From the NCBI GenBank assembly GCA_000383715.1, contig KB912045.1, positions 14,801 through 78,800 of the forward strand: a DNA stretch of 64,000 nucleotides, written 5' to 3'. The translations under genes were made by a program, and so were the position numbers. This document shows positions 1 to 64,000 of this stretch, piece after piece. A model generated the notes under the pieces. The model had not been told where the DNA came from. It saw nothing but the letters and a program-made list of their open reading frames with translations, and ran no database searches. Within the stretch, counting starts at the first letter, position 1. Each line of letters opens with the position of its first letter. This DNA is from Verrucomicrobia bacterium SCGC AAA164-E04. Its GTDB lineage: Bacteria; Verrucomicrobiota; Verrucomicrobiia; Limisphaerales; AAA164-E04.

Positions 1-1
1 C

Positions 2-346
2 AAGGTGATTATGGCGCCAACTATTCGTGAAAAAGACGGATTGGCCATGAGTTCTCGAAACGCTTACCTGAGCAAGGAAGAGCGCAGGCAAGCTCCCATT
101 CTCATTCAAACCCTTACAGAGGCTAAAGAGATAGTCCGTTCATCACCTGATCAATCCATTCAAACAACGAAAATTCAATCCATGTTGAAAGCTAGAATCC
201 GAACAAAAAAACTGGCCAAGCTGGACTATATCGCTTTTTTTGATCCTGATACGCTGCAATCTCTCGATAAAGTTCGCAAAGGGTCTCACATGGCCCTAGC
301 CGTTTATTTTGGGAAAACTCGACTGATCGATAATATCAGACTCTGA
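2..346 (+). CDS. panC: pantoate--beta-alanine ligase (pantothenate synthetase), C-terminal fragment; 5' end outside the window
   Basis: The frame is open from the window edge. The 113 aa carry the PanC signature [15 protein letters not shown] followed by a typical C-terminal subdomain. Confidence 0.85.
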
Positions 347-350
347 AGAA

Positions 351-1991
351 ATGCCAGACATGGACAACAAAACACCTATTCGCTCCTTTGATTTTATCGT
401 TCTTGGGAGCGGTATTGCTGGTTTGACATTTGCTCTCAAAGCAGCCGAACACGGCAGCGTCGCCATCATCACTAAAAAAACCAAAGCTGAATCCAATACG
501 AATTATGCTCAAGGTGGTATAGCAGCTGTCACCAGTCAGGAAGACAGTTTTGAAACACACAATAACGACACCCGTGAAGCAGGCGCAGGTCTTTGCAAAG
601 ATGAAGTGGTACGAACCATTGTCTCAGAGGGTCCAGATCGGATTGACGAGCTCATTCAACTGGGCATGCGATTCAGTGAGCGGGAGATACCTGATTCAGG
701 TGGAGTAAAGGAATTGGATCTGGGGAAAGAAGGCGGACACTCCAAGCGTCGGATTCTTCATTGCAAGGATATCACTGGACGGGCGATCGAGCACGCTTTA
801 TTGAATGCCATTGCTTCCAATGATCAAATTACAGTTTTTGAAAACCACTTTGCCATTGATCTGATTACTTCAAAAAAACTGGGGGTCAGTGGAGCTAATC
901 GATGCTTGGGAGCATTTGTCCTGAACTGTGAGTCGCATGCAATAGAAACTTACGGCGCACCAGTAGTCCTACTCGCGACAGGGGGGTGCGGCAAAGTTTA
1001 CCTTTACACGACAAATCCAGACATTGCCACAGGAGATGGGGTAGCGATGGCATATCGAGCCGGAGTGCCTACAGCAAACATGGAATTCGTTCAATTTCAC
1101 CCAACATGCCTTTATCACTCGAAAGCCAAAACGTTTCTCATCAGTGAGGCGCTTCGTGGTGAGGGAGGAATTCTCAAAAGCATCGAGGGAGAGGCATTCA
1201 TGGAAAAGCAACACGAAATGGCATCCCTTGCTCCAAGAGATATTGTGGCCAGAGCCATTGATTCCAATATGAAGCGCAGCGGAGCAGATAATGTCTTTCT
1301 CGATATCACCCATAAATCAGCACCCTTTATCATGAATCGATTTCCAAACATTTATTCCACATGCATGAAATATGGGATAGATATCACCAAGGAACCGATC
1401 CCTGTAGTACCGGCAGCTCATTACCAATGCGGCGGTGTGGTGACTAATTTGAATGGAGAAACGAACATTACAGGGCTGTTCGCTGCAGGTGAGGTTGCCT
1501 GCACGGGGCTCCATGGTGCAAATAGACTCGCCAGTAATTCCCTGCTGGAGGCTTTAGTCATCTCGCATCGAGCTATCGATCGCATCCAGACCTTGAAACG
1601 AGAAGGCAAGTTAACCCACAGCAAACATGAACTTCCCAAGTGGAAAAGCGGAGACGCACAGGACCCAGACGAACGGGTGGTAATTGCTCACAACTGGGAT
1701 GAAATAAGGCGCATGATGTGGGATTACGTCGGCATTGTACGTACCAATAAACGATTGTTAAGAGCCAGGAAGCGGATTGCCAATCTGAGGGAGGAAATTC
1801 ACGAATTTTATTGGAATTTCAAACTGACTCCAGATCTTCTGGAACTAAGAAATCTTGCATTGGTTGCCTCGCTTATTATCGAATCGGCTTTGAAACGTCA
1901 TGAAAGTCGAGGGCTGCATTATAATTTGGATTACCCTGCGCCAGACCCTTGTTGGCAGCAGAAAGATACACTAATGGTCCCTGAAGAGTGA
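351..1991 (+). CDS. nadB: L-aspartate oxidase
   Basis: 546 aa. FAD fold [13 protein letters not shown], then [36 protein letters not shown] and C-terminal RHESRGLHY, which is the NadB/fumarate-reductase flavoprotein pattern. Starts 4 nt after panC. Confidence 0.95.
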
Positions 1992-2020
1992 CCCAGTCTA
2001 TTGCTCCCCGGTCCCTCAAT

Positions 2021-3607
2021 TTATGCGAATGCAGCTTTCGTTTCTTGTGTTCTGATGATGACGGTTCCTGCCACCAAATCATGCCATGATTGACGTTCCT
2101 CATTCCATCCCACCCAAAGAAACCCCAATCCCAGCGGAATACCTGAAAACAAACTGGACAACGAGCGAATCACCACCGTCCCCCACAAAGGAGCTTCTCC
2201 CCTCAAGGTTACCAGTCTGAGTTTCATGATGGTTCCGCCAACAGTGGTCCCTTTCCACCCCCAGAGGGCGATATGATAGATCATCCACATCAAAATAAAA
2301 TAACGAAAACCTCCCTGTCCATCAATGAGGCCAAGAATCTTTAAACCGACAAAAACTAGCACAAAATCCAAAGCTGTGGCTGCAATGCGCGCCCAGAACC
2401 CTGCTCTTTCATAATGGCCTGCATGTGCCTGTTCTGAGTTGTAAGAAGGCGGGTTAGTTCCGGTTGATTCTTTTTTTTCTCGATGTGGAGTCTCCTTGGA
2501 TGAAGTTCCATTACCGCCATCATCTGCTTCATTGTCTTGGGGCTCGTCCTGGGCTTTCGATGCAACTTCAGAATGGGAAATAGCCGCTCCAGCATCAGAT
2601 GGCTGCACCACCAGGGGCTTGCCTGAGATGGGAGCAGGAAAATCAACTTCAGCCCGGAACATCTGGATACCTGCCAAAAGAATAGCGCCAAATGCCAGAG
2701 GGATGACAACCCCAAGAGCCAGTCCTCCAAGAAATGGTACAAGATAAAACAAGAACATGATCAAACTACCGATCAGGAAAGCTGCGATTGAAGTGTTCCC
2801 CCAGTTCGCACCTGCTCTGTGTCCGATTCGTTTACCAAGGGACGTGTAGACAGCAACTTTACCGACAATGATAGCAGCTGAAATGGCACAAATGAAGAAA
2901 GGTACTAATAAAATACCCACGCCCGTTGCCGTGACCAATATCAGTAATGGGCCTAACAAGATCAAGCCGAGCAAACCTACGAAAAATGTGGTGATAGGTT
3001 TCGGTTCAAGGACTTTGACCGATTGATCTACGGCATTGCCAAGGAGAATCAACGTTAAGAAGTTAACGAGCAACAGCAGTCCAGCCAGCACCATGGTCCA
3101 CGTAACGGCGATAGCAAAGGGTCTCATCAAGATGAAGCAGTGCGTCATCCAAAGCTTGATGCCTGACAGAAAGGAGAACAAACCGGGAAGAGGAAACTGG
3201 AATAGATCTTCATTAAAAGTACCACGTGAATCGATTACGAAAGGTCCTCCAATGAGAACTCCCTTATGCTCGACCAAGGCATCCGCGCCGGCAATAAGTT
3301 TGCCACCAACCAGGATCAGGTCACCACCTATTTCACCGTTTAATGTAACGCTTCCACCGACAACAATAAGATCACGTTCAATCCTTCCATCGACCTGTAT
3401 ATCTCCACCAATGACAACCGCATTTCTAATTACTTCATCGCTTGAAACCACTTCAGAGCGATTGAAAACTATCAACTCGTCATTTGAGCGCCGTAACGTT
3501 GAATTACCACTCTCTTGAGCTTGTAATTCGGTGGGTGGAAACCACATACCCGCCATGAGAAAAAGCATATTAAATGCAATCAGCTTTTGACTAAGAAAAT
3601 TTTTCAT
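2021..3607 (-). CDS. polytopic membrane protein with N-terminal bactofilin-like (polymer-forming) repeats and a C-terminal RDD domain
   Basis: 528 aa. Signal-like N-terminus, then repeats VIGGDIQVDGRIERDLIVVGGSVTLNGEIGGDLILVGGKL, then a multi-TM core and an acidic/Ser-rich linker. The C-terminal part (ERAGFWARIAATALDFVLV ... WHDLVAGTVIIR) is typical of RDD family proteins. ATGA overlap with the upstream gene at 3604-3607. Confidence 0.6.
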   Translation of the reverse strand: MKNFLSQKLIAFNMLFLMAGMWFPPTELQAQESGNSTLRRSNDELIVFNRSEVVSSDEVIRNAVVIGGDIQVDGRIERDLIVVGGSVTLNGEIGGDLILVGGKLIAGADALVEHKGVLIGGPFVIDSRGTFNEDLFQFPLPGLFSFLSGIKLWMTHCFILMRPFAIAVTWTMVLAGLLLLVNFLTLILLGNAVDQSVKVLEPKPITTFFVGLLGLILLGPLLILVTATGVGILLVPFFICAISAAIIVGKVAVYTSLGKRIGHRAGANWGNTSIAAFLIGSLIMFLFYLVPFLGGLALGVVIPLAFGAILLAGIQMFRAEVDFPAPISGKPLVVQPSDAGAAISHSEVASKAQDEPQDNEADDGGNGTSSKETPHREKKESTGTNPPSYNSEQAHAGHYERAGFWARIAATALDFVLVFVGLKILGLIDGQGGFRYFILMWMIYHIALWGWKGTTVGGTIMKLRLVTLRGEAPLWGTVVIRSLSSLFSGIPLGLGFLWVGWNEERQSWHDLVAGTVIIRTQETKAAFA

Positions 3608-4068
3608 ATTGCTGGCATTCGTAATCTTCGGACTGTGAAATGAAATAATGTCGAACCAATGACAGCTGTGACCAGGTAGGCAATTCCCAGAGATACACCT
3701 AGTGCAGACCAGATGACACTTGGAACAAGCTGTATCAACGTTGTGCTGACCTGCTCGAGACTTATGAGGAGTTGCTGAATCAAATCAAACGTCATTCCAG
3801 GGCGCGTGCTTGACCACCAATTTTGCGCCGCCTCTGTGTTCCAGAAAAATCCGACCGCCATTAACAACAAGGAACTGAGCACAACTAAAAACCGCACCCA
3901 GCTTATTACCGCAGAGGGTTTTTCGGGGGTAATATCAGTGACTTCAGGACCGTTTGCCCTATCCATTACTCTATCCAAAAACCCCTCCGGAATCTTTGTT
4001 GATGAAATTTTTTTCAGGTTGAGATCTGCCCAATTTTCCAGCAACCCAAAATCCTTTTTATTTCTCAT
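3604..4068 (-). CDS. putative membrane-anchored anti-sigma factor (hypothetical)
   Basis: I prefer ATG 4068 (MRNKKDFGLLENW...) over the track start 4143 because it forms an ATGA overlap with the sigma-factor stop (4065-4068). Has at least 2 TM segments. Its position directly after an ECF sigma gene is the only functional evidence; no ZAS (HxxxCxxC) motif. Confidence 0.45.
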   Translation of the reverse strand: MRNKKDFGLLENWADLNLKKISSTKIPEGFLDRVMDRANGPEVTDITPEKPSAVISWVRFLVVLSSLLLMAVGFFWNTEAAQNWWSSTRPGMTFDLIQQLLISLEQVSTTLIQLVPSVIWSALGVSLGIAYLVTAVIGSTLFHFTVRRLRMPAI

Positions 4069-4694
4069 GAAGCAGCTCCTTGTTGTGGGTACAATCGACG
4101 GGGGAAATAGTTCGTCTCTTGAGATTGTCTTTGCCTGGACCATTCTTGTTGAGCAGCTTGATGCAACGATATCTTCTTCTTCAGCGCATGTCTTGCGCGA
4201 TGAATATCAGTCTTGACCTTGCCGATTGAAATCTTCAGGGATTCTGCAATTTCTTCATAACTTAATCCATCGAAATGAAATAACACCAATGGGATCCTTT
4301 GATGATCAGGTAAAGCATTGAGAAGCTCTTCAAGCAAAGATCGTTCATCGGATCTTTCTGCTTCGGTTTTATCTGGCGAAGGACTTGGAATGGAATCTAC
4401 CGGATCCCATCCTGTATTCTCAGTCTCCGATTTGCGCCAATCCGAGAAAAAACGCCACTTTGAGCGGTAGCGGGTGATATGATTTAAACACAAATTCCTC
4501 GTCACTGTTTTCAACCATCCTCGAACGGCTGGTTCGTCACGTAGGGATTCGAAGTGCTTGTAAGCTCTCAGAAAGGTTTCCTGCGCGATATCCTGTGCTT
4601 CCGTGCGATTAGCCAGTATTCGAACAGCGCAATTGAACACCATGTCCTGATGCTCGATGACGAAAGATTCAAATCTTTGATCTGTTTGTTCCAT
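4065..4694 (-). CDS. ECF-type RNA polymerase sigma-70 family factor
   Basis: Region 2 reads DIAQETFLRAYKHFESLRDEPAVRGWLKTVTRNLCLNHITRYR. Region 4 HTH reads LPDHQRIPLVLFHFDGLSYEEIAESLKISIGKVKTDIHRARHALKK. Confidence 0.9.
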   Translation of the reverse strand: MEQTDQRFESFVIEHQDMVFNCAVRILANRTEAQDIAQETFLRAYKHFESLRDEPAVRGWLKTVTRNLCLNHITRYRSKWRFFSDWRKSETENTGWDPVDSIPSPSPDKTEAERSDERSLLEELLNALPDHQRIPLVLFHFDGLSYEEIAESLKISIGKVKTDIHRARHALKKKISLHQAAQQEWSRQRQSQETNYFPRRLYPQQGAAS

Positions 4695-5048
4695 ACTTTT
4701 AACCGCCCCTTTTTCACATAATCTTGTCTATCTATTCATAACCATTGATCCAAGGAAGAAGTTTCAAAAATCTGAATCTTTTTTAAAAAGAGTTTCAATC
4801 AAGCGCCTCGAGAGCTTCCTTTTAGGTTTGATCATGTCTCATTGAAGTGGATACGCTTGGGAACCACCTACTCTTCAAATCATTCGCTGGACGCAAGTAA
4901 GTGACGAAGTGACAAACGATAGCGCCAAATCATTGCGGAATTCACCTTCCATTTTGTTCGAAGCAATCATAAATGATTCATTACGTGCCACCAAATCTCG
5001 TCTTTCGCCAGATACTAGCAAAAAAGCCGTGTATGGACACACTCTCCC

Positions 5049-6443
5049 TCAAAACTCCAATGTCTCAAGCCGCTCGGGTACGCTCACCTGAGCTCCTGGC
5101 AATAGTTCTCTCAAGGTTTTGGAAAAGGCAAGCGACTGCTTCTCCTCACCATGAACCACAGTGACTCGGGCGAGGCGTCCGGTTAGATTCCGAACATACT
5201 GGGACAATTCAGCCCGGTCTGCATGACCTGAAAAGGCGTCCACTCTAGCTATTCTGGCTCTTACTTCAATCGGTTCACCGAAGATATTTACAGGACTATC
5301 GTTATTCATGATTTTCGATCCCAATGTATTTTGAGCGCAATACCCAACGAATAGCACTGTGTTACGCGGATTACCGATGTTGTTTTTCAGATGATGCCTG
5401 ATTCGCCCTGCCTCACACATACCGGATGAACTGATGATAATGGCAGGCGTCGTGAGGTCATTGAGCTTTCTCGAATGTTCCGCCATGCGGATGTAGGTAA
5501 GGTTTTCCATCCCGAAAGGGTTGGCTTTTTCATGTAGAAATTGATAGATGCCTTCATTGAAACACTCAGGATGGAGCCGGAAAACCTCAGTGGCATTCAC
5601 ACTCAAAGGGCTATCTACATAAATGGGCACTTTGGGGATAACGCCCTCATCAGTCAATTGGTGCAGGGTGTATACGATCAACTGGGTTCTTCCCACTGAA
5701 AAAGCAGGTATGATCACTTTACCGTTTTTTTTGAGCGTTTCATTGACTAAATTCCCCACTTCCTCCTTCGCAAGCATTTTATCTGTATGATCCCGACCGC
5801 CGTAGGTACTTTCGATCTGGAGGAAATCCACATTCTCAACGGGTTGCGGGTCACGAAGGATCTCATGTCCGCCTCGACCTATATCACCGCTGAACAGGTA
5901 ACGGAATTGCTTTCCATTCTCCTCCACATCGAACACTATTTGAGCCGACCCCAGGATGTGTCCCGCATCGACAAAAGTGGCTTTTACCCCTTTGGATATG
6001 ACGATCGGTCGATCATAATTGACAGCCACAAATTGAGAGACCGCTTGCTCTGCATCCTTAGTCCCATAAAGTGGCTGAACGGCATCAAGTCCTTTTTTGG
6101 AGCGTTTTCTAGATACATACTCTGCATCATATCGTTGAATATGGGCTGAGTCGGCCAACATGATTGCTGCCAGATCACGCGTTGCAAAAGTGCAGTAGAT
6201 ATTCCCCTGAAAACCTTGCCTGCAAAGATTAGGAAGATTTCCGCAATGATCAATGTGAGCATGGCTTAGCACGACAGCACCAATTTCGGATGGATCAAAG
6301 GGGAAATGCCGGTTGCGTTCCAGAGTCTCGTCGCGCCTTCCCTGATAAAGGCCGCATTCCATGAGGATTTTCTCACCATTGACCTGAAACAGATACATTG
6401 AACCTGTGGTAGTGCGAGTAGCCCCAATAAATTGAACGTGCAT
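5049..6443 (-). CDS. MBL-fold metallo-hydrolase, beta-CASP RNA-metabolising family
   Basis: 464 aa. HxHxDH motif (VLSHAHIDHCGNLP). Length and downstream beta-CASP-like blocks (PAFSVGRTQ, SGMCEAGRIRHHL, FSGHAD). Confidence 0.8.
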   Translation of the reverse strand: MHVQFIGATRTTTGSMYLFQVNGEKILMECGLYQGRRDETLERNRHFPFDPSEIGAVVLSHAHIDHCGNLPNLCRQGFQGNIYCTFATRDLAAIMLADSAHIQRYDAEYVSRKRSKKGLDAVQPLYGTKDAEQAVSQFVAVNYDRPIVISKGVKATFVDAGHILGSAQIVFDVEENGKQFRYLFSGDIGRGGHEILRDPQPVENVDFLQIESTYGGRDHTDKMLAKEEVGNLVNETLKKNGKVIIPAFSVGRTQLIVYTLHQLTDEGVIPKVPIYVDSPLSVNATEVFRLHPECFNEGIYQFLHEKANPFGMENLTYIRMAEHSRKLNDLTTPAIIISSSGMCEAGRIRHHLKNNIGNPRNTVLFVGYCAQNTLGSKIMNNDSPVNIFGEPIEVRARIARVDAFSGHADRAELSQYVRNLTGRLARVTVVHGEEKQSLAFSKTLRELLPGAQVSVPERLETLEF

Positions 6444-6540
6444 GTTGAAATCATGCCGTCACACCAATACCGGCTGCAAGGAAAAGAAATACTCGAAGAT
6501 TAGCGGAAATTAATTATCTTGTGAAAACCTCATCACGGGC

Positions 6541-7398
6541 ATGCAGCTTAAAACCGAAAAAAATAAGGACAGGATTTACCGTCATTGGATACCGTTGAAA
6601 GCTCAGAGTCCAATTATAGATCCTCTGATTCATTACCGGTTAACTTCAATTATTGTGAGGTGGGTCCTTGTCATGCTGGCATTGGCTGTGACTCAAATCT
6701 GGGCTTTCGACTCTTCTCACGCATTGTGGAATAAAACATTAAAACGACATGTCAAAGATGGGTTGGTAGATTACAAGGGACTCAAGCGAAACAGTATCGA
6801 TCTAGAGATCTACCTGAAATCTATTTCTCAATCCCCTCGTTCGGAATTTGATCTTTGGAGCAGCGATGAGCAATTGGCCTTTCTAATCAATCTATACAAC
6901 GCAGCTACGATTCAGTTAATTGTGGATGCATATCCCGTGAAGAGCATCAAGGATATTGGCTTTTTACCACATGCTGCATGGAGGCAAAAAAGGATTCATT
7001 TATGGGAAGAAAAAATTTCACTCAATCATTTAGAACATGACATTATCCTTCCCAGAGCCAGGCATCTTCCAGCGGTACATTTTGCGCTTGTATGCGCAGC
7101 CAAAGGATGCCCTCAACTTCGATCTGAAGCCTACACCGGTTCATTGCTAAAGACACAACTTGAACATCAAGGGCAGGTATTCCTGAGGAACACATCAAAG
7201 AATCGTATTTCAAAGCTGGAGCAAATATTATACCTGTCTCCAATCTTTGATTGGTATGCAGAGGACTTCGAACGTGTTTCAGGATCAGTGAAGAACTATC
7301 TCACAAAGCATGCTGCCCATATTTTTCAAACAAATCTGAGCAGGTATAAGATCCATTACACTCGCTACGATTGGTCTCTCAATGTATCTGAGGAATAG
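6541..7398 (+). CDS. DUF547 domain protein
   Basis: LAFLINLYNAATIQLIVDAYPVKSIKDI, HFALVCAAKGCPQLRSEAY and SPIFDWYAEDF match the DUF547 pattern. The true start may be the internal GTG near 6655, which would give a signal peptide (RWVLVMLALAVTQIWA). Confidence 0.75.
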   Translation: MQLKTEKNKDRIYRHWIPLKAQSPIIDPLIHYRLTSIIVRWVLVMLALAVTQIWAFDSSHALWNKTLKRHVKDGLVDYKGLKRNSIDLEIYLKSISQSPRSEFDLWSSDEQLAFLINLYNAATIQLIVDAYPVKSIKDIGFLPHAAWRQKRIHLWEEKISLNHLEHDIILPRARHLPAVHFALVCAAKGCPQLRSEAYTGSLLKTQLEHQGQVFLRNTSKNRISKLEQILYLSPIFDWYAEDFERVSGSVKNYLTKHAAHIFQTNLSRYKIHYTRYDWSLNVSEE

Positions 7399-7418
7399 GT
7401 TCCCGGAAGTTTCGTTTT

Positions 7419-8790
7419 TCAAAGATAAGGAGTCGCAAGGCACATGCATCCGTCTCGCAGTTTTATCGGTATGGATCGGCGATTCAAAGACTCCAAGGTC
7501 ACCTCCTTGGAGCGCTCCATTTTTTCAGGCAGAATTTTTTTTCAGTTTTTCAACTGTCTCTGGGTGGCAGCATTCCAGATTGAACTCAAAATTCAAACGT
7601 AGACTGCGTGGATCCCAATTGGCAGATCCCACCAATGCCCATCCACCAGCATAAGCTTACCGTGATCAAAGGGTGCCGGAGTTGCCCACACTCGGCACCC
7701 TTTGATCAATACCTGCCAAAGCATGGCTTGAGTCGCCCATTGAACGAACGGAAGGTTATTTTTTTTCTGGCAGCAAGATATCTACTTGTACTCCCCGCAT
7801 GGATGCCAAGCAAAGCGCTGATATCAAAGTTGCGTCCGGAAGAAAATAGGGACTCATGATGATGAGTGATTTTCTGGCAACGTGACAAGCACTGAGTATT
7901 ACCCAAAGCAGTTTATTCAAATTCTCATCGGGACCGTGTGAAATGCCGCGAGCAAAAGCCTCTGCTTGATGCTCAATGGAAGGAAACCATTTTTTCCGGC
8001 AAAGTTTCTCACCATGACTGAAAAACCAGTCATCGTTAAATACTTCCTGAAAATGAGCTACGACGGGATCTTCAAAGGAGAAATGAAAGTCCTGAACGCG
8101 ATGCTTTGATTTACCATTGATAAAATGCCCCTGACGTATGTTCATCCCGCCCGTAAACCCAACGCGACCGTTCACTATCAATAATTTCCTGTGATTGTGC
8201 AGATTGAGCGTGAGAGGTCTTTTTGATCGCACTGAATGGAAGAAAGCGAGCGCAAGGAATCTGTGATGCTTTGAGCGCTTTGAAAATGGAGGGCCACGAG
8301 TAGCGTGAACCCGTGGAATCAACCAGCACCCTTACTTCTACTCCACGGTTAATGGCTCTTTTGAATGCATCCACAAATTCCAACCCGACTGGACAATGAT
8401 CGAAAATGTAACTGGCAAAGCCAAGCGTTTCAGTAGCTGCATCAATGGCTTGAATCATGGCAGGGTAAGCTTGTTCACCATTTACCAGCACCTGCATGTC
8501 ATTCCCCGGGAGTAGAGGCCTGTCAGTAATATCTCTCACCGCATGAAAATGCGGGTGCCATTGTTCAAATGGACTCCCAAAGCAAGCACTTGAATGATGA
8601 AGATCCCCCTGCCCAGCCATCGGTTCAGAAGTCACGTGTTCCATGTTACCACGTAACAACGGAGCCCTTCTTTTTACTCGATTGATTCCAAATAAGGCAT
8701 AGAGAATGGAACCTGCGATGGGTAAAATTCAGATGAAAGCAAGCCAAAGACAATCCCCATGGTCTGCCATTTACTGAAAACGTATGGTTC
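7419..8790 (-). pseudogene. cardiolipin synthase / phospholipase-D (HKD) family gene, disrupted by multiple frameshifts and an in-frame stop
   Basis: Cls-like sequence is spread over at least 4 reading frames. It includes PIAGSILYALFGINRVKRRA, VDSTGSRY, HKD1 NLHNHRKLLIVNGRVGFTGGMNI, HKD2 FDHGKLMLVDG / WALVGSANWDPRSLRLNFEFNLE, and a C-terminus ending RDGCMCLATPYL*. Lesions are listed in the findings. The 5' boundary is uncertain and could reach about 8870. Confidence 0.8.
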
Positions 8791-8881
8791 CAGCACTCCC
8801 ATCCTTACTGAATTAGTCCGTTGCAACCAAGTTTCAACCCTGAATACTCATTCAGGCAGGTTCATTCGTGGCCTTGGCGTA

Positions 8882-10435
8882 TTACTGCAAGTGGATCGGC
8901 AGACTGTTCATGATGAATTTCTGACTCGCCATGATCCCGCCCGTTTGCTCGGAGAGGACATTATTGCCGAACTTGAATCTTGTGGTGGTTTCAATGGATT
9001 TCAATACAGCACAATGCGTGTCGTTGACCATGATGCCAAGTAATTCGCCAGTTTTGCTAAATACCAAATCGCCGCGTGAAGGAGAAAATTTGCCTACCAG
9101 CTTACGAAAGGCTTGCTTCTCCATTTTTACATAATCTGGATTCTGAGTATCCAACTTGAATTCAGCTTCTCCGTAGTAACCATCCTGAGCCCCAACAAGG
9201 ACGGCTTCCTGGAATTTGAAGGGGTTTTCAGCCAGGTGATAAATTTTACCGCCAAGCACATCGGCTTGTTTTGCCCCAACCGGAACCACAAGGATTCGAG
9301 GGTCGGCCTCAATACAAGACATGAGTGCTATGGAATAGGCTTTTTGAGAGCGATTAACAACACCGGTCAACTGTTCCCAATTTGATTCTCCCTGCCAGAT
9401 TCTGAATGGTGTGCCTTCGACATGATACAAAGCGTAAATAGTGTCTCCATCTCTAACGAGCACACTGTTGGTCTCACTTTCTTTATTAATCGCCTGACCA
9501 AACAATCCACTCCGTGCGGCAAAAAATCGCGTTGTGATACGATTTTCAACGAAATCATTGTATATCGTATTGGCTGCTAGCGGGGTATTGCTGCGAATGT
9601 CTTCCCTGATCTCTTCCGATTTTGCGGTCAGATTTTCTACCCCAACTGCCAACGCATCAGCATGATCTTGAACCCGTTCTTTTTCTTCACGAACAACGGC
9701 CACTTCTTCCTTGGCTCCAGCAAGCTGTTCTCTTGAATATTCGACATCGGCTCTTGCAACGCTTATTTCATCTTTGGCTGCATCGTAATATTCACGAATG
9801 ATCACCTCAGCCGTTTGAGATTGTTTTAATTCCAGTGCCAACTGGAATTTCTGTTCTTCAGCAGCCTTTCTTTCCTTCTCCAAATCATCCATTTTACCCT
9901 GCATTTGCTTTGCTTCCTGCCGACGTACTTGCAGTTCGGATTGTATGGTTTCCAATCGAGCTCTTGAGTCGTTAGCCTGAACGGTCGAAGTGCTCAAATT
10001 TTGCTGCAGTTGCTTTGCCTCGTTCTTCACGCTGACGTATTGCTCCTGAAGAAAAGCGACGTTTTTCTGCGTGTCGTCGTATTGCTGCTTGAGCATTGTG
10101 CGGTCGCGCTGTAACTGACTGGCTTTACGCTCTACATTTTCAAGGTTGTTTTCAATCGATTCAATTCTAATTTCCTTTTCAGCAAGAACGGTCTCCTTGT
10201 TTTGGAGACTGTCCTGCATGGATTGCAACTCTCTGGTGAGGACATCTCTGGATTGGCGTTCCTCTTGAAGAGCCATTTTGAGAGCTTCCATCATATCCTG
10301 GGCTCCCTGCACTTCATCAACTTCGGTCAGTTCGGACTCGTCTGGTTCGGCTGGAGCTTGTTGGTCAAATCGTGCCAATGAAAGCAGGCTTATCAGGAGA
10401 AAATCACAGATAATGATGAGCAATGGTTTGTTCAT
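8882..10435 (-). CDS. membrane-anchored coiled-coil protein with a globular C-terminal domain (hypothetical; possible MotB/TolR/ExbD-like anchor)
   Basis: 517 aa. N-terminus is MNK + PLLIIICDFLLISLLSL, a TM with an embedded Asp. About 250 aa of E/Q/K/L-rich heptad sequence follow, then a roughly 230-aa non-repetitive C-terminal domain. ATGA overlap with the upstream gene at 10432-10435. Confidence 0.6.
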   Translation of the reverse strand: MNKPLLIIICDFLLISLLSLARFDQQAPAEPDESELTEVDEVQGAQDMMEALKMALQEERQSRDVLTRELQSMQDSLQNKETVLAEKEIRIESIENNLENVERKASQLQRDRTMLKQQYDDTQKNVAFLQEQYVSVKNEAKQLQQNLSTSTVQANDSRARLETIQSELQVRRQEAKQMQGKMDDLEKERKAAEEQKFQLALELKQSQTAEVIIREYYDAAKDEISVARADVEYSREQLAGAKEEVAVVREEKERVQDHADALAVGVENLTAKSEEIREDIRSNTPLAANTIYNDFVENRITTRFFAARSGLFGQAINKESETNSVLVRDGDTIYALYHVEGTPFRIWQGESNWEQLTGVVNRSQKAYSIALMSCIEADPRILVVPVGAKQADVLGGKIYHLAENPFKFQEAVLVGAQDGYYGEAEFKLDTQNPDYVKMEKQAFRKLVGKFSPSRGDLVFSKTGELLGIMVNDTHCAVLKSIETTTRFKFGNNVLSEQTGGIMASQKFIMNSLPIHLQ

Positions 10436-12081
10436 GCTCTTTCAGTTTCGTTTTCAACAATAAGTTTACGACGGTATGGACGCACATGGAAAATTTTCAG
10501 TGCAGACACAAATATGATACCAAATAAAGTGGAAGAATAAGCTGCCATTAACCCCGGTTTTACAATACCCAGCGCTAGCATCACCAGAGACAGAACCGTA
10601 CCTCCAAGTCCAAGATAGAGCCCTGAGTCGAATAAGTTTTCTTCGTTATCCAGAAGCCGCAATTTCAAGCGACTATGCGCTTCCTGTTTTTTGATTTCTT
10701 TCAATTTAACCAGGCATAATGCGTAGGTGCATACCTGAACCAGAAAAAACAGAACCAGCGCAATAATGGTGATTTGTGTTATTTTTGTTTCCATAATTGA
10801 TTCAACGTCATCCGTAACAGCGGACTGCATGACCGGAAATCTCCATGTGGTCGTATTTTCCACCTTTTTTGAGTCCTGCGCAAGAAAAGGTTCTCCCAGG
10901 ACTATTACGAAAACCAGAAAGACGAGGGCCAGGATTTGCTGACGCAAAAAACCGATTCCATCCACCTGCATTTGCTCGCTGGCATCTTCCGGTTCCGGCT
11001 TGAGTTGATGGAGAAATCGTAAAATAAAAAAACTTCCAAACAAATACAGGAGATATTTGATCAACAGAGCAAACATCGGCATGCGGAGGGTCAGCTTGCA
11101 TAATTGTACTGATGGCGCATGAAACAACCCATAACTGCGGAGCCATTCGCGTGTAGAGGAAACAAAAACGGGTTCCTGTCTTTGTAACAAATGTCTCAGG
11201 GCCTCCTGCCCGTGGACGATGCCGAGTTGAATATCCCTGGGAGCTGTCTCAGGAAATTTTCTCAGGTAATCAGCCAGCAAGCCTCCCGACTCAGCGAACC
11301 GCAGCGAAGAGAAAACCCTGGGCAACATTTCTTCGGAACGCATCGCATGATGTGTGAGCGTGCGAAGAGTCTCAACAGATTCTACTTTTTGTATGAATGT
11401 CGTTAGTTGCCCCCAGTTCATGCGCTTGCTAAGAGACAAAATATCAAGACACATCGCTTCAAGATGCCGTGTATTTTTCCCAAGATTCACTTGGGCTGCT
11501 AGTAGTTCAACCTGTTGGCCAAACTCAGAACTCAGATGATCTTCCTGATATAAAAGACCTATCAATAGCAGTGCCGAATCGAAAGGTTGTCCGCCAGCAC
11601 TGGCAACAGGGTAAAACACATTCAAAGACTGTAAATTTCGATTTTTCAGTATTGTTTGAACTCCGGGCCGATTTGATTGCTGGAGATGATTCAAAACTGA
11701 TTTGCGGAAATTACTGGCCACCATCCACCCAAGCACGAACCTTGAATTTGAAGGATTACTGTCAAGAAACCGCTTGATCAGAGCATCGGAATCTCCTTGT
11801 TGAAATCCTTTAGGATCCTGACTTCGATATTTTCCGAGTGCTTCTTCAAGCTCTTTTACGTCATCCAAAGCGTTGAACCGAGCGCTTTGAAAAAGGAGGT
11901 GCGCGGGGCCTGATTTCTCCAGGCGTAGCAAGGAAAACCCTTCGCTGATCAATTCAGGTTTACCTCCTGCTATCCGCAAGACGTCAGAGTCAACTGACCT
12001 TAAATAGGCAGGGGTCATCACAGCACTCAGCAGTAATGCTGACCCTAGCAGGAAATAGGTGATGGCCTTGAGCTTTTTCAT
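10432..12081 (-). CDS. polytopic membrane protein with a MotA/TolQ/ExbB-like C-terminal helix pair (hypothetical)
   Basis: The track start 12129 is a TTG codon. I prefer ATG 12081 (MKKLKAITYFLLGSALLLSAVM...). Roughly 330-aa helical domain, then about 5 TM segments. The last two (GLYLGLGGTVLSLVMLALGIVKPGLMAAYSSTLFGIIFVSALKIF) resemble the TolQ/ExbB signature. Confidence 0.55.
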   Translation of the reverse strand: MKKLKAITYFLLGSALLLSAVMTPAYLRSVDSDVLRIAGGKPELISEGFSLLRLEKSGPAHLLFQSARFNALDDVKELEEALGKYRSQDPKGFQQGDSDALIKRFLDSNPSNSRFVLGWMVASNFRKSVLNHLQQSNRPGVQTILKNRNLQSLNVFYPVASAGGQPFDSALLLIGLLYQEDHLSSEFGQQVELLAAQVNLGKNTRHLEAMCLDILSLSKRMNWGQLTTFIQKVESVETLRTLTHHAMRSEEMLPRVFSSLRFAESGGLLADYLRKFPETAPRDIQLGIVHGQEALRHLLQRQEPVFVSSTREWLRSYGLFHAPSVQLCKLTLRMPMFALLIKYLLYLFGSFFILRFLHQLKPEPEDASEQMQVDGIGFLRQQILALVFLVFVIVLGEPFLAQDSKKVENTTTWRFPVMQSAVTDDVESIMETKITQITIIALVLFFLVQVCTYALCLVKLKEIKKQEAHSRLKLRLLDNEENLFDSGLYLGLGGTVLSLVMLALGIVKPGLMAAYSSTLFGIIFVSALKIFHVRPYRRKLIVENETERA

Positions 12082-12464
12082 CAAATTGTTTGAGACATAA
12101 GCAATTCCCTTGTGATAAATCAATGGCAATGTTTGAGCGCCTCAACATTATCCCGTTGCGGCTTAATGCTTATTTGACGAGACCATCATCATTGCCATTC
12201 ATTGAGAGGTGGCAGTGATCAAAATTAGGCTTTACCATGATGCAGACCATATCCGATCAACTAACCTGCAATTTCCAGTTAAACCCTTTCGTTCAACTCC
12301 TTGTCTCTCTTTGAAGTTGTAATGCTGAATGAGTAATAAATCTCCAGTGGAAGTCTCAGGACATTCTTTCTTGGCGAAGTGAGGCAAGTAAACTGCTTCA
12401 GCTAATGATTTTAATGCATTGAGGCCCTCAATGTTGACTGAAGTAAGACCATTTATCAATGCAG

Positions 12465-12959
12465 TCAGCAACTTGTCGGCACCTCTTGAACCACCTCCAC
12501 ACAATGTGGGATGGCGCCAAGCACAAAACCTAAACATTCAACGGCGCCTGAGGGTTTACCCGGAAGACAAATCACAAGCCCTTTTTCGACCACGACCGCA
12601 AGACTCCTTGAGAGAATTGCATTCGGAGTGACTTTCAAGGACTCCATTCGCATTAGTTCTCCGAATCCGGGTAACTCTCGCACTGCAATTTCACGCACTG
12701 CCTCCGGAGTCACATCGCGTAAAGCCACGCCGGTTCCTCCAGTCGTCAGTACTAGGTTCGCTCCACTTCGTATTTGCTCTAAAACAGCTCGTTGAATGTC
12801 ACGTTTTTCATCGGCTACCAGAGTTTCGGCCACCACTTGCCACTCATAATCTTGAGAAGCTTTTTTAAGGGCTGGTCCTCCTAAATCGTCATACAATCCC
12901 TGCGAAGCACGATCTGAAATGGTAATAATTCCAACTTTGATATCCATGGTTCTCATCAC
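12465..12959 (-). CDS. mogA: molybdopterin adenylyltransferase (MogA/MoaB family)
   Basis: VGIITISDRAS and LVLTTGGTGVALRDVTPEA motifs; about 160 aa. The start may be the internal MDIKV... at 12947. Confidence 0.85.
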   Translation of the reverse strand: MMRTMDIKVGIITISDRASQGLYDDLGGPALKKASQDYEWQVVAETLVADEKRDIQRAVLEQIRSGANLVLTTGGTGVALRDVTPEAVREIAVRELPGFGELMRMESLKVTPNAILSRSLAVVVEKGLVICLPGKPSGAVECLGFVLGAIPHCVEVVQEVPTSC

Positions 12960-13232
12960 TTAAAAGTAAAGTAACAACTTGGCAACGCCCATAATCAGGG
13001 GTCAGACAAAACTATAGACACTAAAATTCGCCCCCTATGGACTGCGTTAACCCTTTGCACAAAAATAATCTAAGTGTCTAATTTAAGACATTTCTGCTGT
13101 GAGGAAGTTCTGCCAGATTGTATTTTTTTAACCACCGTTGGTCATCCAAAAGTTATATTTAAGCAATTAGTTTTTCATTAAATATTGTATTTGTGCAGTT
13201 TAAGCATACCCCGAATGACTCAGCTGATTCAA

Positions 13233-13248
13233 TGGCACAGTGGTTGCT
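13233..13248 (+). promoter_or_regulatory. sigma-54 (-24/-12) promoter candidate for amtB-glnK
   Basis: TGGCACagtggTTGCT matches TGGCAC-N5-TTGCW exactly. It lies 60 nt upstream of the amtB ATG. Nitrogen-regulated amtB-glnK operons are classic sigma-54/NtrC targets. Confidence 0.6.
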
Positions 13249-13308
13249 ATGTCATGAGCCAATCCCAGAAAAACCTCAATTGACACAAAATAAATATTAA
13301 TAAACATC

Positions 13309-14664
13309 ATGAGAGTTCTTACAATCACACTCATTGCCGGTCTCATTTTATGGACTGGTTTTCAGCTTAACGCCGCAGAGGACGCAACCGCCGCATTAGA
13401 AAAAGCTGCGGAAACTGTTGAGTCTGCTGAAATCACCCCGCAACTCGATACCGGTGATACCGCCTGGATGATAACGGCAACTGCCCTTGTTCTTTTCATG
13501 TCTATCCCGGGACTGGCTCTCTTTTATGGCGGTTTGGTTCGGTCCAAAAACATACTTTCTGTGTTAGTACAATGCTTTGCAATGGTCGGCATCATGAGTG
13601 TCATCTGGGTGACTTATGGATACAGCCTTGCATTTGGGAACGGAGGAAATATGCAGTGGCTCATAGGCGATTTAAACAATGCCTTTTTAAGCAAAGTAAA
13701 CGTCGACTCCATTTCTGGGACGATACCTGAGTCGGTCTTCGTCACTTTTCAGATGACGTTCATTATCATTACCCCAGCGCTGATCGTTGGGGCTTTTGCC
13801 GAGCGCATTAAATTCAGCGCCATGATAGTGTTCACCATAGTTTGGGTCACTTTTTCGTACCTTCCAATTTGTCACATGGCTTGGGGCGGTGAGGGTGCTT
13901 TGTTTGCCAGTTGGGGTGTTTTGGATTTTGCCGGTGGAACTGTTGTTCACATTAATGCCGGAATAGCAGGACTCGTGGCTTGTATCATGGTCGGTAAACG
14001 TCGTGGATTTGGTAGTGCAGCACTGCAGCCTCACAGTGTTCCGTTAACCTTAATAGGAGCAGGCATGCTATGGGTTGGCTGGTTTGGGTTCAACGCTGGT
14101 AGCGAGCTGGCTGCAGATGGAGTAGCCGGAATGGCAATGCTGGTTACGCAGCTTGCAACAGCAATGGCTGCCATAACATGGATGTTCATAGAGTGGATCA
14201 AAACTGGAAGGCCTACAGCAGTTGGCATCGCAACAGGTGCTGTTGCAGGATTGGTAGCCATTACGCCAGCTTCCGGGACTGCTGGTCCCATGGGAGCTTT
14301 GCTGATAGGATTGTGCTCCAGTGCGGTATGTTATCTCGCTGCAACCTCCCTCAAACAAAAATTAGGCTATGATGACAGTCTGGATGTCTTTGGTGTTCAC
14401 GGAGTGGGCGGTGTTGTGGGAGCTGTGTTGACAGGTGTGTGTGCCGCCCCTGCATTGGGAGGTTCCTACACCGAAATCCCAAGTATTGGCTTCCAGGTTG
14501 TTGCTCAAATCAAAAGTGTTATCGTGACGATTGCATGGAGCGGTGTTGTCTCAGTCATTGCTTTGTTCATCATTGATAAAACAATGGGCTTGAGAGTAAG
14601 TGATGAGGAAGAAATGATGGGACTCGATCAGGCATGCCACGGTGAATCAGGTTATAATTCTTGA
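13309..14664 (+). CDS. amtB: ammonium transporter (Amt family)
   Basis: 451 aa. DTGDTAWMITATALVLFMSIPGLALFYGGLVRSKN, DFAGGTVVHINAGIAGL and VFGVHGVGGVVGA; 11-12 TM segments; signal-like N-terminus. Confidence 0.95.
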   Translation: MRVLTITLIAGLILWTGFQLNAAEDATAALEKAAETVESAEITPQLDTGDTAWMITATALVLFMSIPGLALFYGGLVRSKNILSVLVQCFAMVGIMSVIWVTYGYSLAFGNGGNMQWLIGDLNNAFLSKVNVDSISGTIPESVFVTFQMTFIIITPALIVGAFAERIKFSAMIVFTIVWVTFSYLPICHMAWGGEGALFASWGVLDFAGGTVVHINAGIAGLVACIMVGKRRGFGSAALQPHSVPLTLIGAGMLWVGWFGFNAGSELAADGVAGMAMLVTQLATAMAAITWMFIEWIKTGRPTAVGIATGAVAGLVAITPASGTAGPMGALLIGLCSSAVCYLAATSLKQKLGYDDSLDVFGVHGVGGVVGAVLTGVCAAPALGGSYTEIPSIGFQVVAQIKSVIVTIAWSGVVSVIALFIIDKTMGLRVSDEEEMMGLDQACHGESGYNS

Positions 14665-14742
14665 TCTGGCCTTTAGTAGCATCATGCGGAATTCAGCTCA
14701 AAAATGATTGCCCGCAGATCAAAATTCCTAGAGATTAATTAA

Positions 14743-15162
<420 letters not shown>

Positions 15163-15186
15163 CTTGCTGCAAGCCGATTTGTTCTT

Positions 15187-15218
15187 AAAAGCGCGAAGGC
15201 TTGTTCCTTCGCGCTTTT
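15187..15218 (+). terminator. rho-independent terminator after glnK (bidirectional-looking)
   Basis: AAAA-GCGCGAAGG-cttgtt-CCTTCGCGC-TTTT. Perfect 9-bp GC-rich stem, 6-nt loop, T4 tail, and a complementary A4 on the 5' side. Lies 25 nt after the stop. Confidence 0.75.
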
Positions 15219-16034
15219 AGCGTCTGAGGCTCATTTTTTAATTTGAGTTACAATCTTCTATCAAGGAAGTTTGTATGAACGGCATCAGGGCCGTTTCAGC
15301 CTTTTTGAGTTTTGACCGACAGCGGAATCCCCTCAGGGAACCAGAATCAATAACCAAGACCCCCGCGCTTGTGTAATTCACAAGCCACACATCCCCTATC
15401 CCTCAACCTATTGCAGGTGAATCTTTACGTTGGTATTTGATGATCGCTGGCGTTTTGAATTGGAAATCAGCTACAGCCACGACGATGTCACAAACCACGA
15501 ACAGTTTAGGCATATATTAAGTAAAGGAGGTTGCCCCTGTGCACAAATGACGATGGCATTCGATTTAGATTTTAAGAGCCAAAACCTTCAAGCGTCGGGA
15601 AAAACCGTCCTTCAGCTCTAATAGCCAAAAGGATGTAAGTATATGATTGAACCCTTATCCAAAAGCCAGTTAGAAGATCCATATCTCGCCCAGTCGCGGA
15701 TCTTTCTTGTTCCACGTACAGGAGAACCCCACCGGGCCCGTTCAACACTTTATGCCCTGATTGAGCATCTTGGAATCTCGTTTCAGACAAAATTCCTGTG
15801 GTGATAATACCAGCGCGAATATTCTTTAAAAATCGCCATTGCGCTGATCCATTGCCAATGAGTATGCATTTTCAATTAAGTGGATATCCTTCGCTTCTAG
15901 AAGCCACTTTCCATGATCATGGGATTGCTGCGGAACCTTATTCATGTAAAACAAAAGAATGACCTTAGTTTGCAAATTGTCATAATGATGGATAAAAGGC
16001 AGATTGAACCATGTGAATTCTTCAGGTAGAGCAA

Positions 16035-16790
16035 ATGATAAAACTAATGTATTCCAGTGAATATCAAAGCTTCTTGATATTCATTTTCTTTTGTATTGCA
16101 TCCTGTATTCCCTTACCAGCAGACACCCCAAAACATGAATCAGTAAAGGGTAACCATGAACCACTCAAGCTACAAGGCAGGATTACTTACAAACCCGATC
16201 CACAAAAACCGTGGAAATTTGGACGCTATTATTTAAATGGACCAGAGCACTATCTCGCTGAGGCCGTTGTCGAACTCGTTCACGGCGATAACAAAAAGCA
16301 GTTCGTCGTCGATACTGAACGGAAAATCAAAACACATTTGATGGATCAGGAAAACTTCATGTTTATTCCTGAGATGATTGCAATTCAAAGCGGCGACAAA
16401 GTTCGATTCAAAAATAGCGAGGAAGCCTATCACAATGTGATGTGCCTGAATGACAATCCGCCTTTCAATATCAATTTGGGCAAAAATCAGGAACATTTTC
16501 ATGAACCCAAAATTGCCAAAGGAGCTGAAAACCCTCTGGATATTCGCTGTGTCTTTCATGGTGCCATGAAAGGCTGGATTTGTGTGTTTAATCATCCGTA
16601 TTTCCAACAGACAACCAAGTCGGGAGCATTTGAGTTTTCGAAAATTCCCTCGGGAGACTATCTGTTACGGGTTGTTCATCCTGCGGGAGGCTTGTATCTG
16701 GAAACTGAAGTAAGGAAATTGAAACCATCATCCGACACACGATGGAACATCGTCTTGACGCCAGAACACTTGAAGGCACAATCGAAATAG
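16035..16790 (+). CDS. cupredoxin-like (plastocyanin/pseudoazurin-type) copper protein with a C-terminal carboxypeptidase-regulatory-like beta-sandwich
   Basis: FIPEMIAIQSGDKVRFKNSEEAYHNV ... CVFHGAMKGWI supplies the His / Cys-x2-His-x2-Met ligand set of a type-1 Cu site. The tail GAFEFSKIPSGDYLLRVVHP is CarboxypepD_reg-like. Hydrophobic N-terminus. Confidence 0.6.
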   Translation: MIKLMYSSEYQSFLIFIFFCIASCIPLPADTPKHESVKGNHEPLKLQGRITYKPDPQKPWKFGRYYLNGPEHYLAEAVVELVHGDNKKQFVVDTERKIKTHLMDQENFMFIPEMIAIQSGDKVRFKNSEEAYHNVMCLNDNPPFNINLGKNQEHFHEPKIAKGAENPLDIRCVFHGAMKGWICVFNHPYFQQTTKSGAFEFSKIPSGDYLLRVVHPAGGLYLETEVRKLKPSSDTRWNIVLTPEHLKAQSK

Positions 16791-16829
16791 GCCCCTCAGA
16801 ACAATCATTCAGGACATTTATAACCAAAC

Positions 16830-18050
16830 ATGAAAAATCAACGGACTAGTGATCCAGCCGAAAAACCAAAAAATAAACTGAGTCGCCGTCAGGCAATCGG
16901 TAAAAGTCTTCAGTGGACCGGGTTGTCTTTGGCTTTACCTGGATCCGTCTGGGGGGCATTCGAGCAGCAGCAAGCTGACGAAACAGGGGTTGCCTTCGAG
17001 GGCATGCCCAGAGCTCGTGAGAACCGTTTGGATTGGGAAATGCTCAGTGAATACATCACGCCGCAGGATCAGGTCTTCAATGTTCAACATTACGGGATGC
17101 CAGAGTTTGATGAGGATAAATTCACTCTATCAATAAGTGGGCTTGTGAAGAAATCACTGACTTTGTCCATGGATCAGATTCGCGCCATGCCTCAACAGCA
17201 TCAATATATGACGCTTGAATGTTCCGGCAACGGTGCAAGCAAGGGGTTCATGGATGCGATTTACAACAGCAAATGGACAGGCACTCCCCTCGCTCCGCTA
17301 CTGAAAAAATGCGGATTGAACCCCAAGGCCACCGAAATTGTATTCTACGGAAAAGACACCAAAGAAGAGGTGTTGCGGGAAGGAACTTCAAGGGAATTGA
17401 AAATCGAAGTTCCTTTCGGGCGAAGCATGACCTTGGAAAACGCCATGAGTCTTCCACTGCTCCTTGCGTATGATCGAAATGATCAGCCCATGGAATTCCG
17501 CAATGGGGCCCCCCTCAGACTTATCGTTCCGGGTTGGTATGGCGTTGCCAATGTCAAATGGCTGACTCGCATTGAGCTCAGGGATCGTCGTTACATGGGC
17601 CGTTACATGGCTCGTGATTACGTCACAGTGCGCGGTGAAAAAACGGATCAGGAACTTACCTACGTGGAAACATCTGTCACTCGCATGAACCTGAAGTCCA
17701 TCATAGGCCGTGTGACTCGACGGCCCTCTCAAAACGGTAAAATTCCACTCAGAGCCTACGGAGCAGCATGGAGTGATGGGACCGATATTGATCGAGTGGA
17801 AGTGAAATTGAATGATGGTAAGTGGCAGACCGCAGGATGGGATGAATCCATTCCACGTCACAAATACTGTTGGCGTTTTTTTTGGATTGATCTGGCACAT
17901 GTGACTCCCGGAGAACACCAGCTTGTTTCAAGAGCCATTGACGTAAATGAGCGCATTCAGCCATCAGTAGAGGATGATGAGATTTCTTTAAAAAAGACTT
18001 ACTGGGAAGCGTATCAACAATGGCCCAGGAAGATTAAACTCGAAATTTGA
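16830..18050 (+). CDS. sulfite-oxidase family molybdopterin oxidoreductase (SorA-like), Tat-exported
   Basis: Twin-arginine signal LSRRQAIGKSLQWTGLSLALPGSVWG. Mo-ligand Cys context MTLECSGNG. LLAYDRNDQPM...GAPLRLIVPGWYGVANVKWL. C-terminal Moco-dimerisation (Ig-like) part. Confidence 0.85.
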   Translation: MKNQRTSDPAEKPKNKLSRRQAIGKSLQWTGLSLALPGSVWGAFEQQQADETGVAFEGMPRARENRLDWEMLSEYITPQDQVFNVQHYGMPEFDEDKFTLSISGLVKKSLTLSMDQIRAMPQQHQYMTLECSGNGASKGFMDAIYNSKWTGTPLAPLLKKCGLNPKATEIVFYGKDTKEEVLREGTSRELKIEVPFGRSMTLENAMSLPLLLAYDRNDQPMEFRNGAPLRLIVPGWYGVANVKWLTRIELRDRRYMGRYMARDYVTVRGEKTDQELTYVETSVTRMNLKSIIGRVTRRPSQNGKIPLRAYGAAWSDGTDIDRVEVKLNDGKWQTAGWDESIPRHKYCWRFFWIDLAHVTPGEHQLVSRAIDVNERIQPSVEDDEISLKKTYWEAYQQWPRKIKLEI

Positions 18051-18586
18051 GGTTATCTCACTCTGATTGGTAATGATGACTGTCAGGATCAGGGCTCTTG
18101 CATGGGCGATTAACCCATTCAAAAATAAATCCCCAAGAATTTCCAGCCCTATGGTTTCCACTGAAATTCCTCATTATTCCTTGAGTTCAGACTCGGATGG
18201 CGGGCTCAATATCCACCAGAAGTTACGGAATATTATTTTAGACTCTTTGATCTCAATAAAAGGATACAAAAGAGAGGGAGGATCTACTTGGTAAACTTTC
18301 ATCCGTAAAATGCGATAATGAACGCGAGGCTTTAGAGGGCTTGTGGTCGCGCTGCTTCCTCCTGTTATCCATAAGGACAGGATTCACAATATGTAGATTC
18401 CCGGTTGAACACAGAGCTGCCCCATGATAAGTATTCCACATAATACTAAGGGCCGCTGTCTTTGGAGGCCAGATGCAGCAAAACGAGTGTCCATCCGTTT
18501 ACATCACAAGGACCCTCGTTTTGACGTTTCCCTACAAAGGCTTACGCACATGTTGTCCAAATATGACACCCGAATTGTAAGCTGAA

Positions 18587-19219
18587 ATGAACGACTGGAA
18601 TATTCAATCCAGGTCCCGACTATGTCACGGTTGTGACAATGGTTTTGAGGACCAGCAAATCTATCATAGCCTTCTATTTTCCCAAAAGGGAACTTATGAA
18701 AGGCAGGATGTTTGCAACACCTGCTGGAAAGGTCAATTTTCGGACACTTCGGGTGCTGCGAAAGGATTTATCTCTCATTGGCAGGGTCGCTATCAATCCC
18801 CTCCCCCACCTCCACCTGAAGCAATCCGCAAGGATACAGCAGAAACTCTTCTCAGAAAACTGAGTGAGAAAAAACTACCGCATTATGCCGGAGCGCTTTA
18901 TATCCTGGCCGTAATGCTGGAACGCAAGAGGGTTTTGAAAGTAAGGGGACAAGTCCGTGAGAAAGGGCAACGGATTTTCATATACGAGCAGGCAAAGACA
19001 GGCGATGTCTTTACCATTGCAGAACCTGATTTAAGCGTTGAGAAGCTAGGACGCATTCAGCATGATGTAGCTGAACTAATGGAGAACGGGCTTCCACATG
19101 AACTCGAATCTGAAAATGAAGATCCAGCAAGGCCGAAACAGGGAACAAACGCCTCCAATGCGCAAGTAATCAGCGGAGAAATCAATCAGGAAAAGGAGGA
19201 AACCCATGCAGAAGCCTGA
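18587..19219 (+). CDS. hypothetical protein with an N-terminal 4-Cys zinc-ribbon-like motif
   Basis: CHGC (res 13-16) and CNTC (res 43-46), a poly-Pro stretch SPPPPPPEA, and an acidic tail. Overlaps the rnc start by 14 nt. No family recognised. Confidence 0.5.
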   Translation: MNDWNIQSRSRLCHGCDNGFEDQQIYHSLLFSQKGTYERQDVCNTCWKGQFSDTSGAAKGFISHWQGRYQSPPPPPPEAIRKDTAETLLRKLSEKKLPHYAGALYILAVMLERKRVLKVRGQVREKGQRIFIYEQAKTGDVFTIAEPDLSVEKLGRIQHDVAELMENGLPHELESENEDPARPKQGTNASNAQVISGEINQEKEETHAEA

Positions 19220-19940
19220 TTTCGAAGCATTAATCCTCCGACTGGAATCCAGAATTCAGTATACCTTCAGAGACAAAAAACAAATTCAGCTGGCCCTTAC
19301 TCACCGATCTTTTTCCGGATTAGATGCCCGATCTCTTGATAATAACCAACGTTTGGAATTCCTCGGGGATGCGGTCCTTCAATTGATTATCACTCTTGAG
19401 CTGTATCAACGTTACTCTGAACACGATGAAGGACCTCTGACTAAAGCTCGAGCCCAACTTGTTAATCGACGCACATTGGCTAATTTAGGGAAAATTATTG
19501 ATCTTGGTTCTTGTCTGCTGATGAGTCGAGGAGAGGAGCTCAGCGGCGGCAGGGAAAGATCCAGTGCCCTGGCGGATGCATTTGAAGCCATGGTAGGGGC
19601 TGTTTTTATTGATGCTGGATACGAAGGGACAAAGGAATTTATTCTGAGATTTTTCAACGACCATTTGGGTGAACTTCAGATACTCCCCAACTTAGAAAAC
19701 CCGAAGGGTGAATTGCAGGAATACCTTCAGATACAATCCAACCAGCCTCCACATTATGAATTGTTGAATGTCAGTGGGCCTGACCATGACCGCTCTTTTG
19801 AATGTGCCGTACTGCATGGTGATAAGGAGCTTGGACGTGGCTGTGGTAAGAGCAAAAAAGAAGCGGAATTTCATGCAGCCGCCGAAGCTTTGGTCAATAT
19901 TAGGGAAAATATCAATTCTGATGATGCGTCTGAAAAATGA
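19206..19940 (+). CDS. rnc: ribonuclease III
   Basis: Signature NQRLEFLGDAVLQLII, ADAFEAMVGAVFID, and a C-terminal dsRBD (GPDHDRSFECAV...GKSKKEAEFHAAAEAL). Confidence 0.95.
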   Translation: MQKPDFEALILRLESRIQYTFRDKKQIQLALTHRSFSGLDARSLDNNQRLEFLGDAVLQLIITLELYQRYSEHDEGPLTKARAQLVNRRTLANLGKIIDLGSCLLMSRGEELSGGRERSSALADAFEAMVGAVFIDAGYEGTKEFILRFFNDHLGELQILPNLENPKGELQEYLQIQSNQPPHYELLNVSGPDHDRSFECAVLHGDKELGRGCGKSKKEAEFHAAAEALVNIRENINSDDASEK

Positions 19941-20351
19941 ATACCACCCTCTTCAGACTTCCATTGCTTACGACCGCAAAGCCACCATTGACGATGATTC
20001 TTTAATTGTGGACTTCATGCAAGCCATCGCCAGTTACGTGGGGATGGCAGATCGTATCACAGCAGCCGAAGACTTATAGTCACCATGTTTCTTTGGAAAC
20101 AAACCAGCAGCCAAAAGGTCCACAAGATACTTTGAGTCTCGTCTTGTATATGTAAATGTCATAATGAACTTCTTGTCACAACTTGCATTTGATCACCATT
20201 GTGTGCGACTTGAATGGGTGATTCTTGTTTGAAATGATAATAATGTTGCGTGTTATCGAAAAACAGAAGCAAAAACATAGGATGAATGGCAAGTCTGTCG
20301 CATGGAGCTTGAGGCCATCAGAAATTCTTAGTTCAAAGGACTTATAAGCAC

Positions 20352-21329
20352 ATGCTTCAATCAACCCCATATCCCGAAACTGCTTCAACACGCACTAAGT
20401 GGATCAGGGCCTTACGTGAGCCCACGAACCGACCGGGTGCGCAATCCACTCCAGCTACACTTGTGGAACAAGAAATGGGCCCCGAGGGTTGTTTACTGGA
20501 AACAGTAACCATTTTCTTGATCAATCGCGAGTGTCCCTGGACATGTGTCATGTGTGATTTATGGAAACATACGTCTCTAAAACCTATGTCACCCGGGCAT
20601 GCTCCAGTCCAACTTAGTTCTGCGCTCCGACAATTGGAAAGGGCTTCCAAACACCAACTAAGCCAGATCAAGATATACAACAGCGGTAGCTTTTTTGATA
20701 CAAAAGCCATCTACACTGCCGATTACATGCGGATTGCAAATTCTCTCTCAGGCTATGAACGAGTCATAGTTGAGAATCACCCTAAACTTTCAGGGAAGCA
20801 TATCTCGCTTTTCAAAGAACTACTGGATCCGCAGTTGGAAATCGCCATGGGATTGGAGGTTGCTGATGATTCTCTCTTGGATAAATTGAATAAGCGGTTT
20901 TCCCTTGAGGATTACATGACAGCCTGTGAGTTTCTCAACGCACAGCGTATTGCGCATCGCGCATTTATCATGATTCAGCCACCATTCACAAACCAGACAG
21001 AAGCTTTGAGCCTATGTCAACGGTCCGTTCGTTTTGCCTTTGAGCAGGGAGCCTCATGCGTCTCACTGATCCCCTCAAGGGCTACCACTGGAGCGATGCA
21101 TGCATTAAAAAATCAGGGGAACTTTGTCCAACCAACGATCCATACCGTGGAATCCTGTTTTTCACATGCCCTGCAAATGAACCGGGGTCGAGTCTTTGTT
21201 GATCTCTGGGACCTGGAAATGTTCAGAGAATGCAGGGTATGTTTTGAGCCCAGGCGCGCAAGATTGGAGCAGATGAATCAATTTCAAAAAATATTACCGG
21301 AAATCCAATGTCACACGTGCCACCCATGA
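20352..21329 (+). CDS. radical SAM protein (family not resolved)
   Basis: Cx3Cx2C cluster motif in NRECPWTCVMCDLW, downstream IYNSGSFFD (SAM-binding GGE-like block), and a TIM-barrel-sized body of 325 aa. Confidence 0.75.
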   Translation: MLQSTPYPETASTRTKWIRALREPTNRPGAQSTPATLVEQEMGPEGCLLETVTIFLINRECPWTCVMCDLWKHTSLKPMSPGHAPVQLSSALRQLERASKHQLSQIKIYNSGSFFDTKAIYTADYMRIANSLSGYERVIVENHPKLSGKHISLFKELLDPQLEIAMGLEVADDSLLDKLNKRFSLEDYMTACEFLNAQRIAHRAFIMIQPPFTNQTEALSLCQRSVRFAFEQGASCVSLIPSRATTGAMHALKNQGNFVQPTIHTVESCFSHALQMNRGRVFVDLWDLEMFRECRVCFEPRRARLEQMNQFQKILPEIQCHTCHP

Positions 21330-22903
21330 TACGAAAGCAACACTTTGATGTCGTTGTTCTTGGCTCTGGTTTTGCCGGTGCGCTTACAGCGATGATCGCC
21401 CGTAAGCACGGTTGCAGTGTATTGCTTGTTGAAAAAGGTCAGCACCCAAGAATGACTATCGGGGAATCCACTACCCCACTGACAAATCTTTTGCTTGAGG
21501 AAATAGCAAAAGCTCATGACTTGCCATTTCTTCTGAATTTCACGCAATATGGTAAATGGAAAAAGGTACATCCTGACTTAAAGGTGGGATTAAAGCGGGG
21601 ATTCAGTTTTTACAACCGTCAATCAAAAGGGAAATCCTCCGACCTCACGAAATGGGATGATGAACTGTTAGTTGCAGCGAGTCCCAATAACTTTGTCGCA
21701 GACACACAATGGTGGCGTGCCGATTGGGACCTTTTTCTTGTTGATCAATGTAAAAAAATGGGCGTGGAGTATTCGGATCTCACGGATATCTCTGACTTGA
21801 GGGAAGAAGACGATGGCGTTTTACTTTGGATTAAAACTGAGCAAAGCCAGCAACGAGTTAAGGCAGGGTTGCTCATCGATGCCTGTGGAGGGCGAGCCGG
21901 CATTGGCCAGCTTCTCAGTATAAGAAAAAAACCTCTCCATTCCACGCCTGAGACGTTTGCCGTTCATGGGCACTTCAGCGAGGTAGCAACAATGCACTCC
22001 TCAAATAGTCAATTGGGGACTGAACCGTTGCCATACCACCCAGAAGACTCAGCTATTCACCATATCATTGACGGTGGGTGGGTTTGGTCTTTGAGGTTTG
22101 ATCATGGTCAGGTAAGTGCGGGAGCTGTCTTAAGAGAAAAAAATTATCGATCGATCCAAGATCAATCACCCGAATCCATCTGGTCGAGCGTTGTTAATAA
22201 GCATGATGAACTTAAGCGATTATTCCAAAAGGCAGTTCCGCTATACCCTTTGCGCAAAATAAAACGTGTAGGTTTCGAAATGGAGCGAACATCCGGAAAC
22301 CGATGGATCATGCTTTCCTCTTCAGCTGGATTCATTGATCCGCTTCTTTCGACAGGATTCCCCCTGACACTTCAAACCATTCAAAGATTAGCTTCTTGCC
22401 TCTCACCTCAATCACTGAGGCAACCCGGTCCTCTCGCGGCCTTGAGTTCTCTGGCAAAGGCGGCGAAAGCTGATCTCAGAATGGTTGACCAGTTGATCGG
22501 AACTTTATATGCCACCATGAGTGATTTCCGTCATTTTGCAGCCACCTCTCTGGTCTATTTCGCAGCTGTCAGTTTCACTGAAGCAGCCCGCCGGCTCGGC
22601 AAGAAAAAATTGGCTCCTGGATTTCTTTTCAGTGAAGATCCAACCTTGTCATTACCGATTCTTTCCACATTCGAAAACATCAAGCGCATCCATCAAAGTG
22701 AGAAGACAGCGGAGGAAAGATGGAAGGATCTTCAGTCTTGTGTTGATGCGGCAATAACTGAGTTCAATGTGATCGGGGTATCCACTAAGAAAAAAATTCC
22801 ATATTTCCGAGCAGAAACAGCCCCCTTATTTGAGCATGCCCACAAATTAGAATCTACTACTGCGGAAATCCAAAATATGCTTGTCCGCGCGGGTTTAGCC
22901 TGA
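21308..22903 (+). CDS. FAD-dependent oxidoreductase, flavin-dependent-halogenase-like
   Basis: FDVVVLGSGFAGALTAMIARKHGCSVLLVEK (GxGxxG + E), IGESTTP, GGWVWSLRF (compare the WxWxIP halogenase block), GFIDPLLSTGF. Overlaps the radical SAM gene by 22 nt. Confidence 0.7.
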   Translation: MSHVPPMIRKQHFDVVVLGSGFAGALTAMIARKHGCSVLLVEKGQHPRMTIGESTTPLTNLLLEEIAKAHDLPFLLNFTQYGKWKKVHPDLKVGLKRGFSFYNRQSKGKSSDLTKWDDELLVAASPNNFVADTQWWRADWDLFLVDQCKKMGVEYSDLTDISDLREEDDGVLLWIKTEQSQQRVKAGLLIDACGGRAGIGQLLSIRKKPLHSTPETFAVHGHFSEVATMHSSNSQLGTEPLPYHPEDSAIHHIIDGGWVWSLRFDHGQVSAGAVLREKNYRSIQDQSPESIWSSVVNKHDELKRLFQKAVPLYPLRKIKRVGFEMERTSGNRWIMLSSSAGFIDPLLSTGFPLTLQTIQRLASCLSPQSLRQPGPLAALSSLAKAAKADLRMVDQLIGTLYATMSDFRHFAATSLVYFAAVSFTEAARRLGKKKLAPGFLFSEDPTLSLPILSTFENIKRIHQSEKTAEERWKDLQSCVDAAITEFNVIGVSTKKKIPYFRAETAPLFEHAHKLESTTAEIQNMLVRAGLA

Positions 22904-22998
22904 AAACCTTTGCTTCAGTAGGAGAGTTTGGCGATTGCCGTCGCATGCGACAAATGACACATCTGCTCCAAAGCGAAGTTGAAGTAGCCGATGCCTAG

Positions 22999-24438
22999 AT
23001 GTATCTTTCAATCATGACCTTCAGCAAATGGCTTTTTGTTTATTTTTCTCTCTTGTCAGGACTTTCACAGTTCGTGCATGGAGCGGACACAAAAATTCAA
23101 TCCATTCAAAAGGAGAAAATCTACATTATCCCGATCAGGGAGGATATCATGCCGCCCCTCACCTATCTTGTTCGCCGGGGTGTAAAGGAGGCCATTGCTT
23201 CAAAAGCCGACTGCCTCATACTGGACATGGACACCAATGGAGGTCGAGTCGATGTAACGCAGGAAATTATCCAAATCATCACCAAATTCAAAGGTCGTAA
23301 GGTAACTTATATCAACACCAAGGCTTTTTCGGCGGGAGCTTTTATATCAGTCGCTACAAATGAAATCTATATGTCGCCTGTCAGCGTGATAGGTGCAGCA
23401 GCACCCATCATGGTAAGCCCTGGAGGTGGAGCCAGTGAAATGCCCAACACCATGGAAGTCAAAATGACTTCTGGGATTTCAGCGCTTATCCGTGCAACCG
23501 CGGAAGAGAACGGACACGACCCTGCCGTGGTGGAAGCTATGATCGACAAATCCAAAGAACTTAAGAAGGGAGACAAGGTCTTGTCTGAAAAAGGTCAGAT
23601 TTTGACTCTGACAAATAAGGAAGCGGAAATCACCTATGGCGACCCTCCAAAAAAGTTAATGAGCTATGGAACGGTGAACTCTCAAGCCGAACTTATCGAA
23701 GTATTGGGTTATGCAAACCCTGAAGTGATCAGGATCACACCCACTGGAGCTGAAAAAGCAGGGACATGGATTAATAAAATCAGTGCGATCCTGCTCATCG
23801 CAGGAATCCTTGGTGTTTACCTTGAGTTCAAAACTCCAGGCTTCGGACTCCCCGGGATTTTAGGGCTGGCTGCATTCGCCGTTTACTTTCTTGGTGGTTA
23901 CATTGCTGGTTTATCAGGACTCGAGTGGGCTGCATTTTTTGTTATCGGGCTTTTTCTCTTGATAGTGGAGTTATTTCTCCTTCCCGGCCTTTTTGTAGTC
24001 GGGCTTTCGGGTATCCTGCTCATGCTTTGGTCTGTTTTGATGGGTTTGGTGGATATGGACCCAAGCTTACCCGTATGGCAAATGCCGTCCTATGGTCAGT
24101 TCAAATATCCGTTGCAGGTCTTGTTGACCGCTATATCCGGATCGACGTTACTGATGATTTTATTAAGTTCAGTCCTCCCCAAAACTCAACTTTTTCATCA
24201 ACTGATTTCAAAGGCAACAAGTGGCGATCAAGGTATCTTGAGCAGAGAAAAGAAAGAAAAGGACTTATTAGGTTTAACAGGAGTCGCTTTGTCGCCACTC
24301 GGGCCAGGGGGGAAAGCGCGTTTCGGAGATACAATTATCGACGTCGTTACAAATGGAAACATGGTTGCAACTGGAGCAAAAGTTCGAGTGATTGGATTTT
24401 CCACCTCGGACGCTGTTGTGGAAGAAATCAATTATTAA
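22999..24438 (+). CDS. NfeD-family membrane-bound ClpP-class serine protease
   Basis: ILDMDTNGGRVD, KAFSAGAFISVATNEIYMSP, a central multi-TM block, and a C-terminal NfeD OB-fold (GLTGVALSPLGPGGKARFGDTIIDVVTNGNMVATGAKVRVIG). The start may be MTFSKW at 23014. Confidence 0.85.
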   Translation: MYLSIMTFSKWLFVYFSLLSGLSQFVHGADTKIQSIQKEKIYIIPIREDIMPPLTYLVRRGVKEAIASKADCLILDMDTNGGRVDVTQEIIQIITKFKGRKVTYINTKAFSAGAFISVATNEIYMSPVSVIGAAAPIMVSPGGGASEMPNTMEVKMTSGISALIRATAEENGHDPAVVEAMIDKSKELKKGDKVLSEKGQILTLTNKEAEITYGDPPKKLMSYGTVNSQAELIEVLGYANPEVIRITPTGAEKAGTWINKISAILLIAGILGVYLEFKTPGFGLPGILGLAAFAVYFLGGYIAGLSGLEWAAFFVIGLFLLIVELFLLPGLFVVGLSGILLMLWSVLMGLVDMDPSLPVWQMPSYGQFKYPLQVLLTAISGSTLLMILLSSVLPKTQLFHQLISKATSGDQGILSREKKEKDLLGLTGVALSPLGPGGKARFGDTIIDVVTNGNMVATGAKVRVIGFSTSDAVVEEINY

Positions 24439-24439
24439 A

Positions 24440-24969
24440 GCCCCTTTAGGGTTTGAGAAATTCTTCAGATTGCCCATTGCAAGCTTCACAAAGATGGGAT
24501 TAATATTCTCCGTAGCCATTATTGATATACCCTTCAGTTTTGTTACGTAGGGCTTGGAGGCGAGATGAATGTTTTGGTTTAGGAGTGATGTTTTGGTTTA
24601 GGAGTGGTTAAGTATTGACCGCTTAAACGGATCTTCTCCGGCTTTTTTTAACATTGTGAATAACTCGTTAATAAGTGTGAATATCTTATTCTCGATGAAA
24701 AAGGCCAAGTGTCGCTAATCTCATCTTACGTTTAAGCGAGCGAGCGAGCCAAGGCATCTGCCCTATGATTAACATAGCAGATAAACCGCTAATTATAAAG
24801 GTTTTACATTTATTTTTAACATATCATTCATAACGCAAAAAAATACGGTAAAATAAGAACGCTTGTCACTAAATCACGGTTTGATAACGATTTCGAAGTG
24901 CTTGAACTGACTATAACCACACAGTGAATAAATTTAAAAAACGACGTATTTTCGGAAAAATAAGCTATT
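24440..24969. other. candidate chromosomal replication origin (oriC) / dnaA control region
   Basis: 530 bp non-coding directly upstream of dnaA. DnaA-box-like 9-mers: TGTGAATAA (24655-24663, 1 mismatch to TGTGGATAA), TGTGAATAT (24676-24684), ATAACCACA (24913-24921), AGTGAATAA (24923-24931). An AT-rich block at 24781-24860 has about 18 G/C in 80 nt by my count. Confidence 0.5.
24569..24606. repeat. perfect tandem duplication, 2 x 19 bp (ATGTTTTGGTTTAGGAGTG)
   Basis: Read directly: copy 1 is 24569-24587 and copy 2 is 24588-24606, identical and head-to-tail, inside the candidate oriC. Confidence 0.95.
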
Positions 24970-26355
24970 ATGCGTAACGCTGCGGAAATCATATGGAACA
25001 GGGCTGTTAAAAAGCTCAAATCCATGCTGAACGATGAGGTTTACAAACTTTGGTTTGCTCCTATTGTTCCTCTACAGATTGAAAACAACGTGTTGATACT
25101 GCAAGTCGCGAATGATTTCTGTGAGGTTTGGCTTAAAGATAACTACCACCAGCTTTTGGAAGAAGTAGTCAGCGGTTCCTCGGATGAAAGGCTGGGGATC
25201 GCTTATAAAGTTGGATCCGCAAAAGCGTCTTCAGTTAAGACAGACACCAAGACTTCCGCACCGAAAGCCTCGATATCTGAAAAATCACAATCTCTAGGCG
25301 AGTCCTTGAAACCGGAAAACAAAAGTGTTCCGGCTAGGAATGGTTTCAATCCGTTATACACCTTTGATTCCTTCGTGATCGGGGGAAACAACAGAATGGC
25401 GCACAGTGCTTCCCTTGCGGTTGCACAATCACCGGGAAAATCTTATAACCCTCTGTTTCTCTATGGCGGCGTTGGACTTGGGAAAACGCACCTTTTACAC
25501 GCCATAGGTCACCACGTCTTATCAAAAAAACCCAACGCACGCGTGGCTTACCTTTCATGCGAAAAATTCACAAATGAATTCATCGACGGTATTCAAAATA
25601 ATCAGTTGGTGAAATTTCGTAAGCGTTACCGTCTGACCGATGTTCTATTGATCGATGACATCCAGTTTCTTTCAGGCAAAGAAAGGATTCAGGAGGAGTT
25701 TTTTCATACCTTCAATGCCTTACACGAAGCTCACAAACAAATCGTTTTGAGCTGTGATCGACCAGCCTGTGAAATCGATGGGCTCGAACAACGCCTGAGT
25801 TCCAGGTTCGAATGGGGGCTATCAGCGGATCTTCAGGCACCTGACGTTGAAACCAGGCTTGCGATTCTTCTTAAGAAGAAAAAATCCTTGGATGTGGATC
25901 TACCTCGTGATGTGGTTGAATTTATTGCCAACAACATCAGGGCAAATATACGGCGACTTGAAGGGGCTTTACTCAGGGTAGCAGCCTTTGCTTCCTTGAC
26001 GAAACAGGAATTGACCGTTGAGCTTGCCGAGCAATTGTTGCGAGATGCCCTACAAGAGGAAGGACGAGCAACCGTCAATATTGACGATATTCAAAAGAAA
26101 GTAGCGGAACATTACGATATCCGTTTAGCAGACATGACCAGTCGTCGAAGACCCGAATACATTGCTTTCCCTAGACAGATTGCCATGTATTTGTCCCGCC
26201 AACTGACCGAAAGCTCTTTAAATGTCATTGGAACGGCCTTTGGTGGTCGCGATCATGGCACCGTTATGCATGCCTGCCGGCTAGTTAAGGACAGAATGGA
26301 GATGGATGCAAGTGTAAGACAGGCAGTAACATACTTAGAACGCCATCTACGCTAA
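24970..26355 (+). CDS. dnaA: chromosomal replication initiator protein DnaA
   Basis: 461 aa. Walker A YGGVGLGKTHLLHAIG, LLIDDIQFLSGKERIQEEFFHTFN, sensor/box VII SCDRPA, and a C-terminal DNA-binding domain IAFPRQIAMYLSRQLT...IGTAFGGRDHGTVMHACR. Confidence 0.97.
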   Translation: MRNAAEIIWNRAVKKLKSMLNDEVYKLWFAPIVPLQIENNVLILQVANDFCEVWLKDNYHQLLEEVVSGSSDERLGIAYKVGSAKASSVKTDTKTSAPKASISEKSQSLGESLKPENKSVPARNGFNPLYTFDSFVIGGNNRMAHSASLAVAQSPGKSYNPLFLYGGVGLGKTHLLHAIGHHVLSKKPNARVAYLSCEKFTNEFIDGIQNNQLVKFRKRYRLTDVLLIDDIQFLSGKERIQEEFFHTFNALHEAHKQIVLSCDRPACEIDGLEQRLSSRFEWGLSADLQAPDVETRLAILLKKKKSLDVDLPRDVVEFIANNIRANIRRLEGALLRVAAFASLTKQELTVELAEQLLRDALQEEGRATVNIDDIQKKVAEHYDIRLADMTSRRRPEYIAFPRQIAMYLSRQLTESSLNVIGTAFGGRDHGTVMHACRLVKDRMEMDASVRQAVTYLERHLR

Positions 26356-26451
26356 TCTATCACGTTCTCTCTCAAGAATTACTGACCACATGCAGGTAAG
26401 GCGACTCTTGTGAACCCGCCTCCCAAATTTGTGTAAACGGATTAGGTAGCC

Positions 26452-27435
26452 ATGATTAAAGTACGTGAGCTCTCCAAAGCATATCAAACTTACAAAAAAG
26501 AATCAGGATTCTGGGGTTCGATCAAAGGACTCATTCACCGCAAATATGAAACGACAGAAGCGGTTCGTAAAATTTCTTTTGATATTGAAGAAGGAGAATT
26601 AGTCGGCTTCATGGGCCCGAATGGTGCAGGAAAAACGACTACACTCAAGATGCTTTCGGGGCTTCTCTATCCATCCTCTGGGTCAGTCAATGTCTTGGGC
26701 TACAAACCTTGCGAGAGACAAGATGCTTATCGGAGACAGTTCGCACTTTTGTTAGGTCAGAAAAATCAACTTTGGTGGGACCTGCCAGCAAGGGAGTCCT
26801 TTGCTTTAAATGCAAAAATTTACGGAATTGCTGATTCACAGCGGCAAAAAACAGTCAACGAAATGTCTGAAATGCTGCAAGTCGCCGATAAGTTGGATAT
26901 CATGGTTCGTGAATTATCCCTCGGCGAGCGAATGAAAATGGAATTGATTGCATCGCTGATCCACCAGCCCAAGATTTTATTTTTAGATGAACCTACCATC
27001 GGTCTTGATATCGTCTCACAAAAAACGGTCCGTGATTTTCTTAAAGATCTCAATAAAACAAAGAAAACAACGATCATACTGACAAGCCATTACATGGCTG
27101 ATATTCAGGAATTGTGCAAACGAGTCCTCATCATAGATCATGGAAAATTGTTCTACGACGGAGAACTGCAAGGGATCCTCGATCAGTTTGCTGATGAAAA
27201 GCGTATCAATGTTCTCTTTGAAGATCCATCCATGCCCCTCCCAGAAAAGTGTAAGTCCATTGGATTAGTCGAAAGCTTTGCTGATGGGAAATTGCAGATT
27301 AGAGTCAAGAGGAAAGCTGTTATTCAAGCTTCCAAAGATTTATTGGACATGCTTCCTGTTGCCGATTTGAACATCGAAGAAGTTCCCATCGAGGAAATCA
27401 TCCGCCAAATCTATGCAGAAAGTAATTCCGTATAA
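26452..27435 (+). CDS. ABC transporter ATP-binding protein (ABC-2 exporter-type ATPase with C-terminal extension)
   Basis: Walker A GPNGAGKTTTLK, signature LSLGERMK, Walker B ILFLDEPTIGLD, H-loop SHYM. No permease gene adjacent. Confidence 0.9.
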   Translation: MIKVRELSKAYQTYKKESGFWGSIKGLIHRKYETTEAVRKISFDIEEGELVGFMGPNGAGKTTTLKMLSGLLYPSSGSVNVLGYKPCERQDAYRRQFALLLGQKNQLWWDLPARESFALNAKIYGIADSQRQKTVNEMSEMLQVADKLDIMVRELSLGERMKMELIASLIHQPKILFLDEPTIGLDIVSQKTVRDFLKDLNKTKKTTIILTSHYMADIQELCKRVLIIDHGKLFYDGELQGILDQFADEKRINVLFEDPSMPLPEKCKSIGLVESFADGKLQIRVKRKAVIQASKDLLDMLPVADLNIEEVPIEEIIRQIYAESNSV

Positions 27436-27441
27436 TATAAG

Positions 27442-28617
27442 TTAACCTTTTTGAAGGAATTTCGCTACGCGATCCATAGCCATCTCGATCTGAGCCATGG
27501 ATGTCGCAAAACAACACCTCAGAAACCCCTCTCCACTTTTCCCAAACGCTGTACCGGGAACGCAAGCCACTTTGGTTTCTTTTAACAACTTAACTGCAAA
27601 TTCTGTGGAAGACAATCCTGTGCTTTGAATCGAGGGAAATGCATAGAAACTCCCGCGCGGCAAATGGCAGGTCAAACCCATTTCATTCAAGGCATGCACG
27701 ATGTAATTGCGCCTTGCCAAGTAATGCTCCCGCATCGCCATTGCCTCATCAAAACCGTGATCAAGTGCCTCGATAGCCGCTTCCTGACTAGTGATCCCGG
27801 CACAAAGCATGCAATATTGATGAATCCTCAACATGGCATCCAAAAGGTATTTGGGAGCACAGGCATATCCTACCCTAAACCCAGTCATTGCAAAAGCCTT
27901 GGAGAACCCGTGCAGGAAAATGGTGCGCTCTCGCATTCCCGGCATGGAAGCAATCGAGACATGGCTGCCTTCATACGTCAATTCGGAATAAATTTCGTCG
28001 CTGATGACCACCAAATCATGATCGACTACAATTTCAGCAATACGCTTCACCTGATCGGCAGACAGAGTTCCTCCAGTCGGGTTTGTTGGAAAATTAAGAA
28101 TCACTGCCTTGGTTTTGGGAGTAATGACTTTTTTCAATGCTTCGGGATCAAGCGCAAAGGCATTCGAAGACTCGCATTTCACAGGGACAGCAACTCCATG
28201 GGCCATGGCAATGGAAGGAGCATAACTCACATAGCAGGGTTCATGATAAATGATCTCATCACCTGGATCAATCAATGCACGCAGCGCAATATCCAACGCT
28301 TCACTGACTCCTACGGTGACCAGAATTTCATCATTCGGATCATAGGATACTTGAAAATGTTCATTGACGTAGCGTGCAATGGATTGTCTGAGTTGGATCA
28401 ATCCAGAATTGGAAGTATAAGAGGTATGCCCTCTCTCCAACGAATAAATAGCCGCTTCCCTGATTTTCCAGGGAGTCACAAAATCAGGTTCACCCACTCC
28501 CAGAGAAATGATATCGGGCACACCCTGCACTAATTCAAAGAAATCACGGATCCCTGAGCGAGGAATATTCTCGACCTGCCGGGCCACGGGTGAAGTTTTT
28601 CTTGATTGATCAACCAT
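27442..28617 (-). CDS. pyridoxal-phosphate-dependent aminotransferase, class I/II (aspartate/aromatic type)
   Basis: SGIRDFF, LGVGEPDFVTPW, NPTGG, and the PLP-lysine block FSKAFAMTGFRVGY. Confidence 0.9.
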   Translation of the reverse strand: MVDQSRKTSPVARQVENIPRSGIRDFFELVQGVPDIISLGVGEPDFVTPWKIREAAIYSLERGHTSYTSNSGLIQLRQSIARYVNEHFQVSYDPNDEILVTVGVSEALDIALRALIDPGDEIIYHEPCYVSYAPSIAMAHGVAVPVKCESSNAFALDPEALKKVITPKTKAVILNFPTNPTGGTLSADQVKRIAEIVVDHDLVVISDEIYSELTYEGSHVSIASMPGMRERTIFLHGFSKAFAMTGFRVGYACAPKYLLDAMLRIHQYCMLCAGITSQEAAIEALDHGFDEAMAMREHYLARRNYIVHALNEMGLTCHLPRGSFYAFPSIQSTGLSSTEFAVKLLKETKVACVPGTAFGKSGEGFLRCCFATSMAQIEMAMDRVAKFLQKG

Positions 28618-28684
28618 AGCAGGGAGGAAAGACTTCCCAAAGCGTGTTAAAGAACCGGGTTTGCGAAATGTAATTGCGTGCTAA

Positions 28685-29974
28685 TCAAGCGGCTTCAGCG
28701 CTCTTTGGCTTAAGACGAAACCTGGGTTTGCTTTTGCCCTCTACCGCCGCACGAGTGATTTTCACTCCCTCAATGTCATCACGGCTAGGGGCTTCATACA
28801 TGACATCCAGCATTAATTTCTCCAGCATGCCACGCAAGGCACGCGCGCCTGTTCCCTTCTTGATAGCCTGGCGAGCAAGTGCTTTCAAGGCGTCTGAGGT
28901 GAAGTCTAGATTCACATTCTCGAGGGCAAGTAACTTGGCGTACTGTTTGGTCAAGGCGTTGCGTGTTTTTGTAAGAATGGCCACCAACTGATCCTCGGAC
29001 AGCTCTTCAAGGACTGTGTTCATGGGCACACGCCCGATGAATTCAGGAATGAAACCGTAGGAAACCAGATCTTCCGGCTCCATGGCATGAAATATTGCAT
29101 TTTTCTTTGCCCCATCCTTGGCTGCATCTTGATTGGCCTCACGGTGAAAACCCATTTTGCCGCTGCCTACACGACGTTCCACAATCTTATCCAACCCAAC
29201 AAAAGCCCCTCCGCAAATAAAGAGGATATTCTTTGTATTGACCTGAATATATTCTTGTTGAGGATGCTTGCGGCCACCCTGTGGCGGAACATTACAGGTA
29301 GTTCCTTCCATAATTTTCAAAAGAGCCTGCTGCACCCCCTCGCCTGAAACATCACGGGTGATGGAAACATTTTCTGTTTTTCTGGCTATTTTGTCGATTT
29401 CATCGACATAAATAATTCCCATTTCAGCACTCTTGACATCAAACTCGGCGCTTTGCAACAAGCGGAGGATGATGTTTTCCACATCCTCCCCAACATAACC
29501 CGCTTCTGTTAAACTTGTTGCATCTACCATAGCGTAAGGAACGTCCAGTGCCTTTGCTAGCGTGCTTGCAAGAAGCGTTTTCCCAGATCCAGTGGGGCCC
29601 ACCATGAGGATATTGCTTTTTTCAATAGTAACATCCTGGAGCATGCTTTCTGGATCCAGTTGGCCCGAATCACCTTCCACCTCAGCCTGTATGCGCTTGT
29701 AGTGGTTATGAACAGCCACTGCCAAAGTTTTCTTGGCTTCGTCCTGGCCCACACAGTATTCGTCCAGAATTTCTTTCAGTTCCTTAGGACGCAGTAAATT
29801 GAGCTTAGCCGAAGTCGATTTTGTATCACTGCGAAATTCTTTGTCCAGGACACTCTTGCAAACAAGCACACATGCATCACATATGTAGACTTGCGGTCCG
29901 GCAATCAGTTTGCGCACTTCTGAGTGGGATTTCCCACAGAAGCTGCACATCGTTAGTTGTGTTGGGCGCGCCAT
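28685..29974 (-). CDS. clpX: ATP-dependent Clp protease ATP-binding subunit ClpX
   Basis: N-terminal zinc finger CSFCGK...YICDACV, Walker [39 protein letters not shown]. Confidence 0.97.
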
Positions 29975-29979
29975 GACGA

Positions 29980-30624
29980 TCAGGGTTTGCTAGATTCCGA
30001 TTTAGAATCAGCCACCTCTTTTTGTGATTTGACGACCTCATCCACCAATCCATATTTCTTGGCTTCCTCTGCGCTCATATAGTTATCACGGTCACAATCT
30101 TTCTCAACCTGATCTCGCTCCTGTCCTGTGTGAAAGGAAATAATGTCATTTAATCTGGATTTTAAACTCAGCATATAATTGACTCGGATTTCTACATCCG
30201 AAGCCTGTCCCTGAGCTCCGCCAAGCACTTGATGAATCATGATGTTGGCGTTGGGGAGTGCAAATCTTTTCCCCTTGGTCCCTCCGCAAAGCAAGACAGC
30301 TCCCATACTGGCCGCTTGTCCTATGCAGTAGGTGTTCACATCACAAGTCATAAACTGCATCGTGTCATATATGGCCAAACCTGCGGTGACGCTCCCCCCC
30401 GGCGAGTTGATATACAGGTGAATGTCCTTCTTGGGGTCTGCGTTTTGAAGGAACAATAGCTGTGCTATTATGACATTGGCTACCTGATCATCCACGGGAG
30501 TCCCTAGAAAAATAATACGATCCTTGAGCAGCCGTGAGTATATGTCATAACCACGTTCTCCACGCCCCGTTTCTTCGACCACGTATGGCACCAAGTAATT
30601 AAACATGTTTTTTTGAACTTCCAT
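29980..30624 (-). CDS. clpP: ATP-dependent Clp protease proteolytic subunit
   Basis: [26 protein letters not shown], catalytic-Ser context [15 protein letters not shown]. Lies 5 nt upstream of clpX. Confidence 0.97.
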
Positions 30625-30660
30625 TCTTAGTTGGCAACCTACCCAAGCACATGCACTGCG

Positions 30661-31623
30661 TCAAGATTGGTTCTGGATTTGGAAAAAATCAGAATGGACG
30701 TTGCCACCGCTGAAAACAAGGCCAACACGCTGTCCTTGGTGCAACGCTCGAAATTCTTCACTGAATACTGCAGCGAGAGCAACAGCTCCGCTGGGTTCTA
30801 CCAACTGTTTCATCCGTTCCCATACAAATCGGGTTGCATGTAAAATTTCATCTTCCCGAACCGTCACAATCCTGTCCACTGACTGCTTGATAATTGACCA
30901 ATTCAATTCCCCAAGACCCGTTTGCAATCCATCTGCAATGGTTTGCGGATCTAGTTGTGGCTGACGTTCACCTGAAGCCAAGGATCGAGCTGCATCATCT
31001 GCTCCAAGCGGCTCGGCACCATATACCTGTATTCCCGGACTCATGGATTTAGCGCAGAGTGCGATTCCGGCGAGCAATCCACCGCCACCGACTGGTGCGA
31101 CCAGCACGTCCAAATCAGCAACTTGATTTAATAATTCCAAAGCGACGGTTCCCTGCCCCTCGATAATATGCGGATGGTCAAAGGGGTGAATGTAGTAAGC
31201 TCCGGTTTTAATTTGAAAATCAATCAAAGCTTTTTCGCGTTGATGTTGCACATTACCGCAAGAGTAAATGGTTGCCCCGTATGATTTCACAGCCTCCTTT
31301 TTGATGTAAGAGGCTGTTTCTGGCATGACAATGTATACTTTTGAGCGAAACAATTGCCCTGCCAAGGCCAGCGCTTGTCCATGATTACCGGAACTTACGG
31401 TGATCAATCCTTGATCTAGTTGTTCTCGACTTAGCTGAGACACTGCATTGAAAGCGCCTCGAAATTTGAATGCTCCGACCTTCTGCAAATGCTCCCCTTT
31501 GCAAAACAAGTCATTACCTGCAAGTTGGTTAATGGATTCGGACCTCAGCACAGGCGTGTAGTGCGCATGCGTTCGAATTCGTTCGGCTGCTCGTTGGATG
31601 TCCTTAAGCGTGAGTTCTTTCAT
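30661..31623 (-). CDS. PLP-dependent serine/threonine dehydratase family protein (short, no ACT domain)
   Basis: PLP-lysine motif KVGAFKFRGAFN, SSGNHGQALALAG, glycine loop VAPVGGGGLLAG. Confidence 0.85.
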   Translation of the reverse strand: MKELTLKDIQRAAERIRTHAHYTPVLRSESINQLAGNDLFCKGEHLQKVGAFKFRGAFNAVSQLSREQLDQGLITVSSGNHGQALALAGQLFRSKVYIVMPETASYIKKEAVKSYGATIYSCGNVQHQREKALIDFQIKTGAYYIHPFDHPHIIEGQGTVALELLNQVADLDVLVAPVGGGGLLAGIALCAKSMSPGIQVYGAEPLGADDAARSLASGERQPQLDPQTIADGLQTGLGELNWSIIKQSVDRIVTVREDEILHATRFVWERMKQLVEPSGAVALAAVFSEEFRALHQGQRVGLVFSGGNVHSDFFQIQNQS

Positions 31624-31656
31624 TCTTGGATTGCCGATTGATCAAGCTGAAATTTT

Positions 31657-33447
31657 CTACCATTGCATCGAACTTCCATTAATGCGGGGATCTGACGCTC
31701 CCTTGAAGGTTTGACTCTGACTCATACGCTGCACCGCCTGAGCGGCACCTATTTGATTCACAACATGTACCTCATGCCCCTTATTTTTCAATGCCTGGAC
31801 CACTGATGATGGCCAGGATGCTTCCAGAACGACTCGATCAGGTTTCCATTGGTGATGGAATCTTGGATGTGCCAAAGCTTCTTCGACCCCCAATCCAAAA
31901 TCCAATATGAGCAGGAGATGAACCAGTGTTTGACTTATAATGGTGGGCCCTCCGGCGGCACCGACTGACAGGACAGGCTCACCGCTCTTTAACACCAGAG
32001 TTGGACTCATGCTACTCAAGGGGCGTTTCCCTGGTTGGACAGCATTTGCTTCACTTCCCAGCAAACCGAAAAAATTTGCTTTACCCGGCTGAGCTGAAAA
32101 ATCATCCATCTCGTTGTTAAGCACAATCCCTCTTCCAGGGATCATAACCTTGGAACCCAGGGTTGTGTTGACCGTCGCTGTGCATGCGACCCAGTAACCT
32201 TCCTGATCCGCAGCACTGTAATGTGTGGTGTGACTTCCAAACAAAGCTTTATCCGCATGCGGGGGTGTTCCATGCCGGGTTACCTTTGAGGCTTGGCTTG
32301 GGTCAATATCTTCAGCTAATGACTTGGCGTAATTGTCACTTATCAAACCTAAGGGCACGTTTGCGTAGTCACTGTCACCCAGCCAAAAAGCTCGATCAGC
32401 AAAGGCTCGTTTCATGGCCTCAATGACCAAATGGATCCACTCTGCAGAATGACGGTCCATGGATGGAATATCAAAGAATTCCAATATCTTCAGAATCTGA
32501 GCGACGTGTATGCCCCCGGAGCTAGGAGGAGGGAAACCTGCAATCTCAAATTCTCGATACATCGATCTTACTGGAGTGCGAAACTTGGTTTGATAACGAG
32601 CCATGTCCGATTGGGTAAGAATCCCTCCATGATCGCGCATCCACTCCGCCAAAGAAACCGCAATAGGCCCGTTGTAGAATGCTGAGATGCCATCGCTGGC
32701 AATGAGCCGGTAGGATTCTGCCAACTGCGGTTGAACGAAAGTATCCCCCACCTGAAAAGGGTTGAGTTTAGCATCAAGGTAAACAGATTGAATTTCTGGA
32801 AATTCCCTGAGAGTCTGCACAACAGATGCTACCCGTCCGTAGAAAGTCTGATTCACAGGGAAACCAGACTCAGCAATTTCTGCTGCTGGCAGTAACAAAT
32901 CAGCTAGTTTGAGCTTTCCATAACGCCTCAGGGCGGTGTCGAATGTAGCTAATGCTCCTGGAACTCCCACAGCAAGCGCCCCTTTCTGCGACAAATCGGA
33001 AACAGCTTGCCCATCCCTTAGATACATGTCGCGATGAGCTCTTTCAGGCGCAGTCTCTCGGCCATCCAATGCTACTAATTCTCCTCGGGGAGTACGAATC
33101 AACATGAAGCAACCACCTCCAGTACCGGAATTGAAACCATCGACTACCCCTAATGTTAAACCGATCGCCACTGCGGCGTCGACTGCATTCCCTCCTCGAT
33201 CAAGTGCATTTATTCCAGCTTGAGCGGCAAGTTCATGGCCAGCTGCGACGGCGCCTCGCTTTCCTGCAGAACCATTGGATGGCAAGCTTACCAACAATAT
33301 AACAAACCAATAAAAAAGGATTCTGAATGAAAAGATTAACCCAATTTGGCTGTGGATGCTTGGCTTGTTTCGTTGATCACCAGTTTGAAATGGATATACA
33401 TACGCTGGACGTGCTGCCCATTGTGTTTTCATGAATCGATCATACAT
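31657..33447 (-). CDS. ggt: gamma-glutamyltransferase
   Basis: GNAVDAAVA, GGGCFMLI, autoprocessing/nucleophile Thr context GSHTTHYSAAD, NNEMDDFS, PLSSMSPT. Confidence 0.9.
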   Translation of the reverse strand: MYDRFMKTQWAARPAYVYPFQTGDQRNKPSIHSQIGLIFSFRILFYWFVILLVSLPSNGSAGKRGAVAAGHELAAQAGINALDRGGNAVDAAVAIGLTLGVVDGFNSGTGGGCFMLIRTPRGELVALDGRETAPERAHRDMYLRDGQAVSDLSQKGALAVGVPGALATFDTALRRYGKLKLADLLLPAAEIAESGFPVNQTFYGRVASVVQTLREFPEIQSVYLDAKLNPFQVGDTFVQPQLAESYRLIASDGISAFYNGPIAVSLAEWMRDHGGILTQSDMARYQTKFRTPVRSMYREFEIAGFPPPSSGGIHVAQILKILEFFDIPSMDRHSAEWIHLVIEAMKRAFADRAFWLGDSDYANVPLGLISDNYAKSLAEDIDPSQASKVTRHGTPPHADKALFGSHTTHYSAADQEGYWVACTATVNTTLGSKVMIPGRGIVLNNEMDDFSAQPGKANFFGLLGSEANAVQPGKRPLSSMSPTLVLKSGEPVLSVGAAGGPTIISQTLVHLLLILDFGLGVEEALAHPRFHHQWKPDRVVLEASWPSSVVQALKNKGHEVHVVNQIGAAQAVQRMSQSQTFKGASDPRINGSSMQW

Positions 33448-33980
33448 TGTTAAAATTATTTAATCCAAAATAAATCAAGCCTAACCATTGTGTGTTCAGG
33501 GGTAAAAACCAGATCCACTGCTTGCAGAAATATGCAAAAACATTCATGGCCCTCAAAATCTAGATGTGATGACGTCCATTCGAGGTTACTGGTTTATTAC
33601 TGGTGAAAACAGCAACAAAACTTGCGGTCATCCTGCGTGATATATCTGGTCTAATCAAATCATCTCTTGACCCTTTACAATCGCACTGTTGGCTAAAACT
33701 TAGCCCTTTAGCCCCATGAGGATTAAAGGGGATATCAACAGACCCAGGTTACCTGGCTGCCGTCATCTCAAAACTTGCTAATCAAGTTTGCGATCGAACC
33801 TATCCATACTTTTCTCTCAAGCACGAAAAAAAATGTCGCCACGAATTTCATGATGTCGAAATACCACAGGGAAATGTATGTCCGGGTTGGCCAGCAAAAC
33901 AAGATGGATTGATAAGGCCTTGTCCGCTCCGCTAATGCCATGCGACTCTCAGGCAAAGCCAACATGATGACATCGATTCA

Positions 33981-34009
33981 TTGACAATCAGTTTCTACTC
34001 TTCATATTT
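33981..34009 (+). promoter_or_regulatory. sigma-70-like promoter candidate for the exonuclease-ligase pair
   Basis: TTGACA (33981-33986), a 16-17 nt spacer, then cATATTt. About 50 nt upstream of ATG 34057. By-eye match only. Confidence 0.3.
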
Positions 34010-34056
34010 GTGCTCAATCAGCTCAATCATTTCTTTATGAAAACCATGCCAAATAG

Positions 34057-35061
34057 ATGTTGATCCGGCCCACTCCATCTGGATTGTATTGTGAACAAGG
34101 TGATTTTTACATCGATCCGAAGCGAAAGGTCAATCGAGCTGTCATCACCCACGCTCATTCTGATCACGCGCGTCGAGGTTCCGAACAGTATCTATGCAGC
34201 AAACCATGTGAACCGCTCCTCAGATTGAGACTTGGTAAAAATATTTCCCTGCAGGCACTGGAATATGGGGCTTCCACATCCATTTCTGGTGTCATTATAT
34301 CATTTCACCCAGCGGGACATATTTTGGGATCTGCGCAAATAAGGGTAGAATACAAAGGGGAAGTTTGGGTGGTGAGCGGAGACTACAAAACATATCCAGA
34401 TCCGACCTGTGCTCCATTTGAGCCCTTGCGCTGCCATACCTTCATTTCAGAATGCACTTTTGGATATCCCATTTATCGATGGCCAGACCCCAATCACGAA
34501 TGGAATCACCTGAAAAAATGGTGGAAAACAAACCGTGAGGCAGGGTTGAGCAGCGTCATCAATGCTTATTCCCTTGGAAAAGCCCAACGTGTATTGAATG
34601 CACTGAAGGATTCCGAGCAGACTATTTTGGTTCATTCAGCCATCCTGAGTTTTTTACCATTTTACATATCCGAGGGCGTTTTATTTCCTGAAGTAATGGA
34701 AGCTACACCCGAGAACGTCATGCGCTACCGGGACGAATCCCTGATCATCAGTCCTCCTTCAAGCAGGATGGAAAAAAGTCTGGGAGATCCATGCTCCTGG
34801 CAATCCTTGGATGTTTCCGGGTGGGCTCAAATCCGCAGTCAAAAAAGAAAAAAAAACTTACCCAATGGATTGATTGTTTCAGATCATGCTGACTGGGAAG
34901 GTCTTTGTCAGGCTATTCGAGCAACCGAGGCAGAACATACCTTCCTGACCCATGGGGATGGCTCTGTTCTATCCCGATGGCTAACTGAAAAAGGTTTATC
35001 TGTATCTCAACTGCCTGAAAAAATTCCTGCCTCCTCCTTGTATGCGTCTCAAATCATCTAA
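34057..35061 (+). CDS. ligase-associated DNA damage response exonuclease (MBL / beta-CASP fold)
   Basis: MLIRPTPSGLYCEQGDFYIDP...AVITHAHSDHARRG (HxHxDH). About 334 aa. Sits immediately upstream of an ATP-dependent-ligase homologue, as in the ligase-associated damage-response cluster. Confidence 0.8.
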   Translation: MLIRPTPSGLYCEQGDFYIDPKRKVNRAVITHAHSDHARRGSEQYLCSKPCEPLLRLRLGKNISLQALEYGASTSISGVIISFHPAGHILGSAQIRVEYKGEVWVVSGDYKTYPDPTCAPFEPLRCHTFISECTFGYPIYRWPDPNHEWNHLKKWWKTNREAGLSSVINAYSLGKAQRVLNALKDSEQTILVHSAILSFLPFYISEGVLFPEVMEATPENVMRYRDESLIISPPSSRMEKSLGDPCSWQSLDVSGWAQIRSQKRKKNLPNGLIVSDHADWEGLCQAIRATEAEHTFLTHGDGSVLSRWLTEKGLSVSQLPEKIPASSLYASQII

Positions 35062-35079
35062 CTTAGAGGAACCTCACGC

Positions 35080-36777
35080 ATGCAACGTTTACAACAATTG
35101 ATTGAAAACCTTGATACCGCCGCTAGTGACGCTATCAAGCTTCAAGAGTTGAAATCCTATTTAAGTTCAATCCCCCCCGAGGATGCTGCTTGGGCCTTGT
35201 TCTTTTTTGAAAATAGAAGACTAAAAACCAAGACAGGCCTGAGATTATTGAAAGAGGTCATTGAATCACAAACTTGCTTCCCCGATTGGGTCATCCAAGC
35301 TTGTAATGAGCGTGTTAAAGACACTCCGGAAACGTTGGCCTTACTCTTTGCAAGTAAGGGTGGCAGATGCGAAATAAGCCTTTCCACACTGGTAATCCAG
35401 TTTCTGCAGCCACTCTCTGGATTTACCCGGCTTTCTAAAAAAGAAACAATTCGCTGTGCATGGGAAATGCTTAGCACTACACAACGTGTCCTTTTCAATA
35501 AAATGATCCTTGGCGGGTTCCAATTAGGCGCGCAAAAGTCGCTTATCCATGAAGCACTTTCTAAGATTTCGGGAATTCCCAGGAGTGTCATATCCCGACG
35601 CCTCATTGAAGATTGGCAACCAAGTGCAACCTGGTTTCAAAGCTTTATTGAACCAGATCCTGAAATAGATGCAGCCATGACGCCATGTCAATTTGAGCCT
35701 GTTGTCGTTTCAGAAGTGCCACCTGACAAATTGGATTTTACTCTTGGGCTGGAAGCAGCTTTCGCTTTTGATGGAGCTCGTGTACAGGGCATCAAGCGAC
35801 GGGAAGTTTCAACTATTTGGTCAGAGGAGCTGATCCCTTTGAACCTCTGTTTTCCTGAGCTAATTCGTGGCCTTTCACTCTTGCCATCCGGAACGGTATT
35901 GGAAGGCCTCATCGTTGGTTGGGATGATGATCTTCCGCCCCCACGTGAAAACGTCCAAAAGCGATTAAAAGTCAAAACCGCTACTCAGAAAACAATTCAA
36001 TCGGCTCCTGTACAGTTCCTTGTATTCGACATCATTGAACGTCATGGCATCAATTTAAGTCATTGCCCTTTCGCTCAGCGCAGGGTTGAGGTGAAGCAGG
36101 TAATGGATGAATGGTCCCATCAATGGAGCATCCACGGTAACAAGTCAGAGATAGAGGACGTTAACCCAGATTTCTTTCAGCAGGAAATGTTCGACATGTC
36201 CACCGTTCTGAAGACTGAGTCGGAAAAGTCGATTTTACCCCCGCCCATGAGCCTTTCCAGATTTTTCAAATGCAATAATTGGGCAAGTCTTGAAGGTAAG
36301 TTAAATATTTGCCGTGACAAACATGCCACTGGCCTTTTGTGCATCCCGGTGGATCCAAAGGATTACCCTCATTCAGATGAAAACAGATGGAGACTGCTCA
36401 AACCCGCATCATGCAGGGCGCGACTGGCATTGTTAAGTGCTGAACGCCTGCCTGGAAATCAAACTCACTTCATTCGATTCACCTTTGGAGCATGGCTCAA
36501 TGATTCTTTGGTTTCAGTTGCAGTTATTGGCACCCAGCATTCAAAAAAAGATTTTGAATCGCTTGGCGAATTTGTTTTGAGAAACACCCTTCAAAAGCAA
36601 GGGAACAATTTTCAGGTCAAACCAGAATTAATTTATGAGATCAGCTTTGAGGACATTCAAGAATCATCACGATCAAAATCCGGCATAAGGCTCAAGAATG
36701 CCCGGTTGTGCAAGCGATTAACAGGAGCCGGAATGAAACAAGCCTCCACAGTGGAAGAAATTAAATCGCTCATCTAG
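35080..36777 (+). CDS. ATP-dependent DNA ligase homologue (bacterial ligase-associated-cluster type) with substituted catalytic motifs
   Basis: Collinear with this ligase family from the N-terminal DNA-binding domain through the OB fold. However, motif I reads FAFDGAR (expected KxDGxR), motif III VLEGLIV, motif IV TGLLCI, motif V WRLLK. Confidence 0.8.
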   Translation: MQRLQQLIENLDTAASDAIKLQELKSYLSSIPPEDAAWALFFFENRRLKTKTGLRLLKEVIESQTCFPDWVIQACNERVKDTPETLALLFASKGGRCEISLSTLVIQFLQPLSGFTRLSKKETIRCAWEMLSTTQRVLFNKMILGGFQLGAQKSLIHEALSKISGIPRSVISRRLIEDWQPSATWFQSFIEPDPEIDAAMTPCQFEPVVVSEVPPDKLDFTLGLEAAFAFDGARVQGIKRREVSTIWSEELIPLNLCFPELIRGLSLLPSGTVLEGLIVGWDDDLPPPRENVQKRLKVKTATQKTIQSAPVQFLVFDIIERHGINLSHCPFAQRRVEVKQVMDEWSHQWSIHGNKSEIEDVNPDFFQQEMFDMSTVLKTESEKSILPPPMSLSRFFKCNNWASLEGKLNICRDKHATGLLCIPVDPKDYPHSDENRWRLLKPASCRARLALLSAERLPGNQTHFIRFTFGAWLNDSLVSVAVIGTQHSKKDFESLGEFVLRNTLQKQGNNFQVKPELIYEISFEDIQESSRSKSGIRLKNARLCKRLTGAGMKQASTVEEIKSLI

Positions 36778-37604
36778 AGTAACCCCACTTCCATGAAACA
36801 GGCTCCACCGGCTTTTCCCTGTTCGTCGTATGACCATGTGATGCATATTGTTTTTCCTTCCGGTAATTGAAGGTCAAAAACGATCCTGTCCGATCCATTG
36901 TTGAGCATCGCTTCATGAGCCTGACCGGCGATTTAAATCCCCGCAAGAACGGCTTCTAATTTTTTACCGGCTTCCTTGGGCCATTGTTGTAAGGACAATC
37001 GATAGTGGCCATGAGGGGCGTTGGCGGGCAGATAAAGAAAGAATGGATGTTCCTTGTTGCGTTCGATGAATTTTCTGAATCCACCAAACCAAACATCCGT
37101 GCAATAACCTTCAAACTTTTCATGGGATCCGTTCCTTTCGCAGGCATCATCAAAATAATCATTACCCCAATCATCCGAAGCCTGCCCCACACCGCCGCAA
37201 CGGTGCCAGACAACTTCTTGAAATCCACGGTCCTGCGGACGATGCGGGGCACATTCCCAAAGGTGTCATTTACCAATCATTCCTATGGTGTGGCCGTTTT
37301 CTGAAAACACATCAGCAATCGTGCGCTCATCAGCAGGCATCATAGTCCGCCCTGAACTCGAACGATAAGCCTCCCTGCATCCGAAATAACCACCAGTCAT
37401 TAAGGCAGCCCGTGTAAGAGTGCGGAATGGAATTATTGTGAAGTGGATCAAGGTTGGCAGTTTTGAGATAAGGATTTCCGTGCCAACTCAAGTCTCCACA
37501 ACCTTGATTATCGGTCATGATCAAAATGGCATTGAGCGCATCAGATGAACTCTGAAGCCACAGCAGGCAAACGCATAGTCATGAAAAGAAAAGAAGGTTC
37601 GCAT
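36774..37604 (-). pseudogene. sulfatase remnant (frameshifted, nonsense-interrupted, active-site motif lost, 3' half replaced or deleted)
   Basis: Sulfatase blocks appear in 3 frames: ILIMTDNQGCGDLSWHGNPYLKTANLD; RTLTRAALMTGGY where CxPSRxxLxTG is expected; GHTIGMIGK-TGA-HL (W codon now a stop); WGNDYFDD...HPFFLYLPANAPHG; then an in-frame TAA (36933-36935). Confidence 0.75.
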
Positions 37605-37863
37605 ACTCGAAAACGAGATGTCAGATGATTTGCTGCATCTAAATTCATACGATATCCAGCACCAATAAAATCACATCTGCACATGCTTTGCTGCGGCAAT
37701 GAATACTCCGTATCTGGCGTTGGCCTTCGATGAATGCAATAATCTTTGATTCGAAACCAAGCCCAATACGCCCGAGGTTTCTTTCAAATCAGATCACTCA
37801 CCTTTGAGAGCCTTGATCTTTGGGTTTTATTCGAGATTTAATGTAACATTCTTGCAGAAACCG

Positions 37864-37877
37864 TTGAATTCATTCAA
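37864..37877. promoter_or_regulatory. 14-bp inverted repeat TTGAAT-TC-ATTCAA upstream of the sugar ABC operon (possible operator)
   Basis: Perfect 6-bp arms, about 85 nt upstream of ATG 37959. Followed by TTGAGA-N17-TATTTT promoter-like hexamers. AATTCATT is also directly repeated at 37868-37885. Confidence 0.3.
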
Positions 37878-37958
37878 ATTCATTGAGATTTACCCTGACA
37901 CTGTGTATTTTATAGATTACCCAAATGTTGAGTAACGTTTAACACCAAGTTCAAGACA

Positions 37959-38969
37959 ATGAAGATTTTCAAATCAATGACGCAAGCAAGCGCAGTTATT
38001 TTGAGCTGCTCAACACTTCTGCTAATGACAAGTGGCTGTGACAACACATCACAAACTGCCGGATCAAATAACGCCGAAACAACTGAACCCTCGAAAAATA
38101 AGGGTACTATAGGTGTCTCATTGCTTACACTCAAAAATCCATTTTTCAAAGTCATCGGAGACAACATCACAGCGGAGGCTGCAAAGCAAGGCTACAAAAC
38201 AATAGTCCTCAGCGCAGATGAGGATGTTGCCAAGCAATCCAATCAGGTGACTGACTTTATCGTCAGCAAGGTTTCCGCGATCGTCCTCAGCCCTTGCGAA
38301 TCCAGATCCATCGTTCCTGTGATCCAGGAAGCAAATGCGGCTGGGATTCCAGTGATTACGGTAGATATTCCCTGCAACGAACCCGGTGTTGATATCCTTA
38401 CTCAGGTGGCCACCGATAATTACGGTGGAGGAAAAGAAGCTGGCAAAGCCATGATCGAAGCCCTCGGTGAAGCCGGGGGAAAAGTAGCCATTCTGCATTA
38501 CCGACAAGCAGAATCCTGCCGATTACGTGTCAAGGGATTCAAAGAAGTCATTGAAGCACACAATGTGTCTGCAAGTGCAAGAATTGATATGGTCATGGAA
38601 CTGGAAAGCGGTGCGGCCAAAGATTTGGGTTACAAGGCTGCCGAAGATGCACTTCAGGCACATGGTGATCTCAGGGGTGTTTTTGCCATCAATGATCCTG
38701 CTGCGTTAGGCGCTCGCGCAGCCCTCGAAAAAGCAGGCAAACAGGATCAGGTGCTGATCGTTGGGTTCGACGGACAACCGGAGGGCAAACAAGCGATCAA
38801 GGATGGCAAAATCTTTGCTGATCCGATTCAGTTTCCAGATAAAATGGGAATCGAAGTGGTCAAATCCATCGTGGCTCATTCCAAAGGTGAAGATGTCGAG
38901 CCCGAACAGTTGATTCCTACCAGCCTTTACCGGCAGGAAGACGGACTCAAGGACAGCAGCCTCCAATGA
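37959..38969 (+). CDS. sugar ABC transporter substrate-binding lipoprotein (ribose-binding-protein / PBP type I family)
   Basis: Lipobox LLLMTSGC. GVSLLTLKNPFF, IVLSPCES, AGIPVITVD, IVGFDG and the overall RbsB-like layout. Confidence 0.85.
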   Translation: MKIFKSMTQASAVILSCSTLLLMTSGCDNTSQTAGSNNAETTEPSKNKGTIGVSLLTLKNPFFKVIGDNITAEAAKQGYKTIVLSADEDVAKQSNQVTDFIVSKVSAIVLSPCESRSIVPVIQEANAAGIPVITVDIPCNEPGVDILTQVATDNYGGGKEAGKAMIEALGEAGGKVAILHYRQAESCRLRVKGFKEVIEAHNVSASARIDMVMELESGAAKDLGYKAAEDALQAHGDLRGVFAINDPAALGARAALEKAGKQDQVLIVGFDGQPEGKQAIKDGKIFADPIQFPDKMGIEVVKSIVAHSKGEDVEPEQLIPTSLYRQEDGLKDSSLQ

Positions 38970-39000
38970 CCCTCGAGAATCTATTAAGGCACCTCTTTAT

Positions 39001-39861
39001 ATGAGCAAGCAAACACCCGATTTCCTGCCGAGTTTGGTTGGATCCATGTCTCAGGGAGCGAAAGGGAATCCGACTGTCGCAATGATCGAGGCTGCGTTTT
39101 GTCATCATTCCCTTCACTACCGCTACATCAATATGGAAGTCACACCTGACAACCTTGCTGATGCAGTCAAGGGAGCCCATGCCATGGGTTTTAAGGGGTT
39201 CAACTGCTCGCTACCCCATAAGGTTTCCGTCATCCCTCATCTGGATGCAATCGGTCAATCTGCCGATATCATGGGAGCCGTAAACTGTGTAGTTAAACGC
39301 AACAATCAGTTCATCGGTGAAAACACAGACGGAAAAGGGTTTCTGAAATCGCTGCAATCAGTCATCGAACCCGAAGGCAAGCATGTAGTCATATTGGGCG
39401 CCGGAGGAGCAGCCCGTGCCATCGCCGTGGAACTGGGCTTGGCCCGTGCTGGCAAAATCACCATCGTCAACCGCAGTCCGCAGCGAGGCCATGATTTGAG
39501 CCAGCTTTTGACAAACAAATTAAACATCTCCACCGATTGTATCTCCTGGGACAAAACATTGGATATACCCGAGGACACGGATGTGTTGGTAAATGCGACA
39601 TCCATTGGCCTTTACGATGATAATGCGCAGATCGATATAAACCTCGAATCACTCAAGGACACGACTGTTGTCGCCGATGTAATTTTCAGCCCCCCCGAAA
39701 CCTGGCTCATGCGTAAGGCGCGACATCGAGGGTGCCAGACCCTGGACGGCTTGGGTATGATCGTGAACCAGGGAATTACCAGCGTCGAATACTGGACAGG
39801 ATTGCGTCCGGATGCCTCCGTGATGCGAACAGCTGTAGAAAAAGCATTGAACCTTGCATAA
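39001..39861 (+). CDS. shikimate/quinate 5-dehydrogenase family oxidoreductase
   Basis: [11 protein letters not shown] (catalytic Lys), [15 protein letters not shown] (catalytic Asp), [18 protein letters not shown] do not call it aroE because it sits inside a sugar-transport operon. Confidence 0.85.
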
Positions 39862-39881
39862 CGACTCCAACAAATAACTTT

Positions 39882-41120
39882 ATGAAACTCATACTCATCA
39901 GTTTGCTCATGGCTTCCTCGCTGATCCATGCGCAGGACAAAGCCCCCCTTGTGATCACGTTGACCAGTGTTGATAAGAACATTCATCTTGATTCCTGGCA
40001 AATCAGTGGATCAGTGGTCACTCCTGAAAAACCAGATTGGAGCATCACCAAAAAGACGCTTCACGGAGGAAAGCAGGAAGGGGTTGATTTAATCACCGTT
40101 GATAACGGTAAACTCTCTTTTTCGGTCATACCTACAAGGGGAATGAGTTTATTGAATGCCCGCATGGACGACATCCATCTTGGGTGGGATTCACCAGTCA
40201 AGGAAGTGGTTCATCCAAAATACATTCGTCTGGAAGACCGAGGTGGCTTGGGTTGGCTGGAAGGTTTCAATGAATGGATGGTTCGCTGTGGATTGGAAAG
40301 CACCGGCCATCCCGGCACCGATAGTTTCATCAACAATGTGGGGGATGAAGCCACCATGGATCTGACGCTGCATGGCAAAATTGGGAATATCCCGGCCAGC
40401 GAAGTAGAGGTTATCATTGAGCGTGTGCCCCCATACCGTATACGAATTCGCGGGCGTGTTGACGAAAGAATGTTTTACGGTCCGAAACTGGAAATTCAAA
40501 CTGAGGTGTCCACCACCCCTGGCAGCGCATCTGTCCGCATATCCGATACCATTACCAACCGAGGGGATGACCCTCAGGAATTTCAAATCCTTTATCACGC
40601 AAACTATGGCCCTCCTCTCCTTGAAGAAGGCGCTCAATTCGTAGGCCCAGTCAAAAAAGTAATTCCATTCAACGAGCATGCCGCAGAATCCATTGACAGT
40701 TATTCCATTTACAAGGGGCCGACTCCTGGATTTACGGAACAAGTCTATTGCATGACACCATTGGCTGGTTACGACGGTCGAACGATCATCGGACTCGTTA
40801 ACCGCTCTAAAAACAAGGGTATTTCCATGAAGTTTTCAATCCAACAGTTACCCTTTATTACGCTTTGGAAAAACACTAACTCTGAGGGTGAAGGTTACGT
40901 GACGGGTTTGGAACCTGGCACTAATTTCCCTAATAACAGGCGTATCGAACGTAAATTTGGCAGGGTCCCAAAACTTGATTCAGGCCAAAGCCACCATGCA
41001 GAGATTGATTTCACCATATTGAAAGGAAATAAGGCCGTTGGGGGATTGATCGATCAAATACAAAAAATTCAGAAACGAGCACAACCGGTTATTGAAAACG
41101 AACCCGAGAATAAGGACTGA
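39882..41120 (+). CDS. exported aldose-1-epimerase-like protein (galactose-mutarotase fold, DUF4432-type)
   Basis: I prefer ATG 39882 ([18 protein letters not shown], a signal peptide) over the track start 39732, which would overlap the upstream gene. [12 protein letters not shown] and LEPGTNFPN blocks. The family call is from memory of the pattern. Confidence 0.55.
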
Positions 41121-41150
41121 TTCATATATTGAATTCAAAGCTTTCTTAGT

Positions 41151-42635
41151 ATGCCTCCTCCCCTATTGCAGATGTCGGGAATCGAGAAACGATTCCCCGG
41201 GGTACATGCTCTCAAAGGAGTCAACCTCACGCTTCAGAAAGGTGAAGTACTTGCATTGATGGGGGAAAACGGAGCTGGGAAAAGTACTTTGATGAAGGTC
41301 CTCGGGGGCGCGCACTTACCTGACCAAGGCACCATCCAACTGGAGGGTGAAAATGTCACTATAGAATCGCCGGTCAAAGCCCGCGCACTGGGGGTTTCCA
41401 TGATTTATCAGGAGTTTAATTTGATACCGGCGCTGTCGGCCATTGAAAATGTATTTCTCGGACAGGAGATCACCCAAAATGGACTCATTCGCCATGGAGA
41501 GGAAAAAGATCAGACACTTGCTCTTCTCTCTCAGTTAGGAATGGACTTTGACCCTGAGTTACCATGTCGTCAGTTAACGATTGCGCAGCAACAGTCAATT
41601 GAAATCGCACGGGCCTTGTCATTGAATTCAAAAATACTCGTGCTGGACGAACCTTCGGCCGTGCTCACGCTTCACGAGGTAGAAAAACTCTTTGAGATCA
41701 TACATAAGCTCAAACAACAAGGGTTAGGCCTTATCTATATCGGCCACCGTCTTGATGAAATTTTTAGGATTGCCGATCGCACCCAGGTGATGAGAGATGG
41801 AGCTTGTATTGCTGACAAAGACCTTGCGGATTGCACACGACAATCGCTAATCGAAATGATGGTAGGCAGGGAACTTAAAAACGAATTCCCGTTAAAAAGC
41901 CCAAGTATAGGCAAAACAAAACTCAAAATCAGGAATATGACTCGAGGGAAAGCCGTTCAGAATATATCCCTCAAAGTCAGGAGCGGAGAGATACTTGGCT
42001 TGGCTGGTTTAGTAGGAGCAGGGCGCACAGAACTGGCTCGATTGATCTTCGGGGCCGATCCACGTGATGCTGGTGAAATTCAACTTGATGGTAAAACGCT
42101 AAGCGTTTGTAGTCCTCGCGAAGCGATCGCTGCAGGTATTGGATTACTGACTGAAGACAGGAAGCTTCAAGGCCTTGTTCTCTCCCATTCGGTCAAAGAC
42201 AATTTCGGGCTTCCGAACCTGAATCGGTTTGCTCCCGCAGGATTTGTCAAAACTTCGATTGAGCGCAGGGAGTTTCAGGATTATGTGACAACCATGCGAG
42301 TCAAGATTTCAAATGAAAACCAGAAAGCAAATCAGCTTTCAGGGGGAAACCAGCAAAAACTGGTCATCGCCAAATGGCTGGCGAGACACTGTGAAGTTTT
42401 GATTTTCGACGAACCAACTCGAGGCATTGACGTCGGTGCGAAATACGAAATCTACCAACTGATGAATGATCTCGCTGCAAAGGGGAAAGCCATTATTATG
42501 ATCAGTTCTGAACTTCCTGAAATCCTGGGAATGGCAGACCGCATCCTCGTCATGCATGAAGGTAGAATCACAGGGGAAATTGAGGATGTAACATCCGCTA
42601 CTCAAGAGGAAATCATGCATTTCGCGGTCGCCTAG
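41151..42635 (+). CDS. sugar ABC transporter ATP-binding protein, duplicated ATPase (RbsA/MglA type)
   Basis: Two cassettes: GENGAGKSTLMK / LVLDEPS, and LSGGNQQK / LIFDEPTRGIDVG. Confidence 0.95.
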   Translation: MPPPLLQMSGIEKRFPGVHALKGVNLTLQKGEVLALMGENGAGKSTLMKVLGGAHLPDQGTIQLEGENVTIESPVKARALGVSMIYQEFNLIPALSAIENVFLGQEITQNGLIRHGEEKDQTLALLSQLGMDFDPELPCRQLTIAQQQSIEIARALSLNSKILVLDEPSAVLTLHEVEKLFEIIHKLKQQGLGLIYIGHRLDEIFRIADRTQVMRDGACIADKDLADCTRQSLIEMMVGRELKNEFPLKSPSIGKTKLKIRNMTRGKAVQNISLKVRSGEILGLAGLVGAGRTELARLIFGADPRDAGEIQLDGKTLSVCSPREAIAAGIGLLTEDRKLQGLVLSHSVKDNFGLPNLNRFAPAGFVKTSIERREFQDYVTTMRVKISNENQKANQLSGGNQQKLVIAKWLARHCEVLIFDEPTRGIDVGAKYEIYQLMNDLAAKGKAIIMISSELPEILGMADRILVMHEGRITGEIEDVTSATQEEIMHFAVA

Positions 42636-42666
42636 AGGGAAACGTTATTCCCAGGAGTATTCACAA

Positions 42667-44013
42667 ATGCCTAAATCAAAAAAACAACACCTTACCCACC
42701 TTCTGACTGAATATGGAATGATTCTGGTTCTCATTCTTCTTGGCATATTTTTCAGCCTAGTCACTCTGACAGAACAACGACCGAGCGGGAAAAAGGCAGG
42801 CCTTCAGATTGCCAGCATCGTAAAAAAACGTTTCGACAAAGATGCACACATCCTTATCGCATCACGAAACCTGGCCATAGATAAGAACTTTTATGACGCG
42901 CTCAGCGGGTCTTTAACAAGCGCAGGCTTCAAACATTTACATTCCGTACAAGGCACCCCCAGGGATGCTCGAGCCAAATTGATTGAACTTGAAAATCAAA
43001 AGATCAAACTACAGGTTATCCTCGGCAACCAGACGACTGCGGATTGGTTGGTATTTGAAGATATAAAGTTGAATTTCCCTCAATTGGGGGCACCGACACG
43101 AATCGGACCAAGCCCATACAAATGGCCCAATTTTCTTAAAAAGGACAACCTCCTCAATATCACCAATCAGATCGCTGTTATTGCCATTATCGCCGTTGGC
43201 ATGACCGTAGTTATTATCTGCGGAGGGATCGATTTGTCGGTGGGCAGCTTGATCGCTTTCTCCGCCGTTCTTTGCTGCCTGTTCATTCAAAACACAGCCG
43301 GAGGATTAGATGCGAATGCAGGAGGAATGATATTGGCGTGTATCGCCGCCATCATCATCACGGGACTCGTTGGATCATTTACCGGCAGCATGATCACCGC
43401 ATTTTCCATTCCACCGTTTATCGTAACATTGGGAGTCATGATGATGGCAAGTGGTACGGCTTATCTCATGTCAGGTGGAGAATCAGTTTATCGCGTACCT
43501 GATTCATTTGTTTGGTTGGGTAGGGAGGCGAGTTTGTTTGGAATACCCAACGCCGTCTTCTTGATGATGCTCCTTTACTCCATTGCTCATATCATGATGT
43601 CACGGACACAATTGGGACGTTATATTTACGCAGTAGGAGGCAATGCTGAAGCAGCGCGTCTTGCGGGAGTTCCTGTAAAATGGATCCAGTTATTTGCCTA
43701 CACTCTCTCAGGACTGCTTGCTGGCCTCGGAGGAGTCGTAATGGCTTCACAGCTGAAAAGCGGCGCCCCAACCTACGGTCAAATGTATGAGCTGTATGTG
43801 ATTGCCGCTGTGGTTGTCGGTGGCACAAGTCTTTCGGGAGGCGAAGGTAAAATCTTCGGTACCCTGATTGGAGCTTTCATCATCGCTGTCATCCAGAATG
43901 GCATGAACCTGATGAACATTGAAAGTTACACTCAAAAGGTAATTCTGGGCATGGTGATCCTCATTGCCGTACTCCTTGACAAACTCAAACAAAAGAAATT
44001 CCAGACCTCTTGA
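42667..44013 (+). CDS. sugar ABC transporter permease (RbsC/AraH family) with about 120-aa insertion after TM1
   Basis: C-terminal roughly 310 aa are canonical (GGIDLSVGS, YAVGGNAEAARLAGV, GGTSLSGGEGK). The N-terminal TM is followed by a non-hydrophobic segment (res about 40-160) that typical RbsC proteins lack. Confidence 0.9.
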   Translation: MPKSKKQHLTHLLTEYGMILVLILLGIFFSLVTLTEQRPSGKKAGLQIASIVKKRFDKDAHILIASRNLAIDKNFYDALSGSLTSAGFKHLHSVQGTPRDARAKLIELENQKIKLQVILGNQTTADWLVFEDIKLNFPQLGAPTRIGPSPYKWPNFLKKDNLLNITNQIAVIAIIAVGMTVVIICGGIDLSVGSLIAFSAVLCCLFIQNTAGGLDANAGGMILACIAAIIITGLVGSFTGSMITAFSIPPFIVTLGVMMMASGTAYLMSGGESVYRVPDSFVWLGREASLFGIPNAVFLMMLLYSIAHIMMSRTQLGRYIYAVGGNAEAARLAGVPVKWIQLFAYTLSGLLAGLGGVVMASQLKSGAPTYGQMYELYVIAAVVVGGTSLSGGEGKIFGTLIGAFIIAVIQNGMNLMNIESYTQKVILGMVILIAVLLDKLKQKKFQTS

Positions 44014-44029
44014 TCGATTCAAAAACCAA

Positions 44030-44782
44030 TCAATCAAGATTCAATGGTCGGACAATAATATTTCGATAAGCTACTGGACCGTGATCACCTTGCAGCATGA
44101 TAGGCCCTAACGGTTGTTCATCATCGAAACTTGCCGAGCGTGTTGGACCATTCAAAGAAACGTTATGGTGAACTGGGACTCCATTATGAACGACTTTAAG
44201 AAAACGCGCATTTTCGATTTTTTCGCCTGATTCATTGAACCTGGGTGCTCGAAAAACGATATCAAACGATTGCCATTCGCCGGGAGGTAGGGATGCGTTG
44301 ATTTTCGGCGCATGCCCTTCGAGTCCACGCCCGTTGACCCATCGTTGATAAATCCCCCCACAATCACCATGACCAATGTCGGTTTTCCCCCAACTGTCAA
44401 GCACCTGTACTTCATACCGCCCCTGTAGATAAACGCCAGAATTCGATCCCTCTGGAACGGTGAATTCAACATGTAAAGATACATCGCCGTGTTGTGCATG
44501 TGAAAGAAGGTTCACAGTTTGAGCGTCGGGGTGATTGACGAAAATACCCCTTCCCTTTTCAACTTTAAAAGCCGAACTATCCCCATCGCGTAATTGAATA
44601 ACGCCCACTTCCTTCCAATCACCAATCGGCTGGCGCCACTGGTGTACGCTTTCAGTCAGTTTAAAAAAAGTCACTTCATTGGAAGCTGATTTTTGGGATG
44701 TCTGGCAACCAGTGGTAGCCCACAAGACGGCGCTGCATCCGGTGATGCAGGTAAAGAACCATTTTTTGAATGATAATTTCAT
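44030..44782 (-). CDS. DUF1080 / 3-keto-disaccharide hydrolase domain lipoprotein
   Basis: Lipobox WATTGC. GDVSLHVEFTVPEGSNSGVYLQGRYEVQVLDSWG, PGEWQSFDIVFRAPRF, IMLQGDHGPVAYRNI. Confidence 0.8.
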   Translation of the reverse strand: MKLSFKKWFFTCITGCSAVLWATTGCQTSQKSASNEVTFFKLTESVHQWRQPIGDWKEVGVIQLRDGDSSAFKVEKGRGIFVNHPDAQTVNLLSHAQHGDVSLHVEFTVPEGSNSGVYLQGRYEVQVLDSWGKTDIGHGDCGGIYQRWVNGRGLEGHAPKINASLPPGEWQSFDIVFRAPRFNESGEKIENARFLKVVHNGVPVHHNVSLNGPTRSASFDDEQPLGPIMLQGDHGPVAYRNIIVRPLNLD

Positions 44783-44815
44783 GATAATTACTTATTTTTA
44801 TGTTTCCGGAAATAC

Positions 44816-46474
44816 TTAGAACACCTTGGAACAAGGCATGGCATTCCCAAAGACCTCAAAGTTATTGAATTTCCAGACCACCTCTTTGTTGCGTGTGACT
44901 TCTATGATTTGTGGGTTTTCTGCTCCCGCATGACAATTGCCAATCATGAAGTTGCCATTGGGTAACTCTTCAACAGTTGTCACCCATACCAGTTGTATCC
45001 CCGGAAGCTCGTTTTCTTCAATTGACCAGACAGTTTGACCTTCTTTGTTGACTTCCAGCACATTATGGCCGCTACCATTGCCGATGAGCGTGTTCCCGTT
45101 GTCTAAACGAATCGCACCGTAAACCTCGCCACCTGTATGACACTCCCATACCACTTTGCCTTTCATATCGTATTCGCGAACGGCATTATCTGCTTCGTGG
45201 CAAACAAGGTAGTTTCCATTTTTCAATTTGCGTACCATGCGTGTATCCCGGTGTGGTGATCGGTTGTCAACGCGTAATGCGATTTCCCGGTGCATCACAC
45301 CATTGCGATCTACTTCAATAATACGTCCTGGCCCGCTTTCTGCGATCATGGTTAATCCATTTGCCAATCGCTGAAACGCATGCACCTCAACTTTGCGGCC
45401 TTGATTGCCATTTGCGATTGCCGCGTCATAACTCCATACAATCTCCTTGGCTGGTGTCATTTCCAGTATTTTCGTCCAACTGGTTTGAAAGAGAATATTT
45501 CCGTTCGGCAATCGATGCAGATCATGAATGTCTCGAATAGCATGTTCCCATTCCACCTTCCCTTTTTCGTCTACAATCGCTATGCGACCACGCGAATAAT
45601 CACCTGCTAAAATGCGACGACTGGGAATGGTTTTTTCCAATGGAGCCTGATATCCAATGGCAGGTAAACCGTTTGATTCCAATTTACCAACCGCCCAGAG
45701 CAATCCTCGATTGACCATGTCGAGATAAACCGGTGATTGCATGGTTTCGTTGTGATGTCCAAGGGTAGTTGTGAACACACGAGCATTACCCAAATGGTTG
45801 AGCCAGATGCATATATGATCCTTTTGAGTATCTTTACCGAACGCTTTGGCCAAAGGTATGGCGTCTGGCCAGGTCTTTTCAATTTTATAAAGTTCTCCAT
45901 TCGGAGTCTGCCAGACCGGTGGAAAGGTTTTCATGATTGGGTGATTCGGGCGAAGGTTTTTCACTTCAAGCGGCCGATGTCCCTCATGGCTTGTTGATCT
46001 AGCTCCCATCAATGAGCGCCAGGCATCTGTTTCCGCTGCTCGATAACTGTGCAGTGAACAGTGGATAAAAACCGCAGGTGTGCCAGAATTTGTATGGGCT
46101 TCGACGATGGATTCAAGCCATTCAACATCTGTCACTCCCCCGAAACATTCATTGTGAACAACCACATCATATCCATCTATCCAGTCAGGATTGTCATAGA
46201 TGGGAATTTTCACATCACGTGATGTTCCTCCTTGATTCACAAGCGTCCACTCTACATTGGACCGCATGGAAATCCCTTCCGAAAGAATGAGGTTTTGATT
46301 GGGATAATCATGGCAGCAGCCGCCTGAAATCATCAAAGCATGGATCGGTTTGGCGACCATGTTATCTGCTGATAGCGTTTGCCCGAGCGATACACCAAGC
46401 ATGAGCATCACGCTTGCTGCAAAGCGCTCAAAAGCACCTGAAAAACATTTCGATGAGAGAGTATTCATGAGCAT
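44816..46474 (-). CDS. ThuA-like (trehalose-utilisation) domain fused to a C-terminal beta-propeller-like repeat domain
   Basis: I prefer ATG 46474 (MLMNTLSS..., a signal-like start). ThuA blocks ALMISGGCCHDY, YDVVVHNECF, AVFIHCSLHSY. The C-terminal roughly 280 aa have repeated (G/N)G-hydrophobic-W blades (VEWEH, IVWSY, VVWEC, TVWSI, VVWKF). Confidence 0.75.
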   Translation of the reverse strand: MLMNTLSSKCFSGAFERFAASVMLMLGVSLGQTLSADNMVAKPIHALMISGGCCHDYPNQNLILSEGISMRSNVEWTLVNQGGTSRDVKIPIYDNPDWIDGYDVVVHNECFGGVTDVEWLESIVEAHTNSGTPAVFIHCSLHSYRAAETDAWRSLMGARSTSHEGHRPLEVKNLRPNHPIMKTFPPVWQTPNGELYKIEKTWPDAIPLAKAFGKDTQKDHICIWLNHLGNARVFTTTLGHHNETMQSPVYLDMVNRGLLWAVGKLESNGLPAIGYQAPLEKTIPSRRILAGDYSRGRIAIVDEKGKVEWEHAIRDIHDLHRLPNGNILFQTSWTKILEMTPAKEIVWSYDAAIANGNQGRKVEVHAFQRLANGLTMIAESGPGRIIEVDRNGVMHREIALRVDNRSPHRDTRMVRKLKNGNYLVCHEADNAVREYDMKGKVVWECHTGGEVYGAIRLDNGNTLIGNGSGHNVLEVNKEGQTVWSIEENELPGIQLVWVTTVEELPNGNFMIGNCHAGAENPQIIEVTRNKEVVWKFNNFEVFGNAMPCSKVF

Positions 46475-47509
46475 TGAATTGAATAAGAAAAAATCTAAGG
46501 AATTCGCAGCAATTGGAAACTCTTTTCTATTCAATAAAGATGACATGACTTCACTAGCGAAGTCATTTCTGTTGTATCCACTGATCCGGAAAAAACGAAA
46601 AGCGCCGGTAAACCGACGCTTTTCTAACCCAAACAACTAAACCAACGCACATTCGCCAGAATGATGCCACTCATAAGAAAAAACGACATATCCCGACGAA
46701 TCACTATGATCTCAGTGAGAACATGAATAACTACATCAATTGAGACTCAGCATCTCGATGTTTTGTTCAAATGAATTTAAAAACTTCTTGCCCAATAATT
46801 TTAGTTTATTGTAAATCAACATCTTACGAAATGAAAATAAACATCCTTATATTAATAGGAAGCGAACCATTGGGTTCCTTTTTCTCTCTCCCCAGGCTTT
46901 TTGCTATCACCGGCAACCTCAAGCGGCCTTTGATGTTCCGGACGGAAAAAGCTACCTATTCTGTTCAAAACCATGCTGTCCTGATGAGTGAAGGATCCTT
47001 TGGCGGGTTCATCGTCGGGTTCTTGACGCAGGAGCTTCCCTGGCCGCTATTGCAGTCTGGAGGTATAAATCGCTAAAACCCTTTGCCTGTCCCTGTGGGC
47101 TCTACCTTCCGTACATTTGCTGGGTCCCGTTTTGCCTGCGTATCGTATTGCTGGGATACACTGGTCATTAGTTGGAGGATTGAGCGCATTGACATTGACC
47201 GTGACCACTGGTGTCATATTGGTTCATTGCGGTTACTTCGTCATGCTCAAGAATAAAACACTTTGATTTGTCTTTTGGTGATCGCCCTCATATGGATAGG
47301 TAATGTTTCAAGAGCAGGTAGAAATACCTGCCCCAAAATCATGCAATCCCATTATCCCTGGGTGCTGTTGCTTCATGGATCGTGAAAGTGTTATCCAAAG
47401 TAGTGATTTCTGATGAAGAGTAAAAAACAGAGTCGTCATATATCCAAATGATTATTGTCTGAGAAATAATCTCTGCTCTCGCACTTGATTACATCCTAAC
47501 GCTTTATCA

Positions 47510-48898
47510 TCATTTATTTTTTATCGGCCAGTGTTTTGAATCCGTGCGTTCATGATTCAAAAACCGCTGAAATTTGGACACTACTTCTGGGTATTGCGTA
47601 GCCAAGTCATAGCGCTCCCCAGCATCGCCAATGAGATGGAAAAGTTGAATGGGTTCTTTCCATCCAACACGCACCGCTTTCCAGTTCCCCCATCGTGATG
47701 CTTGTTTGAATCCACGCTCATGAAACTCCCAATACAGCATGCGATTGGACAGATCTTGATATTTGCCAAACAAGGTTGGTTTGATGCTGACCCCATCCAA
47801 GCCTGCAGGGGTTTCAGCACCGACCAAATCAGCTGCAGTAGGAAGAAAATCTGCAAAATACCAAACTGTATCATTCACAAGGCCGGATGGAATACGGCCA
47901 GGCCACTTGACAATCATCGGAACTCGAATTCCACCGTCGTACATGGCTCGCTTAATTCCACGTAAGGGTCCGTTGGAGTCATTGAAATCGGGATCGTTAC
48001 CTCCTTCTTTGTGAGGTCCGTTATCGGAGGTGAAGAACACAATCGTATCATTGTCGATTCCAAGAGATTCTAGTTCAGTAAAGAGTCGACCTATATCTCG
48101 ATCCATACGACTGATCATGGCTCCATGCCCTTTCTGCGGCTCTGGCCAATCTAATTCGGCGTACGCCTTCAGTTCAGGCACTTCCATCCCTTGACTGCGT
48201 GCTTCATTGTTGGCGTGCGGAATCGTCAATGCCAAATACAGAAAAAAAGGCTGTTCAGCATGTTCATGAATATAACCAAGAGCTTCATCCATGATTAAAT
48301 CGTGGCTGTAATCCAGTTTGTTATTGGAAACACCTCCTCCAACACCATCTTCGTCAGGAACTGTATTTCGCAGCGCTACTTTGGTTTCATTCCTCCAGAG
48401 GTGAGTTGGGTAATAATTATGGGCATGACGTTGATTCAAATAGCCGTAAAAATAATCAAACCCCTGTTTGCGGGGAATCCCAGTCGTTCCAGGTTCCCCA
48501 AGTCCCCATTTGCCAATCAAAGCTGTTTGGTAGCCTTCCTTTTTCAAGACTTCTGCAACTGTTACATCTTCAGGACGCAAAGGAATTCTCGCGTTACCCC
48601 GAATCCGCGTGTGTCCCGCATGCAAACCGGTCATCAATACTGAGCGAGACGGAGCGCATACAGTTGAACCTGCATAAACTTGAGTGAAGCGAACCCCGTC
48701 AAAAGCCATTTGATCAAGATGAGGTGTAAGAATGCGTTTCTGACCGTAACACCCAAGATCCCCCCACCCTAAATCGTCTGCCATGACATAAATGATATTA
48801 GGCCGGTCGCTCACAGTGGGCGAAGAATTGCAAACAAAAGAAACCAGCAGACTCAGGAAAGGGAGACCCGTTTTCAACAATAGTTCAGAAAAGCGCAT
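47510..48898 (-). CDS. arylsulfatase-family sulfatase (formylglycine-dependent)
   Basis: I prefer ATG 48898 (MRFSELLLKTGLPFLSLLV, a signal peptide). PNIIYVMADDLGWGDLGCYG, FGly motif CAPSRSVLMTG, GKWGLG, FFTSDNGP. Confidence 0.9.
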   Translation of the reverse strand: MRFSELLLKTGLPFLSLLVSFVCNSSPTVSDRPNIIYVMADDLGWGDLGCYGQKRILTPHLDQMAFDGVRFTQVYAGSTVCAPSRSVLMTGLHAGHTRIRGNARIPLRPEDVTVAEVLKKEGYQTALIGKWGLGEPGTTGIPRKQGFDYFYGYLNQRHAHNYYPTHLWRNETKVALRNTVPDEDGVGGGVSNNKLDYSHDLIMDEALGYIHEHAEQPFFLYLALTIPHANNEARSQGMEVPELKAYAELDWPEPQKGHGAMISRMDRDIGRLFTELESLGIDNDTIVFFTSDNGPHKEGGNDPDFNDSNGPLRGIKRAMYDGGIRVPMIVKWPGRIPSGLVNDTVWYFADFLPTAADLVGAETPAGLDGVSIKPTLFGKYQDLSNRMLYWEFHERGFKQASRWGNWKAVRVGWKEPIQLFHLIGDAGERYDLATQYPEVVSKFQRFLNHERTDSKHWPIKNK

Positions 48899-49047
48899 GT
48901 AGACGATATATCGTATCAACGAAACCGGGACAACAAAACACTCCACTCCCGCTCACACTTCAATTACAGAATAATCAATCATTAAAGCTAATATAGCACG
49001 GGGGAAATTAACTCGACTTGTTCTGAATTAGGCGTTGTGATTGCCAT

Positions 49048-50193
49048 GTGCCGAGCTTTCGAAACTCACCTCCTCCAAGTCTGGAGTTTGTTGATGAAAC
49101 CACTGATTCAATAACACTGGTTTTCAAAGGAGAATTGCGAACCGATTCTGTGAGTAAGGTTTGGGGCAAAGCACGTAAAAAAACAAGCTCTCGATTATTT
49201 TCTACGGTGATCATTGATGTTCACAACATCAATTATTGTGACGGTACGGGAATCGCCATGCTAGCCGACCTGCTTCTTGAGACTCAGCGCAGAACAAATG
49301 TTGATATCACTCTTGAGGGACTGAAAGAAGATTTTCAACAACTGCTTGATCAATTCGACTTAAAACACTTCAAGCCCGAGCCCGAGTCAAAAGCCAAATC
49401 GATACCAATCACTGAGGAAGTAGGCCTTACCGCGAGTCAATTCCTTCAGGACCTGAAGGAATTGATTAGTTTTGTGGGTGAGGCCTTTTACTCCCTTTGG
49501 ATTGCGCTTAAGCATCCATCCACAATACGCTGGAAAGACATGTTGTTGACGATTGAACGCGCTGGCGTCAATGCATTGCCCATTGTGTGTCTTATTTGTT
49601 TTTTGATGGGACTTATCATGGCTTTTCAATCGGCCATTCCACTCAAACAATTCGCAGCTGAGTTATTTATAGCAGATCTTGTGAGTGTTGCCATGCTCCG
49701 CGAACTGGGACCTTTGATGACGGCCATTCTTCTCGCGGGAAGATCGGGTTCTGCATTTGCTGCTGAGATCGGGACCATGAAAGTAAATGAAGAAGTCAAT
49801 GCGCTTCAGACCATGGGAATAGATCCTGTCCGTTTCCTGGCTATCCCTAGAATCATTGCCTCGATTATTGTCACTCCATTACTAACCTTGTTTGCCAATT
49901 TCATGGGACTCGTGGGAGGATGGGTCGTTTATGTAAGTCTTGGGTTCCCTACTATCGTCTACATCAACCAAATAAAATCCGCAGTGACACTCACTGATCT
50001 TTGGGGAGGCCTATTCAAAGCGGGTGTCTTCGGATTATTGGTCGCAGGCATTGGTTGTTTTCGAGGAATGCAAACAAGCATGGGCGCGAGTGCAGTGGGC
50101 CAAAGCACCACCCGAGCTGTCGTAAGCGGAATCGTTTTGATCGTTATGGCAGATGGTTTATTTTCTGTGATTTATTATATTCTGGGTTTATGA
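49048..50193 (+). CDS. MlaE-family lipid ABC transporter permease with an N-terminal STAS (MlaB-like) domain
   Basis: GTG start. STAS-like first 110 aa or so (ITLVFKGEL...VIIDVHNINYCDGTGIAMLADLL). MlaE core LRELGPLMTAILLAGRSGSAFAAEIGTMKVNEEVNALQTMGIDP. Confidence 0.85.
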   Translation: MPSFRNSPPPSLEFVDETTDSITLVFKGELRTDSVSKVWGKARKKTSSRLFSTVIIDVHNINYCDGTGIAMLADLLLETQRRTNVDITLEGLKEDFQQLLDQFDLKHFKPEPESKAKSIPITEEVGLTASQFLQDLKELISFVGEAFYSLWIALKHPSTIRWKDMLLTIERAGVNALPIVCLICFLMGLIMAFQSAIPLKQFAAELFIADLVSVAMLRELGPLMTAILLAGRSGSAFAAEIGTMKVNEEVNALQTMGIDPVRFLAIPRIIASIIVTPLLTLFANFMGLVGGWVVYVSLGFPTIVYINQIKSAVTLTDLWGGLFKAGVFGLLVAGIGCFRGMQTSMGASAVGQSTTRAVVSGIVLIVMADGLFSVIYYILGL

Positions 50194-50972
50194 CCATTAA
50201 AAATGACATCGTGATCCAAGCAAGTGCTCTCACGTGTGCATACGGGACATCTGTCATTCTAGATAACATTAATTTCGAAGTGAGGCGTGGTGAAGTATTC
50301 ATCATACTTGGTGGTTCCGGTTGCGGAAAAAGCACCCTTTTAAAACATCTCATCGGCCTCTACCAGCCCGCTGGAGGCTCCATCAAAATCATTGATCAAG
50401 ATCTCGTTCACGCCAACCAGCAAGAGCATCGTCGTATTCTCAAAAACATCGGTGTCATGTATCAGAGTGGTGCTCTGTTTGGATCCATGAGTTTACTCGA
50501 GAATGTTCGACTCCCTTTGGAAGAGCATACGGCTTTGGATACCCATGCCATGAACCTTATTGCTCACATGAAACTATCACTGGTCGGTCTCGGTAATTTC
50601 ACGAAACATTACCCATCTGAGGTAAGCGGGGGTATGCAAAAGAGAGCGGCCATAGCACGTGCCATGGCGCTCGATCCTGAAGTATTATTCCTCGATGAAC
50701 CTTCGGCCGGTCTAGACCCCATTACCTCATCGGAACTCGATGCACTTATCAGACGATTAGCTGAGAGCCTAGGAATTACCTTTGTTATCGTTTCTCATGA
50801 ATTGGCAAGCATCTTTGCCATTGCTGATCGTGTGATCATGCTGGATGCTGAAACCAAAGGAATCATCGCTGATGGACCACCCGTTACTCTGCAGCAATCA
50901 CATTCCAATGCAGCGGTCCGTGAATTCTTTAACCGCGGCAAGCACAACAATATCACACAGGTGGAGGATTAA
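50190..50972 (+). CDS. MlaF-type ABC transporter ATP-binding protein
   Basis: I prefer ATG 50190 (MTIKNDIV...), which forms an ATGA overlap with the permease stop. GGSGCGKSTLLK, SGGMQKRAAIARA, LFLDEPSAGLDP. Confidence 0.9.
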   Translation: MTIKNDIVIQASALTCAYGTSVILDNINFEVRRGEVFIILGGSGCGKSTLLKHLIGLYQPAGGSIKIIDQDLVHANQQEHRRILKNIGVMYQSGALFGSMSLLENVRLPLEEHTALDTHAMNLIAHMKLSLVGLGNFTKHYPSEVSGGMQKRAAIARAMALDPEVLFLDEPSAGLDPITSSELDALIRRLAESLGITFVIVSHELASIFAIADRVIMLDAETKGIIADGPPVTLQQSHSNAAVREFFNRGKHNNITQVED

Positions 50973-50989
50973 TTTTTCATCATGTTGTC

Positions 50990-51967
50990 ATGAACAGTAA
51001 ATCTAATTATTTCAAACTGGGTCTTTTCGTCATAGGAACAGCCGTTTTGGCAGTACTTGCCATCCTCATCATGGGAGTGGGAACAATGTTTGAAGATCAA
51101 CCGGTCTTTGAGACTTATCTGAATCAATCAGTCCATGGAGTTGATCTGGGAACAGCCGTCAAATTTCGAGGAGTTCCCATTGGAAATATCAAATCCATCG
51201 ATTTCACTCGAACACGCTATGAATCGAGTAAACCCATGGAAAAGCGCAAGCCTTATGTAAGGTTGATCATTTCGTTGGAACAAAATATATTTGAAGGATC
51301 TAAAACCCCCGAAAAAACCCTGCTTGAGCGTGAAGTGGAAAGAGGTCTGAGGGTTCGGATGGCGAGCGTCGGTTTAACAGGTACTTCTTATATCGAACTG
51401 GATTATCTTGATCCCGGTCTGCATCCACCCCTGGAAATGGATTGGACACCTGAAAACGGTTACATCCCTTCCGCAGGGAGTTCTTTTACGCGTATCGTGA
51501 GCTCAGCGGAAGAGGTTTTCCGAAAACTTGAAAATGTAGATATTCTGGGGCTGGTCGATAATGTAAACGGATTGTTTAAGGTGGCAAAAGATAAGCTTGA
51601 AACAACTGATCTGGCTTCACTCAGTGGCAACTTGGATCAACTATTGAAGGAACTTCGCGTTACGAATCAGGAGATCCAGACGATGATAAAAGACCTTGAT
51701 CTTCCACAAATTTCCAAAGAGACGCAAAAAGCGCTTAATTCCATGCAATCCCTTTTCAACGATCCCAAGCTGATGTCTACGATTGATGAATTACACACTG
51801 CTTTGGAAAACCTCAATCAAATGACCGGCGGCAATCAGGGAAGAATCGGGCTGGTCCTTGATAATCTTCGTATCCTGACTGATAACCTTAAGACCATTAC
51901 TGACAACGCTAAAAACTACCCAAGTCAATTACTCTTCGGAGCTCCTCCCCCCACGAGGAAGCCATAG
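50990..51967 (+). CDS. MlaD/MCE-family substrate-binding protein with a helical C-terminal extension
   Basis: N-terminal TM, MCE core GVDLGTAVKFRGVPIGNIKSIDF, and a roughly 130-aa helical tail. Confidence 0.8.
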   Translation: MNSKSNYFKLGLFVIGTAVLAVLAILIMGVGTMFEDQPVFETYLNQSVHGVDLGTAVKFRGVPIGNIKSIDFTRTRYESSKPMEKRKPYVRLIISLEQNIFEGSKTPEKTLLEREVERGLRVRMASVGLTGTSYIELDYLDPGLHPPLEMDWTPENGYIPSAGSSFTRIVSSAEEVFRKLENVDILGLVDNVNGLFKVAKDKLETTDLASLSGNLDQLLKELRVTNQEIQTMIKDLDLPQISKETQKALNSMQSLFNDPKLMSTIDELHTALENLNQMTGGNQGRIGLVLDNLRILTDNLKTITDNAKNYPSQLLFGAPPPTRKP

Positions 51968-51989
51968 ACTCATAAATGTCACTGGAAAA

Positions 51990-52643
51990 ATGAAAACCCC
52001 AACCACTCATACCATCGTATTTACCCTGCTGACTCTTATTTGTCTGGGGACGACATCTGGTTGTGCCTTGAACCGGCCATATCCAGAGAAAATAAGTTAT
52101 ATGCCGGACCTGACCTTCGAAAAAAGCAAAGATCCCCATCCCCTTCCTTACCGAATCAAAGTCCGTAACTCAGGGGTCTCAGCTCCTTTTGAAGGAAAGT
52201 CTTTTGTTTACCGTTTACCTGATGGTCAATGGGAAAAAGACTTTTATAATGAATGGTTTGCCTACCCTCGAGATATGATTACAGATTCATGTATATCCGC
52301 ATTGATTCAGTCCGCTAATTTTATCTCTATCACCAGTGAGGACAGTTTAATGGAGGCGGATTATTATCTGGAAGGAAGACTCCTTGAATCTTATCTGGAT
52401 CGAAGGAACTCAAACCACCTTCAAAGCGTTTTAAAAATCCGGTGGATGCTCATTCAGTATCAATCTCCCAAGAGAGGCAATTCGTCAGATGAAAACTGGG
52501 CCCGAACCTATGAGGAGATAACCCCACTGCAATCAAATCAAGTTGAGGATTACGTCGCTTCTACAGGCACAGGTTTGAAGAAAATCCTGCACCAATTGAT
52601 AATGGATTTAAATCAACAAATATCGAGCAAACTTCAGCAATAA
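51990..52643 (+). CDS. ABC-type transport auxiliary lipoprotein (PqiC/DUF330-like)
   Basis: Lipobox LGTTSGC, about 200 aa, last gene of an Mla/MCE operon. The family call rests on position, size and lipoprotein signal. Confidence 0.55.
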   Translation: MKTPTTHTIVFTLLTLICLGTTSGCALNRPYPEKISYMPDLTFEKSKDPHPLPYRIKVRNSGVSAPFEGKSFVYRLPDGQWEKDFYNEWFAYPRDMITDSCISALIQSANFISITSEDSLMEADYYLEGRLLESYLDRRNSNHLQSVLKIRWMLIQYQSPKRGNSSDENWARTYEEITPLQSNQVEDYVASTGTGLKKILHQLIMDLNQQISSKLQQ

Positions 52644-52663
52644 ACGCTGGTTGACTTGGTATA

Positions 52664-54442
52664 TCAAACATGGGCGTCAGCCATTGTAGCTACCTCTCTC
52701 CATTTGCCATGCTCCTGAATTAAGTCAACGAGCTGCTCCACTGCATCCGCTTCCGGTATGTTGAATTTAACGGGCTGTTTCCCTACGTAGAGATTGATTT
52801 TGCCAGGTGCACCTCCGACATAACCGAAATCCGCATCGGCCATTTCACCTGGGCCATTGACGATACATCCCATGATGGCAATCTTCACTCCGATAAGATG
52901 TCCCGTTCTCTCCTTTATGCTCGCAGTCACCGACTGAAGGTTGAAGAGAGTCCGTCCACAAGATGGGCAGGCGACATAATCTGTTTTGAATGATCTGCAG
53001 CCTGCAGCTTGTAAAATGGTATACGCCAACTTCACCGCTTTGCTAGGATCCTGCTCATTTCTGATTAATACAGCATCACCAATCCCGTCTGAGATGAGCG
53101 ATCCCAGATTGACCGACGATCTCAGCAACGCGATGTCTGAAGTGAGGAAGTCCTGCGGAGTGAGGGTATCTTTCAGAAGAACAGGGTAATGACAATCTTT
53201 CTTTTTCAAGCAGGACGCAAGCAGGCGATATGCGCTGATGACAGGCAAGTCCAAATCATCCTTGATTGCTATCAAGCAGAGCTTTTCTGGGAGTTGAAAG
53301 TCCACTCTCGGATCAACCTCCCATATACCGCAATGTTCATAAGAACCTTCTGTCTGAACCATTTCCGGTTTACTCGGTTGTGGAGGGCAAGCTGCCGTCT
53401 GTTGAGAAGTTCCGAGGACACGTATTGTTTGCTTTCCTCCACAATGAACCCCGGTGGGCAAAGACACTTGTAAAGATTCTCTCCTTGAAAAATCAAACGG
53501 ATCAAATGAAAGAGGAGCGTCTATGAAATCACATTCAATTTGGGTTAAACCAGGTATCTGAGCCAGCAATTCGCGACAGACGGGAATTTCATTGGGAGCA
53601 TCCTCCGTCAGCGAGACACGAATAGTATCTCCTAATCCGTCGCATAACAACGCTCCAATTCCAATGGCACTTTTTACACGCGCATCTTCACCATCTCCAG
53701 CCTCAGTTACTCCAAGGTGAATTGGGTAATTCCAACCTTCACCAAGCTCATTTAATCGAGCAACCAGAAGACGGTAGCACTCAATCATGACTTTGGGGTT
53801 ACTGGATTTCATGGAGAATTTAAAATTATGAAAGTCCTTCTTGCGCGAGATACAGGCAAATTCCAATGCGCTCTCGACCATACCAAGAGGAGTGTCACCA
53901 TAACGATTCATGATACGGTCACTCAGTGAACCGTGATTCGTACCTATTCTCAGAGTGCGATTGAGTAACTTGCACTGTTCAACGAGAGGTGCAAATTTTT
54001 CCTCGATACGTGCCAATTCGGATGCATATTCTCCTTCAGTGTATTCGCGGGTTTTAAACTTCTTGGAATCGGCATAGTTCCCAGGATTCACGCGCACTAC
54101 TTCTACCCATTTGACAGCTTCCATAGCCGCCTCGGGTTTGAAATGGATGTCAGCAACCAGCGGTACATGGCACCCTTTTTCCCTCAGTCCATTTACAATG
54201 TGTTCAAGGTTGGCAGCGTGCCTAACCGTTTGTGCAGTGATACGGACCAATTGACATCCTACAGCTGCAAGATCGAGTGTTTGTTGAACACACGCTTCGG
54301 TGTCGAGCGTGTCACTGGTGATCATGCTCTGGTAAACAATGGGGCTATCCGCCCCTAGTTTTACCTCCTGATGAGGGTTCCCAATAACGAGTTCACGAGA
54401 GCGTCTTCTTTGGTAACGATAAGGAGAATCTTGAAACTGCAT
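52664..54442 (-). CDS. ispG: 4-hydroxy-3-methylbut-2-en-1-yl diphosphate synthase, long form with inserted domain
   Basis: 592 aa. LGADSPIVYQSM, RVNPGN, HLGVTEAG, Fe-S Cys ligands in VACPSCGRT and GCIVNGPGE. A roughly 200-aa insert lies between the TIM-barrel and 4Fe-4S domains, as in the long (plant/chlamydial-type) form. Confidence 0.95.
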   Translation of the reverse strand: MQFQDSPYRYQRRRSRELVIGNPHQEVKLGADSPIVYQSMITSDTLDTEACVQQTLDLAAVGCQLVRITAQTVRHAANLEHIVNGLREKGCHVPLVADIHFKPEAAMEAVKWVEVVRVNPGNYADSKKFKTREYTEGEYASELARIEEKFAPLVEQCKLLNRTLRIGTNHGSLSDRIMNRYGDTPLGMVESALEFACISRKKDFHNFKFSMKSSNPKVMIECYRLLVARLNELGEGWNYPIHLGVTEAGDGEDARVKSAIGIGALLCDGLGDTIRVSLTEDAPNEIPVCRELLAQIPGLTQIECDFIDAPLSFDPFDFSRRESLQVSLPTGVHCGGKQTIRVLGTSQQTAACPPQPSKPEMVQTEGSYEHCGIWEVDPRVDFQLPEKLCLIAIKDDLDLPVISAYRLLASCLKKKDCHYPVLLKDTLTPQDFLTSDIALLRSSVNLGSLISDGIGDAVLIRNEQDPSKAVKLAYTILQAAGCRSFKTDYVACPSCGRTLFNLQSVTASIKERTGHLIGVKIAIMGCIVNGPGEMADADFGYVGGAPGKINLYVGKQPVKFNIPEADAVEQLVDLIQEHGKWREVATMADAHV

Positions 54443-54447
54443 ACAGC

Positions 54448-55890
54448 CTACTGATTGTTCCCCGTCTCATTGACTGCGACAGGTTCGAATTTAATCTGGT
54501 AAGTCTTTTCTTTAGCTGCGGGCCCAAGGTCCTGCACGTCGAAGAAGCTCACGTAAAGCATATAACCAATAACCAGCAGAGCAAATCCCGTTTGGACGTA
54601 ATTCAGGATAAAGAATGGGATGGGACGCCTGATGACGCCTTCGATACATGCCATTACGATATGTCCTCCGTCCAGCACCGGAACGGGTAACAGATTCATC
54701 AAAGCCAGGTTGACGTTCAAGATCACACTGAACCACAAAGCCAGACGCCAGCCATAATCACTTTGAAACAGCATATAATAAATACGCATGATCCCGACGG
54801 GCCCACTGAGATGCTGAGCACCAATATCAGAATCCTCAGCAAACAACGCCTGAAAAGTATTCACCATGGCCATGACACTTGCACGTATCTGGTCGTTGGG
54901 TGTTGGGTGACTGATCTTCATGTTTCCATTTAAGTCCCACTGTATCCCGACCATTCGGCGCTGATCTTCCACTGGTGGGGCATCGTCGACGTATGATGGA
55001 ATCACAGGCCTTACAGAGAAGTCCATCAAGCTGCCATCCCGCTCAACTGTAACCACCAGCTCTTCCCCTGAAAGTTCCTCTATTGCCTGACTCAGAGCCC
55101 TTGGATGATAAATGGCCAAATCGTTCACTTTTCTGACAATGTCATTGGACTGAATACCAGCCACGGCAGCAGGACTGTTTTCCTCCACGTTAGCTATCAA
55201 AGGGGTTTGGAATGGAGCTATCTGTATCTGTCGCAAATTCCCACGTTTATACCATTCTGCGTCCTGTTTTTCGGGCTTGGCATCTAAAATCAATGTCTGT
55301 CCTGCCCGATCAATTTCAATTGGAATGGAATCCCCAGTGCTGCTGACGATCTGCCAAGTAACTGCATCACCAATACCCGACCAACGTGTTACGAATTCTC
55401 CATTGACCTTCTTGATGATATCACCAGAAAAGAGCCCTGCTTTTTCGGCAGGTGAGTCTGGAAACACATATCCGATTTGAGTTGTTGTGTCTCTCTCACT
55501 GACAGGTTTACCAATGCCCCAGATCAGCACTGCAAAAACATAAGCCAGGCCGAAACTGAACAAGGGTCCGGCAAAAGCCACGATAATCTTGTCGATGACA
55601 CCAATCGGAGGCAGTTCTTTTTGCTCAGAATCACCCTTTCCCTCGATGGCCTCCATGGGAGCCATCTGTGGAAGCGCAACAAAGCCGCCTGCCGGAATGC
55701 TTCCAAGGCTGTACTTTACTCCCTTGAACTCTTTTTCCCACAGCGGTTTACCAAACCATATCCCAAATCGTTCAACGACCAGTCCTCGCCACTTTGCAGC
55801 CAAGAAATGACCAAGTTCGTGGACGATGATCAGTAGATTGAATAAAACGATCACCTCCAACAAGATGAATAAAAAATTCAGCAATTCCAT
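54448..55890 (-). CDS. rseP: RIP metalloprotease RseP (site-2 protease, M50)
   Basis: HELGHFLAAK (HExxH), two PDZ-like segments, C-terminal NLLPVPVLDGGH. Confidence 0.9.
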   Translation of the reverse strand: MELLNFLFILLEVIVLFNLLIIVHELGHFLAAKWRGLVVERFGIWFGKPLWEKEFKGVKYSLGSIPAGGFVALPQMAPMEAIEGKGDSEQKELPPIGVIDKIIVAFAGPLFSFGLAYVFAVLIWGIGKPVSERDTTTQIGYVFPDSPAEKAGLFSGDIIKKVNGEFVTRWSGIGDAVTWQIVSSTGDSIPIEIDRAGQTLILDAKPEKQDAEWYKRGNLRQIQIAPFQTPLIANVEENSPAAVAGIQSNDIVRKVNDLAIYHPRALSQAIEELSGEELVVTVERDGSLMDFSVRPVIPSYVDDAPPVEDQRRMVGIQWDLNGNMKISHPTPNDQIRASVMAMVNTFQALFAEDSDIGAQHLSGPVGIMRIYYMLFQSDYGWRLALWFSVILNVNLALMNLLPVPVLDGGHIVMACIEGVIRRPIPFFILNYVQTGFALLVIGYMLYVSFFDVQDLGPAAKEKTYQIKFEPVAVNETGNNQ

Positions 55891-55989
55891 AGTTATCTAA
55901 AATCAAATCCGGTGATGTCCGGAGCATTTACATATCAAGACGAAAACATAACGGGTTGAGCGGGATAATCAAATGTTGATTTCCATATG

Positions 55990-57012
55990 TTAACGGTTGA
56001 TCTCAGCCGCCACTTCACTCGCAAAGTAGGTAAGGATCAAATCTGCCCCTGCCCGCCGGATGGCCAGGAGTGACTCATTACGCGTACGTTTTAAATCAAG
56101 CCATCCTTTTTCTGCAGCGGCATGGATCTGGGCATATTCACCAGATACTTGATATGCCGCCACCGGCAGATCCGTCGATTGACGTAGCTTGGATATAATG
56201 TCCAAATAAGCTCCAGCTGGTTTCACCATCAGGATATCAGCTCCTTCTTCCTCATCAAGAAGGGCTTCTCGCAGCGCTTCGCGCGGATTTGCTGGATTTA
56301 ACTGATAGGACCCTTTGTCAAGGTAAGTCTTTCCAGCCGTGGCTTGACTCCCCACTGCGTCTCGAAAAGGGCCATAATAAGCTGAGTTGAACTTGGCGCT
56401 GTAGGCCATGATAGTAACGTTTGCATGCCCTGCATTATCCAAAACATCTCGAATGGCACCTATCCTGCCGTCCATCATATCAGATGGGGCTACCCAATCA
56501 GCCCCTGATTCCGCAAGAATACGAGCCATCTGGGTAAGAACATTAAGGGTGGAATCATTATCAACATCCGTCTGCCCTGCATCGAGGACCCCATCGTGAC
56601 CATGACTTGTGTAAGGATCCAGGGCAACATCGGCAATCACCGTCATTTCAGGTACACTCTGCTTGATGGCATGGATCGCCCTGGGGGCTAAACCACTGGG
56701 GTCCAGCGCACCACTACCAAACGGATCTTTTATTTCTTTTGGATTGCATGGGAAAAGCGCAATTGCGTGAATGCCTATATCCAGTAATCTGCGACATTCT
56801 TCGGTCAAATCTCGAACCGACAATCGATGAACTCCGGGCATCGAATCAACAGGTTCGGGATCGGGTATACCTTCTTTAACAAACAAGGGAGCAATCAGGT
56901 GATCCGTTCTCAGATGCGTTTCCTGAAGCATATTACGAATGCGGGTACTTTTCCGCAATCGACGCATGCGAACAGGCAAATCGTAAACAAAAAGGTCCTC
57001 TTTATCTGACAT
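55990..57012 (-). CDS. hemB: porphobilinogen synthase (delta-aminolevulinate dehydratase), Asp-rich (non-zinc) type
   Basis: RMRRLRK, LIAPLFV, metal site DVALDPYTSHGHDG (Asp-rich rather than Cys-rich), Schiff-base Lys contexts MVKPA and YSAKF. Confidence 0.95.
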   Translation of the reverse strand: MSDKEDLFVYDLPVRMRRLRKSTRIRNMLQETHLRTDHLIAPLFVKEGIPDPEPVDSMPGVHRLSVRDLTEECRRLLDIGIHAIALFPCNPKEIKDPFGSGALDPSGLAPRAIHAIKQSVPEMTVIADVALDPYTSHGHDGVLDAGQTDVDNDSTLNVLTQMARILAESGADWVAPSDMMDGRIGAIRDVLDNAGHANVTIMAYSAKFNSAYYGPFRDAVGSQATAGKTYLDKGSYQLNPANPREALREALLDEEEGADILMVKPAGAYLDIISKLRQSTDLPVAAYQVSGEYAQIHAAAEKGWLDLKRTRNESLLAIRRAGADLILTYFASEVAAEINR

Positions 57013-57059
57013 GTCAATGATACTGCTGAGTTAAGGCGAGATGAGTCATTCAGTCCCAA

Positions 57060-57935
57060 TCAAATCAGGCCGTAGGCATTGATGACCGACCGCAATTGCT
57101 GGAGTTTTGAATCAGTCATTGAAACCAGAGGGAGTCTAATTTCCGGCTCAATATGTCCCATCATATGAAGGGCTTCCTTGACTGGAACCGGATTGGTCTC
57201 AATAAAGAGAGTCTTGAAAAGTTGATAATGCTGTTGATGAATGGAAAGCGCATCGGCAATTTGTCCATTCGCAAAATAATTTACCATTGCTGAAATCCTC
57301 TCTGGTATGAGGTTAGATGCTACGCTGATCACACCTTGAGCACCAACTGACATGAATGGCAATGTCAGGGCATCATCTCCACTCAGGATGATGAATTCAT
57401 TTCCCAGTTCCTGCCTTAGTTGACTGACTCGATCAGCATCACCACCTGCCTCTTTAATTCCCACGATGTTAGGACAATGATCGGAAAGTTTCTTCACTGT
57501 ACAGACCTCGATGGCAACCCCGCACCGGCCGGGGATACTGTAAAGAATGATAGGTAACTCCGTCGATTCAGCAATGGCCTTGAAATGTTGAAAAAGGCCT
57601 TCCTGCGATGGTTTATTATAATACGGAGCCACCTGCAAGGAACCGTCAACGCCTCGCTTCTCTGCTTCCTTCGTGAGGTAAATGGCCTCTTCGGTTGCAT
57701 TCCCGCCAGTACCGGCAAGCACTTTGACTTTCCCTGCAGCAGCAGCAACCGTCAATTCAATGACTCGCAGGTGCTCATCACAATTCAGAGTCGGTGATTC
57801 GCCCGTTGTCCCAACCGGAACAACCCCATCCACTCCCCCTTCAATCTGTTGGTGAAGAAGCTTATTGAGTGCGTCTTCATCCAGTTTCCCCGATTTGAAA
57901 GGCGTTACAATCGCAGTAAAAGTGCCTGTTAACAT
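57060..57935 (-). CDS. dapA: 4-hydroxy-tetrahydrodipicolinate synthase
   Basis: GTFTAIVTPF, VPVGTTGESPTL, YNKPSQEG, catalytic Lys context GIKEAGGD. Confidence 0.95.
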   Translation of the reverse strand: MLTGTFTAIVTPFKSGKLDEDALNKLLHQQIEGGVDGVVPVGTTGESPTLNCDEHLRVIELTVAAAAGKVKVLAGTGGNATEEAIYLTKEAEKRGVDGSLQVAPYYNKPSQEGLFQHFKAIAESTELPIILYSIPGRCGVAIEVCTVKKLSDHCPNIVGIKEAGGDADRVSQLRQELGNEFIILSGDDALTLPFMSVGAQGVISVASNLIPERISAMVNYFANGQIADALSIHQQHYQLFKTLFIETNPVPVKEALHMMGHIEPEIRLPLVSMTDSKLQQLRSVINAYGLI

Positions 57936-57946
57936 GTTGTTCGTTC

Positions 57947-58759
57947 TTAATCCAAATTTATTTCACCCGTAAACACAAAATCCGCTGGTCCACTTAGCCG
58001 GACCTTGGAAAATCCCCCATCCTCATGATCGAAAGATACCTTAAGACAATCACCGCTTTTGACCTGTACTTCAACGGGTGTGTCAAAACCGTGTTTTCTG
58101 GCGGCCACCAGTGAAGCAGCGGTGACACCTGTGCCGCAAGCCAGGGTTTCTCCCTCCACGCCACGTTCGTAAGTCCGAACCCGAACGCGACCAGGACCAA
58201 GTATTTGCACGAAATTCACATTGGTTCCGTTAGGCGCAAAGTGTTCATGATATCTGACTGCCGCACCCAACTCATTCACCTTGCATTGCCCTGCATCTTC
58301 AACAAATACCACGGCATGAGGAACTCCAGTGTTCACCGAATGTACTTGTAATTCGCTCCCCTTGATTTGAATACCTCGATCCAGCTCCATGGGGCCTGGC
58401 TCAGTGAGATTCACTGTCACACCGTTTGACTCAAATGTCGCGCTGATTACTCCTGCCTGGGTATCAAAACTCAGGCCATCTTCTGAATGCGTTAACTGTT
58501 TGACGAAGGCAGCAAAACAGCGGGCTCCATTGCCACACATTTCCGCTTCACTGCCGTCGCTGTTGTAAAATTTCCAAGCCCAATCTGCATGATTGTTTTG
58601 ACTTTCTTCCAACAGCATCAAGCCATCTGCACCAATCCCTGCATGCCGATCGCAAAGCGCTGCAACCTGCTCGGAATTTGGCGTGAAGCTCAGGTTTCGG
58701 TTATCGATCAGTATAAAATCGTTCCCGGCGCCGTTCATTTTTGTGAAAAATATACGCAT
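57947..58759 (-). CDS. dapF: diaminopimelate epimerase
   Basis: FTKMNGAGNDFILID, catalytic Cys pair in MCGNGARC and LACGTG. Confidence 0.95.
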   Translation of the reverse strand: MRIFFTKMNGAGNDFILIDNRNLSFTPNSEQVAALCDRHAGIGADGLMLLEESQNNHADWAWKFYNSDGSEAEMCGNGARCFAAFVKQLTHSEDGLSFDTQAGVISATFESNGVTVNLTEPGPMELDRGIQIKGSELQVHSVNTGVPHAVVFVEDAGQCKVNELGAAVRYHEHFAPNGTNVNFVQILGPGRVRVRTYERGVEGETLACGTGVTAASLVAARKHGFDTPVEVQVKSGDCLKVSFDHEDGGFSKVRLSGPADFVFTGEINLD

Positions 58760-58838
58760 CAGACGCGAATAACCTAACGAGCCCCTCTGGCAGAGGAAAG
58801 TCCAAATTTAATCTCGGGAGGATTAGGAGTCGACTCAA

Positions 58839-59732
58839 TCATTGAGAGGCACTGTCCAAGACGAGCTCCTTGGGATGCTCAAAGAACCATTTAATCTCTT
58901 TTGGGGTCAAAGCCCGATTAAAACAGCTGACCTCGTCGAGTAGTCCGTTGTAGTTCAATCCGAGGTAAATTTTGATGGTTTCACTCGGTTTCCAGGAAAA
59001 AGTCTGATCCCAGCCCGCGATTTCGCCTTGGAATGCACCATTCAGGTACAATCTGGCCACCCCGTCTTTCTTGCCTGTATTAAAATTGGACCAGGTAAAT
59101 AGAACATGAGTCCAGCGATCTTTTGCGAAAGGGGGAGCTTTTACAGGAAATAATGGTCTTTGATCCTCAGAGATCTCCTTGTTTTCAGGATTCCATACTT
59201 TCAAGTCAGCGAAAGCGCCAAGTCTGAAATCTCGAGGATCACCGTCCTTGTTGAAATCGACAAAAAAAGAACCGTCGTTCCAAGCACGGGTTGTTAATTG
59301 AAGTGGATCAGCAAATCCGGGTGATAATTCTGTTTCAGGATCAAGTTTCAGCCAGAGGGATACACTCCCAGACCATTGATTCAAGCGGTATCGAACGTTC
59401 TTTTCGCCTCGGTAGAATATCCATGAGGCATTCCGTTGATTGAATCTCAACGCGGCCCCTCCATCGATCCCCAGCCCTGTGACCCATTCGGTTTGACCTT
59501 GAGCATGCAAACCTCGCCTAACGGTTTCCCGAGGTTGTTTCGAGGTAATGGTGTATAAACTCGGATCACCATGAGCTAATTCCGCTTCAATGCCTCTGTC
59601 GAAAGATGAGTAAAACGTCAGCGCCTCCTGTAAAGATGCCTGGGTGGATTGAGCCTGCCCGCGCGCGGACAGTATCGATATCAAGACAACAAAGACGATC
59701 ACCATATGTTCTAGCTTCGCTTGGCATTTCAT
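58839..59732 (-). CDS. secreted LamG-like (concanavalin-A-type lectin/glucanase fold) protein
   Basis: Signal peptide MVIVFVVLISILSARGQA. C-terminal LamG hallmark YLGLNYNGLLDEVSCFNRALTPKEI. Confidence 0.7.
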   Translation of the reverse strand: MKCQAKLEHMVIVFVVLISILSARGQAQSTQASLQEALTFYSSFDRGIEAELAHGDPSLYTITSKQPRETVRRGLHAQGQTEWVTGLGIDGGAALRFNQRNASWIFYRGEKNVRYRLNQWSGSVSLWLKLDPETELSPGFADPLQLTTRAWNDGSFFVDFNKDGDPRDFRLGAFADLKVWNPENKEISEDQRPLFPVKAPPFAKDRWTHVLFTWSNFNTGKKDGVARLYLNGAFQGEIAGWDQTFSWKPSETIKIYLGLNYNGLLDEVSCFNRALTPKEIKWFFEHPKELVLDSASQ

Positions 59733-59778
59733 GATGGTTGTTTTACCCTGCCGAGCACGGTTTGGAAATGGAAAACAG

Positions 59779-60543
59779 ATGGATCAAAAAGAGCGAAAAA
59801 TCAAACTCAAACTCATCATTGCCTATCATGGTGGCAATTATCAGGGTTGGCAGACTCAAAAAAGCGGAATAGGTGTGCAAAGCGTGATTGAAACGAAATT
59901 GAAAAATTTTTTTCGCGGTGCAGGACCATTGCACGGATCCAGTCGTACAGATACAGGAGTGCATGCCTTGGGGATGACGGCACATCTTGAAATGCCATAC
60001 GATTCCCTTATCATGGAACCGAGGAAAATCCGGCTTGCTATGAACGCCCTCCTCCCATCTGATATACGTATTATTTCAGCTGTAAGAGTTCCCTTACGTT
60101 TCCATGCACAATTCGATGCCAAGGGAAAACAATATCAGTATCGAATCTGGAATCACCCCTCCATGAATCCATTGCTCAATGGTTTAGCCTGGCATATGCC
60201 TGTGAAACTCAACCTGCAACACATGCAGAAAGCATCCCGACATTTTTTAGGTGAGCGCGATTTTCAATCGGTCGCATCCGCCAGAAAATACGCCTATAAA
60301 AACACGGTCCGTACATTGACTCGCTGCGATGTCCGTAAGCAAGGCAATGAATTCAAAATCATCATCGAAGGAGACGCTTTTCTATACAAGATGTGCAGGG
60401 GCATCGTAGGGACCCTGACGGCCGTGGGAAAAGGTAAATGGCGGGCTGATGAAGTCCCTGGGTTATTGGTGACAAAAAAACGATCACTTACAGGCATGAA
60501 TGCGCCCGCCTGCGGTCTGACCTTGCATAAAGTATTTTACTGA
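59779..60543 (+). CDS. truA: tRNA pseudouridine(38-40) synthase
   Basis: I prefer ATG 59779 (MDQKERKIKLKLIIAYHGGNYQGWQTQ). Catalytic Asp in GSSRTDTGVHALG. AFLYKMCRGIVG. Confidence 0.9.
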   Translation: MDQKERKIKLKLIIAYHGGNYQGWQTQKSGIGVQSVIETKLKNFFRGAGPLHGSSRTDTGVHALGMTAHLEMPYDSLIMEPRKIRLAMNALLPSDIRIISAVRVPLRFHAQFDAKGKQYQYRIWNHPSMNPLLNGLAWHMPVKLNLQHMQKASRHFLGERDFQSVASARKYAYKNTVRTLTRCDVRKQGNEFKIIIEGDAFLYKMCRGIVGTLTAVGKGKWRADEVPGLLVTKKRSLTGMNAPACGLTLHKVFY

Positions 60544-62399
60544 TTGGGATTCATCCAAGTCAATCGACTCGCTTCCTGCCCCAATGTATCTACCAGGGCC
60601 GCACTGAATTCTTGAAGTGTCCGGGGACTGTTTTCTACAGTCACTTTGAATCGACGTGAAAGAGCAGCCAGGCTTTCATCGAGTCGTGTCATTTTCATCA
60701 CGTTCAAGTAGTCCGGGCCCTGCATATGCGAAGCTGGCAGATTGGATAAATGGAATGACAATGTCTCAAGCGGACCATCATCCCCCTCGACCAAAAGACC
60801 TGCATAAATGGCATTGACCGCCATGGTACCGTTTGCTTCCACCCTGAGATTTCGATTTGAGATGTCTGGTTTATCCATCAGCGATTCCAAAGTTTGTTTT
60901 AGTTCCATGACACGGGTAGAATCCAGAGTTTGTCCAACCAGCATGTAACGCCTTCGGATCTGGTTTTTCTTGTGTTCTGAATTCCCTTTCAACCAGTCTG
61001 GTCGATCAAATATTTCAAGCCTCCGTTGTGCACCTTCACGAACGGTATATTCCCAGAATGGGTAACGCTTCGTATCAATCCTTGTATCCTGAGTATGGCG
61101 GGAATCCTCAAATGTATGACGCTTCAGTGCGTGTTTGAGCTTATGCACTTCATGATCCCACTCTTCAATCGTCTTTGGAACTGGGCGTTTTTCGGATACT
61201 CTTACAAAGAACGTATCCACCGAGGTCACTTTTTCAGTTTTCGGCAATGTTTGAAAAACGCGAAGATCTGAAGGTTGAATTTCTTTCCTGGCAGCTGTCT
61301 CTATCAACACATTTGAGTCCTTGAGCCATTTTTGAAACCAACGGAATGCTGGTATCTGCAGATCTTGAGTATCCTTGTGAGGACCTTCGGTGACCAGTAA
61401 GCCAAGTTGATCCTCAAGACCTAATAACGAGTATATGTGTTGAACTTGACGGTGCGTTCGGAGAACCCCGTCCAAAGGAAAAATAGTATCCTTGTCCGTA
61501 TTGGCAATCAGAAGGGCTCTGGGAGCAACAAGGGATGCAACCACTGGAAAATCCCATCGGTAGGTATTCACCATGAACATGCAATCGCAATGACCTTCCA
61601 CTGCACCATCCAGCACGTAATCACGCAAGTCCGTGATACCGGCTACAGGAACCGCTGCTTTGACCCGTTTATCCAATGCTGCAATCCACCATGAATAAAC
61701 GCCTCCACCAGAACGCCCAGTGATGCCAAGCCTCTCTGGATCAACCTCTGGTCGCGTTTGTAAATAATCCAGGGCACGCATCCCGTTCCATGCCTCAACC
61801 CCCGCAGGAGTATATCCCCTTGAATTCCACCACCAGCGACCTTCCCGATAAGTGCCATGATGCACCCCTTCGATTTCGCCCAATTGGATCGTGTCAATGG
61901 TCAAGCAAACAAAACCGTGTTTGGCAAACCAGATACCGTGGTGCTGGTAGGCCGTTTTATTGCCATAACTCACATCGCCTTCTTTAGCGTGAGCATGCCC
62001 GCTGACGTAGAGGATGGCAGGCAGTGGTTTTTGAATCTCACGGGGAATATACAGATTGCCAGTGACATACAAGCCGGGCATGGATTGAAAGTGTATATTC
62101 TCAACCGTATAGAGCTCCTTCTGTATAGTGCGTGTCACCACAGGAGAAAGCGGGGTTTTCGCAGGCATGGGATAAAGCCCCAGCATTTCGGACAACTGTC
62201 GCCGCAATTCAGGTTCTTGCTGTTTCCATAGTTCAGCAGTTGCAGGATTCAACCATTGTTGTGACTGCTTTTCAATATCCTCGACTTCTGATTCAAAGTA
62301 ACCTTTCAAATCAGGGTGAATAGACCAATCCGCAGCATTGGTTCCAAGAACCAGTAGCATGGTACTTATGAAGGTGAGCATTCGAGGCATTGAGTACAT
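60537..62399 (-). CDS. secreted alpha/beta-hydrolase (acetyl-xylan-esterase / S9-like) with a C-terminal extra domain
   Basis: I prefer ATG 62399/62390 (MPRMLTFISTMLLVLGTNA). Nucleophile elbow ITGRSGGGVYSW. Upstream HG-containing oxyanion region SGHAHAKEG. Its 3' end overlaps the truA 3' end by 7 nt (convergent). Confidence 0.65.
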   Translation of the reverse strand: MYSMPRMLTFISTMLLVLGTNAADWSIHPDLKGYFESEVEDIEKQSQQWLNPATAELWKQQEPELRRQLSEMLGLYPMPAKTPLSPVVTRTIQKELYTVENIHFQSMPGLYVTGNLYIPREIQKPLPAILYVSGHAHAKEGDVSYGNKTAYQHHGIWFAKHGFVCLTIDTIQLGEIEGVHHGTYREGRWWWNSRGYTPAGVEAWNGMRALDYLQTRPEVDPERLGITGRSGGGVYSWWIAALDKRVKAAVPVAGITDLRDYVLDGAVEGHCDCMFMVNTYRWDFPVVASLVAPRALLIANTDKDTIFPLDGVLRTHRQVQHIYSLLGLEDQLGLLVTEGPHKDTQDLQIPAFRWFQKWLKDSNVLIETAARKEIQPSDLRVFQTLPKTEKVTSVDTFFVRVSEKRPVPKTIEEWDHEVHKLKHALKRHTFEDSRHTQDTRIDTKRYPFWEYTVREGAQRRLEIFDRPDWLKGNSEHKKNQIRRRYMLVGQTLDSTRVMELKQTLESLMDKPDISNRNLRVEANGTMAVNAIYAGLLVEGDDGPLETLSFHLSNLPASHMQGPDYLNVMKMTRLDESLAALSRRFKVTVENSPRTLQEFSAALVDTLGQEASRLTWMNPNQ

Positions 62400-62564
62400 T
62401 TGATTAAGCGGCGATATGATTTCTGTATTAAAATATAAATCTAAAGGTTCAGCGTCGAGAGGCAAGGACTGTTCATCGCAAGTTTATTCTATTATCGGGG
62501 GTTGAAATCATTCTCAACTTATCCTTAGATCATTTCCACCGACAAAACCTGACCCATTTCATCC

Positions 62565-63740
62565 ATGATCACTTTCAAGTTACGCAAACAAACGACCACG
62601 CGCTTATTACTCCTCCTATCGACCCTCTTCACCCATGCGCAAGCGCAAAATGCCGCGATGCCTCCTGCTTATTCGATACCCACCATTGATCTCTCTAAGG
62701 AAATAAATCGTCAGGTGATCATTGACCGTGAAAAAGGACAATACCTTGGACATCCGACAACTTGCCTACTGGAAGATGGGAAAACCATGCTCTGCGTATA
62801 CCCCAAGGGTCATGGTCGAGGTGCCATCGTCTACAAGCGCAGTTTGGATGGGGGAAAGACATGGTCGGAACGATTGAATACTCCTGCCTCATGGGCAAGT
62901 TCGAAGGAAGTCCCTACTTTGCATAGGGTAATTGATGCAAAGGGCACAAAGCGAATCATCATGTGGTCTGGACTTTATCCTGCCCGCATGGCTGTGTCCG
63001 AAAACGATGGCCTCACATGGAGCGAGTTGAAACCCGCTGGTGACTGGGGAGGGATTGTAGTGATGGGGTATGTTGCTCCAATTCAAAAAAAGCCTGGGCA
63101 CTACATGGCCATGTTCCACGATGACGGGCGTTTCTTCAAAGCAGACGGAAAACGTGCAGCCACCATGACTCTCTATCAGACTTTTTCCAATGACGGAGGA
63201 TTAAAATGGTCTCAACCTAAGCGTATCTATGCCAATGATCAGATCCACCTTTGTGAACCGGGAATGGTAAGATCACCTGACGGCAAGCAAATGGCGGTAC
63301 TCCTCAGAGAAAATAGACGTCAACGAAATTCACATGTCATCTTCAGTTCGGATGAAGCGGAAAGCTGGTCAAAGCCCCGAGAACTTCCCGCATCTTTGAC
63401 AGGTGACCGCCACACTGGAGTGTATGCTCCAGACGGACGACTCTTCATTTCCTTTCGGGATACCACGCTGAAATCACCTACCAAGGGTGATTGGGTCGCC
63501 TGGGTTGGCACTTACGATGATCTTCTGAATAATCGAGAAGGTCAATACCGAGTAAGATTAATGGATAATACGAAAAATGCGGATTGCGCCTATCCTGGTG
63601 TTGAACTCCTTCCAGATGGCACCATTGTCACGACAACTTATGGTCATTGGGAAAAAGGAGAGGCTCCCTACATTGTGAGTGTCCGCTTGAAACTATCCGA
63701 GTTGGATTCCAAAGCCGAAAAGCTGGAATTCCTGAACTAA
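62565..63740 (+). CDS. BNR/Asp-box repeat protein, sialidase (GH33)-like beta-propeller
   Basis: Signal peptide, then four Asp-boxes: SLDGGKTWS, SENDGLTWS, SNDGGLKWS, SSDEAESWS. Confidence 0.8.
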   Translation: MITFKLRKQTTTRLLLLLSTLFTHAQAQNAAMPPAYSIPTIDLSKEINRQVIIDREKGQYLGHPTTCLLEDGKTMLCVYPKGHGRGAIVYKRSLDGGKTWSERLNTPASWASSKEVPTLHRVIDAKGTKRIIMWSGLYPARMAVSENDGLTWSELKPAGDWGGIVVMGYVAPIQKKPGHYMAMFHDDGRFFKADGKRAATMTLYQTFSNDGGLKWSQPKRIYANDQIHLCEPGMVRSPDGKQMAVLLRENRRQRNSHVIFSSDEAESWSKPRELPASLTGDRHTGVYAPDGRLFISFRDTTLKSPTKGDWVAWVGTYDDLLNNREGQYRVRLMDNTKNADCAYPGVELLPDGTIVTTTYGHWEKGEAPYIVSVRLKLSELDSKAEKLEFLN

Positions 63741-63766
63741 CCTGTGAGGGTCCTTCGTCAGGCAAA

Positions 63767-64000
63767 TCAGGTGGCGGGAATAAATCGCTGGAAAAACAAG
63801 GCTGCCAAAAATAACGTTAACATGACTCCCATCCATAAGGGATCCACTCCAACAATCGAAATCATATCCACCAAAGGGATGCCTGCCAGCAGTCCTGAGA
63901 CCGTTTTGAAAATTTGGACATTTTGAGAACGCAGGATGAATTGAAGACACCAGACAACCCAAGCCAGTAATACAAGCGAAACCATTAGCCCCATCCAAAA
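63767..64000 (-). CDS. membrane protein, C-terminal fragment (continues beyond the window)
   Basis: Hydrophobic 75-aa reading frame open to the window edge (…GLLAGIPLVDMISIVGVDPLWMGVMLTLFLAALFF…). No family recognised. Confidence 0.35.
   Translation of the reverse strand, partial: FWMGLMVSLVLLAWVVWCLQFILRSQNVQIFKTVSGLLAGIPLVDMISIVGVDPLWMGVMLTLFLAALFFQRFIPAT

Follow-up and report, generated by a model that had tools for sequence, protein, structure and literature searches.

A lysine-less Lig B-type DNA ligase homologue maintained beside a beta-CASP/MBL exonuclease, probably as its non-catalytic partner

The canonical ligase-associated DNA damage response cluster consists of four genes encoding an Lhr-type DEXH helicase, an MBL exonuclease, a PdeM-type phosphoesterase and the ligase. 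In ATP-dependent ligases, the motif I lysine forms the ligase-AMP intermediate and is essential. For the Exo-Lig(-Lhr-MPE) repair module, which is widespread in bacteria, no biological role has been established, and its exonuclease (Exo) is uncharacterised (PMC7470946, PMC7826289). Natural Exo-ligase fusions are found in Opitutus terrae (OTER_RS15935) and in an Antarctic Dry Valley metagenome cluster (PMC10140301). In these fusions the two modules are linked, the MBL nuclease first and the Lig B-type ligase after it, which argues that the two act as one unit. Searches of the literature turned up neither a lysine-less or pseudo-DNA-ligase family nor a clamp motif of Lig B-type ligases.

The locus described here lies in a 64-kb window, the whole stretch of DNA analysed, and carries the same two modules. 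Whereas the fusion is one polypeptide with a ligase presumed to be active, the modules here are encoded by separate genes with 18 nt between them, and the ligase half is most likely catalytically dead. The genes and their signals are the following.

33981..34008, + strand: sigma-70-type promoter, presumed to serve the Exo/ligase-like operon (TTGACA, 16-nt spacer, CATATT)
34057-35061, + strand: Exo gene, 334 aa, the same ORF as in the sequence-only reading
35066..35070, + strand: Shine-Dalgarno GAGGA, 9 nt upstream of the ligase-like ATG, by sequence inspection
35080-36777, + strand: ligase-like gene, 565 aa, beginning 18 nt past the Exo end on the same strand
35080..36777, + strand: putative Lig B-fold pseudo-ligase, with DBD at 35080-35694, NTase at 35695-36369 and OB at 36370-36774

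The promoter matches the consensus at 10 of 12 positions and is the top promoter-like site of the region. It is embedded in the block GATTGACAA...CTCTxCATATT, which is unchanged in the window and in loci L001-L004, including the most divergent orthologous locus. SOS control was considered and rejected: a search for TGTTC-N4-GAACA, which we take to be the LexA box of Verrucomicrobia, gave 35 matches (2 mismatches or fewer) against a chance expectation of 38, and none was near the promoter. Membership in a defence system was also rejected, as PADLOC returned no match for Exo or the ligase-like protein. The sulfatase remnant said to abut the 3' end of the ligase-like gene is real. It is a partial, frameshifted gene at 36777-37518 on the minus strand; compared with an intact orthologue of 546 aa, only aa 1-197 and 469-546 are left. 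It decayed in a lineage where the ligase-like gene stayed intact.

The helicase and the phosphoesterase had been described as missing from the neighbourhood, and this holds. With the verified Lhr (1112 bits) and PdeM (222 bits) of locus L065 as queries, jackhmmer found no match in the 64-kb window or in L001-L006, and phmmer gave no match to either query in L087-L093. However, it is misleading to headline the module as cut down to two genes. When reference genomes were surveyed with Exo as the anchor, Lhr was present within 10 kb in only 24 of 59 Exo-ligase pairs. The other 35 loci, together with P0011 and a Pseudomonas locus, carry the pair without Lhr/PdeM within that distance, and such pairs are the majority even among fully canonical ligases. 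Thus, the absence of Lhr-Core (TIGR04121) and MPE/PdeM (TIGR04123), which sets this locus apart from the cluster of Exo, Lig, Lhr-Core and MPE, is also true of most canonical pairs; the two-gene state is a normal variant and not peculiar to this locus. Some twelve of the surveyed Exo genes had no neighbouring ligase gene, which indicates that a ligase-fold partner is not universally needed by Exo.

The upstream protein is the ligase-associated beta-CASP/MBL exonuclease (TIGR04122, 406.6 bits; cutoff 325). Its HAHSDH (HxHxDH) motif is retained as first read, at aa 32-37 (34150-34167), and all 11 metal-binding and beta-CASP residues are kept (D20, H32, H34, D36, H37, H88, D109, E132, D276, H277 and H299), so that the metal ligands and beta-CASP motifs A, B and C are complete. 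Overall, 75 of the 87 canonical-conserved positions are kept. The AF2 model of Exo (pLDDT 85, pTM 0.83) was matched by Foldseek to CPSF73 first (E 3e-15, TM 0.75), to SNM1A (E 7e-12) and to the TTHA0252 fold. Exo is predicted to be catalytically intact.

The ligase-like protein is closest by HMM to the Lig B-type ligases (TIGR04120/NF006701), which have the same DBD-NTase-OB architecture and are encoded directly downstream of the TIGR04122 exonuclease. Its reading frame is intact exactly as described before, and its collinearity with the ATP-dependent ligases of the ligase cluster is borne out. PF01068 is detected above cutoff (38 bits), the N- and C-terminal ligase domains (PF04675, PF04679) are detected weakly, and the three regions lie in order. 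The AF2 model (pLDDT 83.8, pTM 0.75) has the three-domain fold; Foldseek matched it to three-domain archaeal ligases first, then to human Lig1 and LigIV (E down to 5e-34), with 3rr5 and 2cfm among the matches. By this model, the ligase fold is retained. In contrast to the canonical family, the protein reaches only half of the curated TIGR04120 cutoff (198.4 vs 400) and also misses that of NF006701 (247.8 vs 543), while a canonical Pseudomonas control scored 697.8 and 757.6, respectively. Neither the adenylation lysine nor the key residues of motifs III to VI are present in it, and one of its loops bears a 51-aa insertion. The motif remnants are the following.

35761..35781, + strand: motif I remnant FAFDGAR, with Ala229 (GCT, 35764-35766) at the adenylation-lysine position
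35896..35916, + strand: motif III remnant VLEGLIV, D to E and E to L
36328..36345, + strand: motif IV remnant TGLLCI, E to T and K to I
36388..36402, + strand: motif V remnant WRLLK, first K to L
36685..36705, + strand: motif VI remnant IRLKNAR, where RFPR is expected; lost

Three alignments made independently of each other gave the motif register: one by phmmer to archaeal ligases of solved structure, a MAFFT family alignment, and hmmalign to the family profile. Ala229 faces the lysine position in all three, and the profile alignment puts no lysine there; in the phmmer alignment, the query AAFA--FDGARVQ stands opposite AAFEIKYDGARVQ. This verifies the register and the missing lysine of the sequence-only reading, and its substitutions in motifs III, IV, V and VI are found as stated. 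The key pairs of these four motifs are EL, TI, LK and KR here, compared with DE, EK, KK and RR in 55/55 canonical Exo-adjoining ligases. Altogether, the protein departs from the 55 canonical ligases at 68 positions with a conservation of 90% or more, every catalytic one included. In the OB domain, 38 canonical-conserved positions are gone, and the C-terminal part of this domain is missing in two decayed lineages (the P0016 group and L055); these losses indicate that ligase-like DNA encirclement may not be preserved. Judged from these motifs, the 565-aa protein is most likely unable to self-adenylate or to seal nicks.

The same catalytic losses are found in orthologues at 96, 95, 92, 87, 63, 51, 38 and 31% identity. 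Across 12 orthologous loci (96 to 29% identity), the lysine is absent and the frames are full-length in all; nine have a complete ORF of 548-573 aa, and the L090 match spans the entire query. The loci are Exo-linked, largely syntenic in position and dnaA-proximal. Exo lies immediately upstream of the ligase-like gene in all clade loci that reach and cleanly assemble that region, and the same holds for a further three decayed lineages (L005/6, L023, L055).

Omega of the ligase-like gene was 0.25 (95% CI 0.17-0.35), with 0.18 for the DBD, 0.27 for the NTase and 0.18 for the OB domain. Purifying selection acts on all three domains. In 10 close pairs, omega was 0.17-0.28 for the ligase-like gene and 0.25-0.28 for Exo. 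Within the ligase-like protein, 39 new positions are conserved specifically in the clade. Both dN/dS and the sharing of the substitutions among orthologues, the checks proposed by the sequence-only reading, together with the conserved promoter and the Shine-Dalgarno sequence, strongly support its alternative of a maintained pseudo-enzyme.

Two further results go beyond the earlier observations: the loss of the lysine is recurrent, and the clade carries a characteristic loop. Lysine loss recurs in many lineages of the Lig B-type ligase family. NJ/parsimony gave about 30 K-loss events, a rough count from a tree of very divergent sequences whose sample was drawn with a K-less profile, so that it supports the word recurrent and not a number. 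In that profile-biased sample 66 of 184 sequences were K-less, which overstates the prevalence; in the Exo-anchored sample 2/59 were decayed. When a profile of 29 diverse K-less sequences was used for searching, 120/120 matches were canonical K+ ligases. The consensus of the decayed sequences, as read by this profile, is a canonical ligase. Such lysine-less proteins are labelled 'DNA ligase-1' in the source databases.

From these data we propose that the 565-aa protein is probably a maintained pseudo-enzyme, a DNA- and partner-binding, non-catalytic partner of Exo that is possibly tethered to the clamp. A catalytically dead Lig B-type DBD-NTase-OB scaffold would have been kept as the partner of the presumably co-transcribed, catalytically intact Exo. 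The scaffold would still recognise DNA discontinuities (nicks, gaps and ends) and would position or regulate Exo there, in which case a two-protein nuclease would have the pseudo-ligase as the subunit that targets it to DNA. In other systems, ligases and nucleases are recruited by PCNA or clamps. Here, a loop peptide would dock in the hydrophobic pocket of the beta sliding clamp and bring Exo to clamp-marked DNA intermediates. The binding of DNA, Exo and clamp is inferred in each case. The loop features are the following.

36112..36264, + strand: 51-aa insertion, specific to the subfamily, in the loop that joins motifs IIIa and IV
36163..36192, + strand: NPDFFQQEMF, with the candidate beta-clamp-binding motif QQEMF at 36178-36192 (aa 367-371)
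Loop peptide proposed as the clamp ligand: NPDFFQQEMFDMS

Canonical relatives are without the insertion, their loop being about 11 aa. The loop core (aa 357-384) is the sole segment of the AF2 model predicted with pLDDT below 50. QQEMF is invariant across the clade, the flank NPD[FVIC][FMV] is nearly so, and the pentapeptide matches the QL[SD]LF / QxxLF form of clamp-binding motifs. Of 32 independent insertions, 19 contain the pattern Qxx[LM]F, compared with 0.5 expected from shuffles, and the pattern is 190-fold denser in the loop than elsewhere in the same proteins. In distant K+ and K- relatives, this loop carries QLQLF, QLRLF, QADLF, QGELF, QQELF or QQEMF. Ligases and nucleases are classic clamp clients. 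The clamp-binding motif (CBM) consensus is QL[SD]LF/QxxLF, and E. coli DnaE QADMF binds the clamp with a Kd of 0.8 uM (PMC12309361). Only CBM positions 1, 4 and 5 are conserved among the loop variants, one group having a perfect QLxLF, and conservation confined to these positions is the pattern of clamp ligands (PMC12309361). NPDFFQQEMF may dock into the beta sliding-clamp pocket, and we hold this tentatively.

The best surviving alternative accepts a maintained Exo partner and takes the Qxx[LM]F loop as an Exo-docking peptide, the site of another partner or a structural element. The revised clamp consensus is Q-phi-x-[LM]-[FL] with an aliphatic residue at position 2, and RecB QALRF failed to bind the clamp in spite of its motif-like sequence (bioRxiv 10.1101/2025.08.20.671105); position 2 of QQEMF is Gln, and Gln or Gly stands there in many variants. 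AF2 predicts a weak helix at 363-369. Moreover, the clade conserves the long block EW.HQW..HG...NPDFFQQEMF, and 11 residues near the motif are conserved, which exceeds the needs of a clamp peptide. The loop could bind something else. Against this stand the conservation of positions 1, 4 and 5 alone across distant relatives, the motif enrichment in the loop, and the standing of ligases and nucleases as classic clamp clients. We regard this alternative as rather unlikely.

Less likely again, a new and unrelated activity or ligand could have arisen on the DBD or the loop, independent of Exo. Constraint is strongest in the DBD (omega 0.08-0.18), which has 21 clade-only conserved positions including R125, C126 and H157, and the insertion has about 15, including H352 and D364. 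The 21 DBD positions would fit a new binding surface. However, four lineages that decayed independently all keep the pairing with Exo, natural fusions of the two modules exist, and searches against Pfam, NCBIfam and PADLOC matched no other family.

It is very improbable that the protein still works as a ligase or nucleotidyltransferase, through a non-canonical nucleophile or with an active site supplied in trans. The fold is fully kept, the NTase-core residues G232, R234, D317, G418 and W437 persist, and some annotated pseudoenzymes later proved active. On the other hand, five motifs were lost together, and with them the nucleophile, the ligands of metal and ribose, the lysine that contacts adenine, and motif VI of step 1; no clade-conserved lysine is present between residues 141 and 304. 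The replacements also vary among orthologues (A, N or L at the motif I lysine in every clade member; L, F, V or I at the motif III Glu), and a functional alternative site would not allow such variation. Finally, the recently inactivated gene with frameshifts not yet accumulated, the other alternative of the sequence-only reading, is refuted and hardly credible: every catalytic motif is gone, omega is about 1.2 (very wide confidence interval) at aa 396-430 around the former motif IV, and a true pseudogene lies next door, but the losses are shared by intact orthologues with as little as 31-38% identity at a conserved genomic position, omega in the ten pairs equals that of the presumably active Exo, and the new conserved positions and the promoter are maintained.

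For the preferred reading of a maintained pseudo-enzyme partnered with Exo, several consequences follow. A non-ligating homologue maintained across a lineage would show that the ligase-fold protein contributes something besides sealing, most plausibly DNA-structure recognition and partner recruitment. The pseudo-ligase would thus be a natural separation-of-function allele for dissecting the pathway. Recurrent lysine loss, combined with the 'DNA ligase-1' labels, speaks against counting such genes as ligases when the repair genes of genomes and metagenomes are inventoried. A testable hypothesis that ties the Exo-Lig module to the sliding clamp comes from the loop motif. A broader generalisation, which we consider doubtful, is that the Lig B family is an unrecognised class of beta-clamp clients, binding by a motif in an internal NTase loop, and that it has repeatedly, in many lineages, been turned into dead, clamp-tethered discontinuity sensors delivering an Apollo/CPSF73-like nuclease to DNA marked by the clamp. 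If the clamp-client reading is true, the ancestral role of the ligase in the Exo-Lig pathway would be targeting at least as much as sealing.

Compared with other known systems, the locus resembles human DNA ligase IV-Artemis (SNM1C), in which a three-domain ATP-dependent ligase is physically partnered with a beta-CASP/MBL nuclease. LigIV-Artemis structures were among the Foldseek matches of the ligase-like model, and the Exo model matches SNM1A. However, LigIV is active and eukaryotic, and the likeness is an analogy that does not imply homology of the interaction surface. Beta-clamp clients such as Pol III alpha (QADMF), Hda (QLSLPL) and RecB (QVEMEF) likewise have a short Q-x-x-[L/M]-F peptide, placed where the chain is flexible or exposed. 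The candidate motif here is in an internal, probably flexible loop of the ligase NTase domain, and many of its variants have Gln or Gly at position 2. Among pseudoenzymes, for example the bacterial pseudokinases (PMC12599244), a dead paralogue is likewise kept under selection as a scaffold or regulator.

Two real genes of the window, with the remnant of a third, make up the locus:
34057-35061, plus strand: Exo, a ligase-associated beta-CASP/MBL exonuclease of 334 aa
35080-36777, plus strand: the pseudo-ligase, a Lig B-type DNA ligase homologue of 565 aa
36777-37518, minus strand: sulfatase pseudogene with a frameshift near its 5' end, retaining only aa 1-197 and 469-546 of the 546 aa in its intact orthologue (locus L002, 11695-13335)

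The pseudo-ligase aligns collinearly with ATP-dependent ligases of the Lig B type. AF2 models it with confidence as a ligase fold of three domains (pLDDT 83.8, pTM 0.75), and the structures that this model matches best are those of archaeal ligases, human Lig1 and LigIV. Its profile scores lie far under the curated cutoffs (TIGR04120, 198 vs 400; NF006701, 248 vs 543); a Pseudomonas ligase at the same gene position scored 698 and 758. Motif I was without lysine in three independent alignments (phmmer to solved archaeal ligases, MAFFT and hmmalign), which agree on the register; codon 35764-35766 is GCT, encoding Ala229. No clade-conserved lysine was found between residues 141 and 304, and motifs III, IV, V and VI are all degenerate. 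The sequence-only reading had described the collinearity, the lost lysine with its GCT codon, the substitutions in motifs III to VI and the HAHSDH motif of Exo; all were confirmed, the motif III to VI substitutions exactly as written. As judged from its sequence, the protein is built on the Lig B scaffold yet fails the family's defining tests, which are the cutoff score, the lysine of motif I and the residues of motifs III to VI. The name DNA ligase should be avoided for it in classification and annotation alike; its orthologues are named 'DNA ligase-1' in JGI and hypothetical in NCBI.

Exo belongs to the ligase-associated exonuclease family at full score (TIGR04122, 406.6 bits vs a cutoff of 325). 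HxHxDH lies at aa 32-37, and all other metal-binding and beta-CASP residues are present. Its AF2 model (pLDDT 85, pTM 0.83) resembles CPSF73, TTHA0252, RNase J and also SNM1A. The clade of lysine-less orthologues was compared with 55 canonical ligases adjoining Exo in reference genomes. Fifty-five positions are conserved in both groups, mainly core residues, G232, R234, FPE, D317, G418 and W437; residual non-canonical catalysis is an unlikely rival reading. The 68 canonical-conserved positions changed in the clade, 38 of them in the OB domain, include all the catalytic ones. The clade alone conserves a further 39 positions, of which the DBD holds 21 and an inserted loop about 15. Exo retains 75 of 87 canonical-conserved positions and every catalytic residue. 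This indicates that Exo remains an enzyme, whereas the ligase has turned into something else.

In nine homologues with 98, 87, 63, 62, 59, 51, 48, 38 and 37% identity (565-573 aa), the lysine is replaced by A or N without exception, and comparable losses are seen at the other motifs. The gene order dnaA, ABC, aminotransferase, clpX, clpP, PALP, GGT, Exo, pseudo-ligase, sugar-binding protein, shikimate dehydrogenase is shared. A metagenome scan added seven clade loci (96-29% identity), all lysine-less; Exo lies upstream in four (L088, L089, L091, L092), and in L090 and L093 the contig ends before the Exo region. Omega was 0.25 for the closest pair (bootstrap 95% CI 0.17-0.35; DBD 0.18, NTase 0.27, OB 0.18) and 0.17-0.28 across the ten pairs formed by five close relatives (dS 0.09-0.29), indistinguishable from the catalytically intact Exo (0.25-0.28). 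This indicates purifying selection. All five orthologous loci compared share a sigma-70-type promoter (33981-34008 in the window), and a GAGGA Shine-Dalgarno precedes the pseudo-ligase gene. The sulfatase, intact in more distant relatives, is reduced in the window to two fragments with a frameshift, an internal control indicating that real pseudogenes do decay in this lineage. That this remnant abuts the pseudo-ligase had been noted from the sequence, correctly: the final codon of its alignment closes at 36777, where the stop codon of the pseudo-ligase also ends. In L002, the complete sulfatase gene and the 3' end of the pseudo-ligase gene overlap by 28 nt (L002 11695-11722). The sequence-only reading had left two options, a recently inactivated gene or a maintained pseudo-enzyme. 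The shared losses in orthologues of 98-29% identity, low omega, the sulfatase control and the conserved promoter exclude recent inactivation. By these sequence comparisons, the pseudo-ligase is a maintained pseudo-enzyme.

Several neighbouring features were also recorded. The dnaA gene (24970-26355), about 8 kb upstream of the pair, is followed by an ABC ATPase, not dnaN, and the block from dnaA to shikimate dehydrogenase is syntenic throughout the clade. PALP (serine/threonine dehydratase-like) is complete in the window at 320 aa; L004 (5248-6216) has it as two ORFs, of 123 and 184 aa. The GGT-Exo spacer (33448-34056) is a gene-free 600 nt in which only the proximal promoter block is conserved; in L002, L003 and L004 it holds one to three genes (PCMT methyltransferase, thioredoxin, BNR-repeat protein), which points to gene loss in the lineage of the window and L001. 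Adjacent overlapping ORFs of 517 and 565 aa on the minus strand (8882-10435 and 10432-12129) have no Pfam match. On the 4.6-kb metagenome contig L087, the pseudo-ligase is 96% identical to that of the window and the Exo frame is broken up: aa 1-165 lie on the opposite strand (28-543, minus), aa 277-334 are in place (1493-1666, plus), and the middle is absent. Either the contig is an assembly chimera or Exo is genuinely disrupted in one population. The most divergent clade members (L092 3116-4795, L093 38-1528; about 30% identity, resembling homologue P0038) have also lost the motif I Arg (LPEGIH) and retain NPDC[VM]QQEMF.

Between motifs IIIa and IV, the clade has an inserted loop of 51 aa, absent in canonical relatives, and its core (aa 357-384) is the only model segment with pLDDT below 50. 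The loop holds NPDFFQQEMF; the QQEMF part never varies among clade members, and the NPD flank hardly does. Distant relatives, with or without the lysine, have 32-58-aa insertions at the same place, of otherwise unrelated sequence, with a Q-x-x-[L/M/F]-F core (QLQLF, QLRLF, QLTLF, QLKLF, QADLF, QAELF, QGELF, QGDLF, QQELF). Qxx[LM]F occurs in 19/32 independent insertions, where shuffling predicts 0.5 (never more than 4 in 2000 shuffles), at 14.6 per 1000 aa within the insertion vs 0.077 outside. This candidate motif is like the bacterial beta-clamp-binding motif, whose consensus is QL[SD]LF or QxxLF with positions 1, 4 and 5 critical; that of E. coli Pol III alpha is QADMF (PMC12309361). A rival reading is that the loop binds another partner. 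A revised consensus favours an aliphatic residue at position 2, and in RecB QALRF is non-binding and QVEMEF binding, so a motif match alone is no proof (bioRxiv 10.1101/2025.08.20.671105). No report of a clamp motif in Lig B ligases was found in the literature searched.

An exhaustive profile search returned 867 relatives at E <= 1e-30. The lysine was absent in 66 of 184 examined, a sample biased towards decayed members, with many different replacements and graded losses at other catalytic positions. Rough NJ/parsimony gave about 30 state changes from a lysine-bearing root and placed the window's clade as a single monophyletic lysine-less group. A profile of 29 diverse lysine-less sequences finds canonical lysine-bearing ligases only, as expected if the losses were independent decays from a canonical ancestor. 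Lysine loss is, on this sequence sampling, recurrent in the Lig B-type family. In three other decayed lineages (the P0016 group at L005-6, L023 and L055), a bona fide Exo likewise directly precedes the ligase homologue, and decayed ligases make up about 3% of the Exo-anchored sample. Two independent decayed homologues of 483-485 aa, each directly after a bona fide Exo, are without the C-terminal OB/motif VI part, with motif I as EWDWIGQ (L005/L006 10001-11458) and LWLWDG (L055 11011-12462); the P0016 group retains a QGELF loop motif.

The survey, probed with Exo rather than the ligase, covered 80 loci of named reference genomes. Exo is followed by a ligase gene in 59: 55 fully canonical, two with canonical residues and split ORFs, and two decayed (L023, Limisphaerales; L055, Saprospiraceae). 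The split ones (L019 11149-12806, L025 10965-12757; two ORFs each) may reflect frameshifts, or they may be genuine pseudogenes of ligases of the active type. The published cluster has four genes (PMC7826289, PMC7470946). With reference queries verified at 1112 and 222 bits, Lhr-type helicase and PdeM were found in the fetched flanks of only 24/59 and 17/59 Exo-ligase loci, and neither in the 64-kb window or any clade locus. The module had been read as reduced to two genes; the absence of Lhr and PdeM stands, and the bare Exo-ligase pair is a common, normal variant rather than a reduction peculiar to the window. About a dozen surveyed Exo genes have no ligase neighbour. In Cyclobacteriaceae-type loci, such an Exo is directly preceded by an ORF without NCBIfam match:
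L048, 9318-9977: ORF of the 207-219-aa type, with equivalents in L056, L079, L083 and L085
In Planctomycetaceae (L044, L072), a 650-668-aa ORF, also without NCBIfam match, lies upstream of an Exo that has no ligase neighbour. Both kinds of ORF could encode alternative partners for Exo.

Many pseudoenzymes are known from other families; the literature searched yielded no account of a family of pseudo-DNA-ligases. The comparisons show a predicted ligase-fold protein that lacks nucleotidyl-transfer residues, is under purifying selection, has gained putative conserved surfaces in its DBD and in a flexible loop, and apparently shares a promoter with an intact beta-CASP nuclease. An unrelated new function is an unlikely rival reading of the clade-only positions, and the constant pairing with Exo speaks against it. 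The pseudo-ligase probably serves as a non-catalytic DNA-targeting or regulatory subunit of Exo. More tentatively, the loop peptide could tether the pair to the sliding clamp. The pseudo-ligase is relevant to what this widespread repair module does. A physical partnership is plausible, since Exo-ligase fusions occur naturally (PMC10140301) and LigIV-Artemis is a precedent for the partnership of a ligase with a nuclease.
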